Made by a program: the position numbers and the translations under genes. From Octopus vulgaris (lineage: Eukaryota), in the NCBI GenBank assembly GCA_951406725.2, contig OX597841.1:11904001-11968000 (forward strand): DNA of 64,000 nucleotides, read 5' to 3'. Positions 1 to 64,000 of this stretch are shown here, in pieces. Below the pieces are notes generated by a model. It saw only the letters and a program-made list of their open reading frames with translations. It was not told the origin of the DNA and did not search any database. How positions within the stretch are numbered: the first letter of the stretch is position 1; the number at the start of each line of letters is the position of its first letter.

Positions 1-253
1 ATAATAAATTTTTAGAGAGTTACTTCCTTTATATAATAGCAAAAAAAATGCGTTAAAAATGGGAAAAAATGGTAAATTTTTTTTTAAATCATAGACTCAT
101 CGTAGACGCGCACTAATACCCAGAAGGGCTCGATATGAATCACGACTATAAGATACCCGCTTTTGGTTACACTGCACCGCAAAATGTGTGAGTAGTTAGG
201 AATCTAAATCGTAGGAGACAGACAGCACAAAACCTCACTTTCATATATAAAGA
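1..253 (-). mobile_element. Partial non-autonomous Helitron-like element
   Basis: Reverse complement matches the 5' part of the element at 26621-27137 (gactcatcgtagacgcgc...gctcgatatgaatcacgactataagatacc); truncated by the window edge. Confidence 0.6.
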
Positions 254-278
254 TGAGAGAGAAATATATATGACTTAC

Positions 279-326
279 CTTCTTAAATTTCTCATTCAGT
301 TTCTCCAAAAGATCAGCAAAATCTTT
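279..326 (-). CDS. DNAJC14: DNAJC14 coding exon 8 (KDFADLLEKLNEKFKK); gene continues beyond window start
   Basis: ttgtag| acceptor, |gtaagt donor, 48 nt, phase 0/0. Fits the helical linker between the J-domain and the Cys-rich C-terminal (Jiv90) region of DNAJC14. Confidence 0.8.
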
Positions 327-454
327 CTACAAATATAAAGACACCTCTTAGTGTTGTCTCTCACACACACACACACGCATCATTTTTTAGATGTATAATT
401 ATATTTAGAATATTTTACAACCTCCAGGTATATTTATTTATATTTTATTTTATT

Positions 455-966
455 TATTTTTTTTTTTTTATCTAGTTTCAGCTCACAAGCTGTGGCCATG
501 CTGGGGCACCGCCATTTGGTGTTGCTACATGATTTTACTTCACGAATGCTTTTTAGCAATTGCCATTTGGTGCATGAGAGAGTTCGATGCAGCTGCCCTC
601 ATCTGCACCCCCTGCCGTGAAGTTGGTTCATCTGGGACACCTGACAAGAAGAGATCCAGTTTTATTTTAAAGACATCTGCATCCACCCCATGCAGGTCTC
701 TTAGGTTCTTCGGGAGGATATTGAAGAGCTGTGGGCCTCGGAAGCCCAGGCTATCACTGTATCTTGTCCTACATCTTGATGGCAAATTTGGAGTCCTTGG
801 CACTATGCAGTGGCGCCCAGTTCTGGCATTTGTGTAACTCTCGATGCCAAAGTTTGGGACAAGTCCTTCTAGGATCTTCCAGATGTATATTATGGCATAT
901 CTTTCTCGCCTACGCTTTAAGGAATAGAGTCTCAATCTCTTGAGTCTTTCCCAATAGCTTATTTGG
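455..966 (-). mobile_element. 3' fragment of CR1-group LINE (ORF2 C-terminus, 3' UTR and A tail)
   Basis: ORF 540-935 RLYSLKRRRERYAIIYIWKILEGLVPNFG...FKIKLDLFLSGVPDEP; tail ggcggtgccccagcatggccacagc..gctgaaactaga plus poly(A); paralogue at 5694-7002. Confidence 0.85.
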
Positions 967-969
967 GAT

Positions 970-1354
970 TGGAAGCACTCCGTCGGTTACGACGACGAGG
1001 GTTCCGGTTGATCCGAATCAACGGAACAGCCTGCTCATGAAATTAACGTGTAAGTGGCTGAGCACTCCACAGACACGTGTACCCTTAACATAGTTCTCGG
1101 GGATATTCAGGGTGACACAGAGAGTGACAAGGCCGGCCCTTTGAAATTACAGGTACAACAGAAACAGGAAGTAAGAGTGAGAGAAAGTTGTGGTGGAAGA
1201 GTACAGCAGGGATCACCACCATCCCCTGCCGGAGCCTCGTGGACCTTTTAGGTGTTTTCGCTCAATAAACACTCACAACGCCCGGTCTGGAATCGAAGCC
1301 GCGATCCTATGACCGCGAGTCCGCTGCCCTAACCACTGGGCCATTGCGCCTCCA
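970..1354 (-). mobile_element. tRNA-derived SINE, family B
   Basis: Head ggaggcgcaatggcccagtggttagggcagcggactcgcggtc..ggcttcgattcc (A/B boxes); near-identical full copy at 35127-35508 (+). Confidence 0.85.
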
Positions 1355-1769
1355 CCCCAATAGCTTATATATGCTGCACAGAGGCTATGTTTGTGTGTGT
1401 ATGTGTACTTGTGTGTGTGTGAGTACATAAACATGTGTGTGTATACATTTTTCCCCACCTCTCACTGTCGATCAACCCCTCTCTTCACAATCACTCTGTA
1501 TCCAATCGTCAATCACACTGGCCACCCCTTTTCCACCCACCCTCGTTCTTCATTGCTCCTCTCTTCAGTTCCTTGACTCCAGAATCCTGTGTGAATGAAC
1601 GCATCACAGAATGGCGAGGACTCTCTAATCTCACGGTATACAAGGTGACTCCACCTATGTAGGGGCCACTGTAATTCCAGCTAGGACACACCATAAAGTG
1701 ACTGATGAGTGAAGGAAGTCCAGAGATTGAAGGGAACAACAAGACGGAAACTGAAAGAAGCCCGTCGTA

Positions 1770-1809
<40 letters not shown>

Positions 1810-2334
1810 TGTGTGTGTTTGTGTGTCTGTGTTTGTCCCCCTAGCATTGCTTGACAACTGATGCTGGTGTGTTTATGTCCCCGTTATTTAGCGGTTCGGC
1901 AAAAGAGACCGATAGAATAAGTACTGGGCTTACAAAAGAATAAGTCCCGGGGTCTTACCTAGTTATTCCACCAAAGGGTTTTACCAAAGACATGGCAGTC
2001 GTCTCTAGTAATGGTGTCATGGATAAGATGTGCCCAGTGCACTCTGTACAGTGGCTGGTGTCAGGAAGGGTATGGAGGTGTCGAGGGCAAGCCAAGAGTG
2101 AACTGAATCTAGACGGATCCCTATGAACCATCCAATTCATGTCAGCAGGGAAAACAGTCCATCTCCACGATGTCACTGCGGGGACAGTCCTCAACTTACT
2201 TGCAATCCAACAGCTTAATGTATCACAACATGCAATAAAGTACATTATTTCAAAGCTAAATTTGGGCCCAGGAGGGTGGGGCTTCTAGCCATAGAATTTG
2301 ATGTTTAGAAAGTTTTGCCGAACTCATATCAGGA

Positions 2335-2656
2335 TACTCTTTACTCTCTCTTTTACTTGTTTCAGTCATTTGACTGCGGCCATGCTGGAGCAGCGCGTTT
2401 AATCGAGCAACTCGACTCCGGGACTTATTCTTTTGTAAGCCCAGTACTTATTCTATCGGTCTCTTTTGCCGAACCGCTAAGTAACGGGGACATAAACACA
2501 CCAGCATCAGTTGTCAAGCAATGCTAGGGGGACTAACACAGACACACAAACATACACACACACATACATATGTATATATATATACATATATACGACGGGC
2601 TTCTTTCAGTTTCCGTCTACCAAATCCACTCACAAGGCTTTGGTCGGCCCGAGGCT
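2335..2656 (-). mobile_element. tRNA-derived SINE family A (3' two-thirds)
   Basis: Matches the full copy at 12300-12722; another partial copy at 1743-1953 (+). Confidence 0.85.
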
Positions 2657-3139
2657 GACACTAAAACTTATTGATGAAACATATCCATGCACACATCATC
2701 ATCATCTTTTAATGCTTGTGTTTCATGTCGGCATGGGTTAGATGAATCCAGGGTCTGCTTTGGAATGTCTTCTGCTGCTGGATACCCGTCCTAATGCCAC
2801 TCGCTTTACAAAGGGTGCTGTGTGCCTTAGCATCAACTCTGGTGAGGCTGGCATGTAACTTGCAAGACTACGAGCCATGAGAAGAGGCTTTATGCTAGAT
2901 GCGGGTCTAAAATCTAAAAGAAGGGGGTCGGGACAAGTTTGTCGCTGTAGAGGTGCCAACGGTTACTCACATGATACGGTGTCACAGTCTCCATCAAGAA
3001 TTTCGGACGGAAATGCAATTTGCCTGACGTTCGTCCATATCTTTCTACCATAGCTGCGAGGAGATAACTCTTCTTACCCAGAGTATTAGCTCTCTTACCT
3101 AGATATTCCCCTTCGCATCTGGTCTTTTTTTTTTATTGT

Positions 3140-4112
<973 letters not shown>

Positions 4113-4210
4113 ACGGGAAGGTTTACGAAAATAAACAAAAGACGATGGCAGGTGGAGTACGAACAAACAAATGTATTAGTATGGCGCTCAGGAATAGAAA
4201 TAAAACAAGT

Positions 4211-4246
4211 CTTTTACGTTTCGAGCCTACGCTCTTCAACAGAAAG
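4211..4246 (-). ncRNA. Minimal hammerhead-like motif (Penelope-type), variant core
   Basis: Minus strand: cttt-CTGTTGA-a-gagc-gtag-gctc-GAAAC-GTA-aaag; palindromic ACGT stem III; A6 replaced by U. Confidence 0.5.
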
Positions 4247-4355
4247 AAACACAGAAAAGAAACAAGGAGAGAAAAAAATGCGTGCAGGAGCTAACAATTC
4301 AACAGGGCGTTCTGTTATATATACATATATACATACAGATATATATATATATATA

Positions 4356-4727
4356 CTAGCAGTATCGCCCGGCGTTGCTCGGGTTTGTAAGGGAAATAAC
4401 TATAAAGCATTTTTAGAGAGTTATAGCCAAAAAAATGGAAAAAAAATTATGGTAAATTTTTTTGAGAGTTAAAACGGTCGAGTTGCGTCCCCTAGACAGT
4501 CTGTGGTTTGTGTTTCTGATTCTCGACCCCATGTCGAATTTATCGATTTTTTTCAGAACTGGGGAACTTTTCAAAATTTTCTCTGCGTTAGTTTTGAATT
4601 ATGACATTGGGCTATGTGTGTGTCAAGTTTCATCAGAATCGGTTGAAAGCCGTGGTCAGGGTGAGGGTACAACCAAACAGACACACAGAAACACACACAG
4701 ACAAACTGCCGTTTATATATAGAGAGA
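4356..4727 (-). mobile_element. Non-autonomous Helitron
   Basis: Minus strand begins TCTCTCTATATATAAAC and ends with hairpin cccgagcaacgccggg plus CTAG; sister copy 44857-45288. Confidence 0.8.
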
Positions 4728-4832
4728 TATACATGAGGAGAAAAACAACAGTAACAACAACAACAAGAAGAAGAAGGCAAATTGGGAGAAGGAGGAGAGG
4801 AAGAAGAACGAAGCTTTTGTGAAACATCTTAC

Positions 4833-4883
4833 CACAGCCTGGTGGGATTGTTGAACCTGTGAATCATAGAGTTGTCTCTTGGC
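4833..4883 (-). CDS. DNAJC14: DNAJC14 coding exon 7 (AKRQLYDSQVQQSHQAV), J-domain helix IV
   Basis: ttacag| and |gtaaga, 51 nt, phase 0/0; supplies the KRxxYD motif that ends J-domains. Confidence 0.88.
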
Positions 4884-4957
4884 CTGTAATAGAGGAGAAT
4901 AGAGGCGAGTTAGATGCGTCTCTTCTTTACTCTACGTCTCTGATTATAAACACATAC

Positions 4958-4989
<32 letters not shown>

Positions 4990-5233
4990 ATATATGTGTG
5001 TATATAAAATTATAATTAGGGATATCTAAGAGATACCACTGTGCTAGAGATAGCAGTCAAAATTTGACTCTAAAACCAATGGTTTAAAATCAAGTATTGA
5101 CTGCTATCTCTAGCATGGTGGTATCTCTTAGATATCCCTAATTATAATTTTAACAATAATTAATACCTATAAGTTTTTTATTCCCATGCTGGCCACCTGA
5201 TATGGTCAGTATTTTAAATAACGATCTTATCCC

Positions 5234-5280
<47 letters not shown>

Positions 5281-5330
5281 TTAGAGACAAAACCACTATT
5301 TTGCAAAACAAACAAGGAAAGACTTAATCA

Positions 5331-5374
<44 letters not shown>

Positions 5375-5693
5375 CTTATATAACTTCCCACTGATGAAGG
5401 GAGGATTCTTACGAACTAACCCTGAAATCGGTACGATATGGTAATAATGGAATTTTTTAGAAATTTCTGTTGGCTTTTTTTTCGAGCAGCGTGCGTATTG
5501 TGAAAAATTATATGGTTATGGACAATATGTCCAATTTTCGGCATATTTGGCATTAGAAATATTTTCCTTTGCCCTTATTTATAAGTTGTTTATAATTTTA
5601 ACCTTTAAAAGTATTTTTTAATATTCTGGCCATTGATAAAATTTTTTTTCGAAGAAAATTTTATCCTACATTAAATATAAATATATATATATA

Positions 5694-7002
5694 TCGCAGA
5701 AAATACAGAACCCCAGCGATGTTGCACACCTGCAGCAGGAGGTGGACTCAATCTACAGATGGGCTGAGGATAATAATATGCAGTTTAATGCTGAAAAATT
5801 CCAGGCCCTGCGCTACCAGCATCCAAAACTGAATATTAAACTTACAGGATACACCGGTCCACAGGGAATTTCAATCCCAGAGCCTAAGTCTGTGAGGGAC
5901 CTGGGTATCAACATGAGTGATGATACCTCCTTATGAGAGCTCAAAATCTCTCGTGGAAGCGCCATCCAACCAAAATGCAAATATATGGGAAATTACCACC
6001 TGTGTCATCTCTTGTGAAAGGTAGGAGAGTCCAGTTTGCTGGACATTGTTGTAGAGCTGAAAAAGAAGTAATTTCTACTCTTCTCCTCTGGAAGCCATCT
6101 ACTCGCAATACCAGAGGGCGCACACTCTCCTACCCTGATGTAATCTCCAGGGATACAGGCATCCAGCAACAGGACCTCCGTAATGCTATGATGGACCGTG
6201 AAGTCTGGCGTAACATAGTAAATTCCATTGTCTCGACCACGGTCGAACAATGATGATGATGATGACGATACCTCTTTCCAAGTGCACATTACCAGGATGG
6301 CGACAAAGTGCAGACGACTGGCTGGGTGGATCCTAAGAACATTCAGAACCAGAGATAAGGAAACCATGATGGTCCTCTGGCGGACATTCGTCCTCAGTCG
6401 CCTGGATTACTGCTCACAGCTATGGTCACCCACCAGTGTAAAATTAACAGCGGACCTTGAAGCAATCCAGAGAAGATTCACAAAGAAGATCATCTCTTTG
6501 CAACAGCTCAGCTACTGGGAAAGGTTGAAACAGCTAAGACTCTACTCCCTGGAGAGAAGACGGGAGAGGTATGCAGTAATATATGTCTGGAAGATCCTGG
6601 AAGGAATTGTGCCAAATTTTGGCATTGTAAGCTACACCAATGCTAGAACGGGACGAAACTGCATAGTGCCAAAGATCCCAGCAATGCCATCACGCTTCAG
6701 GACCAACTTCTGCAACAGCCTGGGTTTCAAGGGCCCACAGCTTTTTAATATTCCCCCAAAGAGTCTGAGGAACTTGCACAAAGTAGATGTATCGGTTTTT
6801 ATATCAAAGCTGGACACCTTCCTGTCAAGAGTCCCAGATGAACCTACCTCACGGCAAGAGGTGCAAATGAGAGTAGCTGTATCAAACTCCATTCTTCACC
6901 AAGTGCCACATATTAGACGAGGTTCTTCGTAATAACAGTGTAGCACAAAACGGCGGTGCATCAGCATGGCCGCAGCTCTGAGCTGAAACTGGAAAAAAAA
7001 AA
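5694..7002 (+). mobile_element. 5'-truncated CR1-group LINE (RT C-terminal region and 3' tail), interrupted by an RTE fragment
   Basis: ORFs 5742-5936 (WAEDNNMQFNAEKFQAL..VRDLGI) and 6228-6932 (VLSRLDYCSQLWSP..LEAIQRRFTK..YWERLKQLRLYSLERRRERY) resume in register across the insertion; poly(A) at ~6993-7002. Confidence 0.9.
5933..6268 (+). mobile_element. RTE-clade LINE 3' fragment with (TGA)n tail, nested in the CR1-group LINE
   Basis: ORF RRVQFAGHCCR..RGRTLSYPDVISRDTG..MMDREVWR; flanking imperfect duplication tgatgatacctcctt / tgacgatacctcttt. Confidence 0.85.
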
Positions 7003-7574
7003 ATTTTTTTTTTCTCTAGTTTCAGCTCAGAGCCGCGGCCATGCTGATGCACCGCCGTCCTATGCTACACTGTTATTACGACGAACCTCGTCTACTATGT
7101 GGCACTTGGTGAAGAATTATATACAATGGGCTTCTTTCAGTTTCCGTCTACCAAATCTACTCACAAGGCATTGGTTGGCCCGAGGCTATAGTAGAAGACA
7201 CTTGCCCAAGGTGCCATGCAGTGGTACTGAACCCAAAACCATGTGGTTGGTAAACAAGCTACTTACCACACAGCAACTCCTGCACCAACTAAATTTATTT
7301 GTTTTGTTTTCAGCAACTTTCAGTGTTTGCAATGTTGTGTTCAATACGCAATATTATGCAGTATATTATAAAAAATAGGGTCCATGGTACAGGAAAACGG
7401 TGCCTAATCTGGAGAAATAAAGGTCAGAATCAGAATCAGGACCCAGAAACAAGTCTTACATAAATTGTATTTTTTTTTGAACCCGAAATTTGTTGCACAG
7501 TGTATATAGAAGAGAGAGAAAAGAGGGGCCAGAGAGGGAATGGCATAACAATAAAAAGTACCAGCTGTACTCAC

Positions 7575-7643
7575 GGGTTCTCCAATCATGTCAAAAGCAT
7601 GGTGAAGTATCTTGAACGCTTCTTCAGCACCAGTTTGGGAATT
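7575..7643 (-). CDS. DNAJC14: DNAJC14 coding exon 6 (NSQTGAEEAFKILHHAFDMIGEP), J-domain helix III
   Basis: cttgtag| and |gtgagt, 69 nt, phase 0/0; AEEAFK motif directly after HPDK. Confidence 0.93.
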
Positions 7644-7761
7644 CTACAAGCAACAAGAACAACAACAACATCAGTTTCACAATGTGTATACTCAAAATGA
7701 CACATACACACACACACATATGTATATATATATATATACAATGTATATATACATTGTATAC

Positions 7762-7822
<61 letters not shown>

Positions 7823-7840
7823 CCTGTATATATGCATTTA

Positions 7841-9080
7841 TAAGCAGATCAGGCCGAAAATGTCACTAGAAGCTGGGATCACCAAGCATAGATTGGCATA
7901 TTTCGGTCATATTATGAGGAGAAAATCCCTGGAGAAGGACATCATGCTCGGAATGGTCAGTGGCAAGAGAGGAAGAGGCACACCAAAGGAGAAGTTCTTA
8001 AGCAGATCAGGCCGAAAATGTTGCTAGAAGCTAGGATCACCAAGCATAGATTGGCATATTACGGTCATATTATGAGGAGAAAATCCCTGGAGAAGGACAT
8101 CATGCTTGGAATGGCCAATGGCAACAGAGGAAGAGGCCGACCAATGGAGAAGTTCTTAAGCAGATCAGGCCGAAAATGTCGCTAGAAGCTAGGATCACCA
8201 AGCATAGATTGGCATATTTCGGTTATATTATGAGGAGAAAATCCCTGGAGAAGGACATCATGCTTGGAATGGCCAATGGCAACAGAGGAAGAGGCCGACC
8301 AATGGAGAAGTTCTTAAGCAGATCAGGCCGAAAATGTCGCTAGAAGCTAGGATCACCAAGCATAGATTGGCATATTTCGGTCATATTATGAGGAGAAAAT
8401 CCCTGGAGAAGGACATCATGCTTGGAATGGCCAATGGCAACAGAGGAAGAGGCCGACCAATGGAGAAGTTCTTAAGCAGATCAGGCCGAAAATGTCGCTA
8501 GAAGCTAGGATCACCAAGCATAGATTGGAATATTACGGTTATATTATGAGGAGAAAATCCCTGGAGAAGGACATCATGCTTGGAATGGCCAATGGCAACA
8601 GAGGAAGAGGCCGACCAATGGAGAAGTTCTTAAGCAGATCAGGCCGAAAATGTCGCTAGAAGCTAGGATCACCAAGCATAGATTGGCATATTTCGGTTAT
8701 ATTATGAGGAGAAAATCCCTGGAGAAGGACATCATGCTTGGAATGGCCAATGGCAACAGAGGAAGAGGCCGACCAATGGAGAAGTTCTTAAGCAGATCAG
8801 GCCGAAAATGTCGCTAGAAGCTAGGATCACCAAGCATAGATTGGCATATTTCGGTCATATTATGCGGAGAAAATCCCTGGAGAAGGACATCATGCTCGGA
8901 GTGGTCAATGGCAAGAGAAGAAGAGACCAACCAAGAACCCGCTGGCTTGACACCATCAAGAGTGATACCGGAATGGACATAGGCAATCTGAAAGAAGCGG
9001 TCCAGGATAGAACTGACTGGAGGACACTGATCCATTGAGTGACCGAGAGTCGACTTCGACTGAGCAGATAGATAGATAGA
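7841..9080 (+). mobile_element. RTE (BovB-like) LINE 3' end with a 158-bp segment tandemly amplified
   Basis: Unit starts at 7841, 7999, 8157, 8315, 8473, 8631 and 8789; encodes RLAYFGHIMRRKSLEKDIMLG..GKRRR..PRTRWLDTIK; ends gagtcgacttcgactgagc plus (AGAT)n. Confidence 0.9.
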
Positions 9081-10069
9081 TATATGTATGTATACATATA
9101 CATTTATAGAGCAGCTTCTAACACAAAATTTGAATAATATATAAATCCTGAAAAGGGGTTGGAAATGTTTTGGAGCCCTAGGTTCATAAGACCAGTTTCC
9201 CAGTCTTTGAGGCGTATGTATTCCCATCCTGGATGGGACGATAGTCCATCTTGCAGGATTACTCATTTGTGATGACTGGGTGTAGTGCAACAATGTGAAA
9301 TGGAGTCACCCAGCTCAGGAACCGAAACTATATATATATATATATACATGTAATTATATATATATATGTAATTATATATAAATATAATATTATATATTAG
9401 AAACAAGAGTAAATATTCAAATAAATATTTATATAGATATTAATAATAGTAGTAGTAAATAATAATAATAATGATGATAATAATAATACTATCGGTCACT
9501 TTTTGCCGAACCGCTAAGTGACGGGGACATAAACACACCAGCATCGGTTGTCAAGCAATGCTAGGGGGACAAACACATAGACACAAACACATACATATAT
9601 ATATATATACATATATACGACAGGCTTCTTTCAGTTTCCATCTACCAAATCCACTCACAAGGCATTGGTCGGCCCGGGGCTATAGCAGAAGACACTTGCC
9701 CAAGATGCCACGCAGTGGGACTGAACCCGGAACCATGTGGTTGGTTAGCAAGCTACTTACCACTCCTATATATTAAATTAGAGATAAAACCACTATTAGG
9801 CAAATCAAACAGTGAAAAACATAAACCAAAACATAGAAATAAAATTACTTAATATAATATACAAAATAAAAATATATTTTAAATTTTAAATTTTGAATAT
9901 TATATTTTATTTTGTATATTATATTAATTAATTTTATTTCTATGTTTTGGTTTATGTTTTTCACTGTTTGATTTGCCTAATAGTGGTTTTATCTCTAATT
10001 TAATATATATATATATATTTATATAGTAAAATTAGATTTAATCCTAAATCTAATTTTTCCCTATTATTA

Positions 10070-10101
<32 letters not shown>

Positions 10102-10515
10102 AATATTAGTGAAAAATTAGGTTTAGGATTAAATCTAATTTTACAATATAAGTATATATATATATATATATATATATATGCATACATAGGCTTGCCTGTG
10201 TGGTAGGAAGTTTGATTTCCAACCACATGGCTTGGGGTTCAGCCTGTATCCAAGACTCTGTCCAAATTGCACTGGCATCATAAAGTCCCAATTTCGATGG
10301 AATTGTAACAAAAATCAAGCAACAACATTTCTCCAAAACCTGAAGTGAAAAAGCTTCGAGAAAAATCCTTTTGCAGCAAGCAACCAACAACAACAATAGC
10401 CACATCTCCCTCAAATCATGACAACATGGGGATACTGTAAAGCAGTGATATGCAATGACTGTTAGATAGATGGGATGGTCATGGATGGAGCGTGAAGGTT
10501 AAAAGTTCTCCTTAC

Positions 10516-10600
10516 CTTGTCAGGATGAACAAGTATTACTTGCTTCTTGTAATATTTCTTTATGTCTTCATCTGTGCTCTGGCATTTCAAACCTAAAATA
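10516..10600 (-). CDS. DNAJC14: DNAJC14 coding exon 5 (SILGLKCQSTDEDIKKYYKKQVILVHPDK), J-domain with HPD motif
   Basis: atccag| and |gtaagg, 85 nt, phase 2/0; canonical HPD. Confidence 0.95.
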
Positions 10601-10819
10601 CTGGATACAAACACAGACCAATATATATATATATATATATATACACAACTTTAATGACACTTTGGAAATTAGTAGGAAGTAATATAATGTACTATTGACT
10701 ATGCATATTTGCATCTAGGTACTAATGTGTGTATGTTTATTATCACAATATTAAGTTGAAAACTGAAACATTGAATGTGGAACATATATATGTTTACTAA
10801 TTTATATTATTTATTTACA

Positions 10820-11055
10820 TCATTATCATCATCATCATCATCATCGTTTAACGTCCGTTTTCCGCGCTAGCACGGGTTGGACGGTTTGACCGGGGTCTGG
10901 GGAGCCAGGGGCTGCCCCAGGCTCCAGTCTGATCTGGCAGTGTTTCTACAGCTGGATGCCCTTCCTAACGCCAACCACTCCGCGAGTGTAGTGGGTGCTT
11001 TTTACGTGCCACCTGCACAGGTGCCAGAGGGGTCTGGCATCGGCCACGATCGGTT
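10820..11055 (-). mobile_element. SINE-like element family C with (GAT)n tail
   Basis: gagtggttggcgttaggaagggcatccagctgtagaaac...ggacgttaaacgatgatg; further copies at 13738-13880, 15130-15546, 26197-26585, 31305-31975, 35990-36245 and 53280-54040. Confidence 0.75.
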
Positions 11056-11232
11056 ATTGCCTTTTTCGTTGCATTGCGGCAGGGGGAGGGTTCCGGCAGA
11101 GGGGAGAGAGAGTGGGGGGGTGCATGTAATATAGGGGAGCACCAGTGGGGAAGGTTTGGGGTAAAGAGAAACGATGACGTATATGTATATTTTTATATGT
11201 ATAGGAATGTGAGTATATGCACTCATATGTAT

Positions 11233-11359
11233 ATCTCCGAAGAGGCCTTATGATATTTTTGTAAATGTCTCAGTTATATCTATATATTGACCTACCATAA
11301 AAGGCTAATATTGGTAAAATGAGACATACTTATCTACATGGCCGAAACAGCTGTAAGAT
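11233..11359 (+). ncRNA. Type I hammerhead-like motif with long stem-II insertion (CCGAAGA core)
   Basis: atct-CCGAAGA-ggcc-(~92 nt)-ggcc-GAAAC-agct-GTA-agat; perfectly palindromic stem III ACAGCTGT. Confidence 0.55.
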
Positions 11360-11666
11360 GTAATCTATACTTATATTTATATTTACTTATATTTATATTC
11401 TCTTTTTTATATATATTCTACTTATTATACAACATTACTCTTTTATGTACACTTTTTTATGAACATTCCTTTATGTACACTGATTTGTTCTGCTTTTTTA
11501 TGTTTAACCCTACAGTCTCTTATGTGGTGGTTTAATAAAGTATGTGATTGAGTATTATCTGGTAATTGATATTTGATTTAGATGTCTTTCTCCATTTTCT
11601 TATCTTGTATATAAATATATATATAAATATATATATATATAAATATATATATATATACATACACAC

Positions 11667-11730
<64 letters not shown>

Positions 11731-11920
11731 CATAATATATATATATATATATACATACATATATATATATATACATACATATATATATATATATATACAT
11801 ACATATATATATATATATATACATACATATATATATATATATACATACATATATATCTATATATATACACATATATATATATATATACACACACATATAT
11901 ATATATATCACATAAGGAAC

Positions 11921-12270
11921 GTAAAAGTGGTAATCGATGAAAAACTTCCAGAATTGCTCAATCGAAAGGGTGTTTTTTTCCTTCAAGACAACGCTAGACC
12001 TTGTGTTTCCTAGCAGACCGGGCAGAAATTGGTGCAGCTTGACCGGAATGCCCTGCAGCACCAACTGTATTCACCTGGACTTGTACGGTCAGATTTCAAT
12101 ATAGTTTGATCTCTTATGAATTCCAATTCTTTGGAATAGTGTAAAAATGACTTGGACACTATCATTATCCAGAATGATGCCAGCTTTTGTTAGGAAGGGA
12201 TCATGAAGTTGTCTTGAAGATGGCAAATATTGTTTTTGAATTTTACTTAAAAACCAGAACAAACTTTTGT
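11921..12270 (+). mobile_element. Decayed Tc1/mariner transposase fragment
   Basis: [24 protein letters not shown] remnants with stops; near-identical copy at 14864-15085. Confidence 0.7.
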
Positions 12271-12299
12271 TGCAACAAATACTTATATATATACTCCTA

Positions 12300-12470
12300 G
12301 GCGCAGGAGCGGCTGTGTGGTAAGTAGCTTGCTAACCAACCACATGGTTCCGGGTTCAGTCCCACTGCATGGCACCTTGGGCAAGTGTCTTCTGCTATAG
12401 CCCCGGGCCGACCAATGCCTTGTGAGTGGATTTGGTAGACGGAAACTGAAAGAAGCCCGTCCTATATATG

Positions 12471-12504
<34 letters not shown>

Positions 12505-12722
12505 CGTGTATGTTTGTGTGTCTGTATTTGTCCCCCTAGCATTGCTTGACAACCGATGCTGGTGTGTTTACGTCCCCGTTACTTAGCGGTTCGGCAAAAG
12601 AGACCGATACAATAAGTACTGGGCTTACAAAAGAATAAGTCCCAGGGTCGAGTTGCTTGATTAAAGGCGGTGCTCCAGCATGGCCACACTCAAATGACTG
12701 AAACAAGTAAAAGAGTAAAGAG
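12300..12722 (+). mobile_element. Full-length tRNA-derived SINE family A
   Basis: A box (c/t)ggctgtgtgg, B box ggttcagtccc, CORE-like ccttgggcaagtg, internal (TA)/(TG) tract, LINE-like tail ggcggtgctccagcatggcc..gactgaaac, (AGTAAAAG) tail repeats. Confidence 0.9.
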
Positions 12723-12760
12723 TATATATAGAATGTGTCAGAAAGAGTGAGAGACAATAC

Positions 12761-12812
12761 CTGTAAGGGTCTTTCCCACGACAATTCAGCAACCTTTGCA
12801 TAGCTTCTTCAC
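12761..12812 (-). CDS. DNAJC14: DNAJC14 coding exon 4 (GEEAMQRLLNCRGKDPY)
   Basis: tttccag| and |gtattg, 52 nt, phase 1/2; GEEAMxRLLxCxGKDPYSILG is the typical DNAJC14 J-domain entry in invertebrates. Confidence 0.93.
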
Positions 12813-13953
12813 CTGGAAATAAAAGAGAGAATGTGAGGGAGTTTAAGACAAACCTTTGGTACAGTCATACGAACAGGGCTTGTCCCTAATTCTTCTGGGT
12901 GTCGACCCCAGATCAAGCATCTGCCCATCCTTACACCTGTTTCTCATCCCTAACATCCACGGGACTTTTCAGCTGCTGTTACCACCTGAGAGCTAACCCC
13001 CCCCCCCCCAACACACATTGCATCCTGCCTCCTTCTGGTTACCTCCATCCCTCCTTCCTTACCCACATTAGGATCCCTACCAAAACACTCTTCCTACAAC
13101 TCACCTCCCTCATTTTCCATCATTCTCAATGCCCCCTTCCTTCCCTTCCCCCCCTTATGCCCCTACCCGCATCTCCCTCCTCCTACACCTTGCACATTAT
13201 TCTGGTTTCTCCTCCTCCCGCAACCACTCCGCTATCTCACCTCACCCCCTCTCCATTTCCTTCAATCGAACCCCTCCCACCCCCATCTTTTTACCACCTG
13301 TTACACCCACCCACCCGCATCACATCTTATGAAAGCATTCCCTCTCTCCTCCCATGACCCACTCTCCGTATCCTTCTTGTACCTTGACTGTTTGCTTCGG
13401 CACCCCATCACATCTTTTCTTGTATCTTTTCATCTGCTCCTGCCCATCCCTATATATAAAAAGGGGCTAGCCATGTATTTCCTCTATAACATCTCTTGTC
13501 CCTCTATCTTACTTCAGCCTTTCAACATTCAGCATAAACCCTAACCCCTCTCAAATACTTGCCATTTAGCCTAGGCAAGATTTAGTGGTTTGCCCCATCT
13601 GAAAGGACTAGACTTTCAACAGCAGATGAGATGGACCCATCCATTACAACGACAACAACAACAACATGGAAAATGGGAGTAGAACGAGGAGGATGGTGAT
13701 GGTGTGAGGGTCAGATCTAATTGTTTGCCTCACTTCATCATCACCTTCCATGCTGGCATGGGTGGGACGATTTGACAGGAGCTGGCCAGGCGGAAGCCTG
13801 CATCAGACTTCTCTGTCTGTTTTGGCAGGGATTTTACAGCTGGACGCCTTACCTAACACCAATCACTCAGCAGAGTGGTCAATACATTTCATATCGATCT
13901 AAGTTAGGCTCTACTACTACAACAACAACAACAACAACAGCAACAACACTCAC

Positions 13954-14126
13954 CTGTAGCAGGAAGTTTGATGTTTTCATCAAGACCAATTTTGTAAGCA
14001 AACTTTTCATCCGTCTGCTTTCGTTTGCTGCCCCCCTGGGACAGGTGTCTCTTCCAGACATGCATCAAGACCAATGTCCATAGATGGCTGACCACTAATA
14101 TAAGGACATGCAGCACAGTGGTGACA
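13954..14126 (-). CDS. DNAJC14: DNAJC14 coding exon 3 (VTTVLHVLILVVSHLWTLVLMHVWKRH...GLDENIKLPAT)
   Basis: cctccag| and |gtgagt, 173 nt, phase 2/1; hydrophobic membrane segment followed by GLDENIKLPATG. Confidence 0.9.
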
Positions 14127-14290
14127 CTGGAGGATAAGAGAGAGAGAGAAAAAGAGAAAAAGAGAAAGAGAGATCATAATCATCACCACCAACACCATCA
14201 TCATCAACGGTCAGTATGGTGTTGAGTCACTTGACCAATGAAGCACATGCAATAGATCATGTGAGTCAGAGCTAATCTGGAGCTGCAACC

Positions 14291-14328
<38 letters not shown>

Positions 14329-15749
14329 GAGATACAAGACCATTACATAAGAACTTTACTGACAGAATCACATGCATTTGCCGCCACCACAAAACTGGCG
14401 AACTCATCGAGAAAGCATCACAAGTAGGCAACTGATATTCCTCTGCCTTCTTACATTATATCCACATTTTAAGCATGATGTACAGCAACGGCCCTCAACC
14501 AGGGCCCACAACAAAATAGCAAATTTTAAGGTCTCCTGAAAAAATTTTGCTTTAGCTGTATGTATTGCAAGACACGACAAGAAATAGAATTTTAAAGGAT
14601 GACATTTCCATTTGCTTAAATGCAACCAAAACGATGGATTTTTGAAACGAACGATGGATTTTTGGCAACAAAGTGGTATTGAAAAGATCCTGAAGACAAT
14701 AAAATAAACCACTTTTAATTAGTCCAAGAAACATTCCTTGTGTGAAGAAGGTGTCGCTCTGTATTTGGTGGGGTTGAAAGGGTTTTATGTATTATGAGCT
14801 CTTTCTTACAAAGGGCTCTTATGTAGAAATCAGATAAATATTGTGTACAATTAAGCAGATTAAAAGTGGTAATCGATGAAAAACTTCCAGAATTGCTCAA
14901 TCAAAAGGGTGTTGTTTTGCTTCAAGACAACGCTAGGCCCTGTGTTTCCTAGCAGACTCGGCAGAAATTGGTGCAGCTTGACCGGAATGCCCTTCAACAG
15001 CAACTGTATTCACCTGGACTAGTACGTTCAGATTTCAATATAGTTTGATCCCTTATCAATTCCAATTCTTTGGAATAGTGTAAAAATTTTACGCAGTTCA
15101 ACCTACACAAGTTAAAACATTAATAAACTACATCATCATCATCCTCGTTTAGCGTCCGCTTTCCATGCTAGCATGGGTTGGACGGTTCAACTGGTGTCTG
15201 GGAAGCCAGGAGGCTGCACCAGGACCAGTCTGATCTGGCAATGTTTCTACGGCTGGATGCCCTTCCTGACGCCAACCACTCCGTGAGTGTAGTGGGTGCT
15301 TTTTTCGTGCCACCGGCACGGGGGCCAGACAAGGCTGGCACACGGCCACGATCGGATGGTGCTCTTTACGTGCCACCAGGCAAGGCTGGCAACGGCCACA
15401 ATCGGATGGTGCTTTTTACGTGCCACCGGCACGAGGCCAGTCGGAGTGGCGCTGGCAACGGCCACGTTCGGATGGTTCTCTTACAAACCACCGGCACTGG
15501 TATCACAGCTGCAATTTCCATTGATGTTGATCGACTTCGATTTTGATTGCTATAAAACTAGTTTTTAAACATCAGATGGGTATGAGGGTCCACCGAAACA
15601 AAACAGCAATCAAAGGGGCCCATAAATAAAAAAATGGTTGAGTACCCCTGACGCACAGAATGTTATACAATTCAAATTCTTAGTCTGTTGCAGTTGTCTC
15701 CCCTGTTCTTTATGAATTGGAAATAATAACCACCAGGGTACACTAGACA

Positions 15750-15967
15750 TTACTCTTTTACTCTTTTACTTGTTTCAGTCATTTGACTGCGGCCATGCTG
15801 GAGCACCACCTTTAATCAAGCAAATCAACCCCAGGACTTATTCTTTTGTAAGCCTAGTACTTATTCTATCGGTCTCTATTGCCGAACCGCTAAGTTACGG
15901 GGACGTAAACGCACCAGCATCGGTTGTCAAGCAATGCTAGGGGGACAAACACAGACACACAAACACA

Positions 15968-16008
<41 letters not shown>

Positions 16009-16735
16009 TCATATATACGACAGGCTTCTTTCAGTTTCTGTCTACCAAATCCACTCACAAGGCATTGGTCGGCCCGGAGCTATAGTAGAAGACACTTGCC
16101 CAAGGTGCCACGCAGTGGGACTGAACCCGCAACCATGTGGTTGGTAGGCAAGCTACTTACCACACAGCCACTCTAGCGCCTGCATATTATTTCCTAAACT
16201 ATTGAGGAAATGTCGTTTCAATTTTTGCTTTCTGGGTGCTGCCAATCTCTTCCCTTATTAACCAACAATATGGAACTGGTCTTTTTGAGTTATTCCCCTT
16301 AGAACAATAAAACACAGGAGTGGCTGTGTGGTAAGTAGCTTGCTAACCAACCACATGGTTCTGGGTTCAGTCCCACTGTGTGGCATCTTGGGCAAGTGTC
16401 TTCTGCTATAGCCCCGGGCCGACCAATGCCTTGTGAGTGGATTTGGTAGACGGAAACTGAAAGAAACCTGTCGTATATATGTATATATATATATATATAT
16501 GTGTGTATGTGTATTTGTGTGTCTGTGTTTGTCCCCCTAGCATTTCTTGACAACCGATGCTGGTGTGTTTACGTCCCCGTCACTCAGCGGTTCGGCAAAA
16601 GAGACCGATAGAATAAGTACTGGGCTTACAAAGAATAAGTCCCAGGGGCCGATTTGCTCGACTAAAAAGGCGGTGCTCCAGCATGGCCGCAGTCAAATGA
16701 CTGAAACAATTAAAAGAGTAAAAGAGAGTAAAGAG
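15750..16735. mobile_element. Two divergently oriented SINE family A copies (15750-16182 minus; 16312-16735 plus)
   Basis: Both match 12300-12722. Confidence 0.88.
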
Positions 16736-16781
16736 AGAGAAGATGGTGACGTGCAGACAGAGAGACAATCAGAGTACTTAC

Positions 16782-16875
16782 ATAGCCAATAGTAAGACCA
16801 TCGTAGTGACAGACAGAGTCCACAGTTGCTGGCCCAGCCAATAGAGTTTCTCATTAAATAATTTGGACATTTTAG
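16782..16875 (-). CDS. DNAJC14: DNAJC14 coding exon 2 (AKMSKLFNEKLYWLGQQLWTLSVTTMVLLLAI)
   Basis: Strong polypyrimidine tract plus cag|, |gtaagt, 94 nt; phase 1/2 exactly bridges the big exon (ends phase 1) and exon 3 (starts phase 2) with an open frame. Confidence 0.87.
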
Positions 16876-16938
16876 CTGAGAGAGAAAAAAAGAAATAATT
16901 AGCGGTTGCATTAGACTGATCTATAATCAACTGACCCG

Positions 16939-18541
16939 TTTAACCCTTTTGTTACTGTATTTATTTTGAGATGCTCTGTGTTTCTTTCAATTACTTTAAA
17001 TATAACAAAGAATTTAGTAAAATAACTTAGTCATCATTCAGCCAGTGTTAGGAACATAAATTGTGACTACGGTTTGGTGGAAGATTTTAATTCAGAACTT
17101 ATGAAAACAAGACATTTGTACTACAGAGACAGAAGTGGTTTCAACCAGGTTGGTACCAAAAAGGGTTCAGAATTGTTTCTCTATTATATATTTCAACCCT
17201 TTTGTTACCATATTTCTGTTTTGAGATGCTCTGTGTTTCTTTCAATTACTTTAAATATAACAAAGAATTTAGTAAAATAACTTAATTATCATTCAGCTAG
17301 TGTTAGGAACATAAACTATGATTAAGGTTTGGTGGAAGATTTTAATTCAGAACTTATGAAAACAAGACATTTGTACTACAGAGACAGAAGTGGTTTCAAC
17401 CAGGTTGGTATTGAAAGGGTTAAAAACATCTCTACATTTGGGCAGATGGACATTAGAAGCAGTTGAAAGGGTGTGGATTGAAGGAAATTTAGGCTATTAT
17501 TTCTAGCATATAGAGTGACCACATTGAGGTCTCCTTCTCTCATGTTTTCTGCTGATTATTTTTCTTCTTAACCCTTTCGTTACTGCATTTATTTTGAGAT
17601 GCTCTGTGTTTCTTCCAATTATTTTAAATATAACAAAGAATTTACTAAAATAACTTAGTTATCATTCAGCTAGTGTTAGGAACATAAATTGTGACTAAAG
17701 TTTGAGGGAGAGTTTAATTCAAAACTTATAGAAACAAGACATTTTACCACAGAGCCAGAGGCAGTTTCAGTCAGATTGGTATCGAAAGGGTAAAGAATTG
17801 TTTCTCTATTATATATATTTTAACCCTTTTGTTACCATATTTCTTTTGAGATGCTCTGTGTTTCTTTCAATTACTTTAAATATAATAAAGAATTTAGTAA
17901 AATATCTTAGTTATCATTCAGCTAGTGTTAGGACCATAAATTGTGACTAAGGTTTGGTGGAAGATTTTAATTCAAAACTTATGAAAACAAGATATTTGTA
18001 CTACAGAGCCAGAGGTGGTTTTAACCAGGTTGGTACCAAAAAGGGTTCAGAATTGTTTCTCTATTATATATTTCAACCCTTTTGTTACCATATTTCTGTT
18101 GAGATGCTCTGTGCTTTTTTCAATTATTTTAAATATAACACAGACTTTAGTAAAATAACTTGGTTATCATTTAGCTAGTGTTAGGAACATAAATTGTGAC
18201 TAAGGTTTGGTGGAAGATTTTAATTCAAAACTTATGAAAACAAGACATTTGTATTAAGAATCAGAGCCGGTTTCAGCCGGGTTGGTAACGAAAGGGTTAA
18301 TCTATTTCTCATTAACCCTTTAGTGTTCGCATTATTCTGCCAAAATTAATCCTTTTTTATCCACATTGTCTTGAACTAATCAGGCATTATCTTGTAGCTA
18401 TGAGATTCTGATGAGGTAGCTGTTAATTTTTAAAACGACATTGTAGGGTTGGTGTGAGAGACCAGATCTGGTCAGTTTTAACATAAAACAGGCAGAATAC
18501 CTTTTGGCCGGATATGGCCAGTTTAAATGCTAAAGGGTTAA
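16939..18541. mobile_element. Cluster of piggyBac-type MITEs (~230 bp, tandem) plus a second MITE at 18313-18541
   Basis: TTAA|CCCTTT....AAAGGG|TTAA termini repeated; same family at 37284-37972. Confidence 0.8.
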
Positions 18542-18715
18542 ACAACCTAATCCTCACCACCACCCCCTCATCATTCCAATCACAAAAGATTGGCCACAGA
18601 AAAGGTGATCACAGTGGCAGTGCTCCAGCATGGTCAAAGCCACTGAGCTAAAACGGATAAAAGACTATATAGAGGACTCCCTCTCTCAGGGTAAAAGACA
18701 GACTGTATGATGCTT

Positions 18716-19103
18716 TTGTTTTGCCTTTCATCCTTTCGGGGTCGATTAAATTAAGTACCAGTTACGCACTGGGGTCGATATATATTTCTTTACTACCCAC
18801 AAGGGGCTAAACACAGAGGGGACAAGCAAGGACAGACAAAGGGATTAAGTCGACTACATCGACACCAGTGCGTAACTGGTACTTAATTTATCGACCCCGA
18901 AAGGATGAAAGGCAAAGTCGACCTTGGCGGAATTTGAACTCGGAACGTAACGGCAGACGAAATACGGCAACGCATTTCGCCCGGCATGCTAACGTTTCTA
19001 CCAGCTCGCCGCCTTTTTTGGGGTCGATATAATCGACTTAATCCGTTTGTCAGTCCTTGTTTGTCCTCTCTGTGTTTAGCCCCTTGTGGGTAGTAAAGAA
19101 ATA
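18716..19103. mobile_element. SINE family D: minus-strand copy 18783-19012 nested in a plus-strand copy
   Basis: gagttcaaattcc B box followed by ggtcgac(c)ttgcctttcatcctttcggggtcgataaattaagtacc (resembles the Meta domain, inferred); degenerate copy at 36915-37120. Confidence 0.65.
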
Positions 19104-19937
19104 GGTTGTATTCCATGATAATGAGGCATGAGCCCAGAATGCAGAAGACGTAGGATAAACTAGAGAGACATGGAATCTAGGATGCTCTGATGGATGTGCA
19201 ACATCAGTGTGCATGTGCAACAAAGCACAGAAGTGCTGACAGAAAAGTTGGACAACTGCAGTATGCAAGAGAGAGGACAGCTGCATGAAGAAGTGCCAAT
19301 CACTTAAAGTAGAGGACCCCTGTTGAAGAGGGAAACCCAGCAAGAGATGTGATTTTGTGGTGAGGGCCGATCTCAGGATGAAATGGGCCCCATGGAAGAG
19401 ATGTCCAGGACGACTGGTAATATAAGATTCTTGAGAAGACCCACTCATTTCAGCAAAACCGAGTTCTGGAAGCACTGTGTGTTCCACCCACATGTAACAA
19501 TACAATGTTTAGCCTATCTCTCTCTCTCTGATGACAGTGTGCTTGGCCTATGGTGTCCTCACCCGACACGATGTTCCAATAGCTGGGACATTCTAGAAAC
19601 CTTTTATTATATCAGAAAATTAAATGTCTTCATCAAGTCTTGCCAAACCGTTTGCCTTTTCTTTTCTGTTTTAATGTATAGCTATACTGACTCAAGGGGA
19701 AGCGACTTCCAGCCGCTTTGGACAAAGCAGTCACAAAATCACACCTGGAATTTTAGTGGCATAAAGATTTGAGCCTTTAGAGTGCATAGCTATTGGCTGG
19801 AGTCAACCTGATTGACGAAAACTCCTAGTATCCTTTATATATATATGTGTATGTGTATGTATATATAATATATATTTAATTTTTTAAAAATTTTATCTAG
19901 TTTCAGCTCACGAGCTGTGGCCATGCTGGGGCACCGC

Positions 19938-20019
<82 letters not shown>

Positions 20020-20234
20020 GTATAAAAACATGAACAGGTACAATGAGAGAGAGAAAGATAGACAGACAGACAGAGAGAGCATGTAGAGAAAATGAGAAAA
20101 GACGAAAAACAAAAGATGCCAGAAAGTTGAGTGGTGGGCATGGATGGAAGGGAGTTTAATGTTGGAGAGACGTGAGAAGGGGTGAGGGAGGGAGGGAGGG
20201 AGGGGATGAAAGAGATATAAAGTGTAAAACTTAC

Positions 20235-23200
20235 CGAAAGATGGATAATCAATGCCAAAGAGTAGTCGAGAATGTTGGTGGTGATGATGATGCAGATGAT
20301 GATGATGGTGGTGGTGTCGGTACGTGCCCTTGTTCCTTGACCTTCCGCCGGACGTCGACTGCGATGATCTGGCACCAAACATATAGGAAGAGTAGTCATT
20401 CGAACCATTCCCACCATCACCACCAGCACCACCACTACCACCACCGCCGTCGTCGTTGTTGTTGTTGTTGTTACTGTAGCTACTACTACCACCACTGTTG
20501 GTTCTACTCCCACCTCCGCTGCTGCCTCCGGTTCCTCCTCTACCACCACCACCAGCACCACCACCACCGCCGCCGCTGCTGCTGCCGCCGCCGCCGCCAC
20601 CGCTACCAGCGCCGCCGCCGCCACCACCACCACTACTACCAGCGCCGCCGCCGTTGCCGTTGTCTCCGCCACCAGCGCCATCATCCAGCCTTCCTGATTT
20701 ACCTCCGCTCCGACTATTATTGCTGTAACTGCCACCACCACCACCACCGCCGCCGCCACCACTACTACAGCTACTCACGTTCGGGTGGCTATGTTTACCA
20801 TGGACAACATTATCATTATTATTCTTGCAGTGAGTATTACCATTGTGATCATTATGATTATTATTATTAGCATTGTTATTACGATTATTATTTCTATTAT
20901 TATTATAATTATTAGTGTTATTATTATTATTAATATTATTGCTACTGTTGTTTGCGTAAGCGGGATGCTGGTTAGGCAGCGCATCCGTGGAACAGGCAGT
21001 GGTGTTGGTGCACTTCTTGAAGTGATGCAGGTCGTTATTGATGTACCCCAGGGACTGCCTGTGCTGCCACCTACCCTGGGACCGCGACGGCATTCCGTTG
21101 TTTAGTATGTTCGGCGACGGAGTGCTCCGCCGCCTCATGCCGCCCTCACCACCACCACCACCATCAGCCAACGGAGACTCCGGCAGCTGTTTCCGTTGGC
21201 GACGGTGGCTGCTCTGTCCATCTTCCGTGCATTTGGAGCCATCCAGGCTACACTTGGGTGGATGCTGCTGCTGTTGCTGGGGGAGGTGCCACGACCCAGC
21301 AGCAAAGGGTGGGGAAGCAGGAGAGGGATTAGTAAGGGGACTGTGGTGTGACGATGACGACGACGATGCTGGTGATGATGACGCTGGCGTTGATACTGCA
21401 GCTGAGGAAGATGGTGATGAAGAAAAGAAAGCAGGAGATAGTGGAGGAGGTGAAGGAGGAGGAGGAACGGCTGCTGTAGTGAAGTTCTTCTTCTTCTTCC
21501 TGCTGCTGCGAGAGGATTTGTTGCTTGGCTTACCCTGGCAACAACTGTCTGACCTCTCGTACAAAGGCGACGCCCTATTCTCTCGCTCTACATCGCCGCC
21601 GCCGCCAACACTGGTATCATAACTGTCACCGCATACTGTGGTTCTATCTTTTCTGGTGGTGGATGCTGCTGTTGTTGTTGTTGTTAAGCCCATTGCATTC
21701 TCATACGCGGGGACATTCGCAAAGGAAGCAGATTTTCTCCCACTGTCAATACTGCCGTGAGCCCTGCTATCGACGGGGTTCGCAGAGAACATTGCAGTCG
21801 GATTTGGTTGCGAAGAAAGGGAAACACCTAAGCCCGATGTCGACAGGGGTACACTAAAACTGGATGTTGAGAGGCACGCACCGATGCCAGGCACAGACGG
21901 GGGGCTCATACCAAAACCAGGCGCTGAGAGGGTTGCATGGAGGCCCGATGCAGAAAGGCTCGACGTAGAGGGAGAGAGTGATGCTGAGCTGAAGACAGGT
22001 GTTGCTTTCTGTCTCTCTTTGGCCAGCTTTGCTACCTGTGAATAGGTGCGTCTCGACGAACACACCTCTTCTTTGTTGCCGCAGTTACTACCCTGCTCTG
22101 ATGTCGGTGATGACAGCGACAGTGGGGGCAGAGGGGGTTTTGGTAAATTTGATGCTGGTGTTGGTGTTGCTGCTGCTGCTACTGATGGTGGTGATGGAGA
22201 TGGTACAGCACTATCAACAAGGAGCTCAGAGTAGACAAATTCATTGTTGTAAGTCCAAGAGTGGACACGAAGAGGTGGTGAAACCCCTGCAAAATCTGTT
22301 GACCTTCCATGTGGTTGACACTCTTCCTCCCGCATTCGTTGTTGTTGCTGCTGCTGTTCCCACAATTGCTGCTGCTGTTGTTGTTGATAATGCTGCTGTA
22401 GCACAGCATGGTCTTGTTGCTGCTGTTGCTGTTGCTGAAGAAACCGCAAATGCTGTTGTTGCTGCTGCTGTTGTTGTTGCTGTTGTTGTTGTAGTAACAG
22501 CTGGTGCAGTACGTACGCACGACTGGCTTCGGCAGACTTCCTCTCGCTGCCTATTGCACCCTTGGTGGACGACGACATGCAGTAAAGTGGGAGAGCGTCC
22601 CCGCAGTGAGGGGGCAGCGGCACCGGGGCTGAAAGGGACGGTGGCGGCGGCAGCGGTAACCGCGACACTGACAAAGGTAACGTCGGAGAGGAAGACGCAG
22701 GCAGAGTCGGAGGGATCACGACGGAGACGCCTCCAAGCTGTTCCCCACCATGACGTGGCTTAGAGCCAGGGACACTGCCAGTCATAGTGGTGGTGGTCAT
22801 GGTATGGAGGGGGGGAAGTTGAGCAAAGGCTTGTTGCATCTCTGCAATAGAAATGAATTCCTCGTCCTTGAAACCGTTCTGAAGGCAACAACTATCTCCA
22901 GCCTCGCTGCCAACAATGGCCCCACTACTAACGGGTTGCTCCAGCATGGACAAACTGCAACGAAGAGGACAACCCAAACCAGGTTGATGGTTCGTCATTT
23001 GGGCTTTGGTTAAGGTTTCACTGGAGACCAAGTTGAGGACAGGGTTGGCGGTGAGGCCGCAGATAGTCAGCAGGGGCGCCGCAGATGAAGCTGCTATTGT
23101 TGTCATGGCGACAGTCGTCAAGGAAGCTTCAGCCACTGTTGACGTCAACAAGGCATTTGTTGTTGTCGCTGTTGTTGTCAACGAGGCACTAATCGCCCTC

Positions 23201-23583
23201 GTCATGACAGATGAAGATGAGTGCGAAGGGACGGGAGTGTTTGCATCCGGGGAGCCTGCATTGGTGGGGTAACTGTGACAGCTGTATGTGGGTTGACCCA
23301 AGGGGAACAGAGACATAGTGCCACCAACACTTCTGAAACCAGCCCAGTTGATGTTGCTGTTGCTGTTGTTGCTATTACTACTAGTACTGCTGCTACTGGT
23401 CAAACTCTCGCTCTTGTCCGTACTCAGATCCCCACCACCGTCACCACCACCACCACCCCTGTCCAGGCAGTAGGTGTACTCCTCACGCAGGTGAGTATTC
23501 ACTGTGTACTCTTTGCCCGTTGCGCAATGTCCTCCAACACCGAACCTGAAGCCAGCATCCCTGTTGTTCACTGTGTCGACCAT
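20235..23583 (-). CDS. DNAJC14: DNAJC14 first coding exon (1116 codons, low-complexity N-terminus)
   Basis: ATG in perfect Kozak gccaccATGG with an upstream in-frame TGA; exon acceptor ttcctcag| at 23660; donor TTCG|gtaagt at 20235; phase joins the downstream J-domain exons. Confidence 0.88.
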
Positions 23584-23699
23584 GGTGGCAGGATTACTGG
23601 AGTTTCATGGCCGGATGATGAAGAAAATAAAAACGGCCTGGCAAAATGTCTTCAATAAACCTGAGGAAAAAAAGAAAAAAATTCATTATAATACACATA

Positions 23700-23859
23700 C
23701 GCAGGAGTGGCTGTGTGGTAAGTAGCTTGTTTACGAACCACATGGTTCCGGGTTCAGTCCCACTGCGTGGCACCTTGGGTAAGTGTCTTCCACTATAGCC
23801 TCGGGCCGACCAAAGCCTTGTGAGTGGATTTGGTAGACGGAAACTGAAAGAAGCTCATC

Positions 23860-23910
<51 letters not shown>

Positions 23911-24318
23911 TGTAGGAGTGACTGTGTGGTAAGTAGCTTGCTAACCAACCACATGGTTCCGGGTTCAGTCCCACTGCGTGGCACCTCGGGCAAGTGTCTT
24001 CTACTATAGCCTCGGGCCGACCAAAGCCTTGTGAGTGCATTTGGTAGACGGAAACTGAAAGAAGCCCATCGTATATATATAAATATATATATATATGTAT
24101 GTATGTGCGTGTATGTTTATGTGTCTGTGTTTGTCCCCCTAGCATTGTTTGACAACCGATGCTGCTGTGTTTACGTCCCCGTAACTTAGCGGTTCGGCAA
24201 AAGAGACCAATAGAATAAGTACTGGGCTTACAAAGAATAAGTCCCGGGGTCGAGTTGCTCGATTAAAGGTGGTGCACCAGCATGGCCGCAGTCAAAATGA
24301 CTGAAACAAGTAAAAAGA
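23700..24318 (+). mobile_element. SINE family A with duplicated 5' half
   Basis: Head plus core at 23700-23862 and again at 23908-24070, separated by (TA)n; an opposite-strand copy follows at 24470-24845. Confidence 0.85.
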
Positions 24319-25290
24319 GCTAAAAAAACAGAGAATATATTAGAAGGATATCCAGCGTTGTCCTGAAAACGAAGCACTCATCTGTTAGCCAGTGATTTGA
24401 ACTCAAATCTTTGAGGCTCTGCATAAGATTACTATTTCAGACACATTATATTATTTATGACATTTGTTATTTTACTTTACTCTTTTACTTGTTTCAGTCA
24501 TGTGACTGTGGCCATGCTGGAGCACCGCCTTTAGTCGACCCCAGGACTTATTCTTTGTAAACCTAGTACTTATTTTATCAGGCTCTTTTTTGCCGAACCG
24601 CTAAGTTATGGGGACGTAAACACACCAGATGTTGGGGGAACAAACACAGACACACAAACATGCACATACATATATATATACGACAGGCTTCTTTCAGTTT
24701 CCGTCTACCAAATACACTCACAAGGCTTTGGTCGGCCCGAGGCTATAGTAGAAGACACTTGCCCAAGGTGCCACGCAGTGGGACTGAACCCGGAACCATG
24801 TGGTAGGTAAGCAAGCTACTTACCACACAGCCACTCCTACGCCTATGAACAATTTATTTACTTTTCAATAACTGCCTTCCTAAAAGGGAAGGCAAACATT
24901 ATATAAATATATATATGTATATAATGTAAAGTATAGAAGCCATCTCAATATGGCTAACCACAAAGGAGGGGGATTTACTGTAGCTTTCTAGCCCCAGGAG
25001 ATCATCGTCTCCAGCTGGCTTTAGACACACTTTCTGTGCCGAAAGTGTGTCTAAAGCCAGCTGGAGACGATGATCTCCTGGGGCTAAAAAGCTACAGTAA
25101 CACCCCACCAACACTTTGTGGTTAGCCATATTGAGATGGCTTTTATACTTTACATTGTCGAGTGGTTACTGTTTACATCTCGTTCTGAGATTTAATAATG
25201 CTTACAGTCAGTTTTTCGAAATCAGTGGCAGACGTCACTAGAAAAACTCTTATATATTTGCAGGGAGGCCTTCTCTTTCATCGTGACCTG

Positions 25291-25348
25291 GTGATTACCG
25301 CCCGTTGATAAGAGACAATAATCTCGAAACCGGTCCGGTCCGTATCAC
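25291..25348 (+). ncRNA. Type I hammerhead ribozyme, U3-A8 variant (copy 1)
   Basis: gtga-t-tac-cgc-ccg TTGATAA gaga-caataa-tctc GAAAC cg GTC cgg-tcc-gta-tcac; bulged stem I, palindromic ACCGGT stem III; predicted cut after 25335. Confidence 0.8.
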
Positions 25349-25648
25349 TCAGGCTTACAAGGAAGGGATGGCCTCCTTTTGCAAATACTTTAAGGGCACA
25401 GAAAGTGTCTAAAGCCAGCTGGAGACGATGATCTCCTGGGGCTAAAAAGCTACAGTAACACCCCAGCAACACTTTGTGGTTAGCCATATTGAGATGGCTT
25501 TTCTACTTTACGTTGTCGAGTGGTTACTGTTTACATCTCGTTCTGAGATTTAATAATGCTTACAGTCAGTTTTTCGAAATCAGTGGCAGACGTCACTAGA
25601 AAAACTCTTATATATTTGCAGGGAGGCCTTCTCTTTCATCGTGACCTG

Positions 25649-25711
25649 GTGATTACCGCCCGTTGATAAGAGACAATAATCTCGAAACCGGTCCGGTCCG
25701 GTCCGTATCAC
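25649..25711 (+). ncRNA. Type I hammerhead ribozyme, U3-A8 variant (copy 2)
   Basis: Identical core, with an extra ccggt in the stem I bulge; predicted cut after 25693. Confidence 0.78.
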
Positions 25712-26620
25712 TCAGGCTTACAAGGAAGGGATGGCCTCCCTTTGCAAATACTTTAAGGGCACAGAAAGTGTCTAAAGCCAGCTGGAGACGATGATCTCCT
25801 GGGGCTAAAAAGCTACAGTAACACCCCCCCCCACACACTTTGTGGTTAGCCATATTGAGATGGCTTTTCTACTTTACATTGTCGAGCGGTTACTGTTTAC
25901 ATCTCGTTCTGAGATTTAATAATGCTATATTTCTCTTTTATCTCTTTTCTCCATTACTTGTTTCAGTCATTTGACTGCGGCCATGCTGGAGCACCGCCTT
26001 TAGTCGAGCAAATCGACCCTGGGACTTATTCTTTTTGTAAGCCCAGTACTTATTCTATCGGTCTCTTTTGCCGAACGGGGACGTAAACACACCAGCATCA
26101 GTTGTCAAGCAATGCTAGGGGGACAAACACAGACATATACAGACACATATATATATATATACATATATATGACAGGCTTCTTTCAGTTGGACAGTCCAGC
26201 ATGGGTTGGACTGTTTGACCGGGGTCTGGGAAGCCAGAAGGCTGCACCAGGCTCCAGTCTGATCGGGCAATGTTTCTACGGCTGGATGCCCTTCCTAATG
26301 CCAACCACTCCGTGAGTGTAGTGGGTGCTTTTTACGTGCACACCGGCACGGAAGCCACTCAAGGTGGCGCTGGCATCGGCCACATACGGATGGTGCTTTT
26401 TAGGTGCCACTGGCATAGGTGCCAGGGTAGGGTGGAAATGGCCACGATCGGTTGATGCTTTTTACATGCCACCGGCACGGAAACCAGTCAAGGTGGCGCT
26501 GGCATCGGCCACGTATGGATGCTGCTTTTTAGGTGCCAGGGTAGGCTGGCAACGGTCACGAACGGTTGGTGCTTTTTACGTGCCATATTATATATATAGT
26601 GTATATATTGTATATATATA

Positions 26621-27137
26621 TCTATATATATAAAACTGTAGTTGTGTGAGTGTCTGTCCCCTTCGATTTAGATTCCTTAACTACTCCCACATTTTGCGCT
26701 GCAGTTTAACCACATTCGGGTATCTTATAGTCGTGATTCATATCGAGCCCGTCTGAGTATTAGCGCGCGTCTACGATGAGTCTACAATTTTAAAAATAAT
26801 TTAACATCATTTTTTATTCCATTTTAATGCATAATTTTTCGTGTGTCGATGGCGGCGGAGTTGGCGTCCACGCTCAAACACCTGCACCTGTGTTTGCTTC
26901 TCCCCTTCTTCCCTCCCTCGTGAAGCTGTGGGGAAGGGAGTGTAAGGAAATCAACATTGTAAAGCGTTGTCAAGGAGACCAGCGTCCTTTTAGAACAACG
27001 ACTTCATGGCTTGAAGACACCAAAACAGAAATAGCTAAGAAAGCCCGAATTGGCATCTATAAGGGAAGTAAATCTCTAAAAATGCTTATATAGTTATTTC
27101 CCTTACAAACCCAAGCAACGCCGGGCAATACTGCTAG
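26621..27137 (+). mobile_element. Non-autonomous Helitron with canonical ends
   Basis: A|TCTATATATATAAAA ... cccaagcaacgccggg-caatactg-CTAG|T; absent from the paralogous site near 31290. Confidence 0.85.
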
Positions 27138-27459
27138 TTGTATATATGTATGTCTGCCTTTATATATGTGAGATAATAATTTCACTTTAACAGTTTCAGT
27201 GTTAATAGTGAAACTATTTATCTGATATTACAATAGGAAGTTATTGACACGTAATACTGAAATAGTAGACGATAATAAGAGATTGTTCTGGCCTTGCATT
27301 AAGCAAAAAACTGAAAGTGTTTTTGGTCCATGACACTACATGGACCAAAGTACGTAAGGCACGTATAAAATTTGAATGAAAACAGTTGTGTAGTTCTCGA
27401 GTTTTAGGGATTCACAGACACACAGACAGACACATATTCACATCTTTTTATATATATGT

Positions 27460-27832
27460 ATACTCTCTTTTACTTGTTTCAGTCATTTGACTGCGGCCAT
27501 GCTGGAGCACCGCCTTTAGTCGAGCAACTCGACCCCGGGACTTATTCTTTGTAAGCCCAGTACTTATTCTATCGGTCTCTTTTGCCGAACCGCTAAGTAA
27601 CGGGGACGTAAACACACCAGCATCAGTTGTCAAGCAATGCTAGGGGGACAAACACACATACATATATACGACAGGCTTCTTTCAGTTTCCCTCTACCAAA
27701 TCCACTCACAAGGCATTGGTCGGCCCAGGGCTATAGCAGAAGACACTTGCCCAAGATGCCACGCAGTGGGACTGAACCCGGAACCATGTGGTTGGTTAGC
27801 AAGCTACTTACCACACAGCCACTCCTGCGCCT
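27460..27832 (-). mobile_element. Full-length SINE family A
   Basis: Matches 12300-12722. Confidence 0.9.
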
Positions 27833-28131
27833 ATATGTATATATTTATTTATATATATATATATATATATAGCTGTATTACATGGATGATAATATTTTCA
27901 ACGACATTACAACAGTTCCCCAAAAGCTTCAATTCTGCCTCTCTAGATATATTTACTCGAATGCTGACATCTACCGTATTGGTTTGATGCGTCATATTCC
28001 ACCATTAATAAGACTCTAGGCATGTTTGATGACACGGGTATACTATGAAACATAGATACAGACACACGCACACACACTAACACACAATGCGATTATAAAA
28101 GACATTTTATATATATTATTTACAATACATT

Positions 28132-28180
<49 letters not shown>

Positions 28181-28367
28181 AGTTCAGCAAAAATTTAGAT
28201 TCAAATGAATATGGTACTTAATTTAGATGCACCAGAATTTTGTATGGTGTTATCCATAAAAATCCGTGGGGTGATTATAATCAAAATAAGCAACAAGAAT
28301 GACTCCGGTAATTTGGTACGAAACGATCGTACCAAATTACCGGAGTCATTCTTGTTGCGTATTTTGA

Positions 28368-28414
<47 letters not shown>

Positions 28415-28893
28415 GATATCGAAAGAATGCCACGCGCATATATATACACACGCACACATATGAGGGAATAGGCATGTATGTGTATATGTGTGGGTGCATA
28501 TATGTATATATATATATATATAACGGAGTAAGCACGTAAATGTGAAACAAGGTGGAAAAAAAGAGTACTCAAATACGGTCCTACTTGAGAACACTCGCGC
28601 AAGCTAGTCGTGACTAATCGATCCTACAACGACTACCAAGCAAAGTAAATAAAACACAAGAAACACAAAGTAAGGATCGACTAGTCATGACTAGCTAGTG
28701 CGGATGCGCGAGTGCGCGCACTGGGACCACTGTTCTCAAGTAGTACACCTCAAATGCCAGAGGTAGAACAATATGCTTTATTTAAATGCAGCAGAAGTAA
28801 AACAAAAGCTGTTACTCAAGAGTTTCACTTTCTCGTTAGTCGGACATTTTTGTAACCGCGACGTTACGGGGACGTAAACAAACCCACATCAGT

Positions 28894-28932
28894 TCGTCCG
28901 ACGAACGGGAACGTGAAACTCTTGAGTAACAG
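28894..28932 (+). ncRNA. Minimal hammerhead-like motif (CCGACGA core), with degenerate inverted copy at 28808-28846
   Basis: gt-CCGACGA-acg-GGAA-cgt-GAAAC-tcttga-GTA-ac; GNRA-capped stem II. Confidence 0.55.
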
Positions 28933-29554
28933 CTTTTGTTATATTTCTGCTGCTTTTAGATAAAGTGTATACATATATATATATATGTGTGTGTGTGTAT
29001 ATATATATGTGTGTATGTATGTATATGTATATATATAATATGCACGCATGCACACTAGAAGACGAAACTAAAATGAAAGCTCGGTTTAGAAACACGCAAT
29101 CATCATAACATATATATATATATATATACCTTTATATGTATATGTATTATATATATATACATATATATGTGTGTGTGTGTGTGTATATATATATGCATAC
29201 ATAGATATATATATACTTATATACATGTATATATATATATATTTGTATGTATGTATATATATATACATACAAATATAAATATATATGCATACATACATAT
29301 ATATGCATACATATATATACTTATATGCATGTATATATATATATATATATATATACATACAAATATATATACATACAAATATATATATATGCATACATAT
29401 ATATATATACTTATATACATGTATATATATATATATATATATACATACAAATATATATATATACATACATGTATATATACACATATTTGTATATATGTAT
29501 ATATATCTAAACATAAAGCTATGTGTGTGTGTATACATAATGCAAAACACTTAC

Positions 29555-29780
29555 AGGAAAGATGTTGTTGCTGTTATGCTTGGCGATGCATCAACGATGC
29601 TGTTATATCGGCAGAAGTGTAGGTATGTAAGGTGGTAACCTTGTCTTCAGACACTAGATTGACACTGCAGTGGCAGCGAAAGCCACACTGCACGGCAAAA
29701 AATCGCACTGCAAATGGCCTGAGATTGTGAATTACAATTTGGTTAATTGCACACTGATACGGCCATGTTGTAAATGTGTC
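29555..29780 (-). promoter_or_regulatory. Probable non-coding first exon/TSS region of DNAJC14
   Basis: Island of unique sequence ending in donor cct|GTAAGT (29549-29554); YY1-like caacATGGccg at 29760-29770; the coding exon has a splice acceptor so needs an upstream exon. 5' limit is approximate. Confidence 0.55.
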
Positions 29781-29789
29781 GAATGGCTT

Positions 29790-30730
29790 AGTGAGGTGGT
29801 AGGAGGAAGAGGAGGAGGAGAGGTACGGAAAGAGTAGATGGCTAGTGAGGAGGGTGTTGCCAAGGGTGGGGGAAAAGAGTAGGACGTCGCGAGAGAGGAT
29901 TGGTGAGAGGTTGGAGAGTTACTGATGGTGTGACGTGGTAGGAGGAACAAACGGAGGAGAGAGTTACGAGCAGAGTAGATAGCTAGTGAGGGAGGGTGTT
30001 GCCAGGGGTGGGGGGGAAAAGAGTAGGACGTCGCGAGAGAGGATTGGTGAGAGGATTGGCGGGAGGTCGGAGAGTTACTGAGAGAGTTACGAGCGGAGTA
30101 GATAGCTAGTGAGGGAGGGTGTTGCCAGGGGTGGGGGGAAAAGAGTAGGACGTCGCGAGAGAGGATTGGCGGGAGGTCGGAGAGTTACTGATGGTGTGAC
30201 TTGGTAGGAGGAACAGGAAGAAACGGAGGAGAGAGTTACGAGCGGAGTAAATAGCTAGTGAGAGTGGGGGGGGCTTGTTAAGGGTGAGGAAAAGACTAGA
30301 ACGTTGTGATAGAGAGTCGAGAGGAATAGTGAGAGGTTAAAGAGTTAATATTCAGCATGACGTAGTAGGAGGAACAAGAGGAGAGAATTACGAGCGTAGT
30401 AAATAGCTTGTGAGAGAGGGTGAGAAAAAATGTAGGACGTTGTGAGAGAGAACTGAGAGGGATAGTGAGAGGTTTGATCTATAATGATTGTTGCGGTGGA
30501 AAGAATTATGGGAGGAGAGGCAAAGGCGGAGTAGATGGCTAAGAGAAAGGATATGTTGTCAACTGGAAGGGGAAGGGTGAAGAGTGATCAGATGTTTAAT
30601 GATTGAGTAACGTGGTAGGAGGGCTGGGAAGGGAGAGGGTGTATGTGTAAGGGTGTCAACGACATAGTAGGAGGAGAAGGGAAGAGTTAGAGGCGGAGTA
30701 AATGACTAATGACTGTGCTGAGTGATGATA
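29790..30730. repeat. Degenerate purine-rich minisatellite
   Basis: Recurring gagagttacgagcggagtagatagctagtgag..aaaagagtaggacgtcgcgagagagg blocks. Confidence 0.75.
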
Positions 30731-31984
30731 GCGAGAGTGAAAATTATAGATGTCAATGTATATACATGGTTCCGGGTTCATTCCCATTGCGTTGCACCTT
30801 GGGCAAGTGCCTTCTACTATAGCCCCGGGCTGACCAATGCCTTGTGAATGAATTTGGCAGACGGAAACTGAAAGAAGCCCATCATATATATATATATATA
30901 TACACATTTATATAATCTTTTCGACTATAGGCACAAGGCCTCTCTCTCTCTCTCTCTCAATATATATATATACATATACATATATATATATAAAAGATGT
31001 GAATATGTGTCTGTCTGTGTGTCTGTGAATCCCTAAAACTCGAGAACTACACAACTGTGTTCATTCAAATTTTACGTACTTTGGTCCATAAAGTGTCATT
31101 GACCAAAAACACTTTCAGTTTTTTTGCTTAATGCAAGGCCAGAACAATCTCTTATTATCGTCTACTATTTCAGTATTACGTGTCAATAACTTCCTATTGT
31201 AATGTCAGATAAATAGTTTCACTATTAATACTGAAACTATTAAAGTGAAATTATTATCTGACATATATAAAGGCAGACATACATATATACAATATATATA
31301 TAATATGGCACGTAAAAAGCACCAACCGTTCTTGACCGTTGCCAAACTACCCTGGCACCTAAAAAGCAGCATCGTATGTGGCCAATGCCAGTGCCACCTT
31401 GACTGGTTTCCATGCCAGTAGAACGTAAAAGGCACCAACCATTATTGACCGCTGCCAGCCTACCCTGGCACCTGTGCCTGGCACCTGTGCCGGTGGCACC
31501 TAAAAAGCACCATCCATACGTGGCCGATGCCAGCGCCATCTTGACAGGTTTCCGTGCCGGTGACATGTAAAAAGCACCAACCGATCGTGACCATTGCCAG
31601 CCGACCCTGGCACATAAAAGGCACCATCCGTACGTGGCCGATGCCATTACCACCTTGACTGGTTTCCGTGCTGGTGGCACGTAAAAAGCACCAACCGTTC
31701 GTGGCCGTTGCCAGCCTACCCTGGCACATAAAAAGCACCATCCGTACGTGGCCGATGCCAGCGCCACCTTGACTGGCTTCCGTGCCGGTGGCACGTAAAA
31801 AGCACCCACTACACTCACGGAGTGGTTGGTGTTAGGAAGGGCATCCGGCCGTAGAAACATTGCCAGATCAGACTGGGCCTGGTGCAGCCTTCTGGCTTCC
31901 CAGACCCCGGTCGAACAGTCCAACTTATGCTGGCATGGAAAACGGACATTAAACGATGATGATGATAATGACGATGAAGCTTGC

Positions 31985-32400
31985 AAGGTTTGAAGCCAGT
32001 ATGCTCTGCTGGATATGTAATGTCAGCGTGCACACATGACAGAGTGTAAGTGCCCTGAGAGAAAAGTTGGACTGGCTTCCATCAGATGTGGTGTGCAAGA
32101 GAGCCGACTGCGTTGATATGGGCATGTGATGAGAATGGATGCGGATAGCTGTGTAAAAAATTGTCACACCCTAGCAGTTGAGGGAACCTGTGGAATAGGT
32201 ATACCCAGGAAGACCTAGGATGAGTAAGTGAAGCACGACCTTCGAACATTGGGCCTCAGTGAGACAATGACTAGTGACCGAGACCTTTGGAAATATGCTG
32301 TGCTTGAGGAGACCCGGCAAGCTAAGTGAGACCATAACCTGTGGCCTATGCCAGTGGGTGTAACCAGCCCACTTATGCATACCTTTCTTTCATTGGACAC
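31985..32400 (+). mobile_element. Decayed RTE LINE 3' fragment
   Basis: Remnants of VEGTCG.GxPRKT..VKHDLRTLGLSETMTSDRDLWKYAV; a related older fragment lies at ~19110-19470. Confidence 0.65.
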
Positions 32401-32794
32401 TAAAAGAAAAGTCTAATTATTCAATTCCATGTGACACGAGCAATGTCAGGTATCTCTGCTATATATATATATCACCGTGATTACTGTGACCAACCAGGTT
32501 ATCAGATGTTGCTACACATTGCTGGTCACAATTCGCTTCGCATTGTTTTAGCCTTCAAATAACGCCACCTCGCTGGCTAAGCAAGCAGGCCAACAGAAGA
32601 AAGAGTGAGAGAAAGTTGTGGCGAAAGAGAACAGCAGGGATCGCCACCATCCCCTGCCGGAGCCTCGTGGAGCTTCAGGTGTTTTCGCTCAATAAACACT
32701 CATAACACCTGGTCTGGGAATCGAAACCGCGATCCTACGACTGCGAGTCTGTTGCCCTAACCACTGGGCCATTGCGCCTCCATATATATATATA

Positions 32795-33288
32795 TCTATA
32801 TATATAAAACTCAACTTGTGTGTCTGTGTGTGTGTCTGTGTGTTTAACTTCCTGGCACATCTCCTAGCCAACAAATCATAGAACCACCAAAAATGGGTCA
32901 CTTAAAGTTTAGGCGAATGAAAATTGAACTGCGCTATTACTGTTCCGAAATTCATCTCTCAAGTGCAAAAATCGATAATGTGTTTGTTTAGGCCTTATCC
33001 CATGCATTGAAAAGTGAACTTTACTCAGTCAGCTGTTTGACGTGAACTGTGTTCACCACGCGTGCAAGCATGCGTAAATTGCATGAAAAATAAAAAATCA
33101 AGATATAAAAACGAATCGCCGTAAACATTGTAGAAATTCGGCAAAGAAATGAACTTTCGGGATGTAGCCTGGAGGGTTTTTTCGTATTAATCGTTTGGAC
33201 TTTGTGAACACATACCAATTGTTTTCATAACATTTTTAACGCTTTGAATTAAATGTGACTATTTTGCAAAGCCGGGCAATACTGCTAG
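32795..33288 (+). mobile_element. Non-autonomous Helitron
   Basis: A|TCTATATATATAAAA...gccgggcaatactgCTAG|T. Confidence 0.75.
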
Positions 33289-33659
33289 TGTGTATATATA
33301 TATGTGTGTATATATGTATATATATATATATATATATATACATATATAGGATAGGAAAAGTTGAAAATGGAGACAAACGCCCAAAATGTTATTAAGCCAT
33401 TTATATCTTCATGTCATCGCCATATGTTTCGATGGGTGCATTCAAAATAAATCCGACAGGATGAATAATGTGGAGCTATTCATCAATACCATCAGGGAAG
33501 ATAGAAACAACAGTGTGCATCAATTAGGCATTTTAACAGATGTAAGAAACTCCAATTTATTTTGAATGCATCCATTGAAACATATTGATGGTATGATTTA
33601 ATAACATCTTGAGCATTTGAGCATTTGTGTCCATTTTCAATTTTCCCTATGTCCTTCAA

Positions 33660-34302
33660 AATACATCTCGCCCAGTGCATCCATGCTGCCAACAAAGCAT
33701 GCGGAGTTCTGTTTTTGATTCGACAGTCATTCGGAATGCTCACAGCAGCCATATTCCTACCGCTCTATGTCACGCTGGTGAGACCCATATTGGAGTACAG
33801 GATTCAAGCCTCTTCTCCTTATCTCCTCAAAGACATACAGCATCTCGAAAGAGTCCAGAAGCTGGCTACCAGCATGGTTCTTGGTCTCAGGCATTTGTCT
33901 TATGAAGAAAGGCTGAAGACGCTCGACCTTTATTCTCTTGAAAAACGCCACCGCCATAGTGATCTCATTCTCGCACACAACATCATAAGCGGAAAGTGTA
34001 ACCTCTCGAAAGAGCTGTTCTTCACTCCTGCTCCAGAGCATCGGCTGCGGAGTCACTCCAAAAAGCTCTATCTGCGACGACTTCATCTCAATCGAAGGAG
34101 AGGGGCTTTCTCCATCCGGGTTGCGGATCCATGGAATAGGCTGCCGGACGAGATGGTGAAGATGCCGATGAACACTCGGTTCAAAGCCTCTCTTGACCAG
34201 AAATGGCCTGAACTCTTTGCATGAACACCCTCCCTATACATAACTCCATGTCCCCCTACATAGCCTGGTTTTTTGCTTTTTGAGCCAAAAGATTAACTTA
34301 AC
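33660..34302 (+). mobile_element. 5'-truncated CR1 LINE (second family)
   Basis: ORF LYVTLVRPILEY..IQHLERVQKLAT..LSYEERLKTLDLYSLEK..FSIRVADPWNRLP; taactt-type tail. Confidence 0.88.
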
Positions 34303-35126
34303 TTCTCCCTGGAATTAACTATCACCCAAGTGTGATCAGTGAATCATAGGACCCTTATATGAAATCTGGCTACCTTGCAATCATTCCCCGGGATCTTTCC
34401 TATAAATTGATCATTCGTTCAGTCCCACTGCGTGGCACCTTGGGCAAGTTTCTTCTACTATAGCCTCGGGCCATCCAAAGCCTTGTGAATGGATTTGGTA
34501 GACGGAAACTGAAAGAAGCCCGTCGTATATATGTATACATATATATGTGTGCGTGTATGTTTGTGTGTCTGTGTTTGTCCCCTTAGCATTGCTTAACAAC
34601 CAATGCTGGTGTGTTTATGTCCCCGTCATTTAGCAGTTCGGCAAGAGACTGATAGAATAAGTACTAGGCTTACAAAGAATAAGTCCCGAGGTCGAGTTGC
34701 TCGATTAAAGGCGGTGCTCCAGCATGGCCGCAGTCAAATGACTGAAACAAGTAAAAGAGTAAAGAGTATATCACTTTCCAGCTCTACTCTTACTCTCTCT
34801 TCCCACCCAGAAAGCCATCAGTAAATGTCTGGTAGGAGACTGGTTCAGACATTTTAAGGAAGGTGATGCTAGTCTCAAAGACAAAGATCTGGGAGGCTTT
34901 TTGTTATGGAAGAGGAGGGCCTGCTTGAACAACAGCCAAGCACAGGCAGTTAAACTTGCAGTCATCAGAGCTTGATCCATCACAAAGCACCATCAATTGA
35001 CAGCTCCTTAAGCTCAGCCTGGAGAATTGATGTCGTCAAGAAAGTCCTCATGAACTGACCAATGCTCTTATGATGTGTGAACATTTGCAAGTGATGCCTG
35101 TTTTTGGTGTTGAATTGTAAATGGAG

Positions 35127-35508
35127 TGGAGGCGCAATGGCCCAGTGGTTAGGGCAGCGGATTCGCGGTCGTAGGATCGCAGTTTCGATTCCCAGACCAG
35201 GCGTTGTGAGTATTTATTGAGCGAAAACACCTAAAAAGCTCCACGAGGCTCCGGCAGGGGATGGTGGTGATCCCTGCTGTACTCTTTCACCACAACTTCC
35301 TCTCACTCTTACTTCCTGTTTCTGTTGTACCTGTATTTCAAAAGGCCGGCCTTGTCACTCTGTGTCACGCTGAATATCCCCCGAGAACTACGTTAAGGGT
35401 ACACGTGTCTGTGGAGTGCTCAGTCACTTACACGTTAATTTCACGAGCAGGCTGCTCCGTTGATCGGATCAACCGGAACCCTCATCGTCGTAACCAACGG
35501 AGTGCTTC
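35127..35508 (+). mobile_element. Full-length SINE family B inserted in a decayed mariner remnant (~34820-35950)
   Basis: Matches 970-1354; further copies at 32595-32782 and an internally deleted copy at 36507-36638. Confidence 0.85.
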
Positions 35509-37283
35509 TTCTCTGTAAATGGAGATGAAAAAATGGATCCTATTTTCATAATCTTAAGAGAAATCTGTGGCTTCATTCCAGCCAGGTTTTAGGACCTGTT
35601 GTCAAAGGTGGTTTGAATCAAAAGTCATGTTGTGTGTTTGTTGGGATTTCGAGGGGCTGTTGCACTTTTGAGCTTGTCTCAGATGGTCATGCTGTGAACG
35701 CTGACCTTTATACCCAGCAACAGCAGATAGTGGGTGATGCTTTGAAAGCCTGCTACTTGGCATAGGTCAATCAAAGACACACACTCCTACAGCATGACAA
35801 AGCCACATCACACCCTGCAAATGGTACCAGATGCAAACTTGGGGAACTTGACGGGTTGGAAGTGCTGCCTCACCCTGCCTACAGTCTAGAGTTGACACCA
35901 TCAGATGACCACATCTCCCAAGCCATTGATCATTTCCATATTTTTTTGAGTTCAAATTCCGCTGAGGTTGACTTTGCCTTTCATCTTTTCATCATCATCA
36001 TCGTTTAACGTCCGCTTTCCATGCTAGCATGGGTTGGATGGTTCAACTGGGGTCTGGGAAGCCAGAAGGCTGCACCAGGCCCAGTCTGATCTGGCAGTGT
36101 TTCTACGGCTGGATGCCCTTCCTAACGCCAACCACTCCGTGAGTGTAGTGGGTGCTTTTTACGTGCCAGACGGGGCTGGCAAACGGCCACGGACGGATGG
36201 TGCTTTTTACGTGCCACTGGCATGGGGACAGGCAAGGCTGGCAACGGCTTTCGGGGTCGATAAATAAAGTATCAGTTTCCCACTGGAGTCGATGTAATCA
36301 ACTTAATCCCTTTGTCTGTCCTTGTTTGTCCCCTTTATGTTTAGCCCCTTGTGGACAGTAAAGAAATACATTTCCTCCACAGACACAAGGTACATATTTT
36401 AATGAATAAACATTTTCTGTATGTAATTTGAACTTTTAATTAAAGCCTGAAATGAAAAAAAAAAAAAAAAAGTTTGACTCAACTTGGTATATATGCATAT
36501 ATGGATGGAAGCACTCCGTCGGTTACGACGACGAGGGTTCCGGTTGATCCGAATCAACGGAACAGCCTGCTCGTGAATCGAAACCGCGATCCTACGACCG
36601 CGAGTCCGCTGCCCTAACAACTGGGCCATTGCGCCTCCACATATGCATATATATGTATGTATAAACCAATGAGAGAGCCTTCCACATGGTAGCTAGACCA
36701 GGTAGAAAAAACAGCCAAATCTCCCTCAAATTACACCTCCTATGGTTTTTGTATGTATAAGCTAATAAGGCAAGATTCTACATGGTAAGTTACCTAGCTA
36801 GAAATAGCAACCAGCCCTTATGTATATAAATAGACTCTAATGAGAAAGATCTGTGGAAATTCCAAGGGTTTGAGAAATTCTTCACCATTAAAACCAGTGT
36901 TTTACATTATTAAGGTGGCGAGCCAGCAGAATGGTTAGCATGCAGGACAAAATAGCTTGATGGTATTTCCTACGTTGTGAGATCAAATTCTACCAAGGTC
37001 AACTTTGCCTTTTATCTTTTTGTGGTCAATAAATTAAGTACCAGTTACACACTGGGGTCAATGTGATTGACTCCCTCTCTCAACAAAATTTCAGGCCTTG
37101 TGCCGAGAGTAGAAAAGATTATTCTTATGATTAAGACCATGAGCTGGGATGATTGTTAGTATGCCAGGGGTCAATGCAATGGATTCATCCCTTTCCACAA
37201 AGTGGCTGCCCTTGTGGCAAAATTTGAAACTTATTATTATTAGATTATTTTTGTTGACACTGATTTCAAATAAACTAGTTTCA

Positions 37284-37972
37284 TTAACCTTTTCGTTACT
37301 GTATTTATTTTGAGATGCTCTGTGTTTCTTTCAATTACTTTAAATATAACAAAGAATTTAGTAAAATAACTTGGTTATCATTCAGCTAGTGTTAGGAACA
37401 TAAATTGTGACTAAGGTTTAGTGGAAGATTTTAATTCAAAACTTATGAAAACAAGACATTTGTACTACAGAGCCAGAGGCAGTTTCAGGCAAGTTGGTAT
37501 CGAAAGGGTTAAAAACATCTCTACATTTGGGCAGATGGACATTCGAAGCAATTGAAAGGGTGTGGATTGAAAGAAATTTAGGCTATTATTTCTAGCATAT
37601 AGAGTGACCACATTGAGGTCTCCTTCTCTCAAGTTTTCTGCTGATTATTTTTCTTCTTAACCCTTTCGTTACCATATTTCTGTTGAGATGCTCTGCGTTT
37701 CTTTCAATTAATTTTAAATATAACAAAGAATTTAGTAAAATAACTTGGTTATCATTAAGCTAAAAGACTCCGCCGGTTACGACGACGAGGGTCCCAGCTG
37801 ATACGATCAACGGAACAGCTAAGCCACGCGCCCTCACATCATTAAGCTACTTTTAGGAACATAAATTGTGACTAAGATTTGGTGGAGGATTTTAATTCAA
37901 AACTTATAAAGACAAGACATTTGTACTCAGAGCCAGGGCCGGTTTCAGCCGGGTTGGTAATGAAAGGGTTAA
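37284..37972 (+). mobile_element. piggyBac-type MITE pair with spacer
   Basis: TTAA-flanked termini; spacer nearly identical to 17423-17568. Confidence 0.75.
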
Positions 37973-38520
37973 ATTAATACAAAGGGCCATTTGTGTTATG
38001 TCATAAATTGTACAATAGAATATGTCGTGGATAAGTTAGAGGATAAACAGAGAAGGAGGAGTTAACAAAATCAGCTCGAGGAAAGAATTCTCTGCGGGTT
38101 CAATTCTTGGCTGACTCTGAAACAACCAAGGTTAACAAATTTTTTTTTTCACCTGTTTTTTTTTTTTTAAACAAAATTACAAAAGCATCATTATAATTAT
38201 CATCAACATATTCGTCATCATTATTAACATCATTACTATCTTTATTATTAATAATCAAAATTATCAACATCATCATTATAATTAATAATATTAACATCAT
38301 CATCATCATCATCATCATGATTGTTATCAGAAAAACATGCTTCTCTGTGTCTGGAATTTTAAATAAAATTCTTCAGGCAGTTCATTTGGGAATTATAGCT
38401 TTTCTTTTAAAAAAAAATGTTTATTTTTGTAATTTTATACTTTTTTTATTACAGTTTTTTTTTATATTTCAAATTTTAATTTCTCAATTTCATTTTCAAC
38501 TTTTGTTTTTGTGTGTCTAT

Positions 38521-38564
<44 letters not shown>

Positions 38565-38636
38565 ATGTGTTAGCACGCACAGGGTACTAGACTTTTATAC
38601 TATATATATTTCTATGCATAAATAAGCAATTTATAT

Positions 38637-39660
38637 ACCAACACACATACACACACACACATACATACATATATACACACAAACATACAAACACTGATCT
38701 TTGTCTACCTATTTATTTATTTACACACACACATATATATATACATATATATATACATACACACATACACATATATATACATATATATATACATACACAC
38801 ATACACATATATACATATATATATATACATACACACATACACATATATACATATATATACATACACACACACATATATACATATATATATACATACACAC
38901 ACATATATATATACATACACACACACACACACACATATATACATATATATATACATACACACACACGCACACATATATATACATACACACACACATATAT
39001 ATATATACATACACACACACATATATACATATATATATACATACACACATACACATATATATACATATATATATACATACACACATACACATATATACAT
39101 ATATATATATACATACACACACACATATATACATATATATATACATACACACACACACATACACACACACATATACATACACACACACACACACACATAT
39201 ATATACATATATATATACATACACACACACATATATATACATACATACACACACACATATATATACATACATACACACACACACATATATACATACACAC
39301 ACACACACACACATATACATACATACACACACACACACACACATATATATATACATACACACACACACACACATATATATATATACATACACACACACAT
39401 ATATATACATACACACACACATATATATACATACACACACATATATACATATATATACATACACACGCACACATATATATATATATACATACACACACAC
39501 ATATATATACATACACACACATATATACATACATACACACGCACACATATATATATACATACACACACATATATATATATACATACACACACACATATAT
39601 ATACATATATATATACATACACACACACACACACACATATATATACATATATATATACAT

Positions 39661-39699
<39 letters not shown>

Positions 39700-39727
39700 C
39701 ATACACACACACACATATATATATACT
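38637..39727. repeat. Compound (TA)n/(CA)n microsatellite; similar blocks at 11605-11910, 29108-29510 and 40820-41355
   Basis: Directly visible. Confidence 0.95.
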
Positions 39728-54040: not shown

Positions 54041-54113
54041 CAAAGAAAAAAAAAACTAAGCAACCATGCCACAATAAATACAATGAATATCTGAAGAAAT
54101 CGCATCCACTTAC

Positions 54114-54196
54114 TTGGTATTCTTTTGCTTTGCTTAACTGTACAACGCCTTCTTCTATGCTGATCTCAGCACTTACAACGTTTGCTTCAATGCTGT
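54114..54196 (-). CDS. STX7: Syntaxin-7/12 SNARE-motif C-terminal exon (DSIEANVVSAEISIEEGVVQLSKAKEYQ)
   Basis: ttgtag| and |gtaagt, 83 nt, phase 1/0; DSIEANV..QL..A..YQ is the STX7/STX12 Qa-SNARE signature; upstream exons lie outside the window. Confidence 0.93.
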
Positions 54197-54309
54197 CTAC
54201 AATGGAGAGAGAGAGAGAGAGATAGAAAGGAAGAAACCATTTGTTTGTGACCAAGACGTAATTGGATTTGTTTAAGGGGCAGTCTTAATTATACACACAC
54301 ACTCACGCT

Positions 54310-56090
54310 GTCACACATGCCCACCCCTCATGAGTTCCCTTATATACACACAAACACGCTTCCACACATCATGAGTATTCTTATGTACACACACACATGC
54401 CCACTCCGCCTCATACACACCCACGCATGTTTCCACACATGCCCACCCCTCATGAGTATTCTTATGTACACACACACACACACACATGCCCACTCTGCCT
54501 CATACACACCCACACACATACTTCCACACACACCCACGCATGTTTCCACACATGCCCACCCCTCATGAGTCCTCTTATGTACACACACACACACACACAC
54601 ATGCCCACTCTGCCTCATACACACCCACACACATACTTCCACACACACCCACGCATGTTTCCACACATGCCCACCCCTCATGAGTCCTCTTATATATACA
54701 CACACACACACACACACACGCCAACTCTGCCTCATACACAGCCACACACGCCCAGCCTTCATTAGTTCTCATATACACACACACACACACACGCATGTTT
54801 CCACATATGCCCACCCCTCATGAGTCCTCTTATATACACACACACACATGCCCGGTCTGCCTCATACACAGCCACACACATACTTCCACACATGTCCAGC
54901 CTTCATTAGTTCTCATATACACACACACGCATGTTTCCACACATGCCCACCCCTCATGAGTCGTCTTATACACACACACACACACATGCCCACTGCCTCA
55001 TACACACCCACACACATACTTCCACACACACGCCCAGCCTTCATTAGTTCTCATATACACATACGTTTCCACACATGCCCACCCCTCATGAGTCCGCTTA
55101 TACACACACACACATGCCCACTGCCTCATACACACCCACACACATACTTCCACACACACGCCCAACCTTCATTAGTTCTCATATACACACACACACACGC
55201 GCATGTTTCCACACATGCCCACCCCTCATGAGTCCTCTTATATACACACACACACACATGCCCACTGCCTCATACACACCCACACACATACTTCCACACA
55301 CACCCAGCCTTCATTAGTTCTCATACACACACACACAGGCATGTTTCCACACATGCCCACCCCTCATGAGTCCTCTTATATACACACACATACATGCCCA
55401 CTCTGCCTCATACACACCCACACACATACTTCCACACACACCCAGCCTTCATTAGCTCTCATATACACACACACGCATGTTTCCTCACATGCCCACCCCT
55501 CATGAGTCCGCTTATATACACACACACACACATGCCCACTGCCTCATACACACCCACACACATACTTCCACACACACGCCCAACCTTCATTAGTTCTCAT
55601 ATACACACACACACGCGCATGTTTCCACACATGCCCACCCCTCATGAGTCCTCTTATACACACACACACACACACATGCCCACTCCGCCTCATACACACC
55701 CACACACATACTTCCACACACACGCCCAACCTTCATTAGTTCTCATATACACACACACACGCATGTTTCCACACATGCCCACCCCTCATGAGTCCGCTTA
55801 TATACACACACACACATGCTCACTGCCTCATACACACCCACACACATACTTCCACACACACGCCCAGCCTTCATTAGTTCTCATACACACACACACAGGC
55901 ATGTTTCCACACATGCCCACCCCTCATGAGTCCTCTTATATACACACACACACATGCCCACTCCGCCTCATACACACCCATACACATACTTCCACACACA
56001 CGCCCAGCCTCCATTAGTTCTCATACACACACACACACACACACGCGCATGTTTCCACACATGCCCACCCCTCATGAGTCCCCTTATACA
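54310..56090. repeat. Minisatellite, ~120-bp unit with internal (CA)n
   Basis: gcatgtttccacacatgcccacccctcatgagtcc..cttcattagttctcat recurring. Confidence 0.92.
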
Positions 56091-56163
56091 TGTGCTGCCA
56101 CACATTCCCAACACTGCTGACGCCCCCCCCAAGTGCATTTCCCACTCACCATTTCCCAGCATC

Positions 56164-56211
<48 letters not shown>

Positions 56212-56365
56212 ACAAGACCCCCTGCCCCGCATCCACACATGGCTTACCTATTCCTTCTCCTTGTTCATGCACCATGACTCCAAGTTCTTTAAATATTTGG
56301 TTCACATCTCGAATATCACTCTAACAACAGAAAAAAGAAGAAAAAAAAACAAAAGTAAATAAATA

Positions 56366-59300
56366 GGCGCAGGAGTGGCTGTGTGGTAAGTAGCTTGCTA
56401 ACCAACCACATGGTTCTGGGTTCAGTCCCAGGCGCAGGAGTGGCTGTGTGGTAAGTAGCTTGCTAACCAACCACATGGTTCTGGGTTCAGTCCCAGGCGC
56501 AGGAGTGGCTGTGTGGTAAGTAGCTTGCTAACCAACCACATGGTTCTGGGTTCAGTCCCAGGTGCAGGAGTGGCTGTGTGGTAAGTAGCTTGCTAACCAA
56601 CCACATGGTTCTGGGTTCAGTCCCAGGCGCAGGAGTGGCTGTGTGGTAAGTAGCTTGCTAACCAACCACATGGATCCGGGTTCAGTCCCAGGCGCAGGAG
56701 TGGCTGTGTGGTAAGTAGCTTGCTAACCAACCACATGGTTCTGGGTTCAGTCCCAGGCGCAGGAGTGGCTGTGTGGTAAGTAGCTTGCTAACCAACCACA
56801 TGGTTCCGGGTTCAGTCCCAGGTGCAGGAGTGGCTGTGTGGTAAGTAGCTTGCTAACCAACCACATGGTTCTGGGTTCAGTCCCAGGCGCAGGAATGGCT
56901 GTGTGGTAAGTAGCTTGCTAACCAACCACATGGTTCTGGGTTCAGTCCCAGGCGCAGGAGTGGCTGTGTGGTAAGTAGCTTGCTAACCAACCACATGGTT
57001 CTGGGTTCAGTCCCAGGCGCAGGAGTGGCTGTGTGGTAAGTAGCTTGCTAACCAACCACATGGTTCTGGGTTCAGTCCCAGGCGCAGGAGTGGCTGTGTG
57101 GTAAGTAGCTTGCTAACCAACCACATGGTTCTGGGTTCAGTCCCAGGCGCAGGAGTGGCTGTGTGGTAAGTAGCTTGCTAACCAACCACATGGTTCTGGG
57201 TTCAGTCCCAGGCGCAGGAGTGGCTGTGTGGTAAGTAGCTTGCTAACCAACCACATGGTTCCGGGTTCAGTCCCAGGCGCAGGAGTGGCTGTGTGGTAAG
57301 TAGCTTGCTAACCAACCACATGGTTCTGGGTTCAGTCCCAGGCGCAGGAGTGGCTGTGTGGTAAGTAGCTTGCTAACCAACCACATGGTTCTGGGTTCAG
57401 TCCCAGGCGCAGGAGTGGCTGTGTGGTAAGTAGCTTGCTAACCAACCACATGGTTCTGGGTTCAGTCCCAGTGGCAGGAGTGGCTGTGTGGTAAGTAGCT
57501 TGCTTACCAACCACATGGTTCTGGGTTCAGTCCCAGGCGCAGGAGTGGCTGTGTGGTAAGTAGCTTGCTAACCAACCACATGGTTCCGGGTTCAGTCCCA
57601 GGCGCAGGAGTGGCTGTGTGGTAAGTAGCTTGCTAACCAACCACATGGTTCCGGGTTCAGTCCCAGGCGCAGGAGTGGCTGTGTGGTAAGTAGCTTGCTA
57701 ACCAACCACATGGTTCTGGGTTCAGTCCCAGGCGCAGGAGTGGCTGTGTGGTAAGTAGCTTGCTAACCAACCACATGGTTCTGGGTTCAGTCCCAGGCGC
57801 AGGAGTGGCTGTGTGGTAAGTAGCTTGCTAACCAACCACATGGTTCTGGGTTCAGTCCCAGGCGCAGGAGTGGCTGTGTGGTAAGTAGCTTGCTAACCAA
57901 CCACATGGTTCTGGGTTCAGTCCCAGGTGCAGGAGTGGCTGTGTGGTAAGTAGCTTGCTAACCAACCACATGGTTCCGGGTTCAGTCCCAGGCGCAGGAG
58001 TGGCTGTGTGGTAAGTAGCTTGCTAACCAACCACATGGTTCTGGGTTCAGTCCCAGGCGCAGGAGTGGCTGTGTGGTAAGTAGCTTGCTAACCAACCACA
58101 TGGTTCCGGGTTCAGTCCCAGGTGCAGGAGTGGCTGTGTGGTAAGTAGCTTGCTAACCAACCACATGGTTCTGGGTTCAGTCCCAGGCGCAGGAATGGCT
58201 GTGTGGTAAGTAGCTTGCTAACCAACCACATGGTTCTGGGTTCAGTCCCAGGCGCAGGAGTGGCTGTGTGGTAAGTAGCTTGCTAACCAACCACATGGTT
58301 CTGGGTTCAGTCCCAGGCGCAGGAGTGGCTGTGTGGTAAGTAGCTTGCTAACCAACCACATGGTTCTGGGTTCAGTCCCAGGCGCAGGAGTGGCTGTGTG
58401 GTAAGTAGCTTGCTAACCAACCACATGGTTCTGGGTTCAGTCCCAGGCGCAGGAGTGGCTGTGTGGTAAGTAGCTTGCTAACCAACCACATGGTTCTGGG
58501 TTCAGTCCCAGGCGCAGGAGTGGCTGTGTGGTAAGTAGCTTGCTAACCAACCACATGGTTCCGGGTTCAGTCCCAGGCGCAGGAGTGGCTGTGTGGTAAG
58601 TAGCTTGCTAACCAACCACATGGTTCTGGGTTCAGTCCCAGGCGCAGGAGTGGCTGTGTGGTAAGTAGCTTGCTAACCAACCACATGGTTCTGGGTTCAG
58701 TCCCAGGCGCAGGAGTGGCTGTGTGGTAAGTAGCTTGCTAACCAACCACATGGTTCTGGGTTCAGTCCCAGTGGCAGGAGTGGCTGTGTGGTAAGTAGCT
58801 TGCTTACCAACCACATGGTTCCGGGTTCAGTCCCAGGCGCAGGAGTGGCTGTGTGGTAAGTAGCTTGCTAACCAACCACATGGTTCCGGGTTCAGTCCCA
58901 GGCGCAGGAGTGGCTGTGTGGTAAGTAGCTTGCTAACCAACCACATGGTTCTGGGTTCAGTCCCAGGCGCAGGAGTGGCTGTGTGGTAAGTAGCTTGCTA
59001 ACCAACCACATGGTTCTGGGTTCAGTCCCAGGCGCAGGAGTGGCTGTGTGGTAAGTAGCTTGCTTACCAACCACATGGTTCTGGGCTCAGTCCCAGGCGC
59101 AGGAGTGGCTGTGTGGTAAGTAGCTTGCTTACCAACCACATGGTTCTGGGTTCAGTCCCAGGCGCAGGAGTGGCTGTGTGGTAAGTAGCTTGCTAACCAA
59201 CCACATGGTTCTGGGTTCAGTCCCAGGCGCAGGAGTGGCTGTGTGGTAAGTAGCTTGCTAACCAACCACATGGTTCTGGGTTCAGTCCCAGGCGCAGGAG

Positions 59301-62300
59301 TGGCTGTGTGGTAAGTAGCTTGCTAACCAACCACATGGTTCCGGGTTCAGTCCCAGGCGCAGGAGTGGCTGTGTGGTAAGTAGCTTGCTAACCAACCACA
59401 TGGTTCTGGGTTCAGTCCCAGGCGCAGGAGTGGCTGTGTGGTAAGTAGCTTGCTAACCAACCACATGGTTCTGGGTTCAGTCCCAGGCGCAGGAGTGGCT
59501 GTGTGGTAAGTAGCTTGCTAACCAACCACATGGTTCCGGGTTCAGTCCCAGGCGCAGGAGTGGCTGTGTGGTAAGTAGCTTGCTAACCAACCACATGGTT
59601 CCGGGTTCAGTCCCAGGCGCAGGAGTGGCTGTGTGGTAAGTAGCTTGCTAACCAACCACATGGTTCCGGGTTCAGTCCCAGGCGCAGGAGTGGCTGTGTG
59701 GTAAGTAGCTTGCTAACCAACCACATGGTTCCGGGTTCAGTCCCAGGCGCAGGAGTGGCTGTGTGGTAAGTAGCTTGCTAACCAACCACATGGTTCTGGG
59801 TTCAGTCCCAGGCGCAGGAGTGGCTGTGTGGTAAGTAGCTTGCTAACCAACCACATGGTTCTGGGTTCAGTCCCAGGCGCAGGAGTGGCTGTGTGGTAAG
59901 TAGCTTGCTAACCAACCACATGGTTCTGGGTTCAGTCCCAGTGGCAGGAGTGGCTGTGTGGTAAGTAGCTTGCTTACCAACCACATGGTTCTGGGTTCAG
60001 TCCCAGGCGCAGGAGTGGCTGTGTGGTAAGTAGCTTGCTAACCAACCACATGGTTCCGGGTTCAGTCCCAGGCGCAGGAGTGGCTGTGTGGTAAGTAGCT
60101 TGCTAACCAACCACATGGTTCCGGGTTCAGTCCCAGGCGCAGGAGTGGCTGTGTGGTAAGTAGCTTGCTAACCAACCACATGGTTCTGGGTTCAGTCCCA
60201 GGCGCAGGAGTGGCTGTGTGGTAAGTAGCTTGCTAACCAACCACATGGTTCTGGGTTCAGTCCCAGGCGCAGGAGTGGCTGTGTGGTAAGTAGCTTGCTT
60301 ACCAACCACATGGTTCTGGGTTCAGTCCCAGGCGCAGGAGTGGCTGTGTGGTAAGTAGCTTGCTAACCAACCACATGGTTCTGGGTTCAGTCCCAGGCGC
60401 AGGAGTGGCTGTGTGGTAAGTAGCTTGCTAACCAACCACATGGTTCCGGGTTCAGTCCCAGGCGCAGGAGTGGCTGTGTGGTAAGTAGCTTGCTAACCAA
60501 CCACATGGTTCTGGGTTCAGTCCCAGGCGCAGGAGTGGCTGTGTGGTAAGTAGCTTGCTAACCAACCACATGGTTCCGGGTTCAGTCCCAGGCGCAGGAG
60601 TGGCTGTGTGGTAAGTAGCTTGCTAACCAACCACATGGTTCTGGGTTCAGTCCCAGGCGCAGGAGTGGCTGTGTGGTAAGTAGCTTGCTAACCAACCACA
60701 TGGTTCCGGGTTCAGTCCCAGGCGCAGGAGTGGCTGTGTGGTAAGTAGCTTGCTAACCAACCACATGGTTCCGGGTTCAGTCCCAGGCGCAGGAGTGGCT
60801 GTGTGGTAAGTAGCTTGCTAACCAACCACATGGTTCTGGGTTCAGTCCCAGGCGCAGGAGTGGCTGTGTGGTAAGTAGCTTGCTAACCAACCACATGGTT
60901 CCGGGTTCAGTCCCAGGCGCAGGAGTGGCTGTGTGGTAAGTAGCTTGCTAACCAACCACATGGTTCTGGGTTCAGTCCCAGGCGCAGGAGTGGCTGTGTG
61001 GTAAGTAGCTTGCTTACCAACCACATGGTTCTGGGTTCAGTCCCAGGCGCAGGAGTGGCTGTGTGGTAAGTAGCTTGCTAACCAACCACATGGTTCTGGG
61101 TTCAGTCCCAGGCGCAGGAGTGGCTGTGTGGTAAGTAGCTTGCTAACCAACCACATGGTTCCGGGTTCAGTCCCAGGCGCAGGAGTGGCTGTGTGGTAAG
61201 TAGCTTGCTAACCAACCACATGGTTCTGGGTTCAGTCCCAGGCGCAGGAGTGGCTGTGTGGTAAGTAGCTTGCTAACCAACCACATGGTTCCGGGTTCAG
61301 TCCCAGGCGCAGGAGTGGCTGTGTGGTAAGTAGCTTGCTAACCAACCACATGGTTCTGGGTTCAGTCCCAGGCGCAGGAGTGGCTGTGTGGTAAGTAGCT
61401 TGCTAACCAACCACATGGTTCCGGGTTCAGTCCCAGGCGCAGGAGTGGCTGTGTGGTAAGTAGCTTGCTAACCAACCACATGGTTCCGGGTTCAGTCCCA
61501 GGCGCAGGAGTGGCTGTGTGGTAAGTAGCTTGCTAACCAACCACATGGTTCTGGGTTCAGTCCCAGGCGCAGGAGTGGCTGTGTGGTAAGTAGCTTGCTA
61601 ACCAACCACATGGTTCCGGGTTCAGTCCCAGGCGCAGGAGTGGCTGTGTGGTAAGTAGCTTGCTAACCAACCACATGGTTCTGGGTTCAGTCCCAGGCGC
61701 AGGAGTGGCTGTGTGGTAAGTAGCTTGCTAACCAACCACATGGTTCTGGGTTCAGTCCCAGGCGCAGGAGTGGCTGTGTGGTAAGTAGCTTGCTAACCAA
61801 CCACATGGTTCTGGGTTCAGTCCCAGTGGCAGGAGTGGCTGTGTGGTAAGTAGCTTGCTTACCAACCACATGGTTCTGGGTTCAGTCCCAGGCGCAGGAG
61901 TGGCTGTGTGGTAAGTAGCTTGCTAACCAACCACATGGTTCCGGGTTCAGTCCCAGGCGCAGGAGTGGCTGTGTGGTAAGTAGCTTGCTAACCAACCACA
62001 TGGTTCCGGGTTCAGTCCCAGGCGCAGGAGTGGCTGTGTGGTAAGTAGCTTGCTAACCAACCACATGGTTCTGGGTTCAGTCCCAGGCGCAGGAGTGGCT
62101 GTGTGGTAAGTAGCTTGCTAACCAACCACATGGTTCTGGGTTCAGTCCCAGGCGCAGGAGTGGCTGTGTGGTAAGTAGCTTGCTTACCAACCACATGGTT
62201 CTGGGTTCAGTCCCAGGCGCAGGAGTGGCTGTGTGGTAAGTAGCTTGCTAACCAACCACATGGTTCTGGGTTCAGTCCCAGGCGCAGGAGTGGCTGTGTG

Positions 62301-64000
62301 GTAAGTAGCTTGCTAACCAACCACATGGTTCCGGGTTCAGTCCCAGGCGCAGGAGTGGCTGTGTGGTAAGTAGCTTGCTAACCAACCACATGGTTCTGGG
62401 TTCAGTCCCAGGCGCAGGAGTGGCTGTGTGGTAAGTAGCTTGCTAACCAACCACATGGTTCCGGGTTCAGTCCCAGGCGCAGGAGTGGCTGTGTGGTAAG
62501 TAGCTTGCTAACCAACCACATGGTTCCGGGTTCAGTCCCAGGCGCAGGAGTGGCTGTGTGGTAAGTAGCTTGCTAACCAACCACATGGTTCCGGGTTCAG
62601 TCCCAGGCGCAGGAGTGGCTGTGTGGTAAGTAGCTTGCTAACCAACCACATGGTTCTGGGTTCAGTCCCAGGCGCAGGAGTGGCTGTGTGGTAAGTAGCT
62701 TGCTAACCAACCACATGGTTCTGGGTTCAGTCCCAGGCGCAGGAGTGGCTGTGTGGTAAGTAGCTTGCTAACCAACCACATGGTTCCGGGTTCAGTCCCA
62801 GGCGCAGGAGTGGCTGTGTGGTAAGTAGCTTGCTAACCAACCACATGGTTCCGGGTTCAGTCCCAGGCGCAGGAGTGGCTGTGTGGTAAGTAGCTTGCTA
62901 ACCAACCACATGGTTCTGGGTTCAGTCCCAGGCGCAGGAGTGGCTGTGTGGTAAGTAGCTTGCTAACCAACCACATGGTTCTGGGTTCAGTCCCAGGCGC
63001 AGGAGTGGCTGTGTGGTAAGTAGCTTGCTTACCAACCACATGGTTCTGGGTTCAGTCCCAGGCGCAGGAGTGGCTGTGTGGTAAGTAGCTTGCTAACCAA
63101 CCACATGGTTCCGGGTTCAGTCCCAGGCGCAGGAGTGGCTGTGTGGTAAGTAGCTTGCTAACCAACCACATGGTTCCGGGTTCAGTCCCAGGCGCAGGAG
63201 TGGCTGTGTGGTAAGTAGCTTGCTAACCAACCACATGGTTCTGGGTTCAGTCCCAGGCGCAGGAGTGGCTGTGTGGTAAGTAGCTTGCTAACCAACCACA
63301 TGGTTCTGGGTTCAGTCCCAGGCGCAGGAGTGGCTGTGTGGTAAGTAGCTTGCTTACCAACCACATGGTTCTGGGTTCAGTCCCAGGCGCAGGAGTGGCT
63401 GTGTGGTAAGTAGCTTGCTAACCAACCACATGGTTCTGGGTTCAGTCCCAGGCGCAGGAGTGGCTGTGTGGTAAGTAGCTTGCTAACCAACCACATGGTT
63501 CCGGGTTCAGTCCCAGGCGCAGGAGTGGCTGTGTGGTAAGTAGCTTGCTAACCAACCACATGGTTCTGGGTTCAGTCCCAGGCGCAGGAGTGGCTGTGTG
63601 GTAAGTAGCTTGCTAACCAACCACATGGTTCCGGGTTCAGTCCCAGGCGCAGGAGTGGCTGTGTGGTAAGTAGCTTGCTAACCAACCACATGGTTCCGGG
63701 TTCAGTCCCAGGCGCAGGAGTGGCTGTGTGGTAAGTAGCTTGCTAACCAACCACATGGTTCCGGGTTCAGTCCCAGGCGCAGGAGTGGCTGTGTGGTAAG
63801 TAGCTTGCTAACCAACCACATGGTTCTGGGTTCAGTCCCAGGCGCAGGAGTGGCTGTGTGGTAAGTAGCTTGCTAACCAACCACATGGTTCTGGGTTCAG
63901 TCCCAGGCGCAGGAGTGGCTGTGTGGTAAGTAGCTTGCTAACCAACCACATGGTTCTGGGTTCAGTCCCAGGCGCAGGAGTGGCTGTGTGGTAAGTAGCT
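56366..64000 (+). repeat. 65-bp tandem satellite derived from the tRNA-like head of SINE family A (~117 copies, runs off the window)
   Basis: Unit ggcgcaggagtggctgtgtggtaagtagcttgctaaccaaccacatggttc(t/c)gggttcagtccca equals nt 1-65 of SINE A. Confidence 0.97.

Follow-up and report, generated by a model that had tools for sequence, protein, structure and literature searches.

A tandem array of 65-bp SINE-head monomers occupies positions 56365 to 64000 on the plus strand of the window, the 64,000-nucleotide stretch of Octopus vulgaris DNA analysed here (contig OX597841.1, positions 11,904,001 to 11,968,000), and runs beyond its edge. The array was probably seeded by one duplication of the head within an older intronic SINE and expanded and homogenized by unequal exchange, probably without a selected function. 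A preliminary description of this DNA had read it as a young and uniform tandem array, SINE-derived and placed antisense to a syntaxin gene, and this reading is supported.

TRF reports a period of 65, 117.5 copies, 98% matches, and 0% indels over 56365-64000. Cut into monomers, the array consists of 117 full 65-bp units and 31 nucleotides, arranged head to tail. The window edge at position 64000 interrupts the array, and 117 units is a minimum. The 117 monomers fall into 10 haplotypes with 99.1% identity to the consensus and no indels, which bears out the homogeneity described earlier. Whether the array starts at 56365 or 56366 is a 1-nucleotide ambiguity, because nucleotide 66 of the parent SINE is also an A.

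The longest exact repeat in the array is just 974 bp. Rare haplotypes are found again, in register, 18, 20, 29, and 47 units further on. With information weighting, the top repeat score is 16.8, which none of 1000 shuffles reached (shuffle maximum 13.7). A regular higher-order repeat was rejected, as these offsets represent local blocks. The nested block duplications, which have rare variants in common, argue against an assembly artefact. An assembly that inflates an array of just a few real copies would suit the very high homogeneity. This is nevertheless highly improbable, since an assembler would be expected to produce exact block copies or a collapse and not 10 haplotypes, imperfect nested duplications, no indels, and so short a longest exact repeat.

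The monomer corresponds to nucleotides 1-65 of an abundant dispersed SINE of at least 172 nucleotides, 14 head copies of which were aligned in the window. This parent SINE is a high-copy element with a defined 5’ end, a body of approximately 170 nucleotides, a (TA)n-rich tail, and no coding frame. A representative full copy (27661..27832, minus strand) has one difference from the monomer in nucleotides 1-65. The preliminary description stated that the unit stops just before the 3’ acceptor-stem strand, and 13 of the 14 dispersed heads do continue into this ACTG..TGGCA strand; the other is cut at nucleotide 46. The head copy at 9781 on the minus strand lacks the first 18 nucleotides, yet it also runs on past nucleotide 65. 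An AGG 5’ end is common to eight of the 14 dispersed heads. The pairwise difference is 1.4% inside the array versus 6.6% among seven full dispersed heads. ARAGORN identified no tRNA genes and gave no confirmation of a tRNA origin for the head, and no Rfam tRNA match was obtained at E up to 10 with a full dispersed head or the array start. The predicted fold of the SINE head contains an acceptor-like stem and a T-arm-like hairpin, with z = −0.38. The parent SINE may resemble the Octopus OR1/OR2 CORE-SINEs. The OR1/OR2 CORE-SINE family names for octopus appear in PMC4824008 and PMC4758252.

The array lies on the strand opposite to a syntaxin-7/12-like gene, with 44 bases of intron between it and an exon. 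This 73-nucleotide exon (56248..56320, minus strand) encodes the first half of the SNARE motif and matches syntaxin 7 (E 9.8e-07) and syntaxin 13 (E 1.7e-05) by phmmer. The 44 bases (56321..56364, minus strand) form the 3’ end of an intron, with a polypyrimidine tract and an AG acceptor, and the nearest upstream AG is 58 nucleotides off. The second half of the SNARE motif is encoded by an 83-nucleotide exon (54114..54196, minus strand; Pfam SNARE E 1e-05, under the curated cut-off). The last coding exon (50341..50448, minus strand; Pfam SNARE E 0.0013) contains a basic patch, a transmembrane segment, and the stop. The antisense orientation described earlier is thus borne out by exons on the minus strand. 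The intronic position is probable rather than observed, because the acceptor site is present and the N-terminal exons are absent from the window and lie outside it.

The last syntaxin intron holds a 46-nucleotide SINE head fragment (51181..51226, minus strand), equal to monomer nucleotides 1-46 and opposite in orientation to the array. Array units could pair with this sense head, or with SINE RNAs, leading to SNARE-exon skipping or back-splicing, or to A-to-I editing. The perfect 46-bp duplex has a predicted energy of −97.6 kcal/mol and would flank the two SNARE exons, which total 156 nucleotides and are in frame. Such an effect on the pre-mRNA is extremely unlikely. The partner is short and more than 5 kb distant, and a single unexpanded head would pair equally well.

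The first monomer (56365..56429, plus strand) has a native SINE 5’ end beside an AT-rich flank and is the likely founder insertion. Contigs that pass from the flank into the head were found in three of four public runs, which carry two organism labels; the remaining run, X4, lacks contigs that cover the exon, and its blank does not speak for a missing head. Loose ends of contigs cluster at 56359-56365, and those behind 56430 show the parent-SINE continuation in all four runs. The founder insertion appears common to the samples, because the first SINE head is at the matching place in three of the four runs. The leading unit of the array keeps the SINE 5’ terminus, while the trailing unit lies beyond the window.

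These observations bear on the possibility of a genome-wide 65-bp satellite family, spread after a single origin as in snakes, with the array as one of its loci. Long, uniform SINE-derived arrays in squamates are usually multi-locus (PMC10702118). Against this, the first unit sits at an insertion common to the samples and retains its native SINE 5’ junction, which fits a local origin. The 64-kb window contains no further array of the 65-bp unit, and an isolated locus of more than 1200 units is reported in Sceloporus occidentalis (PMC10702118). A dispersed family of this kind is unlikely.

The preferred origin, by duplication in place, can be set out in three steps. In the first, which is partly documented, a SINE of the 36A minority subtype would have inserted 44 bases upstream of the syntaxin exon and opposite to the gene. 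A second intact SINE 5’ end would then have been placed directly after nucleotide 65/66 of the first. Finally, the two 65-bp direct repeats would have grown through multi-unit duplications, a process suggested by the block pattern observed in the array.

For the second step, retrotransposition, by insertion of a second copy or by a template jump of the reverse transcriptase, is somewhat favoured over random DNA duplication, because the unit begins exactly at the SINE 5’ end and the junction homology is just 1 nucleotide. Microhomology-driven duplication was rejected on the same 1-nucleotide junction. Rolling-circle reverse transcription was rejected for the array as a whole, as variants spread via nested blocks. 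Head-to-head joints at head nucleotides 27-31 occur in all four public runs, and because of them SINE-into-SINE structures can be said to form in this genome. The common joints are at nucleotides 27-31 and not at 65/66, and an insertion model would need an off-site event. The far end of the array, where the origin would show, lies beyond the window.

The 36T variant of the head, which is the majority form among dispersed copies, is present in 11 of the 117 array units, in seven of the 14 dispersed copies in the window, and in 67-74% of contig depth. The chance that a new mutation matches 36T is approximately 0.025. This pattern suggests that 36T may have been imported into the array from a second SINE copy.

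As the preliminary description stated, each monomer keeps an A-box-like and a B-box-like motif. The A-box-like motif occupies monomer nucleotides 12-22 (56376..56386, plus strand, in monomer 1) and is present in 117 of 117 units, each with one mismatch to TRGYNNARNNG, a conserved A replaced by T. This match is weak, and nucleotides 1-11 of the monomer reach an equal score. The B-box-like motif occupies nucleotides 55-65 (56419..56429, plus strand, in monomer 1), and the monomer ends on its final base. It reads GGTTCAGTCCC in 116 of the 117 units, with two mismatches to RGTTCRANTCC (a conserved A to G and a T to C); the remaining unit has three. Both consensus sequences were taken from PMC7954030. 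The A-to-B distance in the monomer is 32 bp, and the natural range in type-2 promoters is 31-93 bp (PMC11724288). Judged by its motifs, the unit would correspond almost exactly to a minimal type-2 promoter. The putative Pol III promoter identity claimed earlier is favoured by the spacing of the boxes and weakened by the one A-box and two B-box mismatches, with a conserved A lost in both boxes.

When the contact numbering of human TFIIIC was carried over to the octopus B box by us, five of the six base-specific positions were identical in 117 of 117 units; the sixth is A and not G, an allowed purine. One of seven mutation events falls inside the boxes (p = 0.25, with low power), and there is no sign of avoidance. 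The monomer has no special RNA structure (z = −0.14). The fold of the dimer has z = −2.08, as expected when a unit with a self-complementary stretch is repeated. The plus strand of the array was described as free of T4 terminators, and TTTT is indeed absent from it and from the minus strand as well. T4 absence as a selected feature was rejected, as all seven full dispersed copies lack T4 in nucleotides 1-160 and 86% of shuffled monomers also lack it. The absence is uninformative because it is inherited from the parent SINE.

The B box of one unit is separated from the A box of the next by only 11 bp. Neighbouring units would not be able to carry full initiation complexes together, and the view that 117 promoter modules are active at once is not supported. 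At most alternate units could fire, because the upstream B box, at −11 to −1 of the next unit, falls inside the yeast TFIIIB-TFIIIC span of −44 to +76. This spacing counts against the idea that Pol III starts within certain units and continues through an array devoid of terminators, yielding a long antisense RNA that collides or pairs with the syntaxin pre-mRNA. The lack of TTTT over 7.6 kb, the tRNA-like spacing of the boxes, and a parent family that amplified while carrying these boxes all speak for it. Transcription would be directed away from the exon, however, and T4 absence is the family default. Such read-through is very unlikely.

Binding of TFIIIC to some of the B boxes, predicted from the motif, is possible but on balance doubtful. 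A dense TFIIIC platform, resembling ETC sites with the B box bound without Pol III, could act as an insulator or chromatin organizer in the syntaxin gene. The B-box contact bases are retained throughout the array, the B box alone suffices for binding, and the 40-bp extent of the yeast tauB-DNA model is compatible with 65-bp spacing (PMC11724288). Barrier and insulator activity is known of ETC sites (PMC12409998). Opposed to this are the two B-box mismatches, one at a conserved A, and the same motif in every dispersed head, at approximately one per 4 kb in the window. Depletion of box mutations is undetectable at the low power noted above, nearby box-free arrays expanded as well, and CpG methylation in octopus tends to fall on satellites and on strongly expressed genes (PMC9476566). 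A functional platform is quite unlikely. The earlier proposal of a TFIIIC sink is not supported, since 117 units are few versus the dispersed heads (14 copies in the other 56 kb, and 59,062-98,296 contigs placed per run). A bolder and decidedly improbable version would make the polymerized minimal Pol III promoter a multi-kb, 65-bp-phased TFIIIC platform within a housekeeping gene of trafficking, whose length dials chromatin boundary strength or syntaxin output, seeded by a processed 66-nucleotide SINE-head RNA ending in CCA and serving as the target of a reverse-transcriptase jump.

The boxes are instead likely to be passengers of the duplicated head. Tandem arrays of five kinds, the SINE-head array included, make up 77% of the 16.6 kb at 47381-64000. 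The array is more likely neutral, a local tandem expansion like many others in a region prone to repeats. Its neutrality is argued from context.

Whether SINE-derived satellites exist outside squamates was left undecided by the reptile study, in the text available (PMC10702118). The array is a clear cephalopod example, in which one can see the parent SINE, the insertion that founded the array, and the history of its duplications. No SINE-head satellite in octopus was found in the literature covered, which was largely open-access. The unit contains little more than the A-box/B-box module, which makes the array a natural experiment on TFIIIC and Pol III behaviour at tightly packed sites and a clean system in which to test TFIIIC binding. 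Occupancy together with variable length, if they were found, would make the array a regulatory VNTR of a new type.

Among known systems, the amphibian repeats PolIII/TAN of newt, OAX/satellite 1 of Xenopus, Rana/polIII, and Hy/polIII also consist of tandem units with a tRNA-like internal promoter, and PolIII/TAN is transcribed in vitro (PMC10702118, PMC9659126). Their units are 200-360 nucleotides or longer and, in the text available, have no confirmed parent SINE, whereas the octopus unit is a bare 65-nucleotide promoter region with a parent SINE abundant in the window (PMC10702118, PMC9659126). In Drosophila, a second transposable element insertion beside or into a first creates a direct repeat expandable by unequal exchange (McGurk and Barbash 2018, PMC5932611). 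The non-LTR junctions there are tail-to-head or tail-to-internal; the octopus junction is internal-to-head, with a head-only unit. Human and mouse minisatellites derived from Alu and B1 are likewise SINE fragments expanded in tandem at a single locus, but the available part of that source does not present their units as complete A-plus-B-box modules (PMC9659126). ETC sites share B-box motifs potentially bound by TFIIIC without Pol III (PMC12409998). They are single sites defined by measured occupancy, whereas the octopus array is known from sequence alone.

By its structure, the array would belong to a known class, the SINE-derived satellites (sSats) of reptiles, which are recorded in 56 squamate genomes (PMC10702118). 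It has at least four middle monomers, a unit shorter than the SINE of the same genome, and a uniformity above that of the dispersed copies. Squamate sSat1-3 are also head-to-tail arrays of hundreds of SINE fragments shorter than the SINE (Vassetzky, Kosushkin, Ryskov 2023, PMC10702118). Their longer arrays are more uniform, locus-specific subvariants alternate, and a terminal unit retains a SINE end. The SINEs are unrelated and the phylum is different. The snake sSat3 unit (nucleotides 42-108) is near 67 nucleotides and contains box B only; the octopus unit (nucleotides 1-65) contains both boxes. Units of sSat3Ppi2 and sSat2Gja1, which cover the head, are 139-151 nucleotides long, against 65 in octopus. 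Identity is 99% in the octopus array and 94% in the longest cobra locus. The squamate sSats, which usually occupy many loci, are subtelomeric (PMC10702118), and the octopus array is probably intronic.

A tandem array of 65-bp monomers closes the window, running from 56365 to 64000. TRF reports 117.5 copies with 98% matches and 0 indels, and cutting the array in register gives 117 full monomers plus 31 nucleotides. The array crosses the window edge, and the 117 full units, counted from assembled sequence, are therefore a minimum. The monomers fall into 10 haplotypes, defined here as distinct sequence variants, which differ at seven positions (3, 4, 11, 36, 50, 53, and 57). Identity to the consensus is 99.1%, which bears out the long, homogeneous array of more than 117 units in the preliminary description. 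At sites 4 and 53 the variants are C/T changes within CpG, the kind to be expected where CpG is methylated; methylation has been reported for octopus gene bodies and satellites (PMC9476566, accessible text). The sequence TTTT was described as missing from the plus strand, and it is absent from both strands of 56365-64000. On the plus strand, a sequence close to the 5’ splice-site consensus, TG/GTAAGT, also recurs in each monomer (56384-56391, then every 65 bp). This site is silent for syntaxin and would matter only if Pol II transcribed the plus strand.

A BLAST search with the monomer returned many dispersed copies elsewhere in the window. The 14 best ungapped copies were aligned, excluding six more diverged or shorter matches. 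Thirteen of the 14 heads run on into an ACTG..TGGCA strand and a common body of about 170 nucleotides, in most cases with a (TA)n-rich tail, and one ends at nucleotide 46. The AGG 5’ end of the monomer is present in eight of the 14, and the nearest head differs from the monomer at 1 of 65 bases. Because the aligned heads continue past the unit and the closest copy is nearly identical, the unit is, by sequence comparison, nucleotides 1-65 of an abundant SINE-like element. It stops just before what was first described as the 3’ acceptor-stem strand. Contigs from four public sequencing runs (X1, X2, X4, and X5) all show the ACTG..TGGCA continuation as loose ends behind 56430. Between 59,062 and 98,296 contigs per run align at ≥90% identity, contigs not being equal to copies. 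Neither ARAGORN nor Rfam gave a tRNA match in the SINE head. In the predicted fold of a full head (z = −0.38), the first bases pair with the strand missing from the monomer and a T-arm-like hairpin is present, and a tRNA origin is plausible. The element may belong to the octopus CORE-SINEs OR1/OR2, which are named in PMC4824008 and PMC4758252. One SINE copy (51181-51226, minus strand) ends at head nucleotide 46, and two others (30764, plus; 46273, minus) start at nucleotide 44; nucleotides 44-46 are a possible recurrent breakpoint. Full copies also occur in tandem (dimer/2.6-mer) and as a back-to-back pair around a TA run (23700-24104, 45769-46273, and 43866-44216).

The unit begins exactly at the SINE 5’ end, with 1 base in common with the sequence replaced at the junction. 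A retrotransposition event would have set a second SINE 5’ end behind nucleotide 65/66 of the first. As the seed, this is somewhat preferred to random DNA duplication, which would be unlikely to strike the 5’ end exactly. Head-to-head joints at head nucleotides 27-31, found in contigs of all four runs, fit a retrotransposition seed, yet their site is not 65/66. Satellites seeded by double insertion have been described in Drosophila (PMC5932611, in the part available). A T at position 36 occurs in 11 of 117 units, 7 of 14 dispersed copies, and 67-74% of contig depth. Because this is the common dispersed state, which a new mutation would match with a chance of about 0.025, it likewise fits a retrotransposition seed and points to a second parent or gene conversion. 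A joint from head nucleotide 30 to a new head start has a depth of at least 2513, 390, 105, and 150 in X1, X2, X4, and X5 (contigs on 56210-56460), compared with 31, 14, 0, and 42 for the unique flank left of the array. This joint may reflect self-insertion of the SINE at numerous loci, or else a second VNTR derived from the head, with a 33-bp unit and variable copy number.

Rare haplotypes repeat in register, in one block of 20 units close to the left end and in more blocks at offsets 18, 29, and 47. None of 1000 shuffles of the haplotype string reaches the score of its top information-weighted repeat. Since block copies are inexact and no exact repeat exceeds 974 bp, the pattern is, from its sequence, that expected of successive unequal exchanges rather than of block copying by the assembler. 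In X1, X2, and X5 (two organism labels: X1 with X2, and X5), contigs join the unique flank to 16-18 nucleotides of the SINE head. The founder head is therefore common to three of the four runs, and the source sample may itself be among them. No X4 contig covers the syntaxin exon. The contigs of X1, X2, and X5 end at the repeat start and would look alike with one SINE or an array behind it.

Three syntaxin exons lie on the minus strand. The exon at 56320-56248 matches syntaxin 7 (E 9.8e-07) and syntaxin 13 (E 1.7e-05), which are also the best but weak matches of the exon at 54196-54114. This exon and the one at 50448-50341 match Pfam SNARE below the curated cut-off. All three have canonical splice sites and lengths that keep the frame on joining. 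The array starts 44 intronic bases from exon 56320-56248 and leaves the polypyrimidine tract undisturbed, and the next AG upstream of the acceptor is 58 nucleotides distant. There is little doubt that the array is intronic and antisense, as proposed, with the upstream syntaxin exons falling beyond the window.

Tandem arrays crowd this gene, making up 77% of 47381-64000 (29 bp x 86, 271 bp x 1.8, 62 bp x 7.5, ~138 bp x 10, and the 65-bp array), and their units are unrelated. The 29-, 62-, and ~138-bp minisatellites in or beside the gene lie at 47381-49941, 53416-53883, and 54415-56088. The 62-bp unit is a piece of a different dispersed repeat, which itself contains tandem units and is present at four further loci in the window. 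A tendency of this region to expand any sequence within it accounts for the array with no need of promoter function, since neighboring unrelated units have expanded too. Elsewhere, a 158-bp array (6.9 copies, 96% matches) lies at 7841-8934; its frame resembles the last part of a LINE reverse-transcriptase frame. On the plus strand, Rfam gives two hammerhead (HH9) matches below threshold (25287-25358, E 4.5e-04; 25645-25721, E 1.3e-05), both in a direct repeat of ~360 bp (roughly 25150-25925) that resembles a retrozyme or Penelope-type repeat. A second minus-strand gene (19945-23604, 12664-12864, 10465-10650, and 7407-7643) consists of a low-complexity frame of 1220 codons and then small exons, one of which matches Pfam DnaJ (E 4.3e-07); it is presumably DNAJC14-like.

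Promoter boxes were scored against the consensus printed in the accessible part of PMC7954030. The A box has one mismatch, at a conserved A, and the B box, 32 bp away, has two, a conserved A among them. This B-box position is G in all 13 dispersed heads spanning the box, so the change is, judged from these copies, a family trait. The human TFIIIC structure has six base-specific B-box contacts (PMC11811891, available text). With numbering transferred from that structure, five of the six positions are invariant in 117 of 117 units, the sixth is a consensus-permitted A, and the mismatched conserved A lies outside the six. The kept contact bases would count in favor of TFIIIC binding. Mutation avoidance of the boxes was not detectable, with one of seven events inside (p = 0.25). 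Only 11 bp separate the B box from the A box of the following unit. In yeast, DNA from −44 to +76 was used to assemble the TFIIIB-TFIIIC complex, and tauB by itself spans 40 bp (PMC11724288, in the portion available). Because of the 11-bp gap against the −44 to +76 span, B-box-only binding on each unit would be sterically possible, but full initiation complexes on each unit would not. TTTT is also absent from nucleotides 1-160 of all seven full dispersed copies, so the missing terminator is inherited from the parent SINE; 86% of shuffled monomers lack it as well. Outside the array, dispersed heads occur at a density of one per 4 kb of the window, which makes a global TFIIIC sink implausible.

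The preliminary description thus holds as observation, including the A/B-like boxes. Its interpretation is supported in part, for a young SINE-derived array, and not for a global sink or for promoter modules all firing at once. The array is probably a young, local SINE-derived minisatellite with no selected function; a TFIIIC platform with a local effect would be improbable on this sequence. No report of a SINE-head array in octopus was found in the literature covered.

SINE-derived satellites have been described in the genomes of 56 squamates (PMC10702118, available text); their units measure 67-290 nucleotides, and copy number rises to more than 1200. In that text, longer arrays are more uniform, subvariants alternate, and some units span the tRNA-related head. 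The octopus array resembles them in the three structural features compared, namely a head-to-tail tandem of at least four units, a unit shorter than its dispersed parent SINE, and higher uniformity inside the array than among dispersed copies. It differs in its host phylum, in lying within an intron, and in having a unit pared down to the A-plus-B module. According to the same text, the amphibian PolIII/TAN, OAX, Rana/polIII, and Hy/polIII tandem repeats have longer tRNA-related units and no confirmed parent SINE.
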